A DNA stretch of 64,000 bases from Promethearchaeota archaeon (lineage in GTDB: Archaea; Asgardarchaeota; Lokiarchaeia; Sigyniarchaeales; SOKP01): positions 1-64,000 of the forward strand of contig JAHPZI010000014.1 of assembly GCA_019058295.1 (NCBI GenBank), in the 5' to 3' direction. This document shows positions 1 to 64,000 of this stretch, one piece after another. The notes under the pieces were generated by a model that worked only from the letters and a program-made list of their open reading frames with translations, did not search any database and had not been told where the DNA came from. Numbering within the stretch: the first letter of the stretch is position 1; the number at the start of each line of letters is the position of its first letter. The position numbers were made by a program, and so were the translations under genes.

Positions 1-245
1 TCATTCAAGGCGATTTTATCGAAGCTGGCTTTAATGATATAACCGCTCTTGGAGTGTAAATCCTCATACCATTTCTTTTTTTCAGGGCTAATGGGATAGA
101 CAACGCCTTCATACAAAAAGATATTGTTCAATGTCCGGTTCTGAGAGAGGATATTCTTAAGTTTTTCATAATCCGCTTTAATTCTATATTTTTGGAAGCC
201 TTTGAAAATGTTGCTGTTATCAATAAAGATAATGATTCGCTCCAT
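1..245 (-). CDS. NYN/LabA-DUF88 (PIN-like) domain protein, N-terminal part (runs off window edge)
   Basis: Manual translation from ATG at 245: MERIIIFIDNSNIFKGFQKYRIKADYEKLKNIL...; the IFIDxxN motif is typical of NYN domains. Not in the ORF track. Confidence 0.75.
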   Translation of the reverse strand, partial: MERIIIFIDNSNIFKGFQKYRIKADYEKLKNILSQNRTLNNIFLYEGVVYPISPEKKKWYEDLHSKSGYIIKASFDKIALN

Positions 246-435
246 TTCAATTAACCATAATTAATACTTTAAAAAGGAAATTTTTATGCATCATTAAATC
301 TACTAAATAGTATAAGTAAGAATAATGTTTATATATGGGAGCATCCACATAATGATTATTTATTTGTCCTTATTGGTTATTTTAAAAAAAAAATTATATG
401 GGCTAAATAATAAAATCACGGTTTAAGAAAACGGG

Positions 436-1926
436 ATGAAGCTTAAAATGGATAAAAAATATCTGGTTTTAATATTCTTTTTACAGTCATGGATTCTTTT
501 CGGTTTTTTAATGACCACACCTATTCAATCCGTAGATTCAATCCAAGAGACCTCCGATGTATCAGCAAAACCGAGCGCTGCTTGGAAGTATGTACGCATC
601 CTTGATGAATTTATCATAAATGATGAGACCGTCTTAGACCAACAATATCCGGCAATTTGCAACCTTACTGGTGATACGTTTGCTGTAGCTTGGGAGAGTC
701 AGGATCAAGATGGCAGTGGTGATGGTATCTATACGAGTGTTTTTAGTGCAAGCACGGGGAAGAATCTCACAAATGAAGTGAAGGCGAATTATAATGCTAC
801 AAATTCTCAATGGAACCCTTCAATTTGTACGCTTTCCAGTGATACATATGCTGTAGCGTGGGACAGCAATGAACAAGATGGAGATAATAGGGGTATATAT
901 GCGAGGATATTTAACGCAACGACGGGTAAAAATATTACTAAAGAATTTAGGGCAAATTATGAAACTAGTGGTATGCAATTTCAATCTTCAATGTGTCTGC
1001 TTTCGAATGGTAACCTTCTCATCGCTTGGACAAGCAATCAAGTTGGCTCCCAACATGACATTTACGCCCGAGTGTTTAATACGACCACATGGAATAATGT
1101 CACTGCGGAAAAGCGGTTAAATGTAAATAATGCTGAAAATCAATGGTATCCATCTGTCTGTGCCCTTTCCAATAATAAGTTTGCTGCAGCGTGGCAAAGC
1201 TATGACCAAGATGCTCCAAATACTTATGGCACTTATGCAAGGGTATTTAACGGAACGGATGGTGAAAGTCTCTCGGGGGAATTCCGGTTAAATCATAAAA
1301 CTACAAATAACCAATACAATCCTTCTATTTGTACACTTTCCAGCGATATTTTTGCTGCGGTATGGCATAGTATGGGTCAAGATGGTTCTGGTAATGGTGT
1401 TTATACTAGAATATTTAATGCAACCACGAACACTAATATCACATCAGAAACTCGGGTGAACCAAGAAACGTACTCACATCAAGAATGGGCTTCAATTTGC
1501 GCGCTTTCCGAGGATTATTATGTAATGGCGTGGCAAAGTTATGAACAAGATGGCGATAGTATTGGTATATATGGAAGAATATTCAACGCGAAGACGGGAA
1601 CTGCTGTAACGCCTGAATTTGGTATTAATCAAATTGTATTGAATCAACAGAACCAACCTTCGATTTGTGCGCTTTCCAGCACCAGCTTTGCCGTAGTGTG
1701 GAATAGTAACAAGAGTATCGATCTATATGATGTACATTGTACAACTTACCGACTGACAGCCGCAGGGAAGGCATTGATTGGGATTGCTGCTGCTGATGAT
1801 GACGATGATGATGATGAGGCAGAGATTTCTGGATATGATGTCTCGATATTGATTGGTGGAATCGCAGTAATATCAGTTGCGCTTATTTTAATTAAATGGA
1901 AATTAAAACATTCTTTCAAAAAATAA
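436..1926 (+). CDS. Secreted/surface beta-propeller repeat protein with C-terminal membrane anchor
   Basis: N-terminal hydrophobic signal; about 7 repeats of ~56 aa (Q..PSICxL....F(A/V)xxWxS..QDG...GIY.R.F); many NxT/S sequons; poly-Asp linker, ISGY, TM helix and basic tail. Confidence 0.75.
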   Translation: MKLKMDKKYLVLIFFLQSWILFGFLMTTPIQSVDSIQETSDVSAKPSAAWKYVRILDEFIINDETVLDQQYPAICNLTGDTFAVAWESQDQDGSGDGIYTSVFSASTGKNLTNEVKANYNATNSQWNPSICTLSSDTYAVAWDSNEQDGDNRGIYARIFNATTGKNITKEFRANYETSGMQFQSSMCLLSNGNLLIAWTSNQVGSQHDIYARVFNTTTWNNVTAEKRLNVNNAENQWYPSVCALSNNKFAAAWQSYDQDAPNTYGTYARVFNGTDGESLSGEFRLNHKTTNNQYNPSICTLSSDIFAAVWHSMGQDGSGNGVYTRIFNATTNTNITSETRVNQETYSHQEWASICALSEDYYVMAWQSYEQDGDSIGIYGRIFNAKTGTAVTPEFGINQIVLNQQNQPSICALSSTSFAVVWNSNKSIDLYDVHCTTYRLTAAGKALIGIAAADDDDDDDEAEISGYDVSILIGGIAVISVALILIKWKLKHSFKK

Positions 1927-1970
1927 TTAATAAAATCTTCATTTTTTTTTTAATTTAAATGTTTAACATT

Positions 1971-4031
1971 TTAAATATCGATATCTACGCTTACAGCAGG
2001 ATGATCGGAGTTATCTCCACCTAGATAATTACACTCATCTACTTTACCTATTAAATCATCTGAGACAAAAATAAAATCTATTCTGTCTCTCATTTTGAAT
2101 CCACCATTACTATCTCCAGCAATTTCCCAACAATCATTCAATTCTTCAATAGTCATATTATAACGGTTCTCATCGTGTTCAAAATTAAAATCGCCCATAA
2201 GAATTACATTATCTTTATGTTTCACTTGGTCTATGATAGTAATTATTTGGCTTCGCTGGGAGGGGTCATCAAAATTTCCTAAATGAGTAACAAAAATATT
2301 ATAAGTGGTATGTTTGATTTTTATTTTGGCTTGGATGGTGGCAGTCTGTTCTCCAATACTATACATATAGAAGGTTTTGGCATTTTTAATAGGATATTTT
2401 GAAAGTAAAGCTACCCCATAATTTCCAGTTACAGTTTTGGGGCCATAATAAGAATATAGATTAAGTTCATTGGCAACGTAGCGAACGAAATCAGCATTTC
2501 CGCTAGAAATTCTCGCAAGATCTGATTCTACTAATCCTATTATATCGGCATCTGCGTCTTTTATTACTTTTAATTGACCCTCAAAATTTTTTTCTCCGTA
2601 TTTATCAAATCCTTGCTGAATATTATATGAGAAAATTGTGATTGAATCGACAGAACCAGAAGGTTTAGAAGGATAAGATTCCACCATTATTGCACTTACA
2701 GCAGTGGCGCCGCATAAGATTCCAATTAAGGATGATATTAGAATTTTGTTTTTTAAATGGATATGAAAGCTATTTCTATAAAAGATCATAGTTTTCTCTT
2801 TAACTAATATGACTGACAATGTAATTCCAAGTCCAATAACAAGAAACACATACCATAAACCATCTCTAAAAAAAGGGCCAATCACAGGAATATAATCATA
2901 CGTTATTGTAAATATAATCGCAAAAATCATTAAGGTGAAAAATAGTGAAGCTAATGTAAAAGATTTACCTAGTTTTGGTAGAGAGGGTTTACACAAGACT
3001 AATTCACGAGATAAAATGGTGAAATCAATTAGGATGATAGGGGAGACGAGGAGCATTAGATAAAGTGGGATTTGAAAAATTAATACTTCTAATGTAGTAG
3101 ATGGCCTAACAAAGATTGGATATTCTTCATAATAGGGGGGAAAAAATAATTGATTTAACAAGATTGCTATAGTTAGGGATGAAATAAAAATCCCATTCCA
3201 AAGCAGAAGAATTCGTCGATTTATTCTACTTATTAAATCTGGTTTGAAAATAGCCACATAAATAAATATAAAGTTCACGGAAACTAATATAATCAATATC
3301 GCTATATAATTTGCTTCAGTCCATCTTGAGAACACTGTAGGACTACAGAACGTAAAATAAATCATGAGGATAATACTAATCATTCCTATTGTAAGACCGG
3401 CAATTTTCCATGTGGAAGAGTGTTGGGGATCGTTATCAGATTTCGTATTTGGTACTAATTTATTATCTGAATATTCCTGTTTTTCCATAGTCATAATTAC
3501 ACCATATAAAACAATCGCAGTTGCTCCACAAAGGATCCAGCTAATCCATTGTAGCCAAAAAAATAAGGTTATGTCAAAGGATGAGCCTAATGTTTTAAAA
3601 CAGATAAGTATTATAAGGGCAAGAGACAAACCTAATCCCATTAACAATCCTGTTTGCTCATCCTCATCCTGAATTTTCTTCTTAATGAAGACAGGAAGAA
3701 AAATTAGGAAACCACCGACCCCAATTCCTGCTGCAATCATTTTAGGCTGTAAAATTAGGAAACTTTCAAGAATTCTACAACTTATTATGATTTCCCCGAG
3801 AATTATTAGACTTTTTTTAGTGACCTCCTTATTCTTTCCATAAAATATGAGTATAATTGGTGCTAAAATAAAGAACACCCCCAACACATTCTCGTTTAAG
3901 GAAACGGTAATAAGATTTAATGAGAAAATAGTTTCAACAAAATCCGAGATTAACTGGAAAAAAATAACAAACATTAACGAAATGAGAAGTAGTTCGGATT
4001 GTTTATTCTTGAACAAATTTACAGAAACCAT
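1971..4031 (-). CDS. Multi-pass membrane protein with C-terminal endonuclease/exonuclease/phosphatase (EEP) domain, Cwh43/PGAP2IP-like
   Basis: Many TM helices, then SYNIQQG, DIIGLVESD, GVALLSKYPI, VTHL, LMGDFN, IDFIF and SDH EEP motifs. Confidence 0.8.
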   Translation of the reverse strand: MVSVNLFKNKQSELLLISLMFVIFFQLISDFVETIFSLNLITVSLNENVLGVFFILAPIILIFYGKNKEVTKKSLIILGEIIISCRILESFLILQPKMIAAGIGVGGFLIFLPVFIKKKIQDEDEQTGLLMGLGLSLALIILICFKTLGSSFDITLFFWLQWISWILCGATAIVLYGVIMTMEKQEYSDNKLVPNTKSDNDPQHSSTWKIAGLTIGMISIILMIYFTFCSPTVFSRWTEANYIAILIILVSVNFIFIYVAIFKPDLISRINRRILLLWNGIFISSLTIAILLNQLFFPPYYEEYPIFVRPSTTLEVLIFQIPLYLMLLVSPIILIDFTILSRELVLCKPSLPKLGKSFTLASLFFTLMIFAIIFTITYDYIPVIGPFFRDGLWYVFLVIGLGITLSVILVKEKTMIFYRNSFHIHLKNKILISSLIGILCGATAVSAIMVESYPSKPSGSVDSITIFSYNIQQGFDKYGEKNFEGQLKVIKDADADIIGLVESDLARISSGNADFVRYVANELNLYSYYGPKTVTGNYGVALLSKYPIKNAKTFYMYSIGEQTATIQAKIKIKHTTYNIFVTHLGNFDDPSQRSQIITIIDQVKHKDNVILMGDFNFEHDENRYNMTIEELNDCWEIAGDSNGGFKMRDRIDFIFVSDDLIGKVDECNYLGGDNSDHPAVSVDIDI

Positions 4032-4091
4032 TCTAAATCATAAAAAAGTAATTTTTCATAATTATTTTAGAATTTAATCGAACGATTATTT

Positions 4092-5237
4092 TTATTGAGG
4101 GATTTTTAACGTGTTTTCTTTCTTTTTCATAGGTTCTTTCGAAAGGGTTTTTTTGAGGTATTCAGGAAAAGCGGTGGTTATTTCCAAGTTCGTCTTTAAA
4201 GCAAAATATCTTTCACCACCGATGTTAATTTCATCGATTATATCGACTTTTTTCAGATAATCAATGGTTTCGGGCAAAGTTTCTGAGGTTTTTTTTGATA
4301 GCAATTTAGGCAGCTGGTTTTTTTGGATCGGTCTATGTCTTAGTGCAGAGATTACATTGTATTTTTTGGCATCAGAAACTATTTGAATAAGGTTGAAAGA
4401 GTCCTCTTTAATTTCTTTTTTAGTTTTCTTTTCGTGTTCGTTAAAATAATCCTGAACTTTAGGAAGTAGCGAGTCCATAAGTTCTGGAATCTCGTCGATG
4501 TACTCAATAACGCTATCTGGAGGCATTCTTTTGGCAACTACCTCTTTTAACAGAATCACGTATTTTTCGACTAATCCGATTTGATTTACGAAGATGAGCT
4601 GTTTTTCGACCAAGGTATCAATCGTTTCTTTGAAGTTTACGTCGGGGAATTTATTGGTGAACCATTCTTTCAGATCCCCTAAGGTTAAAGTTCCATTTGA
4701 TAATTTTCTTAATGTTGAGAACATATGTCTTTTCTTTAGCAGACGCGCAATCTCTTCTTCTTCGGTTTTTTCTCTTATTTCTTCTAAGATCTCCCAATAT
4801 AGGTCTTCTACCCATGATTTTAGTAATGAATAATTTTTAATCACATCATTTCTTTCATTTTGATCCAAGTTATTAAGCTCGTAAAAGTAAAAACTGGTGA
4901 AAATTTCGTCGTTAGATTTTAATTTTTTAACAAAATCCGCAGATAGTGAATGCACGCTCAGTTCCATCTCTGGGGTTGTTTGCTGGTCGAAAAACATGAT
5001 TGAAATCATGATCATATCTTTATTTCCGCGAGCCCAGTCTGAGGCAATTTCGAAGTAATAATTCATACAGTTAATACTTCCAATCGATCTAGTAAAAAAG
5101 CCTTCTTCGAACGTTTGGTCCATTACGCTTGCTATTTTAGTAGACAAATCTTCATCTAAAGAATCTTCTGGGTAAGAGTAGAACATAGTGGGCCCGATTT
5201 TCCTGTGAAAATAGCTAATAGTGACTACGATAGTCAT
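4092..5237 (-). CDS. Longin/uDENN-like protein (NPRL2/folliculin-like N-terminus) with probable C-terminal winged-helix domains
   Basis: SYFHRKIGPTMFYSYPED and FEIASDWARG motifs; helical C-terminal repeats. Confidence 0.6.
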   Translation of the reverse strand: MTIVVTISYFHRKIGPTMFYSYPEDSLDEDLSTKIASVMDQTFEEGFFTRSIGSINCMNYYFEIASDWARGNKDMIMISIMFFDQQTTPEMELSVHSLSADFVKKLKSNDEIFTSFYFYELNNLDQNERNDVIKNYSLLKSWVEDLYWEILEEIREKTEEEEIARLLKKRHMFSTLRKLSNGTLTLGDLKEWFTNKFPDVNFKETIDTLVEKQLIFVNQIGLVEKYVILLKEVVAKRMPPDSVIEYIDEIPELMDSLLPKVQDYFNEHEKKTKKEIKEDSFNLIQIVSDAKKYNVISALRHRPIQKNQLPKLLSKKTSETLPETIDYLKKVDIIDEINIGGERYFALKTNLEITTAFPEYLKKTLSKEPMKKKENTLKIPQ

Positions 5238-5347
5238 TTAAAAAAACACCTAATCTTAATAATTCAAATCGTATTTATAAAATCTCTGGATATATATTAT
5301 AATTCTTTTTAACTCAATAATGATATGAAATGAATACAATGCAATCT

Positions 5348-5698
5348 TCAACAAGTTAAATGAAATCCTCCAGCAATATTTTTTTCTCTTTTAATTTCTT
5401 GGTTATATTTCTCAACCGCTTGTTTAGTTGGATATGATAAAATCTCGAAATCTAAATGTTTTGATAATTCTGCCGGGACAGTCATCATTCCATAAGCTCC
5501 TGTGCCGATTATTAAAATTTCTGGTCCATACTCTACGACCTCTTTCAAATCATCTTTAACTAAGTTGTGCCCTTTTTTCCGCCACCATTTCGGCTTCACT
5601 TTTGTTCCAAGTATAATTATATCGCTCGTATAAGTTTTGTTTTCGATAATAATCTTGCCAAACTCATAACCGCTTATGAATTCCGGAGCCACAAACAA
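5348..5698 (-). CDS. Mth938-like (DUF498) domain protein
   Basis: YEFGKIII...WWRKKGH...PEILIIGTGAYG...GGFHLTC. Confidence 0.85.
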   Translation of the reverse strand: MFVAPEFISGYEFGKIIIENKTYTSDIIILGTKVKPKWWRKKGHNLVKDDLKEVVEYGPEILIIGTGAYGMMTVPAELSKHLDFEILSYPTKQAVEKYNQEIKREKNIAGGFHLTC

Positions 5699-5950
5699 GG
5701 TATGTTTAAATCATTTAAATATTTATTTACCGGGCAGAGTTTTTGAAAATTTTGTAAAGTTTAGAAAAAATTATTTTTTCAAATCGGTTTTAAATTAGAA
5801 TTTGACGAGGAATGTATTATTTGTAAGTGCTGTGGAGAGGAAGTTAATTAATTTTACAATTATGTAAAAAGAAGATGGCTAAAACTTTAAATGAAATAAT
5901 TTCATAAAAATCTTATTTAAAATTCTAATTAAAAAAGAAATGATGATATT

Positions 5951-6679
5951 ATGGTGTATGTATCTGATTTAGAAATTATGTCTGGAATTTCAAGTATCTT
6001 TGGAACTCTGTTCACCTTTATTTTAGGTGCTATCATGATCCGTAAATATATTCGATATAGAGAAAGAACTCTATTACTAATGAGTTTAACTATGATGTTC
6101 GTAGGTCAACCTTGGTGGCCTTATGCTATTGATGTTATTCTTATTCTCACAACTGGAGAATATCTTTCTATACAGCAGCATGTCTTAATTGGTCATACTT
6201 TACAACCTTTCGCTATATTATTATGGATGTTTGTAATGTCTGAACTTTTATGGAAAAATAAACAAAAATTAATTACAATTATAACTGCGATTTTTTCTAC
6301 GATATATGAGACGGTTGTACTTTACACAATTTTCATAGATCCTTCGAGATTCGTAATAGAGGAAAGCACTCTCGATTATACATACCTATCGCTATTTTTG
6401 CTTTGTCAACTTATATCTTTGATTGTTGTAATAATAACAGGTATTCTCTTTTTTCTGGGATCACGGAAATCTCCACAACCAGATATTAGGTTAAAGGGTA
6501 TATTATTTATTATATCAGTTTTGTCATATACTACAGCGGCAATTATAGATTCAGCTCTAACTTTAACTTTGATATTGTTATTTATAGTAAGAATATTACT
6601 TGTATCATCCTCGATTGAGATCTACATGGCGTTTGCCATGCCTAAATGGGTTCGGAAACTCTTTTTAAAAGAAGAGTAA
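5951..6679 (+). CDS. Hypothetical ~7TM membrane protein
   Basis: About seven hydrophobic segments; C-terminal MPKWVRKLF. Confidence 0.7.
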   Translation: MVYVSDLEIMSGISSIFGTLFTFILGAIMIRKYIRYRERTLLLMSLTMMFVGQPWWPYAIDVILILTTGEYLSIQQHVLIGHTLQPFAILLWMFVMSELLWKNKQKLITIITAIFSTIYETVVLYTIFIDPSRFVIEESTLDYTYLSLFLLCQLISLIVVIITGILFFLGSRKSPQPDIRLKGILFIISVLSYTTAAIIDSALTLTLILLFIVRILLVSSSIEIYMAFAMPKWVRKLFLKEE

Positions 6680-6739
6680 AAAATTATAAGAGATTTTAAG
6701 TTTGGAAATGAAATTTAGTAATTTAATTCATTTCTCTTT

Positions 6740-7339
6740 TTATTCAAAAGATTGTTTCTTTAGTAACATATTTAGTTCAGCGATTAACCAGCATAATTCA
6801 TCGTAGGTGGAGGAAGATTTATGAATTTCCTTGGCTTTTTTATTTATTTCTGCGGCTGTGATTTTATTTTTGTCTTTAATAATTGCTAATTGCGCCTTTG
6901 CAAGGTCTTTGCATAAATCCTCGTAAGACTTTTTCTCCTGGGCAAGCTTATGGGCGGCAATAGTTATTTCTCCTTCAAGGTCGGGTTCTAAGCCTATGTC
7001 GATAAGTTCCTTCGTATCTTCATATTGAATTTCTAATTCATCTCTTCTTTCTATGGAAGCTTTATCCTTTAATCCTGTTTTCAAAATGTCCATCATCGCA
7101 AGGAAAGCGCCAAATTCTTTGCCTTGATGTACAATTTGAATGTTGGCGGCAGTTTCTTTTTTTTCATTTAAAGCATCAGCTTTTTTCTGGCTCAGGTCTT
7201 TTTTCTTTTTAGAAGCTTTTTGCCCGAACCATAGATACATATTTTTATAATCGTCAACAAGATATACAGCGTTATCGGCAAACGCCAACTTGCCAATTTT
7301 TCTTAGCGCACCATTTTCAGCCACGCTATATAGTTTCAT
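6740..7339 (-). CDS. Gelsolin-domain protein with helical C-terminal extension (1DGelX-like)
   Basis: DNAVYLVDDYKNMYLWFGQKAS...IQIVHQGKEFGAF gelsolin core; duplicated (S/T)Y(E/D)(D/E)LC..(L/I)A motif in the C-terminal half. Confidence 0.75.
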   Translation of the reverse strand: MKLYSVAENGALRKIGKLAFADNAVYLVDDYKNMYLWFGQKASKKKKDLSQKKADALNEKKETAANIQIVHQGKEFGAFLAMMDILKTGLKDKASIERRDELEIQYEDTKELIDIGLEPDLEGEITIAAHKLAQEKKSYEDLCKDLAKAQLAIIKDKNKITAAEINKKAKEIHKSSSTYDELCWLIAELNMLLKKQSFE

Positions 7340-7462
7340 AATATTTCTTAATTTAGTCTTTCTTAATAATATAGTGAAAGTAGATAAACATAAAATATAT
7401 TTACTTATAGTACGAAATAAATTTAGAGAAAAAAAAATTTGAGATGTCGGATGTAGATTGAA

Positions 7463-8143
7463 ATGACGGAACTAAAGGTTTTCAACCCTGTGGAAGTTTA
7501 TATTATAGTCAAAGATGCGGGTATTTTACTATATAAATATTCAATTGTGGATTTTGGGGAAGTAGACAGGGATCAATTAATGTCTGGATTTCTATCAGCT
7601 CTCAATAATTTTGCCAAAGATTTAGACTTTCCAGCGGGTGTATCACTCATTCGATCTGGAACTTTAGAAGCCCGGTTCAATCCGGGGGAGCATATTTTAT
7701 CCGTATTAATTATCGATTATCAAATGCCTCTTGGCTCCTCCACCGAACACATTCTCAGCGAGCTTGCTGAGGAAATTACTAAACAGTTTGAAGAAAAATA
7801 TAAGGAGCCCTTAGAAAAACAGATGAAATCTAGTAAATTTAAACCAAAGGTCTTTAAGGACTTTTGGGAAGATATTGATCAAATCATTAATCAATTTGGC
7901 GAAGAATCGCATGAATTATATCAAAAATTGGTATTGATTGAGGCCATATATGCAAAAGTGCCACAAAAATGGTGTCTTCCGCTGATTGAACGAGCTGGAG
8001 AGGGAGAGCTAGTCGATATTGTGGAAAATATCCCAGAGAAGTATCATCGATTCTTAAAGGGAGCCATTCAAAAGGTAAATTTAAATAGTAAACCCGTGTG
8101 GGAAATCTTTGCTGTTCCTTTGCTTGATCCCAAGTCCCTTTAA
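7463..8143 (+). CDS. Longin-like domain protein
   Basis: VYIIVKDAGILLY...QLMSGFLSALNNFAKDL...ILSVLII...ILSELAEEITKQFEEKY pattern typical of Asgard longin domains. Confidence 0.65.
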   Translation: MTELKVFNPVEVYIIVKDAGILLYKYSIVDFGEVDRDQLMSGFLSALNNFAKDLDFPAGVSLIRSGTLEARFNPGEHILSVLIIDYQMPLGSSTEHILSELAEEITKQFEEKYKEPLEKQMKSSKFKPKVFKDFWEDIDQIINQFGEESHELYQKLVLIEAIYAKVPQKWCLPLIERAGEGELVDIVENIPEKYHRFLKGAIQKVNLNSKPVWEIFAVPLLDPKSL

Positions 8144-8267
8144 ACCTTCTTGTATCCTAATTTAGAGGAATTTATTTTACAATAATGTAAAGATTTATAT
8201 ATTTAAAAATTAAAATAATACTTACCAAGAAATTCAATTTTAAAAAAAAATACGGAGAGTGATAATT

Positions 8268-8600
8268 ATGGTTTTAATGTTTAATCAAGTTATGTTTCCC
8301 CCTAATCAATCCAGTAAAGTTGCACAAAAGTTTATTGAGTGGGTCCAAAAAAATCCTCCAGATCCCACAATCGAGAAAAATATTTGTATCGGTGTTAGAA
8401 ATACTGAAGATGGGAATATATTAGTAATAGGTATTGGTGACGTACCGAAAGGAAAAGTTGAAGAAGCTTTAAAGACTGGTACAGAACAAAATTTATTCAT
8501 GGCTTCTGGAATTGAGGGGCTTAAATACAAGCTTGATGTAATGCTGAACTACACAGAAGCATATAAAATTCTAGGAATGACCGCTCCTGAAGTAGATTGA
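8268..8600 (+). CDS. Hypothetical protein
   Basis: ORF with an SD-like GGAGAGTGA upstream of ATG 8268 (the track starts at GTG 8259); followed by a T-tract. Confidence 0.7.
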   Translation: MVLMFNQVMFPPNQSSKVAQKFIEWVQKNPPDPTIEKNICIGVRNTEDGNILVIGIGDVPKGKVEEALKTGTEQNLFMASGIEGLKYKLDVMLNYTEAYKILGMTAPEVD

Positions 8601-8712
8601 TCTCAAAATCAGAAAATTATAATTCTAACTTTATTTTTTTTTTTTACACTACTATTATAATTAAGGAAAAAAAAAAGTATTTAATTTATTGATTTTAGTT
8701 CTTATCCCTATT

Positions 8713-9108
8713 CTATTTTCCCTCTTGTAAGTAAAAATAGATACCAACAACGATTAAAGCGAAAATCAGTATAATATCAAACAATTCGCTTCCGAAATTG
8801 ACTGCTGAACGAGTTATAATGAACAAGGTCGCAAGATTTATAATGTTTGTCATTATGAGCCAGATGATCACAAACTCCCAAAGAATTTTTATACTCTCCC
8901 ATTCTGCTCTCTTAATCATGAGTACGCCAAAGATTCCTAAAACTATTAAAAGGCCACCCCAAAGTCTCCAAAAATGTGGATCATAATTAGGGGCATCATT
9001 TAAATCAGCAAGTATCTCTGGAATAACCAAATAAAAGAATCCATAGATAAAAGCAATAATCGTATTAATTATTAAAAGTAATTTCATCCTTTTTGAGATT
9101 TCCGTCAT
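8713..9108 (-). CDS. 131-aa 4TM membrane protein, divergent paralog of the three downstream genes
   Basis: Same length and shared motifs (YG.....PE; R..GG; ..WE.I) with 9371, 10037 and 10663. Confidence 0.75.
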   Translation of the reverse strand: MTEISKRMKLLLIINTIIAFIYGFFYLVIPEILADLNDAPNYDPHFWRLWGGLLIVLGIFGVLMIKRAEWESIKILWEFVIIWLIMTNIINLATLFIITRSAVNFGSELFDIILIFALIVVGIYFYLQEGK

Positions 9109-9249
9109 TAGGTTTATCCTCTTTTTTTTTATATTGGAGTTATATTTTTTGTTAGATATTTTACATTTATGATAAGAAAGTATTTATACATTATTGTCTC
9201 TAAAAAGAAACTTAAAGTTAAAACTCTCTTTTAACCGTTCAAGAAAGCC

Positions 9250-9286
9250 AAATTTCATACATTTTTGTTGAAAGATTTAAAACTGA
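9250..9286 (+). promoter_or_regulatory. Putative BRE/TATA promoter with upstream imperfect inverted repeat (also at ~9914-9950 and ~10541-10576)
   Basis: GAAAGA-TTTAAAA box conserved in all three units, preceded by TTCA.ACA(A/T)TTTTGTTGAA. Confidence 0.5.
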
Positions 9287-9370
9287 ATTGTTCTTATTTT
9301 TAATTTATTAACATTTACTAAAAAGTAGAAATTCTAAAAATTCAATAAAACAAAATTGGAGGGAAAAACA

Positions 9371-9766
9371 ATGGCATTTGATGTTGAGAAAGAAATTAAA
9401 ATATTTTTGATTTCAGGTGTAATAGTGTTGCTTGTTTACGGTGTATGGCTTTTCATCTCCCCTGAATCTTATCGGGCCCTATTGGGTAGTAGTCGCTACT
9501 TTAATCCGGTGGGCGATAGAATGATAGGAGGAATTTTTATAGCTTGGGCGATAATTGCAATAAGATTAATTAAGATAAGTGATAACTGGGAGAAGATTGA
9601 GGAATGGATATTATTTACAGCAATAGCAGAAATTTTAATTACTATAGCTCAACTTTTGGGCATTATTTTGTATCAAATATTATCTATTGGTACCATAATA
9701 GCGATGATTATTACCATCTTTTTCGCTATAGTTGCTATTCATATTTTTATACAAAAGCGCAATTAA
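9371..9766 (+). CDS. 131-aa 4TM membrane protein, tandem copy 1
   Basis: MAFDVEKEIKIF...IQKRN; ATG 9371 follows GGAGGG (the track starts at TTG 9356). Confidence 0.85.
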   Translation: MAFDVEKEIKIFLISGVIVLLVYGVWLFISPESYRALLGSSRYFNPVGDRMIGGIFIAWAIIAIRLIKISDNWEKIEEWILFTAIAEILITIAQLLGIILYQILSIGTIIAMIITIFFAIVAIHIFIQKRN

Positions 9767-9773
9767 AAGCAAT

Positions 9774-9808
9774 AAGGAACTACTTTAAATTAAAATCCTT
9801 TTTTTTTT
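9774..9808 (+). terminator. Hairpin plus T-tract terminator (also ~10441-10476 and ~11067-11105)
   Basis: AAGGA..TTTAA-A-TTAAAA-TCCTT inverted repeat followed by poly-T just after each stop codon. Confidence 0.55.
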
Positions 9809-10036
9809 CTTAATATTTTATTGAGACGACAGCAAAAAGAGATTAATTTATTTATTATTATCCCTAGAAAGAGAATTACGGTCTAAAATCTCTTTTAGCA
9901 GTTCAAAAGAGCTAAATTTCATACAATTTTGTTGAAAGATTTAAAACTGATCTTATTTATTATATACTTACTTTTAACAAAAAAGTAGAAATTCAAAAAA
10001 TTCAATAAAAAAAACAATATTTGGAGGGAAAAAACA

Positions 10037-10432
10037 ATGGCGTTTGATGTTGAGAAAGAAATTAAAATATTTTGGATTGTGGGTGTAATAGTGTTGCTCG
10101 TTTACGGCGCATGGCTTTTCATCTCCCCTGAATCTTATTATGCAGTATTTGGTGCTCGCGGCGAGATTGCTACATTTGCTGCTAGATCAGTAGGAGGAAT
10201 TTATATAGCTTGGGGAATAATTGCAATAATATTATTCAAGAAACTTGATAACTGGGAGAAAATTGAGGAGTGGATTTTATTCGCAGTACTGGAACAAATT
10301 TTAATTTTTATCGCTGTAATTATTGATATTGTTATCAATAAGATATTAGGACTTCATGGCATAATGCTTATAATTATTAATATCTTTTTCGTTGTACTAG
10401 GTAGTCATATTTTAATACAAAAGCGCAAATAA
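10037..10432 (+). CDS. 131-aa 4TM membrane protein, tandem copy 2
   Basis: MAFDVEKEIKIF...IQKRK; GGAGGG SD. Confidence 0.85.
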   Translation: MAFDVEKEIKIFWIVGVIVLLVYGAWLFISPESYYAVFGARGEIATFAARSVGGIYIAWGIIAIILFKKLDNWEKIEEWILFAVLEQILIFIAVIIDIVINKILGLHGIMLIIINIFFVVLGSHILIQKRK

Positions 10433-10662
10433 AAGTATATAAGGAACTATTTTAAATTAAAATCCTTTTTTTTTTTATTTATTATTCTCTCTAAAAAGAA
10501 AATTACTGTTAAAACTCGCTTTTAACCGTTTAAGAAAAGCAAATTTCATACAATTTTGTTGAAAGATTTAAAACTGAACTGTTCTTATTTATTATTTACT
10601 TACTTTTAACAAAAAAGTGAAATTCGAAAACTTCAAAAAAAAAAATATTTGGAGGGAAAATA

Positions 10663-11058
10663 ATGGCATTTGATGTTGAAAAAGAACTTAAAATATTTTG
10701 GATTGCAGCTATAATAGTGTTGATCTTTTACGGCGCTTGGCTTTTTATTTCTTATGAGACTTATAATGCAATAATGGATGCTGGACAAAACTTTTCTCCG
10801 GTTCTTGGTAGAATAATAGGAGGAATGTTTATAGCTTGGTTAGTAATTCTGATAATGTTGTTTAAGAAATTAGATAACTGGGAGACGATTGAGGGATGGG
10901 TGTTATTTGCAGTAATGGTAAATATTTTAATTTTAATTGCTTTTATTCTTGGTATTGTTATGTATGGGATATTAACTATGGGTGTCATAATAGCAATGAT
11001 TGTGAATATCTTTTTCGCTGTAGTAGGTATTCATATTTGGATACAAAAGCGCGAATAA
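10663..11058 (+). CDS. 131-aa 4TM membrane protein, tandem copy 3
   Basis: MAFDVEKELKIF...IQKRE; GGAGGG SD. Confidence 0.85.
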   Translation: MAFDVEKELKIFWIAAIIVLIFYGAWLFISYETYNAIMDAGQNFSPVLGRIIGGMFIAWLVILIMLFKKLDNWETIEGWVLFAVMVNILILIAFILGIVMYGILTMGVIIAMIVNIFFAVVGIHIWIQKRE

Positions 11059-11221
11059 AAGTAAATAAGGAACTTTTTTAAATTAAAATCCTTTTCTTTT
11101 TTTTTAATTTTTTATTGGGATGTTAAATAGAATTATCACAAATTTTTCTCACTCATTTAATAGATTGATTTAAAATATAATATAAATAAAATAACTTAGA
11201 AACAAAATAGAAGTCTTAAAA

Positions 11222-12757
11222 ATGACAAAAGTAAGAGTATTTGATGGTGCCGAGACAATAGGTGGGAACAAGATTTACGTAGAAGAAAACGGAAAGGGTG
11301 TTTTTCTTGATTTTGGCATGAATTTTGCAAAGTATAAAGTGTATTATCAGGAATTTTTATTCGATCGAAGCGCCAGAGGGATTTACGATCATATTTCTCT
11401 TGAATTAATCCCTCGGGTCAATATTTATCGTAAAGATTTAATCCCTTCGGATCTCGATATATCCATATTTCCCTCGTTGAATGTAGAAGCGGTCTTACTT
11501 AGCCATGCGCATATGGATCATTTTGGAAATATGGGCTTACTTGACGAAAATATTCCAATAATCGCATCGCCCTCCACATTAATGTTACTAAAAGCGATTT
11601 TGGACTCTTCATCAGCTAAACTTGGTTCGGATGTTGCTTATTTTTCAGAAAGATTGGCAGACGGCAAGGACGAGAGAGTTTTAAACGCAGATCGAAGAAA
11701 AGAAAGTAAATATATAGGTCGAAATTTTATTTGTACAAAAGGTTTTTCAGAACCTTTTAAAGAATTTTTATTGACAAGTGTTAAAAAAAGAAAACAAATA
11801 GATGCAGGGCACATTTGCACGATTGATGATTGCTCAACTCCCTTTGAAATTAAAGCTTTTGAAGTAGATCATTCTATATATGGATCCACGGCTTATATTT
11901 TAGAGGGTGATTCGACAATTGCTTACACAGGTGATTTTCGCCTTCACGGCAAGAGAGCAGAAAAGAGTAGAAAGTTTATTAATGAAGCGAAAAATGCTTC
12001 CATTCTAATAATTGAGGGTACGAGGACATCGAGAAAAGATATAAACGAGTCCGAAAAAATAGTTTTTAGAAATTGTCTAGAGGCTGTTGAGGAATCTAAA
12101 GGGCTTGTAATTGCTGATTTCTCTGCCAGAAACTTTGAGCGGCTGGAGACTTTTAAAGAAATAGCTAGTAAGGTCGGGAGAACGTTAATCATATCGGCAA
12201 AAGATGCTTATTTGCTAAAAGCGCTTGAAAAGGCAGATGGAATTGATAGGACAAAAGACGTATTGATTTATAAAGAATTAAAAGCAGTTAGATATAATTG
12301 GGAGAAGGAATTCCTTAAAAAGGAAATTGGGGAGACAGCTTATATCGACCCGACAAGAATATCCAGCGAACCAGATAATTATCTACTCTGTTTTTCTCTT
12401 TATGATATGAAGCACTTATTAGACATTCGGCCAGAAGATGGGACTTACGTATATTCTTCAAGCGAAGCTTTTGAAGAGGAGTCAGAGTATGATTTCATTC
12501 GATTAAATAAATGGCTTGAGGCTTTTAAGTTCAAGATTTACGGATACGAAATCTTAGAGCAAGAGGGACGAGAAAAACCAAACTTTATTAAAGGTTACCA
12601 CGCTTCAGGGCACGTTTCTCAAAATGAAATTAGATGGGCGATCGAAACGATTGATCCGGACGTTATAATTCCAGTTCATACACAAAATCCTGAGTGGTTT
12701 GCTAATAATTTTTATAATACCGTTCTTTTAAAAGATGGTCAAACTCATACAATATGA
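11222..12757 (+). CDS. MBL-fold beta-CASP nuclease (RNase J-related)
   Basis: IGGNKI..LDFG, SHAHMDH, DHS, YTGDFRLHG, EGT, HASGH and PVHT motifs. Confidence 0.85.
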   Translation: MTKVRVFDGAETIGGNKIYVEENGKGVFLDFGMNFAKYKVYYQEFLFDRSARGIYDHISLELIPRVNIYRKDLIPSDLDISIFPSLNVEAVLLSHAHMDHFGNMGLLDENIPIIASPSTLMLLKAILDSSSAKLGSDVAYFSERLADGKDERVLNADRRKESKYIGRNFICTKGFSEPFKEFLLTSVKKRKQIDAGHICTIDDCSTPFEIKAFEVDHSIYGSTAYILEGDSTIAYTGDFRLHGKRAEKSRKFINEAKNASILIIEGTRTSRKDINESEKIVFRNCLEAVEESKGLVIADFSARNFERLETFKEIASKVGRTLIISAKDAYLLKALEKADGIDRTKDVLIYKELKAVRYNWEKEFLKKEIGETAYIDPTRISSEPDNYLLCFSLYDMKHLLDIRPEDGTYVYSSSEAFEEESEYDFIRLNKWLEAFKFKIYGYEILEQEGREKPNFIKGYHASGHVSQNEIRWAIETIDPDVIIPVHTQNPEWFANNFYNTVLLKDGQTHTI

Positions 12758-12925
12758 ATTTTTAACTGTAATTTAATAATTTTTTAAACTCTTTTAAGTT
12801 TAAATATTAAGATAAATATAATTTTTAAGAAAACAAATAAATCCTAATCAAAGATTATTTTTTTTCTTTATATTGATTGGATGTATCTCATAATAAGAAG
12901 AATTAACTAAATTAGGAATGAAAAG

Positions 12926-14671
12926 ATGATAATAAAAATAAACTCAATTGAGAGCACTATAGAAATTTTTTATGAAAAATATGTACATCTTCATGGATTC
13001 ATAAAGCTTGAAGCTGAAAGTGACGATAAAGAATATAGAATAATAATTCAAATCTTAAACGAGCAAACCATTATTGATTACGTGTTAACTCGTCAAAAAT
13101 TAAAAAATGTAAGGATGACAGATTATATAAAAGCTGAATTAGAGACTGAGCTTCAATATGTGATACAAGGGCGACCGATTATTTGTACTGAAATTGATAA
13201 AAAAACTAAGAAGGAAACGCATAAAACTCTAAATGTATTTTTCTTTATTGAAGATCTAATGGAAAAGGAAGTTTTAAAGCCCCATTCAATGAAGATATCA
13301 GAGATTCAAAAGGATAGAGCAATCTATTTGGAAAATATTTTTACTCCAGACGGGATATATATGGGAGATTTAGCATCAGAATCGAATGTAAAAGTTTTCT
13401 TTCCTTTGAAATATTTAATGTATCATTTCTTTATTGCGGGTGCAACAGGTCAGGGAAAATCCAACTTAAATCAAGTTTTTATTGATGGCTTACTTCAACA
13501 TAACGCAAACGTAATAATGAATGGAAAGGGGACAAAAGTTTCTATGCTCGCAATTGATATGCATGATGAATATGCATTAGGTTGTAATAATTATGGATTA
13601 TACCATATAATTAAAACATTGGATGTGAGCGCTGTTAAAAAATTAATTGGTAAATGGTTTTATCTCTATCCAAATAAAGGGCTCCCTCCTACAGAAGTAA
13701 AAAGTATGGCAGAACCATGCATAATTAATTATCAAGAGATAAAGCCCCAAGATCTCTTTGCTACGGGCTCATTCAACGAACTACAAGCTGGAGCTATACA
13801 TTCTGCTTATCATGATAATCCAAATGATTATATTGATAATCTATTAGATGACACTTATTTCCCACCAGGAAATCATGATCCTAAAACAATTTCAGCTATT
13901 AGAAGACGTCTTAACTGGTTGGAATATTCAGATATATTTCAATCAAATGCAAGTAGCAAACTACCATCGATTATTAAGAAGTTAGAAAAAGGAGGAATTA
14001 TCATATTTAATGTCTCGCTATTAAGAGATTTAGAGCAATTTTTATTTAATAGTGTATTAGCAAGGACTTTATTTGATATCCGTAAGACTTTAAAATCATC
14101 AACTGATTATTCTACTTTTGAGACAAAACTGGGTAAAGCGCTTCCTCAAAATTTCTTTGATAATTACAAGGCTAATTTGAAAAAGTTATATATTTCATCT
14201 GGAACAAATATAAAAGATCCCTATGATATGCCTATTATTATCTTTACAATAGAAGAAGCCCCTAGTATATTACGGCCAGAAATAATGAAATTTAGTAACG
14301 TATTCAAGGATATATCACGGCAAGGTAGAAAATTTAACTTAGGATTAGAAGTAATTTCACAGCAATATACTCCAATAGACGATACAATAATATCGAATAT
14401 GAATACTGTAGTGAATTTACCTTTAAGATCAGAAAAGGAAAAATCAGCAGCGTCAAAGATATTAGGGGGAGGGATTCAATATAGCGATATTGAATCTTTA
14501 ACAGGCACGAGGGGTATTGCTTTAATTTCTGGAATATGGTTAACCAACTTCCAAAAATTAAGAATTCCGTTATATGATGATTACTTTAAAGAAGTTTCAG
14601 AAAAATATTATATTGAATTTTCAAAAAAAATGAAATCACAAACATCAACTCCCCCAACAGGTCTCCCTTAA
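12926..14671 (+). CDS. herA: HerA-family helicase/ATPase
   Basis: Walker A GATGQGKS, DMHDEY, Walker B IEEA, arginine finger RQGRKF, SQ motif; upstream of nurA-mre11-rad50. Confidence 0.85.
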   Translation: MIIKINSIESTIEIFYEKYVHLHGFIKLEAESDDKEYRIIIQILNEQTIIDYVLTRQKLKNVRMTDYIKAELETELQYVIQGRPIICTEIDKKTKKETHKTLNVFFFIEDLMEKEVLKPHSMKISEIQKDRAIYLENIFTPDGIYMGDLASESNVKVFFPLKYLMYHFFIAGATGQGKSNLNQVFIDGLLQHNANVIMNGKGTKVSMLAIDMHDEYALGCNNYGLYHIIKTLDVSAVKKLIGKWFYLYPNKGLPPTEVKSMAEPCIINYQEIKPQDLFATGSFNELQAGAIHSAYHDNPNDYIDNLLDDTYFPPGNHDPKTISAIRRRLNWLEYSDIFQSNASSKLPSIIKKLEKGGIIIFNVSLLRDLEQFLFNSVLARTLFDIRKTLKSSTDYSTFETKLGKALPQNFFDNYKANLKKLYISSGTNIKDPYDMPIIIFTIEEAPSILRPEIMKFSNVFKDISRQGRKFNLGLEVISQQYTPIDDTIISNMNTVVNLPLRSEKEKSAASKILGGGIQYSDIESLTGTRGIALISGIWLTNFQKLRIPLYDDYFKEVSEKYYIEFSKKMKSQTSTPPTGLP

Positions 14672-14708
14672 TCAACTTTTTATTAATAATATACGAGGTG
14701 TATAAAAA

Positions 14709-15908
14709 ATCTCTTTTGACTTTGAATTAATCTCACTAGACAATTCTATTGAAAACAGACCAGAACGATCAATAGATCAAGAAATTAAACAATTCAAGGA
14801 ATATATAAAAGAGAGAAGGATTAAATGGACGGAAGAGGAAAAAATCGAATTAGAAACGGATAAATTTGATAGTGATGAAACTCTCAAAAACACTAATGCT
14901 CATTTTAGTGAAATGATTTATGAGATTATTGAAAATGAATTGCCCGATTATATAAATAAAGAATATAAGATTATTGGATTTGATGAAAGTTCAAATACTT
15001 TAAGTGGAACTTATGCCAGATTAGCCTCCTTCAAATTTGGTGAAGGTCAAGTTATACTTAAAGATGGAAAATATAAGATAGAAAAAATAATGTATCGACC
15101 TATCAGTAGTTATATAGAAGATAATGAACACAAGCTTATCGTTTATAAGACAGTAATAGAGAATTTTGTGAAAACCGTTAAAAGAGACTTTTATACTGGT
15201 AGTCTAAAAGGGAAAATTGATGACTTGGAAGATTGGTATGAAAATACCTATAAAAAAAAAATAGATGATCATATTAAAGGGCATGATTTTTATTATCCCT
15301 CATTAGGACATGTAGTTGATAGAATTAGAACTGCAGATGAAATTTTAAAATCGTTGATTAGAATTAAAGAAGAGAGCAATTGGGGTAAAAATAAAAATGT
15401 TATTTTTCTTGGAGATGGGATTCAGATGTTTCGACAACATATTTTTCCACCCTCATCTTTCATAGAATTTTTTTATAGATTCATTGTTGATTATGATATT
15501 AAATATTATAGTTTCTCCAAGACTTGCAGATTAAGAGATGCTCAAGGTAATTTTATTTTACCAATTTGGTCAGAAATTTTAAAAACTAAAAGATTTTTAG
15601 TGGAATTACCAGATCTATCAGTTTATACTAAAAGTAAAGCCTATATAACAAGATTACAGGAAGAAAGTTCAGCATTAAGATTTGATATTCCAGATTACTT
15701 GGATACAAAAGATGCAAGTTATATTTTAAAAAATTTAATTCCATACTCCCCAAGAGGATATCCATTATGTCTAATTGGTGCTCATGAGGCAAGTACATTA
15801 TTGGTTTCAGAATATAATAAATTAGAGAGTAAATTTATGGAATTAAAATTTGATCCAAAAATTAAAAGATATACTGAATCTTGGAGGCATAAAGTGCTTG
15901 GTGAATAA
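14709..15908 (+). CDS. nurA: NurA-family nuclease (probable ATC start at 14709; first ATG at 14913)
   Basis: IIGFDES, LGDG, FSK and GYPLCLIGAHEAS motifs; frame open from 14706; GAGGTG 8 nt before the ATC. Confidence 0.75.
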   Translation: MSFDFELISLDNSIENRPERSIDQEIKQFKEYIKERRIKWTEEEKIELETDKFDSDETLKNTNAHFSEMIYEIIENELPDYINKEYKIIGFDESSNTLSGTYARLASFKFGEGQVILKDGKYKIEKIMYRPISSYIEDNEHKLIVYKTVIENFVKTVKRDFYTGSLKGKIDDLEDWYENTYKKKIDDHIKGHDFYYPSLGHVVDRIRTADEILKSLIRIKEESNWGKNKNVIFLGDGIQMFRQHIFPPSSFIEFFYRFIVDYDIKYYSFSKTCRLRDAQGNFILPIWSEILKTKRFLVELPDLSVYTKSKAYITRLQEESSALRFDIPDYLDTKDASYILKNLIPYSPRGYPLCLIGAHEASTLLVSEYNKLESKFMELKFDPKIKRYTESWRHKVLGE

Positions 15909-15953
15909 TAGATAATTATGAATTTTATAGTTTTATGAAAAGGAGTATAAATT

Positions 15954-17261
15954 ATGGTTAAAATTATTCATATGGCAGATACCCATTTAGGATATAGAGA
16001 AGGAAGAGGTACTATAAATAAATGGGCTATACCGAATTATTCAAAACCTTACGAACAAGAAATTTATGATGCATTTTTAAAAGTTATAGATGATGTCTCT
16101 AAACTAAAGGATGTAGATTTCTTGGTCCACTGTGGAGATATGTTTCATTTACCTAGTGTTAATAGATCATATCCCCCTCCAGAACCCGCAAGACGAGTTT
16201 TAAAAACTGCATTAGATACTTTCTTTAAAAATTCAAATAATAAAGTACCTTTTATCTATGTTGAAGGAAATCATGGTGTGTTTAAAGTATATGAATATAC
16301 CCCGTTTGAATCACATATTAGCAAAGAAAAATATCCTAATCTCTATTATTACAAAGATCGAGATTTAATAGAAGCAATAAAAACGAATAACCCTTTAAAA
16401 CTTGAATTTAATGAAAAAAAAGTTTGTTTTTATTTATTTCCTTATTTTGAATTTAAAAGCCATGCTGAGTATAAGAATGCTTACAATAATTGGATAATTA
16501 ATCAAAAACCTGATGATAATGATTATATTAATATTGCAATTGCTCATGGGTCTAAATTAGATGAAACGCTACACAAAAAAGTAAGCTCAGATGATTTTGG
16601 ATATGACTATATTGCTCTAGGACATGAACACGGGTTAAAATCAGAATCAAGAACTCATTATTACGCTGGATGTTTATTGCCCATGAATTTTAAAGAAATA
16701 ACTGAAACTCAGGGATATTTAATTATAAATATTGAAGAGAAAACGAGAAAATTAAAGGTTGAAAAAGTTTTTACTGATAAAATGTTAACAAGACCGTTTG
16801 AAATAATTTCTATTAATATTTCTCCTCAAGAAAGCTCAGAAGAATTAAGAAATAATGTGAATAAAGAATTAATTAACTATATTTCTAAGGATGGATTTGA
16901 CCCTAAAACATCAGCAAGATTAAAAATGAATTTTACTGGAGAATTGACATTCGAAAAACTCTGGCAAATAAATGATTTAATGGTAAAACTTAGAAGGGAA
17001 TGCTTTTCTCAAACAGATAAATATAATATATTGCAATTAATCTGGCAAGTTTCTGATATTTCCGAAACAATTGAGGATGACATTAGTCCTGGAATTATTG
17101 AGGATTATATTTTGGAAAAACCAGAAGAAGAATTTAATAATTTTGTTAAAGAGAAATTGACAGAGGAAAGCACACAGTTCAACGTTGAAAAGCTAACTCA
17201 ATTTGGATTGAGTGCGATAAAAAGCGCTTTAAGAATAATGGATAAAGAAGAGGAGGTTTAA
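15954..17261 (+). CDS. mre11: Mre11/SbcD nuclease
   Basis: ADTHLG, CGDMFH, GNH, AHG and YIALGHEH phosphoesterase motifs. Confidence 0.9.
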   Translation: MVKIIHMADTHLGYREGRGTINKWAIPNYSKPYEQEIYDAFLKVIDDVSKLKDVDFLVHCGDMFHLPSVNRSYPPPEPARRVLKTALDTFFKNSNNKVPFIYVEGNHGVFKVYEYTPFESHISKEKYPNLYYYKDRDLIEAIKTNNPLKLEFNEKKVCFYLFPYFEFKSHAEYKNAYNNWIINQKPDDNDYINIAIAHGSKLDETLHKKVSSDDFGYDYIALGHEHGLKSESRTHYYAGCLLPMNFKEITETQGYLIINIEEKTRKLKVEKVFTDKMLTRPFEIISINISPQESSEELRNNVNKELINYISKDGFDPKTSARLKMNFTGELTFEKLWQINDLMVKLRRECFSQTDKYNILQLIWQVSDISETIEDDISPGIIEDYILEKPEEEFNNFVKEKLTEESTQFNVEKLTQFGLSAIKSALRIMDKEEEV

Positions 17262-17269
17262 TTAAAGCT

Positions 17270-19348
17270 GTGCAAATAACCAAACTTATTTTTAAAAATT
17301 TTATGGGTTATAAACAATTAAATCTGCCTGATGGAGAAGATGACTTTCCTGAGGGTTTAATTCTAGTGAGTGGGAAAAATTCTTATGGGAAATCTACTAT
17401 ATTAGAAGGTATTTTATTTGCTTTTTTTGGGTCAAAAATTTTTATTGGTAGAAAGGCTGATTCTTTTATAACCTATGGTCAAAATAAAGCAGAATTGAGT
17501 GTATATTTCTCGCTTGATAATATTAAATATTATATATATCGTAAATGGGGCAGATCTGGAAGTGCCAGTGCGAAACTCTTTGAATTAGATAAAAAAGGAA
17601 TGTACCGGGAAATTAAAAAATTTAATATCGAGAAATTTTTTGAAATTTCAAAAGACCAAGCTATGAGTACTGTATTTGTAAGACAAGGAGAAGTAGAAGA
17701 ATTGGCCAATATCAAGGGTGCTAAACTAAGAGAAATGATTATCGATTTATTTCGTCTTAATATAATTGACGATTCATTAAAATATCTAGATACAGAATCA
17801 AAGTCAAAAACTCATGAAAAGGAAAAATTTGAAAAATCTCGTGTTCCAATTGAAAGAATAGAAGAAGATATAAAGCGTATTGAACAGGAAAACAATGATA
17901 ACAAGAAAATTATCTCAGAAAAAGAAAAAATAATGCTCGAATACGAATCGAGACTTAAAACCTATCCTTCAAACGAATTAATTTCCAATTTAGAGAACTT
18001 GTATAAAAATAAAGAAATAACTGAAGAAAAATATAAATCTTATAAAAATGATTTTGAAACGAAAATTAAGAATACTGATTTAAATTTAGAAGATTTCACA
18101 TCTTTAGAAAAAATTAAGAATAAATTTGATATCTTAGATAACTCAAAAAGAGAAATTGAAGCTAATAAAGAGAATTTAGATAAAAAAAAGCAAGCAACTG
18201 TTAAAGGTATGGGAAAAACTAAAGGTAGAGTTGAAGATATTTCAAAAATAATTTGTAAAATGGAAAAAAGTTTACAATTTACTGAAAATGAAACCGCCCT
18301 CTGTCCTACATGTCAAAACGAACTTACAAAAGAGCACTATGATACTGTTATTCAGAATTTTAATGAAGAACTTGCCCTAAATCAGAAAAAAATTAAGGAA
18401 ATATCTCAATTAATAAATGATAACAATAAAGATATTGAGAAATGTCAACAAGAGTTAGATAAAATAAACGAACAAATTACAATTATTCAAAATCTTAAGA
18501 AAGACTTTGAGAATTATCAAAAATATGATATAGAATTAACGAATATTCAAAAAGAACTATCCGATTTTTTAAAAAAAAATAAAGAGAGGTTCAAGGATTC
18601 AAGTCCTAAGGGAATAAAGGATATTTCTCTCGAAATAGAAAGATTAACAACGGAATTGAAATTGATTAAGAAGGCAATAACAGAAAAAAGAGATAATATT
18701 AAAAATAATCAAACTAGAATTACGGAATTGGGCAATGAAATCAAAAGAATGAAAGATTTAGAGAAGAAAATTGGCGAGATTGAAATTGATCTTGAACATA
18801 TCATTAAAGCAAAAGAATTCGTACGACGATTTGTAACGGAATATATGGTTGTTAAGCGTCTTGTAAAAAACATTACGTTGAAAGCGGATAGATATATTAA
18901 GGATTTTACATCAGGTCAATATGGAGAACTTATGCTAGATTTAACAGGAACTAAAAAGACAGGACTTTCTCTTAAAATTAAGGACTATTTTAATGGTGAA
19001 TATGAACCTATCGAGGTCCTTTCAGGAGGCGATCATACTGCGTTAGGTATGGCTTTAAGATTAGCTATTTGTGAATTAATGAGCATAATTCGTCCAACTA
19101 AAGAGTCTCCAAAAAAAAATCCAAAAATCAATTTTCTTTTATTAGATGAACCTTTAGCAGCTTTAGATGAGGTTAGGAGAGAGCGAATATTAAAGCATCT
19201 TACAAAATCTAAAGCATTTTCTCAGATTTTCCTAATAACTCATACATCTATCCCGTCAGATATTCAAACGCATAAAATACTAGTAGAAAAAGATCATTCC
19301 ACAGGAATTAGCCATGCGAGATTTGAAAAGTTAAGCGTAATTTTATAA
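17270..19348 (+). CDS. rad50: Rad50/SbcC ATPase
   Basis: GKNSYGKS, Q-loop VRQG, central CPTC zinc hook (aa 345), signature LSGGD, LLDEP, ITH. Confidence 0.9.
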   Translation: MQITKLIFKNFMGYKQLNLPDGEDDFPEGLILVSGKNSYGKSTILEGILFAFFGSKIFIGRKADSFITYGQNKAELSVYFSLDNIKYYIYRKWGRSGSASAKLFELDKKGMYREIKKFNIEKFFEISKDQAMSTVFVRQGEVEELANIKGAKLREMIIDLFRLNIIDDSLKYLDTESKSKTHEKEKFEKSRVPIERIEEDIKRIEQENNDNKKIISEKEKIMLEYESRLKTYPSNELISNLENLYKNKEITEEKYKSYKNDFETKIKNTDLNLEDFTSLEKIKNKFDILDNSKREIEANKENLDKKKQATVKGMGKTKGRVEDISKIICKMEKSLQFTENETALCPTCQNELTKEHYDTVIQNFNEELALNQKKIKEISQLINDNNKDIEKCQQELDKINEQITIIQNLKKDFENYQKYDIELTNIQKELSDFLKKNKERFKDSSPKGIKDISLEIERLTTELKLIKKAITEKRDNIKNNQTRITELGNEIKRMKDLEKKIGEIEIDLEHIIKAKEFVRRFVTEYMVVKRLVKNITLKADRYIKDFTSGQYGELMLDLTGTKKTGLSLKIKDYFNGEYEPIEVLSGGDHTALGMALRLAICELMSIIRPTKESPKKNPKINFLLLDEPLAALDEVRRERILKHLTKSKAFSQIFLITHTSIPSDIQTHKILVEKDHSTGISHARFEKLSVIL

Positions 19349-19498
19349 CTTTTTGATATAGAAAATAAAAATAAAAATAGAGTAATGAAGTGCTAATTTC
19401 TCTTTCTTTTATAGTAATTTAACCTAGTTAAAATTATTAGTATAATAAGGTAAGAGTTAAAATATGAAATTAATTACTTTATCTACTAATATAAAATT

Positions 19499-20899
19499 TT
19501 GCGATTGAAAATGACACAAATAAGTTATTTAGATTTCAACCTATTATTAAAATCATTAACTGTTTCTCAAATTAAGGAAATCATCGATGATTATAATCAA
19601 CAAATTATTAATGGTGATTCAAAAGCTAAGAAATTGAAGGGTTACTCTGGATTAAAGAAAGACGAATTAATTGAATTTGTAGATTCTTCTCTAAGTGAAA
19701 AAGATAAGTCATATTTTTATGAGATTTTTGAACCAGAAATATCAAAAAAACTAATTTCAGATGCACTTTTACTGATAGTAGGAGAACACAAGACGGAAAG
19801 GATACAGAATGCAGGAATTTTATCTGGTGGTAAGGGATATAGAATCTGGTATACAGGAAAATATGGATCTCATAAAGCATTAGTAGAGGTACTTAAAGAT
19901 GTTAATAGAATGAACTGCAACTGTAAGATAGGAAAATTTGGAGGAATTTGTCTTCATCAGATGGCGATTTTTTTAATGTTATATAGTAAAAATGCAATTA
20001 AATTGGAAGATTTTCCTTTTAAAGTAGATCATTCACAGTTTAAATCTATAAAAAAGAGATTAGAATTACTCGCTACTCAATCGCTATTCAAGGAAGAACC
20101 ATCAATAATACTATCGAATGATTATAAAATTTATGTTAATGGTGACCTTGTTACTTATGAATGGGCGGGAGATTTTGCCGGAAAGAGAACGAGAGACATG
20201 TCTGAAGAAGAAGAAGATGTTGATACATGGATATCGAACAAAATAGTTGAAGTTATGTTAAAACATATAAAAGTTAAAACAAAAGAAGGGAAATCAGAGA
20301 AAATTATTCTAGATAATTATGGTATTATTCCGAAGATCATTGAAAATCCAAAATTAGTAAAAAAAATCCTTACTAAATTCAAGAAACTTGAAGATCCTGA
20401 ATTACCGACTGAAGAAAGTCAACTTGAAGCGTTTCTGAAAAAAAATCTTAAAGAGAGTAGTATAGAAATGGATATTGATCCTCCTTTTAATGCTTATGAG
20501 GGAGAAGAAGCCTTTCTATTTGTAAGTTATACACATAAAGACAAATCAAAAGTGTATCCAATTATTAAAAAACTCTATGATAAAGGAATTAATATTTGGT
20601 ACGATGAGGGTATACCCCTCAGTACAGACTGGTGCAATACACTTGCCGAGAAAATAATGGATAGTAAAATCTTTCTTTCTTTCATATCTAATCATGTTCC
20701 TGAATCTGAAAATACTCAGGATGAAATTCAATTTGCGATAAATGAGGGAAAAACATTTCTTGCAATTTATCTAACCGATTCTGGGTTAACTCCTGGTTTA
20801 AAAATGCGAATGAGAAGAATCCAAGGTATTCAAAAATTTGAAATGGAAGAGAAAAGATTTTATAATAAATTATTAAATGAAATAAATCGATTACTTTAA
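19499..20899 (+). CDS. HeH/Rho-N-like + SWIM zinc finger + TIR domain protein (likely ATG 19511)
   Basis: LKSLTVSQIKEI...GYSGLKKDELI; CNC..GGICLH; C-terminal FLFVSYTHKD...IWYDEGI...QDEIQFA. Confidence 0.8.
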   Translation: MRLKMTQISYLDFNLLLKSLTVSQIKEIIDDYNQQIINGDSKAKKLKGYSGLKKDELIEFVDSSLSEKDKSYFYEIFEPEISKKLISDALLLIVGEHKTERIQNAGILSGGKGYRIWYTGKYGSHKALVEVLKDVNRMNCNCKIGKFGGICLHQMAIFLMLYSKNAIKLEDFPFKVDHSQFKSIKKRLELLATQSLFKEEPSIILSNDYKIYVNGDLVTYEWAGDFAGKRTRDMSEEEEDVDTWISNKIVEVMLKHIKVKTKEGKSEKIILDNYGIIPKIIENPKLVKKILTKFKKLEDPELPTEESQLEAFLKKNLKESSIEMDIDPPFNAYEGEEAFLFVSYTHKDKSKVYPIIKKLYDKGINIWYDEGIPLSTDWCNTLAEKIMDSKIFLSFISNHVPESENTQDEIQFAINEGKTFLAIYLTDSGLTPGLKMRMRRIQGIQKFEMEEKRFYNKLLNEINRLL

Positions 20900-20957
20900 T
20901 AATAATCAGAATAATAAATAAAAAAAAATAAAAAAAAAGATAAGGTTAGAATTTAGA

Positions 20958-21152
20958 TTATAAATCTCGAGCTTTTACTGTTTTTCTGCCGTTTCCTTTT
21001 GCTCGACCCACAGCTTTGTCTAGCATGCCCATGATTATACCATTCAAACTATCGCCATCTAAAACGGCACTACTGGTATTGCATCCTTTAGATTTGATAA
21101 ACTCCCTAACTTTAGATTTAACAAATAGGGGTTCTGAACCTTTTTTAGCCAT
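20958..21152 (-). CDS. Short histone-fold protein with truncated alpha3 (alpha3/face-to-face or Bd0055-like type)
   Basis: LFVKSKVREFIK...NTS...AVGRAKGNGRKTVKARDL; ends right after RxTxxxxD. Confidence 0.85.
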   Translation of the reverse strand: MAKKGSEPLFVKSKVREFIKSKGCNTSSAVLDGDSLNGIIMGMLDKAVGRAKGNGRKTVKARDL

Positions 21153-21567
21153 AATTTATTCCCTCTTTTAATTAATGTTTTTATATTAATATTTAATGGT
21201 TTTGTAAAAAAATTCTAAATACTATTAATTAATAATTTGTATAATTGAGTTTTTAAATGTTATTGAAATTTATTGTTAAATCTTAGTTACATCACACTTT
21301 TTTAGGTTGAATAATATTTTCTTAAGGATTAAAAAATCGAAAATGTAATCGCAAAATGTATTTTCATGAAGGATTACATACAAAAAGGATGTAAACTTTT
21401 GAGAGATATAAATTCTTGATTTGAGCATTTAAAATATTTCTTTTTCTTGATAATAAAGCAAAAATTGAATTGCTATCGATATTATATAAGATAAATTTCT
21501 CCAATTTAGCAAAAAAAAGAAAAAAAAATATAAATTTTTAGCTATTATTTAAAACATTCCTTAGGAT

Positions 21568-21684
21568 TTAAGGGGCAACCTCGCCGCATCCTGGAATGCT
21601 TACTCCAGCCGCAGCCATACTTAAACCATAAGAAACTGTTAATAGAATAGCTAAAGCAACCAACACTTTTTTGCTTAACTCCAT
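21568..21684 (-). CDS. 38-aa small protein: signal peptide/TM plus 12-aa tail
   Basis: Manual translation MELSKKVLVALAILLTVSYGLSMAAAGVSIPGCGEVAP; GGAAGTGA upstream; GC-richer than its flanks. Below the ORF-track cutoff. Confidence 0.7.
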   Translation of the reverse strand: MELSKKVLVALAILLTVSYGLSMAAAGVSIPGCGEVAP

Positions 21685-21861
21685 TAAATTCACTTCCGTT
21701 AAAAAACTTACTTTTAATGGTGACTAGAGGTTTATAAATAATTATTTAAAGTTCACATAAAAATAGAGATCATTAAACATAAAGATTAAATAGGAAATGA
21801 AAAAAAAAAATATTGTTTTTTTGTTTTACTGAAGAGAAATTAAATATTTAACTTCTCTGGT

Positions 21862-22140
21862 TTATTTTGGTGGAGCAAGGACAATCTCTATACTTGATAC
21901 GTTATTATTTTGTCCATTTTCTCCTTCTAATTGTTCAGTAGATAATCTTATATCTTTATATTCTGTGCCTTTTAAAAATCTGTTGCGTAAAATTTCGCAT
22001 ACATCGACAGCATGAGAAATAGCTCTGCCACGTGCCTTAACAGTGCATTCTTCACCTTTGTTAAGGATCATCATCGTCGCCATCACATAATTCATGGTGG
22101 GACGTCGGCCAACAAACACAGCATTTTCGTCTTTGGACAT
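21862..22140 (-). CDS. albA: DNA/RNA-binding protein Alba
   Basis: VFVGRRPTMNYV...VKARGRAISHAVDVCEI...NVSSIEIVL. Confidence 0.95.
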   Translation of the reverse strand: MSKDENAVFVGRRPTMNYVMATMMILNKGEECTVKARGRAISHAVDVCEILRNRFLKGTEYKDIRLSTEQLEGENGQNNNVSSIEIVLAPPK

Positions 22141-22375
22141 TTTAATTACCTCTAATGTTTTATTTGTTTTTTTGATATTTAGTTTTGTTTGCTTTTTAGA
22201 TTTATTAGTTTTTTCGTATTATGTACGATGTTATATCATAATTTATTATAACAAATTATGATGTTATTATTCTACACTATTTATTTATAGTATAGTCATT
22301 TGTGTTAAATCAAAGAAATATATTAAAGTTTATTAAAGGATTAATATAAACTTCGAGAAGAATTTAAATAAGCTT

Positions 22376-23149
22376 TTAGAAATCAAAATCGTCATCTGTA
22401 CTCTTCACTTGATCAACTTTCTTTATTTGTTTTCTTTCATCTTTTATTTTGAGTTCTTCATCTAAAAATTCTGTTTTTTCCATTTTTTCTTTCTTTTCCT
22501 CCTCCTCTTCACCTTTAATAATATCCCAAATTAAACTTAGAATAAGAGGAACTGAGAGAATTATAAGAATTGGAATAAATAATCCATAATCTGTTAAAAC
22601 TATTTTAACCCAGCCAATGTACGGAATTTTGCCAATTACTACTCCTCTAATTCGCTGTTCTGGGAACCAATCTTCATCCTTGTCATCATTAGCATCCCCT
22701 TTAGTTCGAAATTCATATCGATCTTTTTCATCATTATATCTTATACCAACGACCCGGTGAACAATAGGTTCATCAGGTGCTCCCTCCCAAGGAGCGTCAT
22801 AAACAACAACATCTCCCAATTCTATGTCCTCAGGATCTCTCCCTTGTAGAAATAATAAATCCCCTGTATTAATCTTTGGTGCCATTGAATCAGAAACTAC
22901 TACCACCATTGGAGTATCGGTATTTAATGCTACCGACAATATGACATAAAAAAGAAAAGATCCGAAAAAAGCAAAAACTATTAAAATAACAGCAACTATA
23001 ACTTTTTTTTTTGTTATTGGCTTTTTTGTTTCTTTCGATTTGTCTGTTGATTTTATACGATATTTTCTTTGCATATTAATAAAAAAATCTTTCTTTGGGC
23101 TATTAAATAAAAAGCTCAATTTAAATTTTCTTTTTATAATACATATCAT
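22376..23149 (-). CDS. sec11: Signal peptidase I, archaeal/ER Sec11 type (start likely ATG 23074)
   Basis: PMVVVVSDSMAP, PIVHRV, TKGDAN and IPYIGW motifs. Confidence 0.9.
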   Translation of the reverse strand: MICIIKRKFKLSFLFNSPKKDFFINMQRKYRIKSTDKSKETKKPITKKKVIVAVILIVFAFFGSFLFYVILSVALNTDTPMVVVVSDSMAPKINTGDLLFLQGRDPEDIELGDVVVYDAPWEGAPDEPIVHRVVGIRYNDEKDRYEFRTKGDANDDKDEDWFPEQRIRGVVIGKIPYIGWVKIVLTDYGLFIPILIILSVPLILSLIWDIIKGEEEEEKKEKMEKTEFLDEELKIKDERKQIKKVDQVKSTDDDFDF

Positions 23150-23299
23150 ATAGAATAAGCTATTTAAAGTAAATCTTATTAACGATCGATATTCTTTCTT
23201 TAGGTAATTTCATTAAAATATTAATTAAAATCTAGAAAATATCTATTTGGATAATTATTGAAATTAAAAAAAAGAGAAGAATATAAAATAATTAAATAT

Positions 23300-23722
23300 T
23301 TAGACTGGCTCAAATCCTAAATCTACTCTTGTTTCTCCTTTGATATCCGTTTCTAAGAATATAGCCTTCACGGGAGTTTCTATTTTAATAGTTTCTGGTT
23401 TAGATTCATCCACACCAATCAATTGGCCACTAACCATTGGCCCTTCGTCTAATTTTATAACTGAAAAGCAATAAGGTTTCTTTCGATCATACCCTTTTTC
23501 TACGAAAAAAGGAGTTCCTACAGTAATGCTTGTAAAAGCAGCAAGTTTACCTTTCCCTGACATTTCAATCCATTCCATATTTGCACTATTACATTTAATA
23601 CACAGTTTTCTTACAGGTACATAAGTAGCGTTACAATTTTTACATTTTGAACCCATTAGTTTTTTCTCAGCTAAGAAATCTAAATAACTTTTAATAGTAA
23701 AATCTCTCTCACTTTCAGACAT
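23300..23722 (-). CDS. DUF35 Zn-ribbon/OB-fold acyl-CoA-binding protein
   Basis: CKNC..P...CIKC followed by an OB fold; downstream of the thiolase. Confidence 0.9.
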   Translation of the reverse strand: MSESERDFTIKSYLDFLAEKKLMGSKCKNCNATYVPVRKLCIKCNSANMEWIEMSGKGKLAAFTSITVGTPFFVEKGYDRKKPYCFSVIKLDEGPMVSGQLIGVDESKPETIKIETPVKAIFLETDIKGETRVDLGFEPV

Positions 23723-23737
23723 TTTTTTTTCTCACCT

Positions 23738-24997
23738 TTATTTTTCAAATATCGTTACAACGCAAGTTGCCCCAGATCCACCTAAATTATGAGTAAGCAT
23801 ACGTTCGACATCAAATTTGACTTGTCTATTTCTCTCAGCGATACCTCTCATTTGTTTAAATGCTTCCACTGCAAATGCAGCACCTGTGGCTCCTACAGGA
23901 TGCCCTTTACTCTTCAATCCACCACTTACATTAATCGGGAGAGAGCCATCCCTTTTTGTTTCTCCATTTTTTATGGCATCAACGGCCTTGCCTTTTTCAT
24001 AAAAGCCCAAATCTTCAAGTGCAACAATTTCTGCTATTGTAAAACAATCATGGACTTCTGCAATTTGGATATCCTTTGGTTTTAATCCAGACATTTCATA
24101 TGCCTGACGTGCAGCCTCCTTCGTTGCGATAAAGCTAGTTAAAGACTCTCTATCGTGCATAGATAATTCTGCTGATCCCTGGCCAGTTCCAGTGATCCAA
24201 ATAGGTGTATCAGTAAATTTTTTTGCTACATCGCCTGCAGCAAGAAAAAGACACGCTGCTCCATCAGTTACAAGGCTACAATCAAATAGACGTAACGGAT
24301 AAGCAATCATTGGATTTGATCTACTCTTAAGAAAATCAAATTCATCCTTCCAATCTGGAATCTCTCCTCCAGAGGCTTTTATTTTAGATATTTTGCTATT
24401 CATTATATCTTTTATCGATGATTGCATCTGAGCATATGGATTCTCTTTTCCATTTTCATGATTCTTTATCGCCACTCTCATTAAATCTTCTACTGTAGTT
24501 CCATATTTGTGAAAATGTGCTGATGCTAAAGTTGCATATAATCCTGGAAATGTGGCACCCGCAGGATATTCAAATAAACTATCCGAGGCCGTCGCTAAAA
24601 CGTCTGTAACTCCTGTTGTTGGTAATTCTGTCATGCATTCAACTCCAGAGACACATACTACATCATGTATCCCTGAAGCAATAGCAATAATCGCCTGCCT
24701 AAATGCTATCCCACTACTAGCACATGCGCCTTCAAACCGAGAAGCAGGTTTAGGAACTAATCCAACTAAACCAGCCATTTGAGGTCCCAAATGTCCTTGG
24801 TGATTGAATAAATCTGAAGAATAATTTCCCACATAACATGCATCAATATCTTTTGGTTCTATTCCATTATCAGTTCTATTCACCGCGTCTATCCAAGCCT
24901 CTACCCACATATCTGGATTCCGTTGGTGCGGGAAATTTGCACCAAATTTACACATACCAGCTCCTACTAATGCGATTTTCCTTGCTAATTTTCCCAT
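23738..24997 (-). CDS. Thiolase (archaeal/SCP2-type acetyl-CoA acyltransferase)
   Basis: EGACASS, EVHDCF, GHPVGATG and HNLGG motifs. Confidence 0.9.
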   Translation of the reverse strand: MGKLARKIALVGAGMCKFGANFPHQRNPDMWVEAWIDAVNRTDNGIEPKDIDACYVGNYSSDLFNHQGHLGPQMAGLVGLVPKPASRFEGACASSGIAFRQAIIAIASGIHDVVCVSGVECMTELPTTGVTDVLATASDSLFEYPAGATFPGLYATLASAHFHKYGTTVEDLMRVAIKNHENGKENPYAQMQSSIKDIMNSKISKIKASGGEIPDWKDEFDFLKSRSNPMIAYPLRLFDCSLVTDGAACLFLAAGDVAKKFTDTPIWITGTGQGSAELSMHDRESLTSFIATKEAARQAYEMSGLKPKDIQIAEVHDCFTIAEIVALEDLGFYEKGKAVDAIKNGETKRDGSLPINVSGGLKSKGHPVGATGAAFAVEAFKQMRGIAERNRQVKFDVERMLTHNLGGSGATCVVTIFEK

Positions 24998-25165
24998 ATT
25001 TTTACACTTTTTTCTTTAATTTTAATCTTATTATTAATTTAAATTAAAAAATTGAATAATCGAAAAATTAAATTTCTTATGATTTCTAATATACTTTTTT
25101 GAGCATTTTTTTATGCATAATTAGAAGGTTAACCTTTTTATCTATCACTTCATTTGATTATTATT

Positions 25166-25606
25166 ATGACGAATTCAAATTTAAAACCCGTTAAATGGGA
25201 AGATTACGAAATTGGTCAATCAGCAGAATTTACTAAAACGATAACCGAAGAAGATGTCATGAAATTTGCAGAAGTAACCGGTGATTACAACCCTATCCAT
25301 GTTAATCCTGAATATGCAAAAACTCAGATGTTTGGGAAACAAGTAGCACATGGAGCTTTAAGTTCTGGTTTAATTTCGGCGGTTTTAGGTACTAAATTGT
25401 TTGGACCAGGTATTTTATATGGAGGTCAAACAGTTAAATTTATTAAACCAGTATTTTTCGGCGATACTTTAACCGCTGTTGGTACAGTAAAAGAAAAATT
25501 TACGAAAAAGGAAGGTAAATTGAAATTCATTATCTGTGATACGATTGTTAAAAACCAGAATGATGAAGTAGTAACAACTGGAGAAGGTACAATACTTTTT
25601 ATGTAA
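25166..25606 (+). CDS. MaoC-family (R)-enoyl-CoA hydratase/dehydratase
   Basis: FAEVTGDYNPIH...AHG...F.KPVF.GD; ATG 25166. Confidence 0.9.
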   Translation: MTNSNLKPVKWEDYEIGQSAEFTKTITEEDVMKFAEVTGDYNPIHVNPEYAKTQMFGKQVAHGALSSGLISAVLGTKLFGPGILYGGQTVKFIKPVFFGDTLTAVGTVKEKFTKKEGKLKFIICDTIVKNQNDEVVTTGEGTILFM

Positions 25607-25684
25607 ATTTTTTTCTTTTTTCAATTATTGTCCTAAAGGAGGAAAAAATGATTTGGGGATATTTTTCTTCTTGTTTTAATCTAA

Positions 25685-26446
25685 TTAGTAATGAATAATC
25701 TCAGGATGTATGAAAGAAAGAGCATCAGAGATTTGTTTATCTGAAGGATTTATCTCGAGAAAATTTGTTAAATTCTTAATCACTAATGTTGAGTTCTTAA
25801 TTAAATCATCAAGGTTCAAGCATATATACTTCTTATCCATTACGAAAGAATTAATCCTGTTATATACTTCAATAATCCTTTTGGTTAAATAATTCTTAAA
25901 TTTCTTTTTATTCCCTTTTTTTACAAATTCAATAAAATAATTCCAGACCAGCTTTAAAAAAGTCTTAGAATCCAAAAAGCGGAAAGATAAATAAAGAATA
26001 GATCGAATATTTGAAAGATTTTTCACCACTCTTAATATGGAATCAACAATATCATTTATATTCCGCTTTAAACAAATATAATAAGGATTGGTCAAGTATT
26101 CATGGATATAAGGGATAGTATAGATAGTTGACGGGTCCTTCCAGCCCCATAATGGTGCTTCATTCTTTTTTATTAGATTTTTAATATTGTTACTCCAATA
26201 TCTAACAAGAATTTCAATCTTATGATCATTATTCTTTTTAAAATGACTTAATTCACCTGATAACGCAAGAATATAATAATTAGTAATTACAAAATCCATG
26301 GCTTCATAAGAACCAAACTTATTAAGGAACTTTCGGTCTCTCAAATCTTCCTCAGACCCCATATCAATTCCAAGTCTATGGAGAATACCCGCCAGTAAAC
26401 TTGACCCGCTCCGAGGAGGAGAAAGAACAATAACTGTCTTTACGAT
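25685..26446 (-). CDS. Sulfotransferase-family protein (probable ATC start at 26446; first ATG at 26362)
   Basis: In-frame upstream VIVLSPPRSGSSLLAGIL (PAPS-binding loop), WGWKDP and RN...V.S motifs. Confidence 0.75.
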   Translation of the reverse strand: MVKTVIVLSPPRSGSSLLAGILHRLGIDMGSEEDLRDRKFLNKFGSYEAMDFVITNYYILALSGELSHFKKNNDHKIEILVRYWSNNIKNLIKKNEAPLWGWKDPSTIYTIPYIHEYLTNPYYICLKRNINDIVDSILRVVKNLSNIRSILYLSFRFLDSKTFLKLVWNYFIEFVKKGNKKKFKNYLTKRIIEVYNRINSFVMDKKYICLNLDDLIKNSTLVIKNLTNFLEINPSDKQISDALSFIHPEIIHY

Positions 26447-26563
26447 ACTGAACTCACTCTTATTATATTTTTTAATTTTTTTATAAGTATAATTTACTTA
26501 TCATACTAATGTATTATCATTATAATTCATAAATAATGATCTTCCTATGAAGGTAAAAAAAAG

Positions 26564-27100
26564 CTAGTACTCAATTCCGTATCGTGATACAATCCCTTGG
26601 GATGAATAATAATGTTTGATCATCTTCATTTCAGTGACTAAATCAGCAACTTCCTTTATTTTGGGATGCATTTGTGGACCCCCTGTCAGAATCAATTCCA
26701 CTTTTTCAGGTTTATTTTTTATAAGTTCCAATACAGGTTCAACAGATATGACATTCATAGAAATAGCAACCCCTACCTCATCAAGTATAACAATATCATA
26801 TTCATCACTCATAATGATTTTTTTAGCAAAATCAAGCGCTTTTTTTCCCTCTTCAAGATCAAAATCTCCTGGTTCTGCTATGAGTTCGGGGCTTCCAAAT
26901 TGTTTTAACTCAAAATTGGGAACCGCTTTAAGAGTACTTACCTCTCCGTATTTATAATTACCTTTTAAAAATTGTATCATGTACACTTTCAAACTATGGC
27001 CAGTAGCGCGTATTCCTTGTCCTATGGCTGCGGTAGTTTTACCTTTACCCCGTCCAAAATAGACTTGGACAAGTCCTTGCTTCAATCTTTCTCGAGTAAT
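26564..27100 (-). CDS. cobO: Cob(I)alamin adenosyltransferase (track start TTG 27085; possible ATT 27100)
   Basis: VYFGRGKGKTTAA.G, QFLKG, YDIVILDE, ELILTG, ADLVTEM and GIEY motifs. Confidence 0.9.
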   Translation of the reverse strand: MTRERLKQGLVQVYFGRGKGKTTAAIGQGIRATGHSLKVYMIQFLKGNYKYGEVSTLKAVPNFELKQFGSPELIAEPGDFDLEEGKKALDFAKKIIMSDEYDIVILDEVGVAISMNVISVEPVLELIKNKPEKVELILTGGPQMHPKIKEVADLVTEMKMIKHYYSSQGIVSRYGIEY

Positions 27101-27265
27101 GTTCTACACCTTTTATTGGTTTTCTAAGTTTTTGTATTTAACTATATTTTGGACAGTGCGTTAAATCAAATTAAATTTTCGATCTGACATTATTAATATT
27201 ATATTAACAATTTTAATTTGTATAGAGTTCTTAAAATTTAAATATCATATTCTTGAGGTATATAA

Positions 27266-28138
27266 ATGGATTCTAAACTCATTTCATTAAAAGAAGCGAT
27301 TTCAACTTACGTCCAAAATGGGGATCTTATAGGTATTGGTGGATTATCATTTTGGAGGAAACCAATATGCGTCTGCAGGGAAATAATCAGACAAGCGAAA
27401 AAGGACCTCTCGATTTGTACTTTTGTTGGGGGGATTGATGTAGACATGCTTGTTGGAGGAGCATGTGTTTCTGAAGTTAGATCCTCTTTTGTGGGCATGG
27501 AAGTTTTTGGGAATGCTTCTAACTATCGAAAAGGAGTTGAACAAGGAAAAATCAAAGTGAGAGAGGAAAGTGAAGCCTCCATCGCATTAGGTCTCAAATG
27601 TTCCTATTTAAAAGTACCTTTTATGCCTCTAAAGGGAATAATTGGAACGGATTATCCTAAGGTTCGAGATGATATAAAACAATTCGAAGATCCACTTGGT
27701 TCAGGAACACAACTAATGGCGCTGCCTAAGATTGATTTGGATGTAGCTATTGTCCATGTAAATTATGCTGATGAGTATGGAAACGCTAATATTGAGGGAG
27801 CTGTTTGGTTGGATGATGATATGGGAAAAACGGCAAAAAAAACGATTATTACAAGCGAAAAAATTGTGGATACCGAAGATATCATTAAATTACCTAGGCG
27901 AGCTCAGATTCCAATGCAATCAGTAAAAGCAGTGGTTGAGGTTCCTTTTGGTGCCCATCCAACTAGTTGCTTTCCAACTTATACCTTTGATCCTCTACAT
28001 ATCCAAACATATATGAAAACGAGTTTTCCTGAGTACAAAGAAAAATATATTTCAATTAATAATCAAAAAGATTACATGGAAGCAGTCGGAGGCTCTGAAA
28101 TCATTCAAAAAATATCACTCCCGGAGGTAATAGGATGA
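27266..28138 (+). CDS. Class I CoA-transferase-like subunit A (GctA/IpdA-like)
   Basis: GDLIGIGG...RKP, PFMP, DVAIVHV..ADEYGNA and PFGAHPT motifs. Confidence 0.85.
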   Translation: MDSKLISLKEAISTYVQNGDLIGIGGLSFWRKPICVCREIIRQAKKDLSICTFVGGIDVDMLVGGACVSEVRSSFVGMEVFGNASNYRKGVEQGKIKVREESEASIALGLKCSYLKVPFMPLKGIIGTDYPKVRDDIKQFEDPLGSGTQLMALPKIDLDVAIVHVNYADEYGNANIEGAVWLDDDMGKTAKKTIITSEKIVDTEDIIKLPRRAQIPMQSVKAVVEVPFGAHPTSCFPTYTFDPLHIQTYMKTSFPEYKEKYISINNQKDYMEAVGGSEIIQKISLPEVIG

Positions 28139-29013
28139 CTGAAGAGTATACTACTGATGAATTACTCACTGTATTAATGTCGCGGGAAGTAAAAAACGAT
28201 GATATAATGATTGTGGGTGTAGCAACTCCAATGGTCTGGGCTGCTTTCACATTGGCGAAACTTACACACGCTCCTGATGCAATATTTCATTACATTATGG
28301 GTAATAGTTTTGTATATGAACCTCGTCAAGTAACTCTATTATATCTTGAGATGAATCTCCATAGAGCGTACAAATTTCAAAACTCTGGTGAATGTACCTT
28401 AGAGTGTCTCCCTTCAGATACCTTAACAACAATAGAATTCTTTAGACCCGCCCAAATTGACCAATACGGAAATACTAATAATATTTGTATTGGTGATTAT
28501 TATAAACCGAAAATTAGACTACCCGGCTGTGCTGGTATAGCTGATTTTTCTATGTTCTATTCAAGAGGGCAATTTTTATACACACCCCGCCATGATACGC
28601 GGACTTTTGTACCCTCAGAAAAGTTATTTTTTGTATCGGGGGTGGGTTTTCAAAATGGAAAAATTAGTATCTGTGGAGGAGCTGGTCCGCAATGTATGAT
28701 TACAAATCTCGCATATTTAAATTTTGATGATGAAACTAAGAGAATTACGGTTTCAACAGTTCATCCCGGGGTAAATATAGAAGATGTTAAGGCTTCTACA
28801 GGATTCGAATTACTGGTTTCTAAGAATCTGACAGAAACAATACCTCCCTCACTGAAGGAAATTAGGCTTCTAAGAGAAAAAGTAGATCCTTTAGGGATAA
28901 GAAAACTGGAAGTTTTATCAGGAAAAGAACGAATGGTTTTTTTAAACGAAATTATTGAAAAAGAATTAGCTATGAAAGATAAATTACCTCAGTTATTGAA
29001 TAGTGATTTGTGA
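28135..29013 (+). CDS. Class I CoA-transferase-like subunit B (GctB/IpdB-like)
   Basis: AQIDQYGNTN, RLPGCAG and HPGV motifs; ATGA overlap with subunit A. Confidence 0.85.
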   Translation: MTEEYTTDELLTVLMSREVKNDDIMIVGVATPMVWAAFTLAKLTHAPDAIFHYIMGNSFVYEPRQVTLLYLEMNLHRAYKFQNSGECTLECLPSDTLTTIEFFRPAQIDQYGNTNNICIGDYYKPKIRLPGCAGIADFSMFYSRGQFLYTPRHDTRTFVPSEKLFFVSGVGFQNGKISICGGAGPQCMITNLAYLNFDDETKRITVSTVHPGVNIEDVKASTGFELLVSKNLTETIPPSLKEIRLLREKVDPLGIRKLEVLSGKERMVFLNEIIEKELAMKDKLPQLLNSDL

Positions 29014-29115
29014 ATCGAATATAGACTTCTCCAATTATTTTAAGAAATAATAAATGTCGTGCAAAATATGATTAAAATATTAAATTTTTTTAATTAAAAA
29101 AGGAATAAGAATAAT

Positions 29116-30954
29116 ATGTCTAATGGATATATGGGTAAAATTTTATGGATAAATCTTTCTGAGGGAACTTTTAAGGAAGAACAATTACCAGATGAGATTT
29201 ATCGGCAATATCTTGGAGGATATGGCCTAGCAGCAAAATTAATTTATGAAAAGATGCCTTCAAAAACAGATGCTCTTGGGGCTGATGCCCTTTTTGGTTT
29301 TTTTCCAGGATTGTTAACTGGTACAGTTGCTCCTCTATCAGGGCGATTTATGGTCGCTGGCAAGTCTCCATTGACAGGAACTTGGGGTGATTCTAACTGT
29401 GGGGGATATTTTGGTCCGGAGATTAAAAAATGTGGCTATGATGCGATAATCATTAAAGGAATGGCAACTAGTCCAAAATATATAACCATCATTAATGACG
29501 ACAAACAAATTTTAGATGCTTCTGATTTATGGGGATTAGATACTGTCCAAACAGAAGAAAAACTGACAGAAAAGCATGGAAAAGTCCAAGTTGCGAGCAT
29601 AGGGCAATCAGGGGAAAAACTCTCGTTAATCTCAGGAATTGTAAACGATAAAGCTAGAATTGCGGGAAGATCTGGTTTTGGGACAGTTATGGGTTCTAAA
29701 AAATTAAAGGCTATTGTTTTAAAGGGAAATAAGGATTTAAATGTAGCAGATAAAGATCTATTACTCAAACACACAAAAGAGTACAATGAAAGTATATCTT
29801 CGGCAAAAGGAGTGATTATTGGATGGAAAACATTTGGCACAACTATGGGAAATACGTATAGTGCTCAAATTGGAGATACACCAATTAAAAATTGGGGGGG
29901 AAATGTCAATGAAGATTTCCCCATGGAGAGGTATAATAAGCTTTCGGGAATGGAAATAAATAAATATAGACAAAAACCTTATGGATGTTATTCTTGTCCC
30001 GTTCAATGTGGTTCTATAATGAAAGTTCCTGAACTTGGACTTGATGAGACTCATCGTCCTGAATATGAAACTTGTGCTAGTTTTGGACACCTTCTCCTCA
30101 ATGACGATCTCATGTCAATATTTACTATAAATGATTTATGTAATAGAGCTGGAATAGATGTGATATCTGCAGGGGGAACGGTCGCATTCGCTATAGAATG
30201 TTATGAAAATGGCATTCTTAGTAAAGATGATACCGATGGTCTCGAATTAACATGGGGTAATTCATCCGCAATTATAGAATTAGTCAAGAAAATGATTAAT
30301 CGTGAGGGTTTTGGAGATATATTAGCAGATGGTTCAAAAATTGCTTCAGAAAAAATTGGAAAAGGGTCCAGTAAGTATGCTATACACTCATTGGGTCAAG
30401 AACTTGGAATGCATTCTCCAAAAGTTTTAAAAAGTCTAGGTGCTTCTTATGCATTTGATCCCACTCCAGGAAGACATACAACCGCAACACTAGATATGTA
30501 TCGTATGGGTCCTATATTAAAACCAAATGGATTATTTGAGGGTTTTGAGTTGCCAAAAAAATTTAAAAATCCCGGTGATGATAGGAGTGAAGCTGAAAAA
30601 TTAATAAGTGGGATTTCCCAAGCAACCAATTGTGTTGGATTATGCCTATTTGTTTATAACTATCTGAAATATCCTTTAATAGAATTAATAAATGCAGTAG
30701 TTGGGTGGGATATGACTATGAATGAGCTTGTAAAAACAGGTTTAAGGATTCAGACTTTAAGGCATTCATTTTCGTTAAAAGAAGGAATTAATGTAATACA
30801 TAATAAATTGCCTGAGAGAACTGTTGATGTTGATTATTTAGAAGATTATAAAGCATATTGTAAAAAAATGGGTTGGAATCCTGAAAACGCATATCCAACT
30901 AAAGAAACATTGACAGATTTAAATTTAAACTTTGTAATTAAAGATCTCTACTAA
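29116..30954 (+). CDS. aor: Tungsten-type aldehyde:ferredoxin oxidoreductase family protein
   Basis: GYMGKIL.INLS, KSPLTG, GRSGFG.VMGSKKLKA, CYSCPVQC and PEYET motifs. Confidence 0.9.
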   Translation: MSNGYMGKILWINLSEGTFKEEQLPDEIYRQYLGGYGLAAKLIYEKMPSKTDALGADALFGFFPGLLTGTVAPLSGRFMVAGKSPLTGTWGDSNCGGYFGPEIKKCGYDAIIIKGMATSPKYITIINDDKQILDASDLWGLDTVQTEEKLTEKHGKVQVASIGQSGEKLSLISGIVNDKARIAGRSGFGTVMGSKKLKAIVLKGNKDLNVADKDLLLKHTKEYNESISSAKGVIIGWKTFGTTMGNTYSAQIGDTPIKNWGGNVNEDFPMERYNKLSGMEINKYRQKPYGCYSCPVQCGSIMKVPELGLDETHRPEYETCASFGHLLLNDDLMSIFTINDLCNRAGIDVISAGGTVAFAIECYENGILSKDDTDGLELTWGNSSAIIELVKKMINREGFGDILADGSKIASEKIGKGSSKYAIHSLGQELGMHSPKVLKSLGASYAFDPTPGRHTTATLDMYRMGPILKPNGLFEGFELPKKFKNPGDDRSEAEKLISGISQATNCVGLCLFVYNYLKYPLIELINAVVGWDMTMNELVKTGLRIQTLRHSFSLKEGINVIHNKLPERTVDVDYLEDYKAYCKKMGWNPENAYPTKETLTDLNLNFVIKDLY

Positions 30955-31068
30955 CTTCTATTAATTACATTTTTAATCCTTTTTTTTTAAGAATTATAAT
31001 AAAATAAAAAGGAAATTAAACTCTTATATCAAAAATATTAAAAAAATAATAAAAATTAGAGATTAAAT

Positions 31069-33078
31069 ATGACTGAAAAGCTTTCAAATGAAGAATTATC
31101 AAAATTACCTTTTATGAATAGCAATTTGGATTTAGAAAAGAGAGTGGAAGACCTTTTAGGAAGGTTAACATTAAAAGAGAAATTCAAACTCAGTTCGGGA
31201 ACACAATTTTTTTATACTAAACCTATAAAAAGATTGGGAATACCAAATTTTAAAATGACTGATGGACCACATGGGATTGGTCCCCATAGTAGCAATAATT
31301 CAGAATGTACTTATTTTCCCGTAGGTGTTTGCCGGGCTGCAACTTGGAATCCAGAGCTTTCAGAACAGTTTGGAGTGGCAGCAGGACAAGAAGTAAGGGA
31401 TATTGGATATCATATGCTTTTAGGACCAGGGATAAATATTCAGAGAGCTCCGCACTGTGGAAGAAATTTCGAATATCAAACGGAAGATCCTTATTTAAAC
31501 TCAAGGTTAGCAGTGCCTTGTGTAAAAGGCATACAAAGCCAACAAATTGCGGCTTGTGTAAAACATTACGCTTGCAATAATCAAGAAACAAATAGATTTA
31601 CTTGTAATTCAGTCGTTAGTGAAAGAGCCCTTCAAGAGATCTATCTTCCTGGTTTTAAAGCTACTGTATGCGAAGCAGACGCTTGGTCATTCATGACTTG
31701 TTATAACAAAGTTAATGGAGTATATGGTTCTGAACATAAAAATCTCATAAAACAAAGGTTAATGGAAAAATGGGATTTTAGGGGATTTGTTGTTTCTGAT
31801 TGGACTGCAACGCAACATGTAAAAAACACGGAGAGTTGCGTAGAAGCAGGTCTCTCTCTCGAAATGCCAACGGCAATCAAATATAAATATAAAAGTATGA
31901 TGGATGCATTGAATGAAGGCAAATTTACTGAAGAAATGTTAAATGAAAATATAAGAAGGTTATTGCGTGTAATGTTTCTAACAGGAATTTTTGACGATCC
32001 GAGTACAATTCCACCTGGTAGTAGAAACACTTTAGAACATCAAGCAGTGGCTCGTAAAATCGCAGAAGAGGGCATTGTTCTTTTAAAAAATGAGGATAAT
32101 CTTCTCCCGCTTGATATCAATTCAATAAAAAAAATCGCTGTAGTTGGACCGAATGCTAATAAAAAAATGTCTAGGGGGGGTGGGAGCTCTCAAGTTAAAC
32201 CTCCCTATGAAATTAAGCCGATTGAAGGAATACAAGAGAAATGCAAAGGGAAAATTGAAATCGTGTCCACTCCTTCAGAAGCTGATGTAGTTATTTATGT
32301 TGGCGGACTTAATCATAGACCACATAAAGATTCTGAAGGTGCAGATAGGAAAAGATTTAATCTCACATCTACTCACATTAACAGGTTAAATGAAACGATT
32401 CAAGAAAATCCTAAAACAATAGTAGTTTTAATAAGTGGTAGTCCTATTGGAATGGATTGGATTGATAAAGTTCCTGCTGTGATTGAAGCATGGTATCCAG
32501 GTATGGAAGGAGGAAATGCTATAGCCTCGGTCCTTTTTGGAGATGTGAATCCATCCGGTAAACTTCCAATTACATTTCCCAAAAAGCTTGAAGATTCACC
32601 CGCTCAAATAGTAAAGGATTTAGAAGTTAATTATGATGATGGTATTTTTGTAGGATATCGATATTTTGATACAAATAATATTGAACCTCTCTTTCCCTTT
32701 GGCCATGGTTTATCTTATACTACTTTTACTTATGATAATCTTAAGATCAGTAAGGATAAAGTGTCGGGAGATGAGACAGTTAAAGTATCTGTCGACATCA
32801 CTAACTCTGGCTCTCGAACTGGAGCAGAAGTTGTCCAACTCTATGTTCAAGATGTAGACTGTAGCGTAGAAAGACCACTTAAAGAGTTAAAAGGTTTTAA
32901 AAAGATTAAACTTGAGCCCGGCGCTAAAGAAACAATCAATTTAGAGCTTGGAAAGGAAGACCTTTCATTTTATGATGAAAAAAGTGGAGGATGGAAAGTA
33001 GAACCGGGAAAATTTAACATTCTTGTGGGTAGTTCCTCAAGAGATATTCGTTTACAAGGTAAAATTGAATATTTATAA
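31069..33078 (+). CDS. GH3 beta-glucosidase with Fn3-like C-terminal domain
   Basis: DGPHG, GRNFEY, KHY, VVSDW, PSGKLP.TF and FPFGHGLSY motifs. Confidence 0.9.
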   Translation: MTEKLSNEELSKLPFMNSNLDLEKRVEDLLGRLTLKEKFKLSSGTQFFYTKPIKRLGIPNFKMTDGPHGIGPHSSNNSECTYFPVGVCRAATWNPELSEQFGVAAGQEVRDIGYHMLLGPGINIQRAPHCGRNFEYQTEDPYLNSRLAVPCVKGIQSQQIAACVKHYACNNQETNRFTCNSVVSERALQEIYLPGFKATVCEADAWSFMTCYNKVNGVYGSEHKNLIKQRLMEKWDFRGFVVSDWTATQHVKNTESCVEAGLSLEMPTAIKYKYKSMMDALNEGKFTEEMLNENIRRLLRVMFLTGIFDDPSTIPPGSRNTLEHQAVARKIAEEGIVLLKNEDNLLPLDINSIKKIAVVGPNANKKMSRGGGSSQVKPPYEIKPIEGIQEKCKGKIEIVSTPSEADVVIYVGGLNHRPHKDSEGADRKRFNLTSTHINRLNETIQENPKTIVVLISGSPIGMDWIDKVPAVIEAWYPGMEGGNAIASVLFGDVNPSGKLPITFPKKLEDSPAQIVKDLEVNYDDGIFVGYRYFDTNNIEPLFPFGHGLSYTTFTYDNLKISKDKVSGDETVKVSVDITNSGSRTGAEVVQLYVQDVDCSVERPLKELKGFKKIKLEPGAKETINLELGKEDLSFYDEKSGGWKVEPGKFNILVGSSSRDIRLQGKIEYL

Positions 33079-33104
33079 TATAATAGTTGGTTTATAAATT
33101 TAAA

Positions 33105-34391
33105 ATGATTATAAAAGAAGATCTGCAAGAAGCTAAAGAAAGAATGAAAGCATGGTGGGACCATGAAATAATTGATAGACCCGTTCTGTCTTACAATATA
33201 CCGGCAGGCAAGAATTCTATTAAAGCACTTATTGCTTCAACTCCTTTATGTTGGGATTTAGCTAAAGATTTTGATGGTATTGAACCCATTTTAGACACAT
33301 TAGAAAATAATTCAGATGGCTTAATTTTTGGAGGTGAATGTATCCCTTCTTATTTTCCAAACTACGGTCCAGGAATAATGGCATCAGTTTTAGGAGTTAC
33401 ACCAGAATTTAAAGCAAATACAATGTGGTTTCATAAGCCTACTGAAGTGAAAGATATAATCTCCGTACTTGAAAGCGTCAAATTAAACGCCAATAATGAA
33501 TGGTATTCAAGATTAAAACGCATCACGGAATATGCAGCAAAACGTGCTGTCAAAGGCAATTACCATGTCTCCATGACAGATTTAGGAGGCATATTAGACA
33601 TACTAATTTCATTTATAGGATCAACAAATATCATAGTAACAATGAAACGCAATCCTGAACTTATTGATACTTGTCGGGCAATAATTATGGAGAAGTATTT
33701 AAAAGTCTATGACGAATTACAAGATATTATTAATAAATATGTAGATGGATGTAATAGTTGGCTAAATGTTTGGTGTCCTAAACGATACTATACAATGCAA
33801 TGTGATTTTAGCGTAATGCTGAGTCCAAAATGGTTCAAAAGATTTGTATTACCAGATCTTATTGAACAAGCAGAACATATGGATTATTCAATTTATCATT
33901 TAGATGGACCAGAAGAAATAAAATTTATTGATGATATTTTGCCTCATGTTACAGGAATTCAGTATGTGCCTGGTTTAAAACCAGGAATGCCTCAAGATGG
34001 AGCTGATAAATGGATGCCACTCTATAAGAAAATTCAAAAAGCCGGTAAAAATATCCAAATGACGATATTAAATCCTAAAAGAGTTCCTGGTGTGTATAAG
34101 AAATTAGATCCTAAAGGAGTATTTGTGTATGCAGTCTACATGTCAAAAGCACTTGCTAATTGTTATTTACCAAAGTTTATGGGAGGAGATGGGGGAGAAT
34201 TAGTTGATAAAATTTCAAATTGGGGCCAATCTAATAATATAGGAGGACGGTTTACCAAAGAAAAGTTAAGAGAATATTTAGCGGAAAATAATCTTGAAAT
34301 TAGTAAAGAACTTGAAAGCCAAATACTTAAAGAAGTCCGTACGAATCTTAAAAAAGGGGAAAAAAAAGGATTTAAAGTAAAATATCTATAA
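33105..34391 (+). CDS. URO-D/methylcobamide methyltransferase (MT2)-like TIM-barrel protein
   Basis: TDLGG..D, QCDFS.MLSP.WF.RF.LP, YHLDGP and IQKAGK motifs; ATG 33105 (track TTG 33087). Confidence 0.7.
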   Translation: MIIKEDLQEAKERMKAWWDHEIIDRPVLSYNIPAGKNSIKALIASTPLCWDLAKDFDGIEPILDTLENNSDGLIFGGECIPSYFPNYGPGIMASVLGVTPEFKANTMWFHKPTEVKDIISVLESVKLNANNEWYSRLKRITEYAAKRAVKGNYHVSMTDLGGILDILISFIGSTNIIVTMKRNPELIDTCRAIIMEKYLKVYDELQDIINKYVDGCNSWLNVWCPKRYYTMQCDFSVMLSPKWFKRFVLPDLIEQAEHMDYSIYHLDGPEEIKFIDDILPHVTGIQYVPGLKPGMPQDGADKWMPLYKKIQKAGKNIQMTILNPKRVPGVYKKLDPKGVFVYAVYMSKALANCYLPKFMGGDGGELVDKISNWGQSNNIGGRFTKEKLREYLAENNLEISKELESQILKEVRTNLKKGEKKGFKVKYL

Positions 34392-34475
34392 AAAAAAATG
34401 AAAATATTAAATTATAAACGTTTTTATTATAAAGAATTATTTTAAAAATTAAAACTATTTTTAAGCTGAGAAATT

Positions 34476-36155
34476 ATGGCAGAAAGTCTACAATTCATTT
34501 ATAAGGAAGAGTTTTGGTTCATAAGTACTTTTTTAAATACATCTAAAGTCGATACTGAACACCTTAGTATGCTACTTCAAAATCTCATCCAGGACAAACT
34601 GAATAATTTAACAGATGAAGATATTTATCGTAAAGAACTAAAGGATGACTTAATGGAAATGGTTAAGAATATTGCTTTATCTTGCAAATGGGTTTCTTAT
34701 GTGGACAATTTTCCTTATACAGATGAAAATTCTGAGAGAAAATATAATAATCTCGGTTTTTTCCAATTTGATATAGAATATTATAAAAATGATCCTTCAA
34801 AAAAGGAAAAAATTAAACCACTGTTAATACAGCAAGTACCCTATATTGTTCTAAATATCTTAAAGGAATTTAGCAAAAAACCTGGAAGTGAAGGGATTTT
34901 CTTTGATTTAGAGAGTCCTATTTACATCTTTAGCATTTCAAATAAGACAACTCTCCCAAATATTAGTTGGACACAAGAAAATATTAAGAAATACAAGAGA
35001 GAAATTTCATATTGGACAGTGATTTATTCAGGCCAATGGCCAGATTATTCTGAAAAACTTTTTGACAGAAGAATAAGGGACAATCTTTCTAATCGTTTGT
35101 CAGAATTGCATTTTATATATCGAAATTCTGGATTTATATATATGGCAGAGCAAAATTATGAGAATTTCTTTGAATCGTATATGAAACAATATGTTTTAGA
35201 TCCCACTCCAAAAATGAGAGCTGTATTATTCGCTCTAAGGTCAATTAACCAATCTCTTGATTTATTATTCTTAAAAACCCGTTCAGGAGCATTTGTAAAT
35301 ATCGAGATTGTAGAAGATAAAATCAAAAATCTTGGATTATTACGAGGGCTTATTCAAACAAATTTAAGTATAATATACAATGAATTGGATTATAATCGGA
35401 GAGAACATTATACCAGTGTATTAAAACATCTAATAAATGAATTTGAATTAAATGATTTAGTTAATCGAGTGAATGATAAATTTAAGATTATCGAAGGCGC
35501 TTTACAAGAATTATATCTTCAAAAAAGTAAAGAAAATCAAGAGAGAACTGAAAAAGGGCTAAGTTTACTAAATCTTCTTTTTGGTGCGGGTGTTTTAGCC
35601 GATTTAGCGGGAGTTATTCTTATAGCTTTAAGTCTAGAAGAGAGTGATTGGCCCTCAATTCTATTACATAGTCTAATTGCCTTATTTATAGTTGGAATTT
35701 TAGTTATAACACTTGGCTACTATATATTCTTAAGATATAAAATTAAAGAAAAGGAAATTGGAAAAGCTGTAGATGCTATTATTGAAGATAATGAGGGTAA
35801 TATAGTATTAATTAAGCGAAAATATCCTCCCTTTAAAGATTTTTATGCTTTACCTGGTGGACTCGTAGAAAAGGGTGAAAATCTTAAACATGCATTAATA
35901 AGAGAAGTCGAGGAAGAAACCAATTTAGGCATACAAATTATTAAGAAAATTGGATACTATGACGAAGAAGGTAGAGATCCTCGTGGTCCAATTCATTCAA
36001 CAGTATATAAATGCAGAATAAAAGGGAACGTCTCTGATATGAAAAGTAGAGATGATGCAGTAGATGTGATTCTTGTCCCAAAAGGAAAACTGAAGGAAAT
36101 TGACCTGGCTTTTGATCATAAAAAGATGCTTATCGATGCTGATATTATTGAATAA
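34476..36155 (+). CDS. CorA-like coiled-coil/2TM domain fused to a C-terminal NUDIX hydrolase
   Basis: Nudix box GGLVEKGENLKHALIREVEEETNL, RDPR and LAFDH; two TM helices after a long helical stalk. Confidence 0.7.
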   Translation: MAESLQFIYKEEFWFISTFLNTSKVDTEHLSMLLQNLIQDKLNNLTDEDIYRKELKDDLMEMVKNIALSCKWVSYVDNFPYTDENSERKYNNLGFFQFDIEYYKNDPSKKEKIKPLLIQQVPYIVLNILKEFSKKPGSEGIFFDLESPIYIFSISNKTTLPNISWTQENIKKYKREISYWTVIYSGQWPDYSEKLFDRRIRDNLSNRLSELHFIYRNSGFIYMAEQNYENFFESYMKQYVLDPTPKMRAVLFALRSINQSLDLLFLKTRSGAFVNIEIVEDKIKNLGLLRGLIQTNLSIIYNELDYNRREHYTSVLKHLINEFELNDLVNRVNDKFKIIEGALQELYLQKSKENQERTEKGLSLLNLLFGAGVLADLAGVILIALSLEESDWPSILLHSLIALFIVGILVITLGYYIFLRYKIKEKEIGKAVDAIIEDNEGNIVLIKRKYPPFKDFYALPGGLVEKGENLKHALIREVEEETNLGIQIIKKIGYYDEEGRDPRGPIHSTVYKCRIKGNVSDMKSRDDAVDVILVPKGKLKEIDLAFDHKKMLIDADIIE

Positions 36156-36227
36156 ATTAATTTCTTTTTTTTTACTTAATTTTTAATAAATTTTTAGATA
36201 TTATCTAACAAGTAATTAAAAAATTTT

Positions 36228-37748
36228 CTATTTTTTCAGCTTTAAATGTTCAACCTTAGTCGTATTTTCGGGTGATACATCGTGAAAAACTCCTTTTGCT
36301 ATAAGTATCGTAACGCTACCATCTGATTGTAGTTCCTTTACCCAACGTCCCTCATGTCTTCCCCATTCTCCCCAGTCTGTATATTCACGTAAATAAGTTG
36401 TTGTAAGAAGCGCCCACTCATCAAGTTCCTCCGGTCGCGACACTTTAGTAGGGGCAGAATCCGCCAATCCAACCCAGTCACGCCATTCGTGGGCTTCATA
36501 TCGATCACCACTCACTCGGTCAGTTGATGGACTCCAAGTCGCACCTCTATAATTCACACGGGATTTTATCCAAAGCCATGGATCTATACTTACTAAAGTA
36601 ATATATCCTGTAGGTGGAGATTCTTCTTCGAATGTTTGGTATGTTGCATTGCGGAAATCTTTATTCACCTCTGCTTCGAGGTGATTTATTAAGAACTCCT
36701 CAAGAGCACTTGTATCAATCGCAGAAGGTTTAGAACCTTTTTTCCCTTTTTTTCTTTTTTCATCATTTTTTTTGCAATATGCTATAACATATGGAAGATG
36801 ATTCTCTTCGAGTGCTCGCCAGTCAGATTTACCAAATTTCTTTACTGTCCATTTATATACAGGATTTCTGTAAAGGTCCAACCATCTTAACTTACTTAAA
36901 TTTCCTAATCCTTTAATCTCGGCAATCTTATTATTTCTAAGATACAAAGATATCAAGTTTTTTTGATTTTCGAGCCCTTTTAGCTCGCCTACTTGATTGC
37001 TTTCAAACCATAACTCTTTCAACTTAGTAAGATTTTCAAACCCTTTAATCTCAGTAATATTATTTTTATTTAACCATAACGATTCTAAATTAATAAGATT
37101 TTCAAGCCCTTTAATCTCGCTAATTTGATTCTCTTGAAGCTGTAATGTTTTTAATTTATTCAACTTATCTAATCCTTTAATCTCGGAGATTTGATTATTA
37201 GATAGAGATAGGCCTTCTAAATTAGTAAGATTCTCTAAACTTTTAATTTCTGTGATTTTATTCTCAGAGAGATTTAAATTTTGTAAATTAATCAAATTTT
37301 CTACTCCTTTTATCTCTGAAATTTGATTTCTAGGAAGATGAATTGCTTTTAATTGAATCAATTTATCTAATCCTTTAATCTCTGTAATCTTATTTCTTCC
37401 CAAATGTAAATATTGCAAGTTAGTGAGCTTTTCTAAACCTTTAATCTCTGAAATCCTATTTATGAAAAAGTGTAATTCTTTTAGATTTATAAGGGAATCT
37501 AAACCTTTAATCTCCGTTATTTTATTTTCATTAAGCTCTAACACTTGTAAATTAGTAAGATTCTCTAGTCCCTTAATCTCGATAATTTTATTATAATTAA
37601 GCTGTAAACGTTCTAAATTAGTTAGTTCGTTTAGACCTTTAATCTCCGTAATATCCGTTATATCTTTCGCTATTAAAGAAAGACTCAAAAGCCCAGAACG
37701 TTCATCTTTTTTTACTTCATATTTTTTACCTTTATATTTTACTGACAT
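36228..37748 (-). CDS. SDS22-like leucine-rich repeat protein with unrelated Trp-rich C-terminal domain
   Basis: 11 full 22-aa repeats LxxLxxLxLxxNxIxEIKGLxx plus caps. Confidence 0.9.
   Translation of the reverse strand: MSVKYKGKKYEVKKDERSGLLSLSLIAKDITDITEIKGLNELTNLERLQLNYNKIIEIKGLENLTNLQVLELNENKITEIKGLDSLINLKELHFFINRISEIKGLEKLTNLQYLHLGRNKITEIKGLDKLIQLKAIHLPRNQISEIKGVENLINLQNLNLSENKITEIKSLENLTNLEGLSLSNNQISEIKGLDKLNKLKTLQLQENQISEIKGLENLINLESLWLNKNNITEIKGFENLTKLKELWFESNQVGELKGLENQKNLISLYLRNNKIAEIKGLGNLSKLRWLDLYRNPVYKWTVKKFGKSDWRALEENHLPYVIAYCKKNDEKRKKGKKGSKPSAIDTSALEEFLINHLEAEVNKDFRNATYQTFEEESPPTGYITLVSIDPWLWIKSRVNYRGATWSPSTDRVSGDRYEAHEWRDWVGLADSAPTKVSRPEELDEWALLTTTYLREYTDWGEWGRHEGRWVKELQSDGSVTILIAKGVFHDVSPENTTKVEHLKLKK
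36860..37690 (-). repeat. 66-bp coding tandem repeats (LRR units)
   Basis: ccttt(a)atctc recurs every 66 nt on the plus strand. Confidence 0.85.
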
Positions 37749-37840
37749 TTTTCTATTGGAACCTGCGTGACTTCTTTCTTTTTTTAACTTATTTTTTTTT
37801 CCTATAGTTATATCTGTTTTTTTATTTTAATTATTTCTTA

Positions 37841-38575
37841 TTAAAATTCTGAATTCTCTTCTGGGGCAATGAGATTCATTTCGCACGTGACCAGCTTATT
37901 CAGTCCGTCATCATATGTGTTGATATCATATTCCATCGAGTAACCCCACTTCCGTAGTTCCCACACAATAAATTCCTCCACCTCTGGTTTAAGGAATATA
38001 GTGGGTGAGTGCGTAAGCTCCTCAGGGGTTGGAGGTTCACCGGTCAGTCTGATAATCATCACATGAGGATCACTTCTAACATCGACGCGATAACCGAGGA
38101 ATTTAGGGAACCATACCTGAAACTTCTCGGCCATGATTTTCCTTTTGTGATTAAAATCTATACCAATATAAGGAAGAGCTTTCTTTGGGTCCTCTATGAT
38201 AGACTTCATATCAATGATCAATCTGTTTTTAAAATGAGCGATCACCATATTTGTCTCAATCATAATCAATGATGCAATAAATCCTTTATCACCTTTTAAA
38301 TCCTCAAATAGTTCTATAATTGCTTTCAAATCTTTATCTAAAATATTGGTATTCAAATTATCGATTTCGTCATTCTCGACTTCTTCTTTAAGGGATTTCG
38401 CGATTTTTTGAATCTTTTCCAATTTCTCTTTTATATTTTTGCTCACTTTTATTATCAAGTCGCTTAGATCAATAATAACCCCTTTTAATAACTCTCTAAG
38501 TCTTTGGAGTAATTCTTGACCAACCTGTCTGGCTTCATCTTCATCTATTATTTTAGCATGAATGATGTTTGTCAT
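37841..38575 (-). CDS. Hypothetical protein
   Basis: 244-aa ORF with an N-terminal coiled coil; no recognised motif. Confidence 0.65.
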   Translation of the reverse strand: MTNIIHAKIIDEDEARQVGQELLQRLRELLKGVIIDLSDLIIKVSKNIKEKLEKIQKIAKSLKEEVENDEIDNLNTNILDKDLKAIIELFEDLKGDKGFIASLIMIETNMVIAHFKNRLIIDMKSIIEDPKKALPYIGIDFNHKRKIMAEKFQVWFPKFLGYRVDVRSDPHVMIIRLTGEPPTPEELTHSPTIFLKPEVEEFIVWELRKWGYSMEYDINTYDDGLNKLVTCEMNLIAPEENSEF

Positions 38576-38661
38576 CTAAGATCATATACCCATTATATCT
38601 CTTAAAAACCTTAAGTTGAATAATAATTGTTTAGAATTAAGTAAAAATAAAGAAAAAAAAT

Positions 38662-39633
38662 CTAATCGTCCTTTTTTCTCTCGAATTTCACATTGCTGAA
38701 TAGATCGTGAACAAGATCGTAGATCTGGAATTTATTATCAATTGCAGTCTTGGAAATTTCTTTTATCTCATCTGGACTAATTAGGCTTTCTAATACATTG
38801 TCAATCTTATAATAAAGCAATTCTCTCACCTTGTAAGCAAATCGATTTCTTTTTCTCTCTCTTAACAATTCTGAGAGTTCTAAATGTTCTTTATGTCCAT
38901 ATAAGTATTCTATTAATTCATCTATACCTTCCCCAGTTATTGAATTTGTCATCGCTACTGGGGGTCTCCAGCCACCTTGAAATGTTGAGTCATCAAGCAT
39001 CATATCTATATGAGCAGCTATATCAGCACCACCTAGATCTTTTTTATTAACATCATATATATCTCCTATTTCAATAATTCCCGCTTTCTGCATTTGAATA
39101 GCATCTCCATAACCTGGGACCATGACAACAATAATCGTATAGGCTAAATTATATATCTCAAATTCAGATTGCCCGACGCCTACCGTTTCGATAATAATGA
39201 AATCCATCCCAAATGCTTCGTATAATAATGTAATATCAAGCACAGCTCTTGAGATACCACCTCTATAACCTCTCGAAGCAAGACTTCTGATAAAGATATT
39301 GGGATCCAATGAAACTTCTGTCATCCTTACTCTATCTCCTAAAAATGCACCTCCACTGAAAGGAGAAGTTGGATCGACTGAGATTACACCGATAGATTTC
39401 CCTTCTTTCAGCAGCCTCTTAGCTATAGCTCCAGTTAAAGTACTTTTTCCAACACCTGGAGATCCTGTTATTCCTATAATGTAGGAATCATGTTTAATAT
39501 GATTAAAATTTTTAAAAATGTCTGAAGCTTTTTCAGGATGATTTTCTATAATAGAAATTAACCTTGCTAAAGCTATTTTATCTTTTTCTTTAAATTTTCC
39601 AATTAAAAGATCAATATCATACTCTCTTCTCAA
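38662..39633 (-). CDS. meaB: MeaB/ArgK GTPase (B12 mutase metallochaperone)
   Basis: GITGSPGVGKST, VDPTSPFSGGAFLGDRVRM, ETVGVGQSE and NKKD motifs. Confidence 0.92.
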   Translation of the reverse strand: MRREYDIDLLIGKFKEKDKIALARLISIIENHPEKASDIFKNFNHIKHDSYIIGITGSPGVGKSTLTGAIAKRLLKEGKSIGVISVDPTSPFSGGAFLGDRVRMTEVSLDPNIFIRSLASRGYRGGISRAVLDITLLYEAFGMDFIIIETVGVGQSEFEIYNLAYTIIVVMVPGYGDAIQMQKAGIIEIGDIYDVNKKDLGGADIAAHIDMMLDDSTFQGGWRPPVAMTNSITGEGIDELIEYLYGHKEHLELSELLRERKRNRFAYKVRELLYYKIDNVLESLISPDEIKEISKTAIDNKFQIYDLVHDLFSNVKFERKKDD

Positions 39634-39699
39634 ATAAATAAAACTCCAAAAATTTATTTCTTTATTGCTTAAATTGTTATTTTCAAAATCTATTTCTTA

Positions 39700-40098
39700 C
39701 TATTTCATAATATTTTCTTTAATAAATTCAACAACATCTTTAGTCATAGTGCCGGGACCATAAACATTAGCTACTCCCATTTTCTTTAACTCGGAAAAAT
39801 CCCTAGCAGGAATTACCCCTCCAACAAGTAACATATATTGGTCCTTAAGTCCTTTTTCTTCTATTAAGTCTAAAAGTCTCTTTACATATGCGAAATGTGC
39901 CCCTGAATGTATGCTTAAACCTATGACATCAACATCTTCTTGAATGGCAGATTCAACACATTGCTCAACATTCTGAAATCCACCAAATATAAGTTCCATC
40001 CCAGCATCTCGTAGCGCTCTTGAAATAACAATCCCTCCGCGCCAATGGCCATCAATTCCCGGTTTTGACATTAAAACCCTAATTTTTCCCTCTACCAT
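39700..40098 (-). CDS. Cobalamin-binding small subunit of acyl-CoA mutase
   Basis: KPGIDGHWRG (DxHxxG), DVIGLS.HSGAH, VGGVIP and GPGT motifs. Confidence 0.92.
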   Translation of the reverse strand: MVEGKIRVLMSKPGIDGHWRGGIVISRALRDAGMELIFGGFQNVEQCVESAIQEDVDVIGLSIHSGAHFAYVKRLLDLIEEKGLKDQYMLLVGGVIPARDFSELKKMGVANVYGPGTMTKDVVEFIKENIMK

Positions 40099-40116
40099 TG
40101 TAATAACCTCTAAATC

Positions 40117-41790
40117 TTAAATAGCTAATGGAGGATCCCAAATACCCCAAATTTCTCTGTAGATATCACAGATCTCGCCTACAGTCGCTCCTTCTTTAGT
40201 AGCTTCCATTATAACGGGCATTACATTTTCCTCTTTCTCGCACACCTTACGGAGATCGTCCAAAATTCTCTCTAATTTCGCATTATCTCTTCTTTCTTTA
40301 AGCTTTCTTATTCTTTCTTGTTCAATTTTTACAGCTTCTTTATTTGTTCTGAATACATCTGTAACTTCGTCATAGGGGACAGCATATTTATTGACACCTA
40401 ACATGATTTCTTCACCCTTCTCAATACGTGTTTGTCTACGGTGAAATGCATCTCTCATTTCCTTGTATAAAAATCCTGTAGATAGAGCCTTAGCAATCGT
40501 TCCTACTTTTTCTATTTTCTCAATATATTTCCATACTCTTTCCTCGATCTCATCAGTTAACCATTCAACATAATATGAACCGGCCAATGGATCAACAGTG
40601 TTTGTTATGCGAGTTTCGTCTGATAATACTTGTTGTGTCCTAAGCGCAATTAGAGCTGCCTCTTCTGAAGGCAAACAAATCGCTTCGTCATAGGAATTCG
40701 TGTGAAGGGATTGACATCCGCCTATTGTTGCTTCTAAACCTTGAATCGCAGTTCTTATTATATTAACCAAGGGTGTTTGTGCCGTTAAAGATGATCCAGC
40801 CGTTTGGATGTGAAAGCGAAAACCATGATTCCTTTCATCTTTTGACTCATATCTATCTGTCATTAATTTATACCAAATTCTTCTTGCTGCTCGAAATTTT
40901 GCAATTTCTTCAAAAAAATCCTTATGTGCTGCTAAATGAAAGGCAAGTCTGCCAACAAAATCATCAACTTTCCAACCCCTTTCAATAAGATTATCAATAT
41001 GGGAACAGGCACTTGCAAATACAAATCCTAATTCTTGGATGGCATCAATGCCCCCTTCACGATAATTATATCCCGTAAAATTTATCGGATGCCATTTAGG
41101 CACATTTTTCATTGCTACAGTCCATTCAATAAAATCACATGCTAAACGAAGTAGATGATCTGGTGCAACATTTTTATAAGGAATATATCCAACTGTCATA
41201 GTTAAAATATCATTTTGAGTCGTTCCCACCAGATTTTTAATGTCATATCCACGCATTTTTGCCATATTGAAATACATAGAACATACTGGAGCAGAAGTAA
41301 AAGGCTCCACAACTAAAGCAACACTTATCTTATCAATAGGGATATCTTCTGTAAGAGCAAATAAGCTATCAATACAATATAAAGGAACCCCTGATGTACC
41401 GACCTCTGGTGAACCATCTGGATTTGTTGGATCAATACCATTAAATGTTAAAGCATCAACAGCGGCACTGAATCCAGTTTCACCATTATCGTATAAAAAT
41501 TTCCATCGCTTATTGGTTTCTTCTGGGGTACCATGACCTGAAAACAATCTCATCGTCCATACACGACCTCTATACATAGTCGGATATATCCCACGTGTGT
41601 ATGGAGCACGTCCAGGAAAGTTGATCTTGTCTAAATAGTCGCCTTTTACATCTAATGGAGTATATAATCTTTTAATTGGAATTTCAGAGTCAGTTTCAAA
41701 TTTGCCATCTCGTTCCTTGCTATCTTTAAATTTTTCTTCCCATTCTAATTTTGCTTTACTTATTTTTTCTAAATATTCTTTTTCCCACAT
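40117..41790 (-). CDS. Acyl-CoA mutase large (substrate-binding) subunit, MCM/ICM family, atypical active site
   Basis: PYTRGIYPTMY, QNDIL, FFEEIAKFRAARR, GG.QSLHTNSYDEA and DPLAGSY motifs. Confidence 0.9.
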   Translation of the reverse strand: MWEKEYLEKISKAKLEWEEKFKDSKERDGKFETDSEIPIKRLYTPLDVKGDYLDKINFPGRAPYTRGIYPTMYRGRVWTMRLFSGHGTPEETNKRWKFLYDNGETGFSAAVDALTFNGIDPTNPDGSPEVGTSGVPLYCIDSLFALTEDIPIDKISVALVVEPFTSAPVCSMYFNMAKMRGYDIKNLVGTTQNDILTMTVGYIPYKNVAPDHLLRLACDFIEWTVAMKNVPKWHPINFTGYNYREGGIDAIQELGFVFASACSHIDNLIERGWKVDDFVGRLAFHLAAHKDFFEEIAKFRAARRIWYKLMTDRYESKDERNHGFRFHIQTAGSSLTAQTPLVNIIRTAIQGLEATIGGCQSLHTNSYDEAICLPSEEAALIALRTQQVLSDETRITNTVDPLAGSYYVEWLTDEIEERVWKYIEKIEKVGTIAKALSTGFLYKEMRDAFHRRQTRIEKGEEIMLGVNKYAVPYDEVTDVFRTNKEAVKIEQERIRKLKERRDNAKLERILDDLRKVCEKEENVMPVIMEATKEGATVGEICDIYREIWGIWDPPLAI

Positions 41791-41934
41791 AATATAATCT
41801 TTCCAATTGAGTATTATTCAAAATTTAATTTGATAAAATATAATTATAATAATAAACTAAAACATTTATTCTTTTAAGATAAATTATGTTTTAGAAAGTA
41901 ATCGAAGAAAATTATAGATAATTGAGGATTAATC

Positions 41935-43089
41935 ATGGATTTTAAGCTTACTCCTAAACAGGAAATGATACGCAAAATCACTCGTGAGTTTGCAGAGGAA
42001 TATATAGCTCCAATCGCAGAAGAGAGTGACCAGAACTCACAGTTAGATCCAAGAGTAATGAAAGAAATGAAAAGAATGGGTTATTTTGGTACTTGTGTTC
42101 CGAAGGAGTACGGGGGTGCGGGATTGGAAGATGATACTGTAAGTTTTTGCATTATCACTGAAGAAATTGGGCGCATTGACGCTTCTTGGTCGATTACAAC
42201 AGGTGTTCATGCCAGTGTTTGCGCTTATCCCATATATATATTTGGAACGGAAGAACAAAAGCAAGAGTTTTTAATTCCGCTTGCGAAGGGCGATAAATTG
42301 GGGGTTTTCGCCTTAACTGAAGCGAACGCCGGTTCTGATGCTCACGGTGTTGAAATGAACGCATATTTAGACGGAGATGAGTGGGTGTTAAATGGTAGTA
42401 AAATTTTTGCTACAAATGGTGGTATTGCTGAGGTTTTACTCGTAGTAACTAAAACTGGAGAAAAGGGAAAAAGACCAGAATTAACCATTTTTATCGTAGA
42501 TACAAACACACCAGGATATTCTGTAGGTGTCAGAGAAGATAAATTGGGCGTAAGAGCATCTAATACTTCAGAGCTAGTTTTTCAAGACGTCCGGATTCCT
42601 AAAGAAAATGTTTTAGGCGGCGTTGGACAAGGATTTCGATTAGGATTACAAATTCTTGATTATGGTCGAATTCTTATGGCCGCACAATGCGTTGGATTAG
42701 GACAAGCAGCACTCGAGGCTTCAATTAAATACGCAAATGAAAGAATACAATTTGGAAAGCCTATTGGACGATTCCAAGGTATTCAATGGAAAATTGCTGA
42801 TATGGGAGTTGCTGTCGAGTGTTCTCGATTATTAACCTATAAAGCAGCATGGATGCGCGATAATAATATCCCTTATGGATTGGTTAGTTCAATGGCAAAG
42901 CTTAAAGCCTCTGAAGCTGCAATGCAGGCAGCTCACGACGCTATTCAAATACATGGTGCTTATGGTTTGATGAAAGCTTATCCTGTTGAGCGTTATTTCA
43001 GAGATGCCAAGATGGCGGAGATATATGAAGGCACCAGCGAAATCCAAAGGATGGTAATCGCGAACCATTTATTAAGAATGACACTTTAA
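41935..43089 (+). CDS. Acyl-CoA dehydrogenase (short/branched-chain type)
   Basis: FALTEANAGSD, LNGSKIFATNG, R.QFGKPI and IYEGTSEIQR motifs. Confidence 0.92.
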   Translation: MDFKLTPKQEMIRKITREFAEEYIAPIAEESDQNSQLDPRVMKEMKRMGYFGTCVPKEYGGAGLEDDTVSFCIITEEIGRIDASWSITTGVHASVCAYPIYIFGTEEQKQEFLIPLAKGDKLGVFALTEANAGSDAHGVEMNAYLDGDEWVLNGSKIFATNGGIAEVLLVVTKTGEKGKRPELTIFIVDTNTPGYSVGVREDKLGVRASNTSELVFQDVRIPKENVLGGVGQGFRLGLQILDYGRILMAAQCVGLGQAALEASIKYANERIQFGKPIGRFQGIQWKIADMGVAVECSRLLTYKAAWMRDNNIPYGLVSSMAKLKASEAAMQAAHDAIQIHGAYGLMKAYPVERYFRDAKMAEIYEGTSEIQRMVIANHLLRMTL

Positions 43090-43199
43090 GAACTAATGAA
43101 ATAAAGAAAACTTTTGTGGGTTAGTATACATTAAAAATTTTCAAAAATGTAGAGAAGGCAAAACCCTTACTCATTCATCTAAAAAAAAAGAATTTAGGA

Positions 43200-44261
43200 C
43201 TATTGTACTAAATTAGAAACCCTTTTTATATATTTTTCTGCATCTTTCATGACAGATTCAATAATATCTGAAACGCTCTCAACGCTATTTATAATTCCAA
43301 TACTTTGACCTAAAAGAACTGCTCCATCTTGAATATTTCCAAAGTAAGCCAATTCGTATTTTTTTCCATCTTCTAATAGTTCTTCAATTGATGTCTGTGC
43401 TTCTTGAGCCATTTTTTCTTCTTTGCTAGCCACGAGATCATGATGTAAAGAATACTCATTTTTCCAGAGTCTAATTGGTCCAAAAGCTCCTGTAACTAAT
43501 ACTGTATCTTGAGCTTTTGCTGGGGGTACAACATTTTTATAATTTTCGTGGAATTCGCTTTCTTTTGAAGCGATGAATCTGGATCCCATCGCAATAGCTC
43601 CTGCACCTATAGATAAGGCGGCAGCTAATCCCTGACCAGTTGCAAATCCACCACATGCTACTACTGGAACATCAGGATATTTTTGAAGTACTTGTTGCAA
43701 CACGACTAATGAGCTTACTTTTTCATATGATTGATGTCCACCACCTTCACCTCCAGTTACAACCAATCCATCAACATTTGTAGCAACACATTTATCTGCA
43801 AGCCACAATGCGGGAGCTACATGAAAATGTTTAATATTTGAACCACTTTCCTTCAATGCCTTCCAGCTTTTACTCTGTGGAAGCATTCTTGACGATCCTG
43901 CACTAGTAACTGCATATATACATTGTTCTCTTAGTTTCGGATTTTCCATAATAAATTTAGGAATTTTTCTGCAAAATGCTGGGGCTTCAGGTTCCATTCG
44001 TGAAGTTCTGATATTAAAACCAAAAGGTTTATCAGTATGTTCAATTACTTGCATCATATTATCTTTCATTGTAGCAATAGCGCTTTTTCCAGCTGCCATT
44101 TCGGTAACCATTTCGGTATGGCTTAATACTCCAAGCCCCCCAGCTTCAGATACGGCAATCGTTAATGCTGTTGTGTAAAAGGGGCCCATTGGAGCGGCAA
44201 TTATTGGATGTTTAATCCCTAACATTTCAGTTATATCTGTTTTAATTACCATAAAAATCAT
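43200..44261 (-). CDS. Nitronate monooxygenase/FabK-like flavoprotein
   Basis: VSEAGGLG, GGEGGGH, VVACGG and AMGSRF...ES motifs. Confidence 0.85.
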   Translation of the reverse strand: MIFMVIKTDITEMLGIKHPIIAAPMGPFYTTALTIAVSEAGGLGVLSHTEMVTEMAAGKSAIATMKDNMMQVIEHTDKPFGFNIRTSRMEPEAPAFCRKIPKFIMENPKLREQCIYAVTSAGSSRMLPQSKSWKALKESGSNIKHFHVAPALWLADKCVATNVDGLVVTGGEGGGHQSYEKVSSLVVLQQVLQKYPDVPVVACGGFATGQGLAAALSIGAGAIAMGSRFIASKESEFHENYKNVVPPAKAQDTVLVTGAFGPIRLWKNEYSLHHDLVASKEEKMAQEAQTSIEELLEDGKKYELAYFGNIQDGAVLLGQSIGIINSVESVSDIIESVMKDAEKYIKRVSNLVQ

Positions 44262-44438
44262 TTATAATTTTTAATTAATTAATTTACATAGGTTTTCTAA
44301 CAATAAAAAGTATGTATAAATCTTATATTGAATTCCTTGCAAGAACCAATAATTTGTTAAAATAATTCACGGATAAAAAATATTTAAAATTATTAATATT
44401 ATAAAGTTTAACAAGTTTTAACCTAAAATGTTTAAAAA

Positions 44439-45248
44439 ATGAAGATTTTCGTCTGTATTAAACAAGTACCCGGCATATCAGAAGTTAAAATTGATCCAAA
44501 AACTAATACTTTGATAAGAGAGGGAATACCATCGATCATCAATCCGATGGACAAAAACGGAATCGAGCTGGCTTTAAAGATAAAAGAAGAACGTGGAGCT
44601 GAAGTAATAGCGATCAGCATGGGGCCACCTCAAGCAGAAAAAGCATTACGGGAAGCGCTTGCTATGGGCGTTGATAGAGCCTTCCTTTTAACCGATAAAG
44701 CATTTGCAGGGGCGGATACATTAGCTACTTCACATGCTCTAGCATTATCTATTAAAAAAATATTGAATGATTCAAAAAAGGGTGAGAAATATATTGTAAT
44801 TTGTGGAACCCAAGCGATTGATGGGGATACGGCACAAGTGGGTCCTGAATTGGCAGAAGAACTAGATATTCCACAAATAACATACGTTCAAAAATTCGAA
44901 TTAAAAGACGGTGATAATATTGTTGCTGAGAGAGTGTTTAGAACTGAAGAAATTGTAGTTATTGAAACCAAATTACCAGTGTTAATCTCTGTTTTAAAAG
45001 AAATTAATACGCCTAGGTATCCTACGATGTCTGGAATTGTAGACGCATATGAACAAAATGAAGTAAGTAAATTAGATGCTAAGGCGTTAAACGCAGATAA
45101 TGCATTTATTGGATTAACAGGTTCACAAACAGAAGTCTGGAAAATTTTTGTTCCTAAACGAAAAGGGGAACATATTAAATTAACTGGAACTATGGAAGAG
45201 ATATCTCGAGAACTTTGTCAAAAATTAAAGGAAGATAAAATATTTTAA
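44439..45248 (+). CDS. etfB: Electron transfer flavoprotein beta subunit
   Basis: CIKQVP, SMGPP, AGADTLATS and QAIDGDTAQVGP motifs. Confidence 0.95.
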   Translation: MKIFVCIKQVPGISEVKIDPKTNTLIREGIPSIINPMDKNGIELALKIKEERGAEVIAISMGPPQAEKALREALAMGVDRAFLLTDKAFAGADTLATSHALALSIKKILNDSKKGEKYIVICGTQAIDGDTAQVGPELAEELDIPQITYVQKFELKDGDNIVAERVFRTEEIVVIETKLPVLISVLKEINTPRYPTMSGIVDAYEQNEVSKLDAKALNADNAFIGLTGSQTEVWKIFVPKRKGEHIKLTGTMEEISRELCQKLKEDKIF

Positions 45249-45680
45249 AAGAAGATCAAAATCCATATATATAAGAATTAAAAATAAAGGAATTAAATCA
45301 GAGGAAGACAAATTAGCTAAATATGCGTTTAAATTTGTTGAGGAGGGGCACTTACCTGAACATGTAGTAAAAAAGCATCCAAGACATGAAGTATATAAAT
45401 TATCAGAGAAAAGAATTGGATTGAATAACAAAATCTTTAAGTAATCTCCAAAAAAGTTGTTAAAATTACATAATAAATGACAATATTTACATTAATTTCT
45501 CTATAATATTTATGAATAGCGATAATTAAGTAATTATTGAGTACTCTTATTTCTTATACTAAATTTACAAATTCTTGATTTTCTTATTAAATTACCTTAT
45601 TTTTCAAAATTTTTACAACAAAATTGTTAAATACTTTGTTGTCAAGAATATTAATTAATAAAAATTTTTGATGAAATTTT

Positions 45681-48266
45681 ATGAAAAAAAAAAGCGAATT
45701 GAAACTAATTATATTAATCTTAGGATTGATTTTCGCTATATCAACCATTAGCAACCAAAATTTTAGCAATGAGCAAGAGACTATTGACGACGATAGCGCG
45801 GAAATTCAAGACGAGACTAATTTAAAACATCCAAAAAATTCGGGTTTTTGGCAAGAAACCTTTATTCATGTTGATAATAATTGGACAGACACTCTTGCAA
45901 AACCATGGTGTAATGAAAAAAATGGTTATTATGTAATTGAAAATGTGACGATTGACGCTGGGGGATTAAGTATCGGGATTTTAATCGAAAACACGAGAGA
46001 ATTGTTTGAGATTCGGAACTGCTCAATATCTAACGCCAAAATTGGAATTAAAATTCTAAATTCCACCAATTTCAAAATAATCAATACCATTATTTATAAT
46101 CTCAACGGATTAGATGGAGATAATGGTGTCTATAGTGCTAGTCAGGATGGAGAGAATGGAACAAATGGAACGGAAGCTATTGGGATTTTCTTGAGTAATT
46201 GTACCGAAGGTATCATTTTATTGACAAACATGACAGACATTTCAGGAGGAAAAGCTGGGTCTGGAGCAAATGGAGGAGATGGAGAGGTTGGTCATATTAT
46301 GGGGTATATTGGAGGAAATGGAAGTAAGGGAGGTATTAGTGCTGGGATGTTATTAAATCAAACTAATAACATCTTAATTAAGCATGTTAATATTTCGAAT
46401 ATTGTAGGTGGTGCTGGTGGTGCTGGTGGTGCAGGTGGTGCTGGGGATAATGGCGTTGCTGGTGGTGCTGGCGGTGATGGCAGCAATGGTGGTGCTGGTG
46501 GTGCTGGCGGTAATGGCGGTATGGGAGGATTAGCTACAGGAATTTATCTTATTGATTCAAAAAATATTACAATTAAAAAAAATAGCATTTTAAACATCAC
46601 AAGCGGAAATGGCGATGTTGGTGGAAATGGTGGTATGGGTGGTGCTGGTGGGGACGGTGGTACTGGTGGCGGTACTGGTGGTGAAGGTGGTGCAGGTGGT
46701 GCAGGCGGTAATAGCGGTATGGGAGGGTTAGCCTCATGTATTTATCTTGCGGATTCAACAAATAATACAATTAAGAAAAACAACATTACATTCATCATAG
46801 GTGGCAATGGTGGTGCTGGCGGCTGGGGCGGCTGGGGCGGTGAGGGCGGTGAGGGCGGTACTGGTGGAGGTGTTGGTGGTTATGGTGGTGCTGGTGGTGC
46901 AGGCAGTTATGGCGGTATGGGAGGGTTATCCTCAGGTATTTATCTTGCAGATTCAACAAATAATACAATTAATGAAAATTTTATTTCAAACATCACAAGT
47001 GGCAATGGTGGTTATGGTGGTGCTGGCGGCTGGGGTGGTAATGGCGGTATTGACGATGGTGGTGCTGGACCCTGGGATTCTGATGGTGGATGGGGTGGTG
47101 ATGGTGGTGATGGCGGTATGGGAGGATTATCCTCAGGTATTTATCTTACTGATTCAACAAATAATACAATCAAGGAAAATATCATTTCAAACATCGAAAG
47201 TGGCAAAGGTGGTATAGGACTTGCTGGCGGTAATGGCGGTTTGGGCGGTTTTGTTGGTTCCGGCCTTGATGGTGATGATGGAAGTGTTTTTTTGCCTCAT
47301 GGATTTATTCTAGAAAATTCAAATAACAGTTTAAGCTATTTAAATTTAATTTATTGTGGCAATAATGTTGATAATGGGATGTACAATCGATGGGATAATG
47401 GACACATTGGAAATTATTGGATCAATTATAATGGAAGTGACGTTAACCCACAAGATGGAATTGGGGATGTTTATTATTATCTTAACGGTACTGCTGATTC
47501 ATACGATACAAAACCATTTGTATGTTCATTAGATGGAGATATTGATTCTGATGGGTTAATAAATCTTGAAGAATTTATTTTCGGAGTTGATGGATATATT
47601 ACTAAAGTATATAATCACGATTCAGATTACGACTGTTTATCAGATTATTGGGAGTGGAAAAATGGAACGAATCCTTTAATGGAGGATACGGACGGCGATT
47701 CATATCTTGATGGTATGGAAGTGTTTATGAATACCGATCCTAATGATCCCGCTTCATATCCTGGAAATGAACTCTATATCGATATAATCGAAGAGTTATT
47801 TACATTGGATGAATTTAATATTACCATTTTTATTCACGACTGGAATAATCAAGGAATTATCGGGGTGAATTTTATTGCTTGGTGGAATGGAAGTTTACTT
47901 CTTCCAGGAAATATTATTCCAATAGGCGGAGGCCATTATGAGATAACTTTAACGCCAATACTAGTAATTCCTGAAAATGACCCAATTCTATTAAACATGA
48001 CTATTTCGGCTATAGGGTATACGGATAAATATTATGAATTATATCTTGCTGTTGATCCAGAAGCTGTTAATATAACACCTGCATCAAAACCATCTCCGCC
48101 AGGCGAAGCGGTGGGTGACGGTGATGATAGTGACGATAATGATGGTGCTCATGGTGATGATGATTTATTACTAATTATTGGTGTTGCATCTGCTATATCT
48201 GCTATCGGTGCTGTTGCTGTGATTTCCGCAATATTGATTAATAAGCGATTAAAATTTAAACGTTAA
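45681..48266 (+). CDS. Glycine-rich NosD/beta-helix surface protein with Ca-binding DxDxD repeats and C-terminal anchor
   Basis: Signal peptide; YYVIENVTID; repeated GIYLxDSxNNTI strands alternating with (GGx)n; WDNGHIGNYW; DIDSDGL/DTDGD; Pro/Asp linker, TM and basic tail. Confidence 0.8.
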   Translation: MKKKSELKLIILILGLIFAISTISNQNFSNEQETIDDDSAEIQDETNLKHPKNSGFWQETFIHVDNNWTDTLAKPWCNEKNGYYVIENVTIDAGGLSIGILIENTRELFEIRNCSISNAKIGIKILNSTNFKIINTIIYNLNGLDGDNGVYSASQDGENGTNGTEAIGIFLSNCTEGIILLTNMTDISGGKAGSGANGGDGEVGHIMGYIGGNGSKGGISAGMLLNQTNNILIKHVNISNIVGGAGGAGGAGGAGDNGVAGGAGGDGSNGGAGGAGGNGGMGGLATGIYLIDSKNITIKKNSILNITSGNGDVGGNGGMGGAGGDGGTGGGTGGEGGAGGAGGNSGMGGLASCIYLADSTNNTIKKNNITFIIGGNGGAGGWGGWGGEGGEGGTGGGVGGYGGAGGAGSYGGMGGLSSGIYLADSTNNTINENFISNITSGNGGYGGAGGWGGNGGIDDGGAGPWDSDGGWGGDGGDGGMGGLSSGIYLTDSTNNTIKENIISNIESGKGGIGLAGGNGGLGGFVGSGLDGDDGSVFLPHGFILENSNNSLSYLNLIYCGNNVDNGMYNRWDNGHIGNYWINYNGSDVNPQDGIGDVYYYLNGTADSYDTKPFVCSLDGDIDSDGLINLEEFIFGVDGYITKVYNHDSDYDCLSDYWEWKNGTNPLMEDTDGDSYLDGMEVFMNTDPNDPASYPGNELYIDIIEELFTLDEFNITIFIHDWNNQGIIGVNFIAWWNGSLLLPGNIIPIGGGHYEITLTPILVIPENDPILLNMTISAIGYTDKYYELYLAVDPEAVNITPASKPSPPGEAVGDGDDSDDNDGAHGDDDLLLIIGVASAISAIGAVAVISAILINKRLKFKR
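46246..47280 (+). repeat. Coding low-complexity (ggtggtgct)n tracts within ~198-bp tandem modules
   Basis: gcggtatgggagg(a/g)tta...atttatctt recurs at ~46516, ~46714, ~46912 and ~47113. Confidence 0.8.
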
Positions 48267-48483
48267 TATTAAATTAAAAATTAATAAATTTTTTTTTCCA
48301 TTCTATTTCTCATTTCTATTATATATTATAGAACAAGTATATGAATAATTTATGAAAAAAATATACTATAATTAATATTAAATTTAATTTCTCTTTTTCC
48401 AAATTGTTTTTTATGTTTTTACTCTTTATATTATTATCCTTGTGTAATATTTATTTTGAAGTAAATAAAAATTCGATACAAAA

Positions 48484-49689
48484 ATGAGCATTCGAATAGA
48501 TGATGAGTTATGTACTGGGTGCGGTTCTTGTGTTGCATCATGCCCCTATGGTGGGATTGAAATAATAAATGATAAAGCGTCTATAACAGAAGAATGCACT
48601 TTATGCGGTGCTTGTGTGGAAGCGTGTGTTGTTGAAGCAATTATTTTAGAACGGGAAGAATTTAAAGGGAAAAAAGTTGATATTTCTCAATACAAGGGAA
48701 TTTGGGTTATAGCAGAACATTACAAAAATAAAATTCATGATGTAGCGTATCAACTATTAGGAAAAGGGAGAGAATTAGCTAATATTTTAAAGGTAAATTT
48801 GAATTTAGTAATATTAGGAGATAATTTTGACAATCAATTGGATGAATTTAGTTATTATGGCGTAGATGAGATAATTTATGTTAAATCTAAAATTTTGAAA
48901 GATTATTATTCTGATTTATATGTGAAAGTATTGACTGAATTAATTAGTAAAAATAAACCGGAAATTATATTAATTGGAGCAACGCCAACTGGAAGAGATT
49001 TTGCCCCAAGAGTAGCAAAAAGATTAAATGCTGGTCTTACAGCAGATTGTACTGGATTAGATATAGATATTGAAACAAGAAATCTACTACAAACTCGTCC
49101 TACATTTGGGGGAAATATAATGGCCACAATCAGAACTCCAAGGAGCAGACCACAGATGGCTACCGTTAGGCCTGGAATATTTAAGACCCCTGAAAAGGTT
49201 AAAAAAGAAATAAAAATAAGAACAATTGATTACGATTTCAAAGAAAAAGATTCAGTTTCAAAAATCGTAAAGATAATCACTAAAGATAAAGTGGAAGTAA
49301 ATCTTGAAGAGGCAGAAATAATTGTTTCTGGGGGAAGAGGTGTTGGTTCTAAAGAAAATTTTAAGATCATAGAAGAATTAGCTACTACTTTAAATGCAGA
49401 AGTGGGAGGATCAAGAGTAGCCGTAGAACTCAATTGGATTGATAATGACCATCAAGTAGGGCAGACCGGAAAAACCGTTTCGCCAAGATTATATATAGCT
49501 TGTGGTATATCAGGTGCAATTCAACACATCGTCGGTATGCAAAATTCTGATATAATAGTAGCAATTAATAAAGATGAAAATGCTCCAATCTTTAAAACCG
49601 CTCATTATGGCATAGTTGGAGACCTTCATAAGGTTATACCTTCTCTTATAAAAGAGATAAAAAAGGTAAGAGCTGAAGAAACAATTTAA
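48484..49689 (+). CDS. etfA: Electron transfer flavoprotein alpha subunit with N-terminal 2x[4Fe-4S] ferredoxin domain
   Basis: CTGCGSCVASCP and CTLCGACVEAC; GLTADC, QVGQTGK and GISGAIQH motifs. Confidence 0.95.
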   Translation: MSIRIDDELCTGCGSCVASCPYGGIEIINDKASITEECTLCGACVEACVVEAIILEREEFKGKKVDISQYKGIWVIAEHYKNKIHDVAYQLLGKGRELANILKVNLNLVILGDNFDNQLDEFSYYGVDEIIYVKSKILKDYYSDLYVKVLTELISKNKPEIILIGATPTGRDFAPRVAKRLNAGLTADCTGLDIDIETRNLLQTRPTFGGNIMATIRTPRSRPQMATVRPGIFKTPEKVKKEIKIRTIDYDFKEKDSVSKIVKIITKDKVEVNLEEAEIIVSGGRGVGSKENFKIIEELATTLNAEVGGSRVAVELNWIDNDHQVGQTGKTVSPRLYIACGISGAIQHIVGMQNSDIIVAINKDENAPIFKTAHYGIVGDLHKVIPSLIKEIKKVRAEETI

Positions 49690-49809
49690 ATAAAAATCTT
49701 TAATTTTTCTTCAGAAAAAATTGAAAAAAAGGAAATAGATTATAAGAAAAAAAAGTAATGGAATGTATTATAGTCATAAGTACATAAACCTTAGTGGAGG
49801 AATAAATTA

Positions 49810-49998
49810 ATGGCTAAAAACATTCCACTACAAGAAGAAAAATTTTCTTCAAAATTATATATATTTTTTCAAGTATAAAAATTTAACTGATAAAGTATCA
49901 ATTTTATGAAAGCTCTATTCGATTATTCTATAAAATAAATTGGTACAACTTAGATTGAGAGTCTCGAAAAACTTCGAGAATTTTTAGATAATAATTGA
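49810..49998 (+). pseudogene. Possible decayed gene (SD + ATG, 22 codons, then stops)
   Basis: GGAGG at 49796-49800; MAKNIPLQEEKFSSKLYIFFQV*, followed by coding-like text broken by stops. Confidence 0.3.
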
Positions 49999-50311
49999 GA
50001 AATAAAAGGAAAATAAACACATAAATTTAATTAAAAAAAAAATTTTTTCATGAAATTCATGGGATAAAAATTACTTTTTTTAAAGCAAATTATCCCAATT
50101 TTTTTACAAAAAAAGATCAAAACCGATATTATTAAAAAAAAATAATAATTTTATTAAGATCTTGATAAGGAAAAAACTATTTTTAAACTATTATTAGATT
50201 GAATTTTTTGAGCTATACCATAATTTTAAATTCATTTAAAATAAATTATTTTTTAATCAAGATTTAATTTCAATAAAAAATCAAATATATTTGTAAAAAG
50301 GTGAGATTATT

Positions 50312-50785
50312 ATGGGTAAAGATGATCCAAAACATATACCTCTGGTAGGATTAGATGCAGATTATGTTGGGCGGTCACCGTGGGATTTTTATAGTTGGGG
50401 ACATATGGCTCTGGGAATCGCGTGTTTTTTGCTCTTATCCTTATTTATAACTGTACCCGAAGCTTTAGGAGGACAAGCTTTAATTCCATGGTGGCTTGTA
50501 ATAATTTTAGTTCTAGTTATATTGCTTGTTTGGGAGGGTTTTGAAAACGTAGTGTTGTGGGGCTTAGGTTGGAAATTTGAAGATCGTCAGGACTCTTTTT
50601 TGAATTTTCTATGGGATATGATCTTTGGTATGGCTACTGCTGCGGTGATGTGGTTATTCCAGTGGATAATAATGGACGTTTTAGGAGCGCTTGGAAGGTG
50701 GTTCTATGTTGCAGGAGCAATTTCGTTTGGCGTAGTTATTTTGGCCTATCTTATTGGATACTCAATGTATAAGAGTCAGGAATAA
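50312..50785 (+). CDS. Membrane protein with putative intramembrane metal site (H...WE..EN...D)
   Basis: SWGHMALG, WEGFEN and WDMIFG in hydrophobic helices. Confidence 0.6.
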   Translation: MGKDDPKHIPLVGLDADYVGRSPWDFYSWGHMALGIACFLLLSLFITVPEALGGQALIPWWLVIILVLVILLVWEGFENVVLWGLGWKFEDRQDSFLNFLWDMIFGMATAAVMWLFQWIIMDVLGALGRWFYVAGAISFGVVILAYLIGYSMYKSQE

Positions 50786-50945
50786 TTTCTACATTTCTCT
50801 TTTCAGATTAAATAATTTATAAATTCGTTTTTTTATTATTTAACTTTTTAATTTTTTATTAAAATCGTCTATTATATATTGGAAAAAATTATAATGTCAA
50901 AATGTTAACTATTTAATTAAGAAATAATAATTCAAGACCTTTCTA

Positions 50946-51746
50946 ATGAATAAAAAAAGATTTTACGAGGCACACACAAATTTTTCTCATAGAACAGTAT
51001 CAGAGTATCTTATTTCTCCAGGTATAAAATGTAAATTTGATCTTTTAAAAGCAAATATTGGCTCAAACATAAATTTTAAAAACGGAATTGATTTGGGCTC
51101 TTCAGGAAATTCATTTTTGTATTTTTTAGGAAATATTGCACATAAATCTACTTACGATATCGCATACTTACCATTAAAGCAATATTCTAAAATTAAATTA
51201 AAGAATTTAGATAATGGAGCTTTAAATCAATTTTGGCATCCTATGTGTGGAGATCTCACGAGATTGCCTTATCGTGATAAAACATTTGACTTCATTAGCG
51301 CTCTTGATGTCTTAGAACATATTAAAAACGATAAAATAGCAATATCAGAAATAAGTAGAGTCCTAAAAGAGAATGGAGTCGCTATTATAACGGTTCCCCA
51401 TAGAATGGAGAATTATACTCATCAAGACCAACTAATAGGGCATTATAGGAGATATGAAATTGAACAAATCTATTCTCTTTTCGAGAAATATGATTTAAAA
51501 AACATAAGAACTTTCGGAGTATATGGAAAATTTATGAAACTTGCTGACATTCAATCAGTTAATCCAAAAAAAACAGAAGAAAATTTAATAAAATTACGAA
51601 ATTGGTATGAATCAAATATTCTTTTTCATAAGTTTTGGGACATAGTAGTTAATATTGGAGCAAAATTAATGAAAATTGACGCGAAATATCATTCACTAAA
51701 AAAAGTAATGAATATTGCGTTTATATTTAAAAAACAGTTATTATAA
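50946..51746 (+). CDS. Class I SAM-dependent methyltransferase
   Basis: IDLGSSG, GDLTRLPY, FD...ALDVLEH, RVLK..G and GHYRRY motifs. Confidence 0.85.
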   Translation: MNKKRFYEAHTNFSHRTVSEYLISPGIKCKFDLLKANIGSNINFKNGIDLGSSGNSFLYFLGNIAHKSTYDIAYLPLKQYSKIKLKNLDNGALNQFWHPMCGDLTRLPYRDKTFDFISALDVLEHIKNDKIAISEISRVLKENGVAIITVPHRMENYTHQDQLIGHYRRYEIEQIYSLFEKYDLKNIRTFGVYGKFMKLADIQSVNPKKTEENLIKLRNWYESNILFHKFWDIVVNIGAKLMKIDAKYHSLKKVMNIAFIFKKQLL

Positions 51747-51762
51747 TAATTCCTTTAATGTC

Positions 51763-52158
51763 TTAATCGTTATAATCGTTTTTCAATTGTTCAAACATTT
51801 CTTTATATTCATCAATAAACTTTTCTTCTTTTGTTTCTTCAATTTTTTCGATCAATTCAATCGATTTCCAGAGAGCCTCAGCTCGTTTCTTAATTTTATT
51901 CAGATAAAATTGTTTATTGAAAGCTCCTTTTGATAAAGTTAAAGTATTTTTCATCTCATTTATGCTGGCCTCCATTTTGTTTTCTACTTCAATTACTTTA
52001 TCAAACACGCCAAGTTGTAATTCTCGTTTTCTCTGTTCTAATTTAATACAATTTTCACACACAATTGTCTTTAAATCTTCGTCTTTATTAACTAAAAAAG
52101 GATTTCCACATCGAGAGCATGGTTTTAATTCGAGTACTGGCATATCCTTGTCGGTCAT
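51763..52158 (-). CDS. Hypothetical Zn-ribbon + coiled-coil protein
   Basis: CSRC...CENC then a heptad-rich helix; ATG 52158. Confidence 0.7.
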   Translation of the reverse strand: MTDKDMPVLELKPCSRCGNPFLVNKDEDLKTIVCENCIKLEQRKRELQLGVFDKVIEVENKMEASINEMKNTLTLSKGAFNKQFYLNKIKKRAEALWKSIELIEKIEETKEEKFIDEYKEMFEQLKNDYND

Positions 52159-52280
52159 TTTAAACCCCAATTAAGTATTTAATTAAGTATTTAATTATCT
52201 TAAATCTTTGATTAATATAATATTTTAAGTGATTTTCCCTTTATTATCTTTTTATTAACATTTAGAAAAATAATAATAAT

Positions 52281-53111
52281 GTGCTAAATTTCTCCATTTA
52301 TATGGAACTTTTATGGCAAATAATTATTTTGCTAATTTTTGGTTTAATTGTTGGGATGATAGGTACTATTGCAGGTATCGGTGCTGGTGTGATTATCGTC
52401 TCAATTTTAACACTTTTCTTTTTTATTCCAATAAATGAAGCAATAGACACATCTACTTTTATAATTTTAATAGCTTCCGGAGCAGGGTTTGTTACATACC
52501 TAAAGCAAGGAAGGACCGATTTGAAATTATCGTTAATATTAGCAGGATTTACAATTTTAGGGAGCTTAATTTGCACAATAATATTTTTAATAATTAAAAT
52601 AGATAATACAGCTTTAAGATTAATATTTGCAACTGTGATGGTAATTACAGGATTAAACATGATATATAAAGCAAAAAAGACACATAAAGATTCAAAAAAT
52701 CAAACTGATGAGAAGGAATTACAAGATTTTTCCTTAAAAGATTTCGATTATAAAGCCAATCTTAAAAAAAGCATCCCGTTATTTATGTTAGCAGGATTTT
52801 TAGCTAATTTAATAGGAATTGGAGGAGGCGTAGTGATGGTACCTACTCTTAATATTGTCTTAGGATATCCAATTCATAATTCAACGGCAATATCAACCTC
52901 CGTTATATTTTTTACAGCAATATTTAATACGATTGTCAAGATAATTGTTGGAAAAATAGATTATTTAATAGGGATAATGATAGGGATTGGGGCTGTTATA
53001 GGATCGATAATAGGAGCAAAAATTTCAAATAAAATGCCAAAAGTCACGCTCCAGAGTTTTGTGGCAGTTATTTTAATTAGTTTAGGGCTCTTGATGTATT
53101 TTAGTAATTAA
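52281..53111 (+). CDS. TauE/SafE-family permease
   Basis: GIGAG and GIGGG repeats; about 8 TM helices. Confidence 0.85.
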   Translation: MLNFSIYMELLWQIIILLIFGLIVGMIGTIAGIGAGVIIVSILTLFFFIPINEAIDTSTFIILIASGAGFVTYLKQGRTDLKLSLILAGFTILGSLICTIIFLIIKIDNTALRLIFATVMVITGLNMIYKAKKTHKDSKNQTDEKELQDFSLKDFDYKANLKKSIPLFMLAGFLANLIGIGGGVVMVPTLNIVLGYPIHNSTAISTSVIFFTAIFNTIVKIIVGKIDYLIGIMIGIGAVIGSIIGAKISNKMPKVTLQSFVAVILISLGLLMYFSN

Positions 53112-53255
53112 AATTCTTATAATATGATTTCCTTAAGGTAAAAAAAAGCTTAAATATTTACAAGTTTAAAATTAAATAAATGTCAGCAGAAAAAAATGAA
53201 TCCAAGTTTATCAGAAGTAGGGATGTTCAATAATTTTTAGAAGGATGCGATTGTT

Positions 53256-54068
53256 ATGTCAAGCAGATTTGGTTTGTTAAGATTAGAATACACTTTTAGC
53301 GTTATAATCCCTATGTTAATGGCTATTTATCTTAATCGCTTAAATCCATTTTATCATCTTGATATCCTTATTGGTTTTATATTTTTAGCAATTACAGGAA
53401 ATACGTGGAATGATGTAATTGATATGAGGGATCCAACTGAGACTGAGACTTTAAAAAGAGTGGAGGGATATCATCCTAAAGAGATCTTTACTATAGGAGT
53501 AGTTAGCTTCACGCTAGGCATCACTTTATTATTAAGAACTTGCATTCAACATTTTCTTAATGCGATTTTCTTAATCATAATCATAGTTTCGGTCTTATTA
53601 TATTGCTTATGGTTAAAACCAATTCCTTTTTTAAATCATATTTCACTGGGTATATCCCACATGCTTTTACCGTATTTTATGATTAAAATTGATGCTGGTT
53701 TGCCATTATTAGATCTTATTACAGAATTGCCATTATTAATCACATTTTTTGCCTTTGCTCTCACGGGTCAATTTGTACATGAAGTAATAGATTCGGATTC
53801 ATTGACGAAACACTTTAGTTTAAGACAATGCCAAATAATAATAATTATTTCTTCAATAATTTCATTTATATTAGGATTATGGGCTTTTATAATTTTAAAA
53901 CAATTCTATTTCTTTCCTTTCGTTTTCCTACCAATAGGTACTATTTATACATTCAGGCGTCCAACTAAATCTACTCAAGGAGTAAAGGATATAGGAATTT
54001 TAATTGGAAATTTCCTATTAATATATTTTATATGTTTAATTACGCTTCAGATGGTCGGAGTAATTTGA
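53256..54068 (+). CDS. UbiA-family prenyltransferase
   Basis: NDVIDMRD and HEVIDSD Asp-rich motifs; LYCLWLKP; multiple TM helices. Confidence 0.7.
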   Translation: MSSRFGLLRLEYTFSVIIPMLMAIYLNRLNPFYHLDILIGFIFLAITGNTWNDVIDMRDPTETETLKRVEGYHPKEIFTIGVVSFTLGITLLLRTCIQHFLNAIFLIIIIVSVLLYCLWLKPIPFLNHISLGISHMLLPYFMIKIDAGLPLLDLITELPLLITFFAFALTGQFVHEVIDSDSLTKHFSLRQCQIIIIISSIISFILGLWAFIILKQFYFFPFVFLPIGTIYTFRRPTKSTQGVKDIGILIGNFLLIYFICLITLQMVGVI

Positions 54069-54185
54069 GTGAAAACTCATTAAACAAGTAATTATCAAAA
54101 ATTTAGAAATATTAATTAAATTAAAAATAAATATAATATATTATAAACTCGACAAAATACTAATTCTTTGAGTTGATTAAATAAT

Positions 54186-54413
54186 ATGGTTAACATGAAA
54201 GATATCGAAAAACTTATGGAGGATTTTATGTTAGATCCAGATGTAAAGTTTGGCGAATTAAAAACATACCTTTTAAATGAATTCGAATGGAATGCAGATC
54301 CCCTGAATTCTCAATTTTATGTTAGAGGACTTCCAATATCAGATGATAGTAGTGTAAGTGAGATGCTAAAAAAGCATTTACCTAATGAAATTATTGTACT
54401 TAAGGAAGTTTAA
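54186..54413 (+). CDS. Small protein, possible beta-grasp (ubiquitin-like) fold without C-terminal GG
   Basis: Pattern FMLDPDVKFGELK...QFYVRGLPISDDSSVSEM...IIVLK; stop codon abuts the next ATG. Confidence 0.5.
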   Translation: MVNMKDIEKLMEDFMLDPDVKFGELKTYLLNEFEWNADPLNSQFYVRGLPISDDSSVSEMLKKHLPNEIIVLKEV

Positions 54414-55466
54414 ATGTATTCCATTAATCCAAAATTTTTTAAAAAATCTAAATACCAAAAGAAAATTAACGATAAAATTTCTCAATGTCTAACCTGTGAA
54501 AGAAAATGTAATATTTCATTAGGAAATTCCGGTTTTTGTCAGACTCGGATAAATAAAGATGGCGAAATTTTTACTATAGTTTTTGGTTGTATTCCTGCTT
54601 TATCTTTTAATCCTATTGAAAAAAAGCCGTTCTTTCATTTTTATCCCGGAACTATTGCTTTAACAATAGGGACTTATGGATGCAATTTTAGTTGTTTCTG
54701 GTGCCAAAATCACCACCTTTCCCATCCGAAACCTTCTGTTTTGGATAGAATAAGGAAGGAAAAACAATTTTTATCACCTGAAAAAGTCATAGATATCGCA
54801 TTAAGAAATAATTGTAAAGGGACGTCGATCTCTTTTAATGAACCTACACTATTATTCGAATATTCTCTTGAAGTTTTTAGATTAGCTAAGAAAGAGGGTT
54901 TATATAATACATATGTCTCGAATGGCTATATGACTGAAGATGTATTAAAAGATTTAGCCAAAGCTGGCCTTAATGCAATAAACATTGATATAAAAGGAAA
55001 TGCTGATATGGTTAAGAGATATTGTGGGACGGACATAGAAAGAGTATGGGAAAACGCTAAATTAGCAAAAAAATTAGGGGTACATGTCGAAATTACTACA
55101 TTAATGATTGAAGGTATAAATTCGGATGAACAGATTATTAATAAGATTGCTGAAAGAATTTTAAATGATTTAGGTGCTGATACCCCTTTTCATATTTCTC
55201 GATTCTTTCCCCATTATAAATCAAATGAACATGGAATAAATACACCTACCTCAATACATCTTCTAAAAGAAGGTTATAAAATCGCAAAAAATACAGGATT
55301 GGATTTTGTTTATCTTGGAAACCTGCCCAATACGGATTATGAGCATACAAAATGTCCTCAATGTTCCAAAATAGTAATTAAACGAGTTGTTTTTGGTATT
55401 GAAGAAATTTGGATAGATTCAGAAGGAAAATGCAAAAATTGTGGCTTTCCAATATGTAGGGTTTAA
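54414..55466 (+). CDS. amrS: AmmeMemoRadiSam-type radical SAM enzyme
   Basis: CLTCERKC, PIEKKPFFHF, CNFSCFWCQN, HISRFFPHY and C-terminal CPQC...CKNC. Confidence 0.88.
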   Translation: MYSINPKFFKKSKYQKKINDKISQCLTCERKCNISLGNSGFCQTRINKDGEIFTIVFGCIPALSFNPIEKKPFFHFYPGTIALTIGTYGCNFSCFWCQNHHLSHPKPSVLDRIRKEKQFLSPEKVIDIALRNNCKGTSISFNEPTLLFEYSLEVFRLAKKEGLYNTYVSNGYMTEDVLKDLAKAGLNAINIDIKGNADMVKRYCGTDIERVWENAKLAKKLGVHVEITTLMIEGINSDEQIINKIAERILNDLGADTPFHISRFFPHYKSNEHGINTPTSIHLLKEGYKIAKNTGLDFVYLGNLPNTDYEHTKCPQCSKIVIKRVVFGIEEIWIDSEGKCKNCGFPICRV

Positions 55467-55537
55467 TTATTTTTAATGAAACTTTTTTAATTCACTAAAT
55501 TTTTTTAGTATTTTGTTAATATAAATCATGTAAAGAT

Positions 55538-58150
55538 TTATCCAATTTTCTCTAATGCTTCAGTAAGAATTTTAGGAATATCCATAATTTTTAAGATATA
55601 CACAATCTCCCCTTTAGTTGTGTCTAATATCCATTTGGCATAACGTTTAGAATAAGATCTTGTATTCACACCAAGCATAAATTTAACTTTTTGATTAACA
55701 TAGGATTGGAGTTCTTTCTTGATTTCTTGTTCCTTCTCGAAAAATTGACAATCCGTTAATAAAAAACAAATCTTCATTTCAGTAGTAGTTTCCTCTAATT
55801 GTTTTGCACCCCAATTTAGAGCTGCTTGAACTCTTGTACCGCCTCTAGCATGCAAATCTAACAATTCGTCTGCTACATCCTCTAAATTCTTCTCATCACC
55901 AAATTTCTTTACTACATGTGTATTTGATTCAAAAAAGCATATTGCCACCTCATCTGCTCGTAAACTACCAATAAGAACCATGACTGCTATTGAGCACGCA
56001 GCTAATTTCATACCGCCCATAGAACCCGAGATATCTAACATAAAGCAAATTGAAACCCTTCCCTTTTCTGTCTCAGCTACCATAAGATCTTCAGACATAA
56101 TCATATCTAATGATTTTCCTTGCATAACAATATTTTCAATGGACGCATCAATATCAATTAAATCCATATCATCACCTTCTATAAAAATGCGAAGCTTATT
56201 AGTAGGTATAAGCCCTTTTTCACCACTACCACGTTGATTTGAAATCATATTAAGAGCTATTTTGATTAGAGCATCTTTCACCAGATTTCTAACAAAGCTT
56301 TTCATTTTAGAGGGAATTTGTTTCCTGCTCATGAACCATTGAATTAATAAGTTATCTCCTGGACCTGCCGTAAGTGATTCAGCTAATTTTTGTTGAGCGT
56401 GTTCTCCAAATTGTTGGGCTTTACTAAATGCTTGTCCTAGGTTATGATGTCCAAGAGCACCCATAGCTTGAAGATTTCCATTACTTAGAGCAGATTGCAT
56501 TAATTCTTGGATCTGAATCCCTGTAAGATTTCCAATATTTTTCATAATGGATGTATAGCGTTGAAAATTTCCTAATTTATTTGCAATCATAGATTTAAGA
56601 AGTTCATAATTCCCTCCTAGTATTTCTAATATTGTGGGTTCTGGAAGTCCTACCTTTATTCCTAATTTAACTACTTCATTTTTATCCAACGAAACATGTT
56701 GGCTAACTAAGGATCGTAAACAATTTTCAAATATTTCTGGTGTTGTGGCAGCCTCTAAAGATTTCATTCCTGCAATTCCGGCATTCTTTTGAAATCTCTT
56801 ACTACACGAATCAAAGACAGCTTGGGATGATAATTGCATTAACTGCATAGATAAATCTGCCATATTATAAGCCGCTTGTCCCTTTTTTGACTGTATATCA
56901 TTCAATTGATCTTGAACGCATTGATCAAGCATTTTTTGCCATTGTGTTATATCAGTTTGCGCTTGAAAAATTTCAGGTAATGTTGGTGTTGAATTATTTT
57001 TACTCCACTGATTAAATAAATCATTTGTTAGGCTTGTATTAAACATTTGATCCATTGTGCGAGTAATATTAAACGCACCACCCATATCTTTGTTTAAACT
57101 ATTTGTCATAGTTTTTTTATGATCGAATTGAGGTATATATTCTAAAACAGACGAAATTTCCATGATATCTAACAAATCTTTAGCTCTCTGGACTAGATTA
57201 TTAGCAAGATTTTTAGCGGCACTTGAATCTAATCCTGCTTCCTTTAAATAACGTGCAGTTCTGGCTGCTGTCCCTACATCTTCGTTTTTCATGATGTCCG
57301 AGAGCGTTTGTTGAAAATTAGGATCGTTCATACAATATTGAGTTGTGGATTTTATCCAAGGAACTGTTGATTGCTTTATAATATTAGATCCCCACCCTAA
57401 TTTAACAGATGAAATTATATCTTTTGGTGAGATTGTGTTTACTTCTCTCATTATTGTCTGTTGAAGATAATCTTTAAGCATTTGAAGAGAATTAAGATTT
57501 TTCCCCAAAATATCTGAATAACCGTTGCGCTGTTCTAATATATCTATTAAACTTTGATAGGGTTCTTCACCTCTAGCTGCTCTATCATAAAGATCATTAA
57601 TAAAATCCATTAAATTTGAAAAATCTTTCAATGTCTGATCTACAATATTTTCCATATCCAAATTATCTAAATCAAGTCCCGAATCAACAAATTCAGATAG
57701 TAATTCATCCATAAAATCTATCTTATCAGAATCATCTTTATCTTGCAGTATTGCTTTTGTGCTGGGAGTGCCTGCTTTTGCAGATCCTTTCGTTTTTGGT
57801 TCTACCTTTTTTGGAAAGATAATATCAAAAGCAATTTGACGCGCAACTTCTTGATCTTCAATGGGGGTTGTTATAACTGCTGCTTTAATAAAATCCTCAG
57901 GTACTAAAGTAACCTTACGATAATACATTGCAGTTAATAATTTTGGTATAGCCACTGCTTGCCGTGTACTTGGTACGTTTAGCAATTTTTTTTGAGTTTT
58001 TCGCATTTGAAAGATAAATTCTACTGTAAATGAAATAGGGGTCCATTCTAAAAGTTGATTTGTACTAAAATCACCGATATTTCCTTTGTCAATTTGTTTT
58101 CCAATCATTTCTACTATTTTATTAATTTTAATGAAATTATGAAACTCCAA
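55538..58150 (-). CDS. Large vWA-domain protein (MoxR partner; start likely ATG 58108)
   Basis: GDDMDLIDIDASI, MIDAS DISGS, GGT and LLTD motifs at the C-terminus; long Gln/Asn-rich helical middle. Confidence 0.85.
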   Translation of the reverse strand: MEFHNFIKINKIVEMIGKQIDKGNIGDFSTNQLLEWTPISFTVEFIFQMRKTQKKLLNVPSTRQAVAIPKLLTAMYYRKVTLVPEDFIKAAVITTPIEDQEVARQIAFDIIFPKKVEPKTKGSAKAGTPSTKAILQDKDDSDKIDFMDELLSEFVDSGLDLDNLDMENIVDQTLKDFSNLMDFINDLYDRAARGEEPYQSLIDILEQRNGYSDILGKNLNSLQMLKDYLQQTIMREVNTISPKDIISSVKLGWGSNIIKQSTVPWIKSTTQYCMNDPNFQQTLSDIMKNEDVGTAARTARYLKEAGLDSSAAKNLANNLVQRAKDLLDIMEISSVLEYIPQFDHKKTMTNSLNKDMGGAFNITRTMDQMFNTSLTNDLFNQWSKNNSTPTLPEIFQAQTDITQWQKMLDQCVQDQLNDIQSKKGQAAYNMADLSMQLMQLSSQAVFDSCSKRFQKNAGIAGMKSLEAATTPEIFENCLRSLVSQHVSLDKNEVVKLGIKVGLPEPTILEILGGNYELLKSMIANKLGNFQRYTSIMKNIGNLTGIQIQELMQSALSNGNLQAMGALGHHNLGQAFSKAQQFGEHAQQKLAESLTAGPGDNLLIQWFMSRKQIPSKMKSFVRNLVKDALIKIALNMISNQRGSGEKGLIPTNKLRIFIEGDDMDLIDIDASIENIVMQGKSLDMIMSEDLMVAETEKGRVSICFMLDISGSMGGMKLAACSIAVMVLIGSLRADEVAICFFESNTHVVKKFGDEKNLEDVADELLDLHARGGTRVQAALNWGAKQLEETTTEMKICFLLTDCQFFEKEQEIKKELQSYVNQKVKFMLGVNTRSYSKRYAKWILDTTKGEIVYILKIMDIPKILTEALEKIG

Positions 58151-59087
58151 CTACTTTCGTTAAAACTTTTTTCAAAAAACTGTTAACATTTGCTCCAGGA
58201 CGAAGTTCAACAGAATCTGGAAGGATTAATTTCGCAGATTCAGCAATTAATTTATTATCTACGGTCTGATTCAATCTACTTGCCCGTTCTGAAACAAATC
58301 TTGCCAGACCTATACTGGTGCGCAAGCTAGGAGGTTTCTCAATCGCAGGATCTTCCCGACACTGTATCATTATTTCTAAGATTTTCTCTTGTGTTAAAGC
58401 AGAAAGTTTATATTCTGGACAATTTGCGACCATTATTTTCTGTTCTAACGAACGTGGTGGATATCCCATGTGAATCCACACTTTTACTCGATCTTTGATT
58501 GCTGAAGGAAGCTTTCTAGTTCCTTTTAATTCAGCAGGGTTCATAGCAGCGATTACATAGAATTCTTCATCGACTTTTAACCAAGTTTTAAGTTGTGGTA
58601 TGTATAATCGCTTTTCTTCCATGGCATCTAACATACTGTTAAGAACATACTCATCACCTCTATTAAGTTCATTTGCTAGAAAGACACCTCCTTTTAGAGC
58701 AGAGAGTGTAAACGGTCCAGGAATATATGATTCCGGAGAGAACCCATATTTAAACACTAGAGTAGGATCAAATGAACCTATTAGTGTGGCTGGTCGAACT
58801 AAGTCCGAAAAAGTTACCCAGTAGAATTCTCGATTCAAATCAAAGGCGAATTTACGACAAAGAGCGGTTTTACCACATCCCACGGGTCCGACTATACCCA
58901 CAAATAATCCTGCGTTATACGCATCCTTCATGGCTTCATATGCATATTTATATTGGCCTTCTAAGACCAAATTGATATCCTCTTTAATATCAACTATTTT
59001 TTTAGATTCCATCAATTCTGAAAATTCTTTGGAATTTTCATCTATTGATTGAGTTTTTTTTTGCGTTGGTAAAGGTTTTTTTGCCAT
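58137..59087 (-). CDS. MoxR-family AAA+ ATPase
   Basis: GPVGCGKT, PGP, Walker B variant LANELNR, AAMNP, LPSAIKDR and PPSLR motifs. Confidence 0.9.
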   Translation of the reverse strand: MAKKPLPTQKKTQSIDENSKEFSELMESKKIVDIKEDINLVLEGQYKYAYEAMKDAYNAGLFVGIVGPVGCGKTALCRKFAFDLNREFYWVTFSDLVRPATLIGSFDPTLVFKYGFSPESYIPGPFTLSALKGGVFLANELNRGDEYVLNSMLDAMEEKRLYIPQLKTWLKVDEEFYVIAAMNPAELKGTRKLPSAIKDRVKVWIHMGYPPRSLEQKIMVANCPEYKLSALTQEKILEIMIQCREDPAIEKPPSLRTSIGLARFVSERASRLNQTVDNKLIAESAKLILPDSVELRPGANVNSFLKKVLTKVVGVS

Positions 59088-59135
59088 TATTTTTCATTTT
59101 TTTTTTTTAATTTTATATAAATATAATTTTTTTAT

Positions 59136-59672
59136 CTAATCTTCAAAAAATTTTTCAGTCTCCGTTGGCTGGATGACAATCGGGACTTCATATTTTAATT
59201 TCTTTATAGCATTTGTAATTTTATCATAATCGGTATCGTTAACAATACTTCTTCGAGTGAATCCTAATCTATCTGTTATAAATTTTCCTAAAAAGGTTTC
59301 TTTTAATCCTGAAATATTATATTTTCTCCCTTTTTTAAGAATTTTACATTGTTTTAACTCATCAATTCTCTTTACAAGAATTAGTTTAGCTATTGGCTGC
59401 CAAAATTCATTACTTTTCATAGTATCTAATAGAAAATCACGATGATTTATTTCCTCGTTCTTTAACATTACAGTAAGTTCCTTCAAAAAGTTCATAGAAA
59501 ATCTTCTTTTAAAATCATCAGAAGAAACATATTCTTGAATATCATTCTTCGCACTGAGAAAAACAGATTTAAGATCGTCCATCTTCCCGAGATAAATCTG
59601 TTCAAATTCATCCATAAATGATTTAACACCTTGTTCAATTCCTATAATTTGAGGAGCTTCGTTAGCACACAT
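59136..59672 (-). CDS. Hypothetical protein between the SMC-like ATPase and MoxR
   Basis: 178-aa ORF, 17 nt downstream of the SMC-like gene. Confidence 0.7.
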   Translation of the reverse strand: MCANEAPQIIGIEQGVKSFMDEFEQIYLGKMDDLKSVFLSAKNDIQEYVSSDDFKRRFSMNFLKELTVMLKNEEINHRDFLLDTMKSNEFWQPIAKLILVKRIDELKQCKILKKGRKYNISGLKETFLGKFITDRLGFTRRSIVNDTDYDKITNAIKKLKYEVPIVIQPTETEKFFED

Positions 59673-59689
59673 TTAATTCCCTTTTGGAT

Positions 59690-62224
59690 TTATCTTTCAA
59701 TTTTAATTTTTTTATTACATGTTATTTTATCTACATCTTGATGGGTGATTAACATTACTTGGGTATTTTCTGATAATGTATTTATATTAGATAATAAGGT
59801 GATTCGGTTATTAGAATCCATAAACTCTGTAGGCTCATCTATTAACAAAAAGGGGGGTGTTCCAATTAAATCTCCAAGCGCAATCTTGTATGCAAGTCCC
59901 AATATGAGTTTATGTCCTCCTCCTTGGTAAACTGCAGCAGGATAAAATTCGTCTGATACCATCTCATTTGGCACGACTGAAAGACTATAGTTTTCATTAT
60001 CTATAATAACTTTTTTAAACTCATCATCAGAAGATAGTTTTTGATGCAAGTTCAATATTTGTTTTTCAAGAACTTTTGAAGCGTTTTCGCGAATAATAGT
60101 TTGAACTTCTACGAATAATTTATGAAAATTTCGATATTTTTCCGCTAATACTTCTTTTTTATTTAGTAAAATTATTTCCTTTTCAATAGCAGCAAAATTT
60201 TTATCTAAATCGATAATTTGATTTCTGATTTCATTAAGATTTTCATTAGTCTCGTTTTTTTGATTATTTAAATGTTCCAATATAGTTGATATCTCAGATA
60301 TCTTGGTAATTATTAATTCTGTTAGCTCGTCTCTAATTTTAATAATATGTTCTAAAGATAGTTCTTCTTTCTTAACTTCCATTTTTTTGGCTATTTGAGA
60401 CAAGGTTTCATTTAAGTATTTCTGATCTTTTGAAGTTTCTTTTGACGTCTTTTCAATCTTCTCTTCAATTCTTTGTTTTGTAGAGGCAAAATTTTTAAGG
60501 AGATTTTCTTCTTCTGTTTGACATGACTTTTCTGCCACTGCAATTTCACCTTTAAATCCCTTTAATTTATCGTCTAACTCTTTTAATCGACTTGTTTGAT
60601 TTTCAATCGTATGTAATTCATTTTCTAAATCTTTTTCTATTCCTCGTAACTCCTCTAATTGTTTTTTATTTTTCTCAACTGTTTTTTCTTTTGATAAAAT
60701 CGAATTTTTAATTGTCTTTAATTTTTGATCTAATTCCTCATCAGAAGAGATTTTTCCCTTCTTTTCTTCTAAGTTCTCAATTTTTTGAATTGAATTCTCA
60801 ATAGTAAGTGTTCCTGAATTTAGTTCTTTTTCCTCTTCCCTTAAGGTTTTTAACTCGTTTTTTACTTCTATCTCTCTATTCTCATTAGACTTAATCTTAT
60901 TCCTTAGATCCTGCAACTTTTCCTTTAATAATTTCATCTCACTCTCAATTTTCGAATGTTCTATAGAAGCTCCGCAATATTCGCATTTTGGTTTATCTTT
61001 TGTTTGTTCTCTTCTTTTTAAAATTCCTTCAATGTCTCCATTTTCTCTTTCTGCATCTCTAAAAAAATTTTGTAAGCTTTCGACTTCTTTTTCAAGAGTA
61101 GATATCTTTTTTGAGATTATTTCCATTTGATTGGATTGAGTCTTTAATTTCTTTAAGAGCTCTTCTTTATTTCCTACATCATCAATAATTATTTTTAGAT
61201 CTTCTGAAATATCATTTAGTTGTTTTATAATATTTTCAGTTTCTATTTTGTTATTTTCCAATTCCCGAATTTCTTTTAAACTAGTCTCTATTTCTGTATC
61301 TGCTGATATTAGTTTATTATTATTATCTGTTAATTTTTTTTTTATAGAAGTTGTTTTTTTTTTTAAACTGCTCTGCGTTCCAAAGTTTTTCTTACTCCCT
61401 TCAAACTCTTTTTTAACCATATCTTCCTTTAATTTAATATCTTCGAATTTTCTTTTTGTCTCTTCGTAGGATTCGACTGAATTAGAAATCTTTTCTGTAG
61501 ATTCCTTAAAAATCTTAAAGCTTTTTAATTCATTTTCTTTATTTTGAACCTCCTTTTGAATTTCTTTCAATTTACCTTCTTGATTTTGTAATTTTTCTTT
61601 TTGTTCTATTTTTTCTTTTTTATATTGATCCAACGTAATTCTTAAAGTATCGATGTTTTTCGCTTCTTTTTCAAATTCTAAGGCTCGCGCTCGAAAAATA
61701 TCCGCTAATGTTGTGGCTGCGGTTATTCCAAAAACAATGTCTAATTTTTTAGAACCAGCAAGAATTTCTGATATTGTTCCTTGGTGGAAATGTATTCCTG
61801 TTTCAAAAAATCTTTTTGAAATTCCCATTAATTCATTAATTTTTAAAGATAGATCTTCTTCGCGATCACCAAAGTCTGATGATATAACATAGCTTTCACT
61901 GTCGTCATATATCTTTTTTAATGTATAAGATCCTTTAGCAGAACGATGCTTTCCAGATAATTTATGAATTCGCTGTAATTTGTATCTTTCACCATTTTTG
62001 CTCTTAAAAATAAGTTCCACACCTACAGCATTAGCTTTATAGGTTGCCAACTGCGAAATCTTTTTAAAGCCAAGCACATTTCCAAAAAGGCAGTATTCAA
62101 TGCCATAAAAAACTGTAGACTTACCCGCATTGTTTCTACCATAAATAAGATTGAATTCATCATCAAATTCTAAGCGGAGATCATCATGTTTCCGGAAATT
62201 TTTTAATCGAATCCCTTCAATCAT
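59690..62224 (-). CDS. Rad50/SbcC-like SMC-family ATPase with degenerate signature motif
   Basis: GRNNAGKS, Q-loop FHQG, CEYC hook (aa 414), YQGGGH in place of LSGG(E/Q), IDEPT, ITH; long coiled coils. Confidence 0.88.
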   Translation of the reverse strand: MIEGIRLKNFRKHDDLRLEFDDEFNLIYGRNNAGKSTVFYGIEYCLFGNVLGFKKISQLATYKANAVGVELIFKSKNGERYKLQRIHKLSGKHRSAKGSYTLKKIYDDSESYVISSDFGDREEDLSLKINELMGISKRFFETGIHFHQGTISEILAGSKKLDIVFGITAATTLADIFRARALEFEKEAKNIDTLRITLDQYKKEKIEQKEKLQNQEGKLKEIQKEVQNKENELKSFKIFKESTEKISNSVESYEETKRKFEDIKLKEDMVKKEFEGSKKNFGTQSSLKKKTTSIKKKLTDNNNKLISADTEIETSLKEIRELENNKIETENIIKQLNDISEDLKIIIDDVGNKEELLKKLKTQSNQMEIISKKISTLEKEVESLQNFFRDAERENGDIEGILKRREQTKDKPKCEYCGASIEHSKIESEMKLLKEKLQDLRNKIKSNENREIEVKNELKTLREEEKELNSGTLTIENSIQKIENLEEKKGKISSDEELDQKLKTIKNSILSKEKTVEKNKKQLEELRGIEKDLENELHTIENQTSRLKELDDKLKGFKGEIAVAEKSCQTEEENLLKNFASTKQRIEEKIEKTSKETSKDQKYLNETLSQIAKKMEVKKEELSLEHIIKIRDELTELIITKISEISTILEHLNNQKNETNENLNEIRNQIIDLDKNFAAIEKEIILLNKKEVLAEKYRNFHKLFVEVQTIIRENASKVLEKQILNLHQKLSSDDEFKKVIIDNENYSLSVVPNEMVSDEFYPAAVYQGGGHKLILGLAYKIALGDLIGTPPFLLIDEPTEFMDSNNRITLLSNINTLSENTQVMLITHQDVDKITCNKKIKIER

Positions 62225-62246
62225 AAAAATACCTCAAAAAATTGAT

Positions 62247-62486
62247 TTATTCATTATCTTTTAAATCTTCCATTACTACCTCATTTTCAAAAAGTCTCGC
62301 TTCAAACATTTCTTGAATCCGTTCAATTAACTCATCTTTCGCTTTCTTTAAAAGATTAAGAGTTTTTGTTAAATTCTTCTCATCATCATATAAATAGTTG
62401 GTAAATTCGAATAAGCGTGCTAAATTATTTTTTTCTCTATCGTTTAATTCAAATTTACTAAGGATTTCCGTAATTTCAAAATTCAT
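62247..62486 (-). CDS. Small acidic helical hypothetical protein, first gene of the SMC-MoxR-vWA operon
   Basis: 79-aa ORF with GGGGAG SD, 22 nt upstream of the SMC-like gene. Confidence 0.7.
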   Translation of the reverse strand: MNFEITEILSKFELNDREKNNLARLFEFTNYLYDDEKNLTKTLNLLKKAKDELIERIQEMFEARLFENEVVMEDLKDNE

Positions 62487-62698
62487 GCCGTTCTCCCCTA
62501 TTTACCTTAAATTTATGCTTTTATAATAATAGATTAAAGCTTATGTATGTAATTTTGACAGTTTGTCTTTAGCTTTCATATAATTTTTGAAAAAAGGGTT
62601 TAAAAACCAATATTTAATTTATAAGATTATTCTTTTTTTAATACCGAGGAGTAAAAAAATTTAGTAAAATAATAAAATCTCAAATTAAGTATGATACT

Positions 62699-63556
62699 AT
62701 GAGCGAACATTTTGCTTATGTGAATGGAGTTAAAATCTGCTATAAAATCCATGGTAAGGAGAAAAGTTACCCGATAATTTGTGTTCATGGTTTTGGTTCT
62801 AAAAAAGAAACATGGATATGTCAAGTTGGTATGCTTTCTGAGAAATATAAAGTTATCAATTACGATTTGCGTGGTTCAGGAATGTCTGAGCGGCCAAACA
62901 AACCGTTCACTATGGAAATGTTAGCGGATGACCTTGCTGGTCTTATGGATTTCTTAAAAATTGAAAGGGCTCATTTTTTAGGTTTTAGCATGGGCGGGAT
63001 GGTTATACAAAATTTTGTCATAAAATATCCTGAAAGGGTAAATAAAATTGTTTTAATCAACACGAGCGCAGGAATTTTACGGGAAGAGGGAATAGACATG
63101 TTTAAAAATAATCAACTCAGAAGAATCGAATTAATAAAACAAGATGCGGCTAAAGTTTTTTGGCAAGATGTAAAAGCAGGATTTTATATTAGATTTAGGA
63201 AGCAAATGGAGGCTAATCCTAAAAAGAAAATTCACGGTATTTGGTCACCGGAAGATCTCATCGAATATATTAAAACAAATCCTTCTACTCCTAAAGATGT
63301 TGAAAATCAAGCTTACGCAGTTAAGTCTCATAATACCTATGTTAGATTGAATGAAATTAAAAATGAGGTTTTATTGATTTCTGCCTCTCATGATCGACTT
63401 GTTCCTCGAGCTTCCATGCTTGATATTCATAAAAGAATTCATAATAGTATTTTCACGGTAATTGATAAAGCAGGACACGAAGTTCATAGATCAAGAGCCC
63501 CCGAAGTAAACAAAATAATCCTAGATTTTTTGGAAAGTAAAAAATTAAAATCATAA
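62699..63556 (+). CDS. Alpha/beta hydrolase
   Basis: HGF, DLRGSG.S, GFSMGG nucleophile elbow, D.LVP and AGH motifs. Confidence 0.9.
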   Translation: MSEHFAYVNGVKICYKIHGKEKSYPIICVHGFGSKKETWICQVGMLSEKYKVINYDLRGSGMSERPNKPFTMEMLADDLAGLMDFLKIERAHFLGFSMGGMVIQNFVIKYPERVNKIVLINTSAGILREEGIDMFKNNQLRRIELIKQDAAKVFWQDVKAGFYIRFRKQMEANPKKKIHGIWSPEDLIEYIKTNPSTPKDVENQAYAVKSHNTYVRLNEIKNEVLLISASHDRLVPRASMLDIHKRIHNSIFTVIDKAGHEVHRSRAPEVNKIILDFLESKKLKS

Positions 63557-63589
63557 ATTTAAAACATCTAAAAGAATTACTGCAATATT

Positions 63590-64000
63590 ATGAGTGAACA
63601 GTTTGCTGAAGTTAATGGAATAAAAATTTGTTATGAAATTCACGGCGATGGACATCCTGTAATTTTCGTTCATGGGTATGGTGCTGTAAAAGAAAATTGG
63701 ATGTGCCAAATTGGAGCAGTATCCGAAAAATTTAAAGTTATTGTATTTGACAATCGGGGTGCGGGTAAGTCAGATCGTCCTAACATACCTTATACCATGG
63801 ATATGTATCTAGAAGATATTAAGGGGTTAATGGACTTTCTGAAGATTGAGAAAACCCATATTGTGGGATGGTCTCTGGGAGGCATGATTGTTCAGAACTT
63901 TATATTAAAATATCCTGAACGAGTTAATAAATTGGTATTAATTAACACTTTTGCAGGCTTTCCTAACGAACAAGGACTTATCATGTATAAGGATGGTCTG
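63590..64000 (+). CDS. Alpha/beta hydrolase, tandem paralog (partial)
   Basis: Manual translation MSEQFAEVNGIKICYEIHG...HGY...DNRGAGKS...GWSLGG; runs off the window. Confidence 0.85.
   Translation, partial: MSEQFAEVNGIKICYEIHGDGHPVIFVHGYGAVKENWMCQIGAVSEKFKVIVFDNRGAGKSDRPNIPYTMDMYLEDIKGLMDFLKIEKTHIVGWSLGGMIVQNFILKYPERVNKLVLINTFAGFPNEQGLIMYKDGL

Follow-up and report, generated by a model that had tools for sequence, protein, structure and literature searches.

A conserved Lokiarchaeia micro-gene that probably encodes a nine-residue peptide signal, and its candidate Lrp-like partner

Does a 38-codon reading frame lying between alba and a histone-like gene in a Lokiarchaeia genome encode a real product, and if so, what might that product be for? 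The frame lies at 21568-21684 on the minus strand of the window, the 64,000-nucleotide stretch of contig JAHPZI010000014.1 analysed here, and the initial annotation described it as a signal-peptide ORF in a GC-richer island, preceded by a Shine-Dalgarno-like motif, within the minus-strand order sec11, alba, peptide, histone. These observations held, with the exception of the proposed 12-residue product discussed below. The ORF translates as described, its GC content is 0.36-0.42 against 0.16-0.20 in the flanks, the Shine-Dalgarno-like motif is at 21690-21696 with the same core in all three paralogs of the genome, a TATA box lies at 21743-21750, and T-tracts at 21511-21528, all on the minus strand, form a probable archaeal terminator of what would be a monocistronic gene, a function inferred from sequence. 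A TATA-like box is found 35-100 nt upstream in 81 of 88 family loci, with a conserved G four bases before it. Of the neighbours, all on the minus strand, sec11 (22376-23074, start codon uncertain) scored above the cut-off of TIGR02228 and alba (21862-22140) was matched at E 1.6e-16, whereas the probable histone-fold protein (20958-21152) is a weak call (NF043032, E 0.006, below cut-off). Further along the window, a 466-residue protein with HeH/Rho_N-like, SWIM-like and C-terminal TIR domains (19499-20899, plus strand) is convergent with the histone gene, and four co-oriented ORFs (12926-19348, plus strand) look by inspection like HerA, NurA, Mre11 and Rad50.

The frame is coding and not a product of chance. 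The source genome (G000 in our numbering) holds two further dispersed copies, on contigs C9 (24645-24761, minus) and C28 (111998-112114, plus), whose DNA is about 83% alike with the similarity ending at the ORF boundaries. The three proteins are 97-100% identical, with identical leaders, yet the genes differ at 16-18 synonymous codons, out of about 28 synonymous sites, and at only 0-1 non-synonymous codons. A structured non-coding RNA, which had been named in advance as an outcome that would overturn the ORF, is not indicated by the tests run, as no Rfam hit overlaps the locus, fold z-scores are only -0.5 to -1.7, and variation falls at third positions. The tail-coding RNA (21571-21620, minus) can form a hairpin, and one relative's intron sits in its loop, but the hairpin is not significant against shuffles and is largely dictated by the codons. 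No selenocysteine-type TGA appears at the Cys, and no intron-split fourth copy was found in G000. Searches of Pfam and NCBIfam returned no family match for the peptide, and the ESM Atlas gave only unnamed 38-residue clusters. RNA sequencing runs held only 5-7% of the words and covered relatives' alba at low depth with nothing over the peptide, too little to inform on expression, and a predicted four-copy complex scored 0.02, which is not evidence either way.

Relatives carry one to four copies (24/61 genomes), and profile searches of 400 Asgard genomes gave convincing hits only within one Lokiarchaeia order. Hits outside it were partial, with E 0.001 or worse, and two that were re-scored did not pass. 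A search of 1.8 billion proteins gave 27 hits, all of this type. Four relatives' copies (L094 of genome G001, L095 of G009 with two inserts, L105, and L106/L107, L numbers denoting loci) contain five inserts of 29-33 nt at four positions, whose removal restores the frame and the tail. Two of these have a perfect bulge-helix-bulge fold (0/20,000 shuffles), one is nearly perfect (1/20,000), one is moderate and one is weak, and they explain several apparent Cys-less database proteins. The copy in the window has none. Truncated or degenerate leader-only remnants at L097 (G007:C73), L104:835-939 and L102 suggest frequent birth and death of copies.

Where, then, would the precursor be cut? Iterating the profile brought in divergent members with the same promoter, leader and terminator but different tails, many of them without Cys. 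Across 75 distinct intact members the stretch from the conserved Lys6 to residue 29 has gaps in only two, and the small-X-small rule for signal peptidase I is satisfied after residue 29 in 74/75 members and in 32/33 of those outside the commonest, Cys-containing subtype. After residue 26, the site favoured by the initial annotation, it is satisfied in 37/75 and 5/33, respectively. What follows residue 29 is 8-11 residues long and ends in Pro in 67/75, length variation lying almost entirely after the site. The 29-residue leader of this gene (21598-21684, minus) has a basic N-region and ends in the small-X-small site at residues 27-29, and the AlphaFold model gives a single helix over residues 5-28 followed by a disordered tail. 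The predicted product is therefore the Gly/Pro-rich 9-mer of residues 30-38 (21571-21597, minus), with a terminal Pro, and not the 12-mer first proposed, although the cleavage itself is inferred from sequence alone.

The tail evolves in the manner of a code. For pairs whose leaders differ at 5-9 positions the tail is identical in 4/5 within-genome pairs but in only 6/408 between-genome pairs, although the numbers are small, and synonymous divergence in the tail is about 0.5 within genomes, which argues against gene conversion. G000 and its close relative G007 differ by the same Ala/Val change at codon 36 in two separate orthologous pairs, each keeping its own paralog-specific synonymous bases. 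Furthermore, some genomes have tandem arrays of two or three peptide genes with different tails, as at L137 (G239), L116 (G235), L138 (G221) and L217 (G199), where the arrays are divergent from one regulator gene of the type described below and two tails are shared between genomes.

The genomic setting in the window is incidental. The order sec11-alba(-histone) is present in most family genomes with or without the peptide, and the peptide sits there in four of 30 alba loci' genomes besides G000's own type (G007, G024, G012, G011), other copies lying in unrelated places. Sec11 is the only signal peptidase I found in the genome, making it the probable processing enzyme by default, but its adjacency is not peptide-specific. 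A neighbouring CPBP protease is limited to G000 and G007 and has six paralogs, and uDENN/longin neighbours have 44 paralogs in G000, so that neither is retained as a specific partner. No archaeosortase was found, and none of eight SPASM hits lies next to a peptide copy. The copy in the window is an orphan, promoter-bearing extra copy.

Wider neighbourhoods revealed a more convincing partner, a protein of about 1,200 residues beside the peptide in 13 loci, which the initial annotation could not have seen as it sits beside a paralog on another contig. It is single-copy in G000 (C28:108227-111850), 160 nt upstream of the C28 paralog, and lies within 1.2 kb of 21 of 88 peptide copies found without reference to it, in 17 genomes of 6 genera, with divergent (11), upstream (6) and downstream (4) arrangements. 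It occurs in 117/134 genomes of the family, often as several paralogs, but was not detected in five peptide-bearing genomes of two other families (78-91% complete), and 67 of the 88 copies, including that of the window, have no regulator next to them, although some loci have short flanks. In the family of G039 and G043, which lacks the giant protein, a GNAT gene lies between or near peptide genes (L131, L090, L091) and a Roadblock-domain gene recurs nearby, as it does in G239. At L136 (G017:C64:78-3821) a peptide gene with an internal stop is convergent with a giant regulator gene that also has two stops, reflecting either joint decay or hidden introns.

The G000 protein has no Pfam match at E<=0.5, and a PDB sequence search found nothing under E 0.4. 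Its predicted structure (pLDDT 85.7, pTM 0.86), however, has four units of HTH followed by RAM and an N-terminal alpha/beta domain. The best solved match is the Lrp-fold enzyme NirDL (Foldseek E 8e-4; Z 12.8, rmsd 5.1, 294 aligned), and matches in the Atlas are archaeal HTH_AsnC proteins (TM 0.59-0.73 by target). The N-terminal 190 residues resemble zincin peptidases only weakly (Z 5-6), and the zincin His ligands are replaced, with Arg at the first position in 42/44. An unannotated 8-TM protein of about 275 residues (in G000, C28:113195-114019, which is L148:7696-8520, minus), present in 117/134 family genomes and often next to a DUF998-like membrane gene, lies near peptide genes in eight genomes and within about 10 kb of the giant gene in at least 14 more, making it a candidate importer or receptor.

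Other paralogs of the giant protein carry leaderless versions of the same peptide, of 8-10 codons. A first blind scan of regulator flanks for ORFs of 24 residues or more found only 2/60, because most partners are leaderless. Regulator loci chosen blind carry leaderless Gly/Pro ORFs of 7-15 codons in 9/58 cases against 0/400 control genes on a strict filter, and in 30/57 against 20/400 on a relaxed one, where about three of the 30 would be chance. These ORFs are mostly divergent from the regulator gene and often have a good Shine-Dalgarno motif, and several begin Met-PG, in the register of residues 30-32, and end in Pro, as at L206, L209 and L177, which independently supports the 9-mer register. 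On a FastTree tree with midpoint root, regulator clades share peptide types, which shows co-inheritance and not binding. As the genomes are related, these counts overstate independence.

We propose a model that most reasonably fits these observations, and which we favour with only moderate confidence. The 38-mer would enter the Sec pathway and be cut after residue 29, probably by Sec11, releasing a 9-mer outside the cell. The peptide would then be taken up again, possibly through the linked 8-TM protein, and bind a cavity between the RAM domains of the four-module Lrp/AsnC-like regulator, changing transcription in a lineage-specific, density- or kin-dependent way. This would be the logic of the Rap-Phr and RopB-LCP systems (PMC10518010) with unrelated, non-homologous parts. 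Our analysis establishes that the gene is coding and under purifying selection, that the leader is fixed and the tail variable, that peptide and regulator genes are paired in the genome, and that peptide type matches regulator clade. Cleavage is an inference we hold to be very probable and a functional peptide-regulator pair one we hold to be probable, while expression of the gene is likewise inferred, and export and re-import, direct binding, DNA binding by the giant protein, the uptake route and the target genes remain speculative. The interpretation first offered is partly supported: a real precursor with a signal-peptide-like leader, a short released peptide and Phr/pheromone-like logic fit the evidence, whereas the 12-mer, a central role for the Cys, which many members lack, and the link to sec11, alba and histone do not. 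Several points sit uneasily with the model. No Opp-type binding protein (PF00496) or PTR2 transporter was found in G000, a genome that is 79% complete, leaving uptake unexplained, the closest solved fold is an enzyme and not a regulator, and a 29-residue signal is long and its leader more conserved than disposable signal peptides usually are.

Other readings are possible, although we consider each of them unlikely. The tail may be a ligand of the giant protein that acts within the producing cell, or tethered to its membrane, for example reporting translation or Sec/protease capacity, rather than a message between cells. The leaderless versions, which have no export signal, the absence of a recognised importer in G000 and the presence there of an M50 and six CPBP intramembrane proteases would suit this view, but a basic N-terminus followed by a hydrophobic helix predicts an outward-facing tail by the positive-inside rule, the (-3,-1) site is kept in 74/75 members, and bacterial leaderless peptides do act between cells (PMC10518010). 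About as unlikely is a precursor of a modified peptide (RiPP), with the giant protein, or the GNAT in another family, as the modifying enzyme and a secreted metabolite such as a metallophore or antimicrobial as the product. A conserved leader with a variable core, the Lrp-fold enzyme NirDL as best structural match, the weak zincin resemblance and the GNAT flanking peptides in G039/G043 favour it. Against this, no residue that could be modified is common to all cores, the zincin ligands are replaced, leaderless cores have no leader to be recognised, no recurrent radical-SAM, YcaO, Lan or protease-transporter cluster was seen in neighbourhood clustering, and one peptide type per clade of the giant protein fits a receptor better.

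Least likely is an uncleaved, abundant single-pass membrane microprotein, structural or channel-like, with gene copies kept for dosage. The fixed-length helix, the leader identity among the G000 paralogs and the consensus promoter are compatible with it, but it does not explain the leaderless copies of the tail, the linkage to the giant protein, or tails that match within genomes while leaders diverge. A lipidated peptide would require an invariant lipobox Cys directly after the hydrophobic region, whereas the Cys here is about 15 residues after the hydrophobic core and absent from many members. The Asp/Glu at core position 7-9 with a threading tail, and Thr at leader position -2, that mark a lasso peptide are not matched, as the acid is not conserved and at most three residues follow it. 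An AgrD/AIP thiolactone would need a conserved Cys, a C-terminal charged follower and an adjacent AgrB or MroQ-type protease, but there is no follower and the CPBP neighbour occurs only in G000 and G007.

In its broadest form the model would give Loki-type Asgard archaea an independently evolved, gene-encoded peptide communication system, in which exported and leaderless peptides of 8-11 residues carry lineage-specific codes read by a giant multi-Lrp receptor, helped by a dedicated 8-TM membrane protein, with some genomes sending or reading several codes through tandem arrays and multiple receptors. We regard this as possible, if somewhat less likely than not. We found no description of this peptide family, of its partner or of peptide signalling in Asgard archaea, nor of any gene-encoded peptide signal in archaea, in the papers searched, an incomplete collection. 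The present work names a synthesizable 9-mer and a single candidate receptor in the archaeal group closest to eukaryotes, making the question of whether Asgard archaea talk with peptides testable in vitro without a culture, and would extend the Lrp/AsnC fold from amino-acid sensing to peptide sensing. Should only a cell-internal role hold, it remains an undescribed micro-peptide/regulator pair.

Comparison with known systems places these features in context. Haloferax volcanii quorum sensing (PMC12240190, PMC13464002) is likewise density-dependent signalling in an archaeon, but uses a two-component system, and we found no gene-encoded peptide named there; a 2026 paper calls archaeal quorum sensing largely unexplored (PMC13464002). 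Lrp/AsnC (feast-famine) regulators and the Lrp-fold NirDL/AhbAB decarboxylase (PDB 4czc, 4ch7) share with the model of the partner the HTH and ferredoxin-like RAM units, and NirDL also the tandem fusion, but the partner has four units in one chain plus a degenerate zincin-like N-domain and no Pfam hit, and known effectors are amino acids or tetrapyrroles rather than gene-encoded peptides. The Rap-Phr, PlcR-PapR and Rgg-SHP systems of Firmicutes, the RRNPP family (PMC10518010), share a short pro-peptide with secretion signal and cleavage site, here by sequence only, a small C-terminal mature peptide, lineage-specific codes, and a gene next to a cytosolic regulator, which here is true within the family (21 of 88 copies) and of the C28 paralog but not of the copy in the window. 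We do not count the present system as a member. The partner is three to four times larger and its model is dominated by Lrp-like alpha/beta units, no TPR receptor was listed in fold searches in which the helical part 420-625 was not treated alone, the mature peptide is 8-11 rather than 5-8 residues, Gly/Pro-rich with a terminal Pro, many copies are orphans, no Opp was found in the 79% complete G000 genome, and the host is an archaeon. Finally, the leaderless communication peptides typified by RopB-SIP (PMC10518010) are likewise ORFs of 8-10 codons, mostly divergent from their regulator gene, with distinct codes per clade, and found beside about half of the regulators (49% there, 30/57 here). 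Those peptides are hydrophobic and bind a TPR domain, whereas the leaderless forms found here are Gly/Pro-rich and belong to a family that also has signal-peptide-bearing forms, such as the gene in the window with its 29-residue leader.

Follow-up and report, generated by a model that had tools for sequence, protein, structure and literature searches.

A conserved five-gene operon encoding a Rad50-like ATPase and a MoxR-vWA pair in Asgard archaea and a few bacteria

Results

Organization and conservation of the operon

The DNA analyzed here, hereafter the window, is a stretch of 64,000 nucleotides from a Promethearchaeota archaeon (contig JAHPZI010000014.1). Five co-oriented genes, defined by their open reading frames and translations, lie on its minus strand in the order p79, Rad50-like ATPase, p178, MoxR, and vWA:

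62247..62486, minus strand: p79, operon gene 1, a small helical protein of 79 aa with an acidic tail (open reading frame and translation)
59690..62224, minus strand: Rad50-like (CxxC-type) ABC ATPase of the SMC superfamily, 844 aa (Pfam AAA_23, 4.8e-20)
59136..59672, minus strand: p178, a predicted adaptor of 178 aa (AlphaFold2 model)
58137..59087, minus strand: MoxR-class AAA+ ATPase (AAA_5 type), 316 aa (Pfam AAA_5 and AAA_3)
55538..58108 (ATG start) or 55538..58150 (TTG start), minus strand: vWA/MIDAS protein, 856 or 870 aa (Pfam VWA_2)

The ATG at 58108 is the more likely start of the last gene, given that the orthologues begin there and that an 856-aa database record is identical over the central region searched. 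With this start the intergenic gaps, from p79 to vWA, are 22, 17, 48, and 28 nt, and the tight spacing described in the initial annotation is thus borne out.

The same five genes in identical order were observed in all of the related Asgard loci fetched without a cut by a contig end (19/19), and in every Lokiarchaeial locus fetched. The order is also kept in three further Asgard families (G366, G135, and G105), in two Myxococcota genomes (loci L015 and L021), and on several bacterial metagenome contigs and other archaeal contigs. The genes flanking the operon are unrelated from locus to locus. Identical order in the 19 Asgard loci and in the bacterial ones places the arrangement far beyond chance. 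The operon is real, and forms one conserved unit that extends from the Asgard archaea to a few bacteria. The initial annotation had left conservation across Asgard genomes to be established and had not recognized the combination as a described system; a search of the literature likewise found no published description of the five-gene combination.

Carriers are sparse. This type of MoxR is present in about 30 of 400 Asgard genomes and in 2 of the 401 Myxococcota sampled; even within its own genus and its own family only a minority of the genomes contain it. A patchy distribution together with a gene set common to two domains is a pattern that is also typical of defense systems.

The Rad50-like ATPase

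A profile of the ATPase family finds archaeal Rad50 heads as its best matches in the PDB (E 7e-33). The best match to the NCBIfam Rad50 model (NF003034), 96.3 bits, falls far below the cut-off of 700, and the similarity to the window's own Rad50 is marginal (E 4.9e-4). The family is discrete, with members at E<=1e-63 and the next proteins at 1e-15. Its principal motifs are as follows:

62114..62140, minus strand: Walker A, GRNNAGKST (NNAGK(S/T)T invariant in the family)
60974..60985, minus strand: zinc hook CEYC, residues 414-417, in the middle of the coiled coil and at the center of the 844-aa protein
59912..59926, minus strand: variant ABC signature QGGGH, residues 767-771, standing where Rad50 has LSGGE/Q
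59828..59848, minus strand: Walker B, LLIDEPT (invariant in the family alignment)

Walker A, the Q-loop (Q148), Walker B, the D-loop (D803), and the H-loop (TH828) are all invariant in the family alignment. So is the hook, which reads CExCG (C414, E415, C417, and G418) in 20/20 aligned members and is preceded by an invariant RR404-405, and to which the Pfam model Rad50_zn_hook gave no match at E<=0.1. The signature region has P762, A763, and GGG768-770 in all members; Q767 and H771 differ in a few. The signature consensus of Rad50 is LSGGE; read without gaps against this consensus, the variant has Gly in place of Ser and His in place of Glu. Both the hook and the unusual signature had been pointed out initially, as had the lack of a neighboring Mre11 or SbcD, and all three observations stand: no metallophosphatase domain was found with Pfam in or beside the five genes in the window.

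A herA-nurA-mre11-rad50 set was said to lie about 40 kb away. Its herA, mre11, and rad50 genes are recovered with Pfam, and the assignment of nurA is not:

12926-14671: HerA/DUF87 (Pfam)
14913-15908: 331-aa open reading frame, NurA in the earlier reading (no Pfam match)
15954-17261: Mre11/Metallophos (Pfam)
17270-19348: canonical Rad50-like protein (Pfam)

In G015, G280, G281, and G282, which represent two related Lokiarchaeial genera, the operon directly follows an SF1 helicase-mre11-rad50 cluster on the same strand, and on one other archaeal contig it abuts herA-mre11-rad50. In G030 the end of a Rad50-like gene lies directly upstream. Adjacency to mre11-rad50 is limited to these two genera and the one contig, and is absent in the window and in most loci. 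Each mre11 gene that lies ahead of the operon is paired with an adjoining Rad50 gene.

p79 and p178

A homologue of p79 precedes the ATPase in every locus examined, with the conserved core F.(F/Y)T(N/Q)YL.DDE.NLTK in the alignment. It matches no family in Pfam, PADLOC, or NCBIfam, and hhalign detected no similarity to Mre11.

In the AlphaFold2 model of p178 (pLDDT 88), a bundle of three helices at the N-terminus is followed by a C-terminal alpha/beta domain and by the predicted docking tail:

59145..59183, minus strand: C-terminal tail of p178, P..(I/V).PT.TE.FF, invariant, predicted to dock on the ATPase head

The protein belongs to no Pfam family, and comparison of the models with PDB folds, in which a kleisin-like winged-helix fold was looked for, gave nothing above noise (best Z 6.3 and 4.5). 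The family is rare, with 99 clusters in 1.84 billion representatives. Within the tail, P164, P169, T170, E173, F175, and F176 are invariant in 43 sequences.

Modeling of p178 together with the ATPase head, as suggested at the outset, led to a predicted contact with a score of 0.69, the best of three controls reaching 0.00. In a benchmark this score was attained by 58 of 80 solved complexes and by 2 of 110 mismatched pairs, counts that hold only roughly for p178 and the ATPase because own alignments and four chains were used. At least 74% of the contacts agree between runs, and the pLDDT of the partner is at least 79. The tail is predicted to touch ATPase residues 6, 8, 66-70, 84-86, 99-101, and 104-118. 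Its residues 170-173 and 175-176 lie in the model against ATPase residues 84-86, 99-101, and 109-118, a stretch in which are found the family-conserved Q84, R85, T101, E110, Y112, S115, and D117. The model supports, but does not show, the binding of p178 to the ATPase head, and on this basis p178 looks like an adaptor.

The MoxR and vWA proteins

Two motifs are relevant to the function of this pair:

58659..58682, minus strand: MoxR Walker B, FLANELNR, with Asn-Glu for Asp-Glu (non-canonical relative to hhhhDE)
56021..56035, minus strand: MIDAS motif DISGS of the vWA domain, with a downstream GGT and D800

The MoxR protein matches Pfam AAA_5 (5.8e-19, 68.9 bits against a cut-off of 22) and AAA_3 (1.2e-14, 54.8 bits against a cut-off of 27), and bpMoxR (PF20030) at an E of only 0.033. 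Its best PDB matches are the AAA modules of midasin (8.8e-23), followed by NorQ/CbbQ (6e-6), and it is also related to GvpN (NCBIfam, 3.2e-16). The archaeal and bacterial proteins are 57-60% identical. The FLANE sequence of Walker B is invariant in 11/11 aligned orthologues and is also present in the SMC-less relatives described below. In light of this Asp to Asn change, and of the Ser to Gly change in the signature of the Rad50-like protein, either ATPase may be slow or regulatory.

The vWA protein consists of a conserved N-terminus of about 110 aa, an acidic linker, a helical region of about 450 aa, and a vWA domain, which is the last domain of the protein, with no effector C-terminal to it. 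The Pfam match (VWA_2, 1e-10) is confined to residues 702-800, and no Pfam domain was found in the central region of any of 35 homologues. The MIDAS is complete, with D706, S708, S710, T772, and D800 invariant in 15 sequences.

Variant and SMC-less loci

In the SMC-less loci L078-L080, the Y protein, encoded immediately before a MoxR-vWA pair of the same family, likewise ends in the alpha/beta domain of p178 (blastp 1e-7 to 3e-5). Contig P0232 displays the same X-Y-MoxR-vWA order, and in L100 a WD40 protein of 1415 aa is encoded between the Y protein and MoxR. The Y proteins of the SMC-less loci lack the p178-type C-terminal tail, and these relatives are accompanied by WD40 and HEAT giant proteins. 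Among the variants that retain the ATPase, one has the gene order SMC, BRCT-CTD, MoxR, and vWA, its adaptor carrying a BRCT domain that is significant in Pfam. In a three-gene bacterial variant the ATPase and adaptor are kept, and a Y-family polymerase gene (DinB-linked) lies 10 nt downstream in place of MoxR-vWA.

Comparison with known systems

With Mre11-Rad50/SbcCD the operon shares the motifs of the ABC head (Walker A, Q-loop, Walker B, H-loop) and a long, antiparallel coiled coil that has the CxxC zinc hook at its middle. It differs in having no Mre11/SbcD, in the xGGGH rather than LSGGE signature, and in its partners p79, p178, MoxR, and vWA. Lamassu evolved from SbcCD by exchange of the nuclease for modular partners (PMC12663957), and the operon resembles it in the loss of the nuclease from a CxxC ATPase of Rad50/SbcC descent and in the gain of small partners and a swapped-in module; p79, like lmuC, is encoded just before the ATPase. 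In contrast to Lamassu, homologues of LmuA and LmuC are missing, as is any effector of the nuclease, Sir2, or protease kind, the archaeal coiled coils are full length, and the added module is an AAA+/vWA pair. Unlike Wadjet and the other condensin-type SMC-kleisin complexes, the ATPase carries a zinc hook where the hinge would be, and JetA, JetB, and JetD are missing.

Searches with PADLOC gave generic SMC matches only, and four of the five proteins belong to no PADLOC family. The LmuB model PDLC03859 does match the ATPase (5.5e-30), but it also matches in all 14 control genomes, and the canonical Rad50 of this genome outscores the ATPase by 85 to 64 bits; the match is therefore non-specific. 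Neither LmuA nor LmuC matched p79, p178, or the vWA protein at E<=0.1, JetA, JetB, and JetD gave no matches, and those to JetC were at E 6e-4 or weaker. The analogy to Lamassu and Wadjet drawn in the initial annotation is accordingly unsupported as to membership.

Like NorQ-NorD, CbbQ-CbbO, and RavA-ViaA, the operon has an AAA_5-type MoxR beside a large protein that ends in a vWA domain with complete MIDAS, and the similarity of its MoxR to midasin AAA modules recalls eukaryotic midasin/Rea1. It departs from these chaperone pairs in the Asn-Glu Walker B found throughout the family, and in its presumed client, which would be a Rad50-like DNA ATPase reached via an adaptor rather than a metalloenzyme, Rubisco, or a pre-ribosome. 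In the MoxR-vWA-centric ternary conflict systems, VMAP, iSTAND, FtsH, or a beta-propeller fused to vWA serves as the third component, and a variable effector follows the vWA domain; their description makes no mention of Rad50, SbcC, or ABC ATPases (Kaur et al. 2020, PMC7159879). The operon resembles these systems in its MoxR-vWA core, to which a common domain joins an exchangeable part, either the Rad50-like module or X-Y, the latter sometimes accompanied by WD40. The differences are the lack of the C-terminal effector and a third component that is none of the four described, Pfam domains of which were not found in any of the five proteins.

Discussion

Comparison of the sequences and modeling strongly support functional coupling of an Mre11-less Rad50/SMC-like ATPase to a MoxR-vWA module, much as the initial annotation had supposed. 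The evidence is the strict cross-domain synteny with unrelated flanks, the discreteness of the ATPase family, and the predicted contact of p178 with the head. As to function, the adjacency to mre11-rad50 in some genomes, the BRCT-fused adaptor, and the DinB-linked variant point towards DNA-break handling rather than towards the Lamassu/Wadjet analogy.

On the basis of the synteny, the motifs, the predicted interface, and the gene context, it is proposed, tentatively and at slightly less than even odds, that the operon encodes an accessory machine linked to DNA-break handling that is composed of the Rad50-like ATPase, p178 as adaptor, and a MoxR-vWA motor. The zinc-hook ATPase, derived from Rad50, dimerized through its CxxC motif and probably carrying p79 as a subunit, would bind DNA, most plausibly at ends or damaged structures. 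The invariant tail of p178 would dock on the N-lobe of the head, and its alpha/beta domain would recruit the midasin-like MoxR AAA+ ring and the vWA/MIDAS partner, a contact that we infer from the co-occurrence of the genes. Taking the place of the Mre11 nuclease, the AAA+/MIDAS pair would supply ATP-driven protein remodeling that may reset the Rad50-like clamp, unload it, or strip proteins from the DNA to which it is bound. The system as a whole would then be accessory to the handling of double-strand breaks or DNA damage.

The main rival, rather unlikely but the most serious, is a defense or conflict system in which the ATPase, in the manner of LmuB, is a sensor of foreign DNA ends or of intermediates in replication, and MoxR-vWA releases or activates an unrecognized effector such as the 450-aa region of the vWA protein. 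If so, it would be a fifth kind of MoxR-vWA-centric ternary system. The patchy distribution of an operon common to both domains, its variable flanks, and the WD40 and HEAT giants of the SMC-less relatives are all in keeping with this idea, as are the precedent of Lamassu (PMC12663957) and the established layout of MoxR-vWA with a third, sensor-like component (PMC7159879). However, no nuclease or other recognizable effector domain was found in the five proteins, the vWA protein lacks the variable C-terminal effector of the described ternary systems, and PADLOC recognizes a generic SMC protein and, non-specifically, LmuB. Furthermore, there are no defense genes among the neighbors listed for eight contexts, no copy of the MoxR was found in plasmid, phage, or IMG/VR collections, and its 57-60% identity between archaea and bacteria also speaks against such a role.

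Alternatively, MoxR-vWA could be a maturation chaperone of the Rad50-like complex, active in zinc insertion into the hook or in ring assembly as with NorQ-NorD/CbbQ-CbbO, and not on DNA-bound substrates. Three reports on characterized MoxR-vWA pairs describe maturation or reactivation of the enzyme encoded alongside (PMC9976466, PMC13036017, PMC4660213). The hook cysteines are invariant, and through p178, as a handle, the ATPase could be offered to the MIDAS domain. Such a role is nevertheless improbable. Canonical Rad50 and SbcC are not known to need chaperones of the MoxR-vWA type to assemble their hooks. The same MoxR-vWA family and adaptor domain also serve loci devoid of any zinc-hook protein, and the DinB-linked variant has ATPase and adaptor without MoxR-vWA.

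Less probable again is a structural or chromosome-organizing role for the SMC-like protein, along the lines of arcadin-4, ASRP/Sph proteins, or ClsN, in which MoxR-vWA would help to assemble a scaffold. The weak NCBIfam matches to ASRP (7.8e-15) and arcadin-4 (2.4e-12), and the relationship of MoxR to GvpN, would agree with it, but the former two are far below the family cut-offs and weaker than the Rad50 matches. A core architectural role also fits poorly with a system that most genomes of its genus and family lack, and the zinc hook, the BRCT and DinB variants, and the adjacency to mre11-rad50 indicate DNA transactions. Finally, the sequences already disfavor, to the point of making it highly improbable, an ordinary second Rad50 whose partner is the Mre11 encoded at 15954, beside an unrelated MoxR-vWA pair: although the ATPase is a hooked member of the Rad50 clade and the window does contain a canonical mre11, it resembles the window's Rad50 only marginally, scores far below the equivalog cut-off, and constitutes a separate family marked by invariant residues of its own and, between unrelated flanks in two domains of life, by its own partner genes, and any adjoining mre11 is already paired with another Rad50, so that the initial view of it as something other than the repair Rad50 holds.

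To return to the accessory machine linked to break handling, a more specific and speculative version, itself unlikely, is that of a nuclease-free DNA-end machine, in which p178 would bring the midasin-like AAA+/MIDAS puller to proteins bound to DNA sensed by the Rad50-like ATPase, or to the clamp itself. If correct, ATP-driven extraction would replace nucleolytic clipping at blocked DNA ends, and prokaryotes, for the most part Asgard archaea, would possess an equivalent both of the AAA+-driven removal of proteins at breaks and of the MIDAS pulling by midasin. The p178 domain would then be the defining element of a new, modular MoxR-vWA chassis capable of being fitted to various sensors.

Several observations count against the break-handling reading: the sparse distribution, the restriction of mre11-rad50 adjacency to a few loci, the altered signature and Walker B motifs of the two ATPases, and the WD40 and HEAT giants beside the SMC-less relatives, which bring to mind the MoxR-vWA conflict systems described in Kaur et al. 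2020 (PMC7159879).

Architecture and distribution of the operon

The five proteins encoded by a minus-strand operon in the window very probably act together, with one of them, the predicted adaptor p178, bridging the two halves of the set. Translation of the open reading frames bore out the gene arrangement of the initial annotation. The features in question are as follows.

55538-62486 (-), five co-oriented genes, in order: p79 (79 aa), Rad50-like ATPase P0002 (844 aa), p178 (178 aa), MoxR AAA+ protein P0004 (316 aa), vWA protein P0005 (870 aa as an ORF)
58108 (-), ATG, the more likely start of the vWA gene
54186-54413 (+), 75-aa ORF adjoining the radical-SAM gene
14913-15908 (+), 331-aa ORF, presumed NurA, between herA and mre11

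Initiation at ATG 58108, which would give a vWA protein of 856 rather than 870 residues, is more likely because the orthologues start there and an 856-aa database record is identical over the central region searched. With this start, the intergenic gaps are 22, 17, 48, and 28 nt. The Shine-Dalgarno-like sequences GGGGAG and GAGGT precede the first two starts, and a TATA-like AT-rich stretch lies ∼40 nt 5' of the first gene, although at ∼30% G+C both constitute weak evidence. The flanking genes in the window are metabolic and on the opposite strand (alpha/beta hydrolase, radical-SAM enzyme, UbiA, and TauE). The 75-aa ORF belongs to no Pfam family and is not kept beside the operon in other loci.

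The gene neighborhood is conserved across Asgard genomes: G017, G027, G015, G030, and G055 all carry the five genes in unchanged order, as do eleven more Lokiarchaeial loci and three additional Asgard families (G366, G135, and G105). In NCBI/UniRef, one homologue is labeled Candidatus Lokiarchaeum ossiferum. The same order is observed in Sandaracinaceae and Kofleriaceae MAGs and on metagenome contigs, some of which carry it beside bacterial genes (ECF sigma factors, FecR, cytochromes). The genes flanking the operon are not kept between loci. A MoxR of the operon type, at least 54% identical, is found in ∼30 of 400 Asgard genomes, about half of them in the window's own family and a few without the ATPase; the other Asgard matches represent a 36-43% identical paralogue carried by approximately half of the 400. 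Within the Myxococcota, two of the 401 genomes sampled contain a MoxR of this type. No copy was detected in the PLSDB plasmids, the INPHARED phages, or IMG/VR.

The Rad50-like ATPase

P0002 matches the Pfam families AAA_23 and SMC_N. With the Rad50 equivalog of NCBIfam, for which the cut-off is 700 bits, it reaches 96. When the PDB was searched with a 20-member profile of the ATPase family, archaeal Rad50 heads ranked first (E 7e-33), with SMC3 and SMC6 some 15 orders of magnitude below. The family is discrete: in a search of 5.8 billion proteins its members were retrieved at E values of 1e-63 or better, and the next sequences, Aquificota SbcC-like proteins, at 1e-15 or worse. A scan of the genome contigs returned mostly generic ABC ATPase C-termini, and only three loci were informative (L015 and L021, both from Myxococcota, and L016).

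The zinc hook noted initially is indeed a family trait, with CExCG (residues 414-418) invariant, as are the Walker A motif NNAGK(S/T)T, Gln 148, Arg 404 and Arg 405, PA..GGG, DEPT, and TH. In bacterial members the coiled coil is far shorter (620-720 aa), but the hook is retained. Read without gaps against LSGGER, which we take to be the consensus, the ABC signature carries glycine in place of serine and histidine in place of glutamate.

The sole other match to P0002 in its own genome is the canonical Rad50 encoded ∼40 kb away beside the Mre11 gene (E 4.9e-4). That locus had been described as a complete herA-nurA-mre11-rad50 set. Pfam supports HerA (DUF87), Mre11 (Metallophos), and a 692-aa Rad50-like protein; for the presumed NurA, Pfam yields nothing at E≤0.001.

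The predicted adaptor p178 and its modeled complex with the ATPase head

The confident model of p178 (pLDDT 88) shows a bundle of three helices at the N-terminus, followed by an alpha/beta domain (approximately residues 86-165); the protein ends in an invariant tail, P..(I/V).PT.TE.FF. Fold, Pfam, and PDB sequence searches yielded no matching solved fold or family, and Foldseek with the full model returned no solved fold at E≤0.001. The best VIA match of the full model (Z 6.3) spans the N-terminal helices only and does not rise above noise. The C-terminal domain alone gave similarly noise-level matches to the T4 UvsW N-domain (best Z 4.5) and to the XPB and MutS N-domains (3.0-3.2). A profile of this domain found just 99 clusters in 1.84 billion representatives, nearly always at the C-terminus.

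A complex was predicted from p79, p178, and the head of the ATPase (residues 1-230 with 640-844), and p178 was the only scored partner. The association of p178 with the SMC-like head, as modeled, scored 0.69 and the best of three controls 0.00. Among solved complexes 58 of 80 attain this mark, as do 2 of 110 mismatched pairs; the counts are a rough guide here because our own alignments and four chains were used. At least 74% of the contacts agree between runs, with a partner pLDDT of 79 or higher. The confident predicted contacts place tail residues 170-173 and 175-176 against head residues 6, 8, 66-70, 84-86, 99-101, and 104-118, a patch that holds the family-conserved Gln 84, Arg 85, Thr 101, Glu 110, Tyr 112, Ser 115, and Asp 117. 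The prediction supports, rather than proves, binding of p178 to the ATPase head.

In some relatives the Rad50-like gene is absent. Three such Asgard genomes (G143, G169, and G178) encode the same MoxR-vWA family, with MoxR 54-59% identical, preceded by two proteins outside any Pfam family, X (∼234-266 aa) and Y (∼339-402 aa). In a further such locus, L100, a 1415-aa WD40 protein lies between Y and MoxR. The X-Y genes are located as follows.

L078: 9852-11620
L079: 7192-9182
L080: 10086-11925
L100: 6300-8020

Y terminates in the p178 domain (1e-7 to 3e-5 by blastp) but is devoid of the tail. It follows that the tail goes with the ATPase and that the domain accompanies MoxR-vWA.

For p79, p178, the central region of the vWA protein, X, and Y, searches of Pfam, NCBIfam, PADLOC, and PDB sequences yielded no family. 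Recurrent matches below the cut-off were to SAV0927-like proteins (best 0.0045) and ABC-3C CTD1 (0.0035, one member), and both were rejected. The notion that p79 is a detached Rad50-binding domain of Mre11 is speculative, with an hhalign probability of 0.1% against two Mre11 proteins.

The MoxR-vWA pair

P0004 is a MoxR of the AAA_5/AAA_3 type in Pfam. Its closest solved relatives are the midasin AAA modules (8.8e-23), with NorQ and CbbQ behind at 6e-6. It is by far the best conserved of the five proteins, at 82-83% identity within the Lokiarchaeia and 57-60% to the bacterial copies, and its Walker B motif has an invariant Asn-Glu. P0005 comprises a conserved N-terminus of ∼110 residues, an acidic linker, ∼450 residues that fall into no family in any homologue, and a terminal vWA domain with a complete MIDAS. 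In two MoxR-vWA pairs lacking an X-Y or p178-type partner, the vWA proteins match only the N-terminal block and the residues after ∼465.

The vWA N-terminus, PSTRQAVAIPKLLTAMYYRK (57850-58108, minus strand), resembles the sensor-2/lid of the neighboring MoxR. That it is a copy of the lid is a tentative reading, the hhalign probability over 40 columns around PSxR being only 7%. A second MoxR of the same family, 54% identical, stands alone in L075 (G055:C1:4377362-4378246) and L081 (G037:C65); there the ATPase and adaptor genes are absent and the vWA partner is shorter or diverged.

Possible function and genomic context

The known partners of Rad50-family ATPases are nucleases (Mre11, SbcD) or, in Lamassu, toxic effectors. 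A conserved Rad50-family ATPase wired to an AAA+/MIDAS motor would represent a third solution, and for MoxR-vWA pairs it would be a new class of client. We tentatively favor an accessory role in the handling of DNA breaks or damage, in which the AAA+/MIDAS pair would remodel proteins in place of nuclease action. Its concentration in Asgard archaea, together with a MoxR that lies nearer to midasin modules than to the NorQ/CbbQ of bacteria, makes the operon relevant to the origins, in prokaryotes, of the AAA+/MIDAS machines of eukaryotes and of the handling of DNA breaks.

A sensor for defence or conflict, although less likely, is a serious rival because of the sparse, cross-domain distribution of the operon, the precedent of Lamassu (PMC12663957), and that of the MoxR-vWA ternary conflict systems (Kaur et al. 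2020, PMC7159879). Rad50 and ABC ATPases are unmentioned in the latter study, and no recognizable defence genes lie beside the operon in eight contexts. P0002 does match the PADLOC LmuB model (5.5e-30), a match without weight since every one of the 14 control genomes is also hit by the model, from which the canonical Rad50 of the window obtains a higher score. Full-text searches pairing MoxR with Rad50, SbcC, SMC, or Asgard brought up no account of the combination, in keeping with the original view that it is not a described system; the clade may be listed in the classification of ABC ATPases by Krishnan et al. 2020 (NAR 48:10045), which lay outside this comparison.

With respect to the accessory role in DNA breaks or damage, the following loci are relevant.

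L083: 1078-1959, adaptor with a BRCT domain and the p178 C-terminal domain, between ATPase and MoxR
L014: 7738-11608, bacterial three-gene variant
L011: 13210-18969, SF1 helicase (AAA_11/AAA_12), Mre11, and 918-aa Rad50, forming an eight-gene array with the operon that follows; also in L090, L091, and L093

In the first, a Lokiarchaeial variant, BRCT replaces the N-terminal bundle (Pfam 7e-7; 29.8 bits, above the cut-off of 21.3), and the order of ATPase, adaptor, MoxR, and vWA is unchanged. The second contains a p79-like small protein, the ATPase, and the adaptor only, with MoxR-vWA absent, and a Y-family (IMS/DinB) polymerase gene begins 10 nt after it. In G015, G280, G281, and G282 the operon comes immediately after the SF1 helicase, mre11, and rad50 genes and shares their strand, and in G030 the end of a Rad50-like gene is found just 5' of the operon. 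Because these genomes belong to two genera, the adjacency reflects few independent events. On another archaeal contig, herA-mre11-rad50 adjoins the operon divergently.
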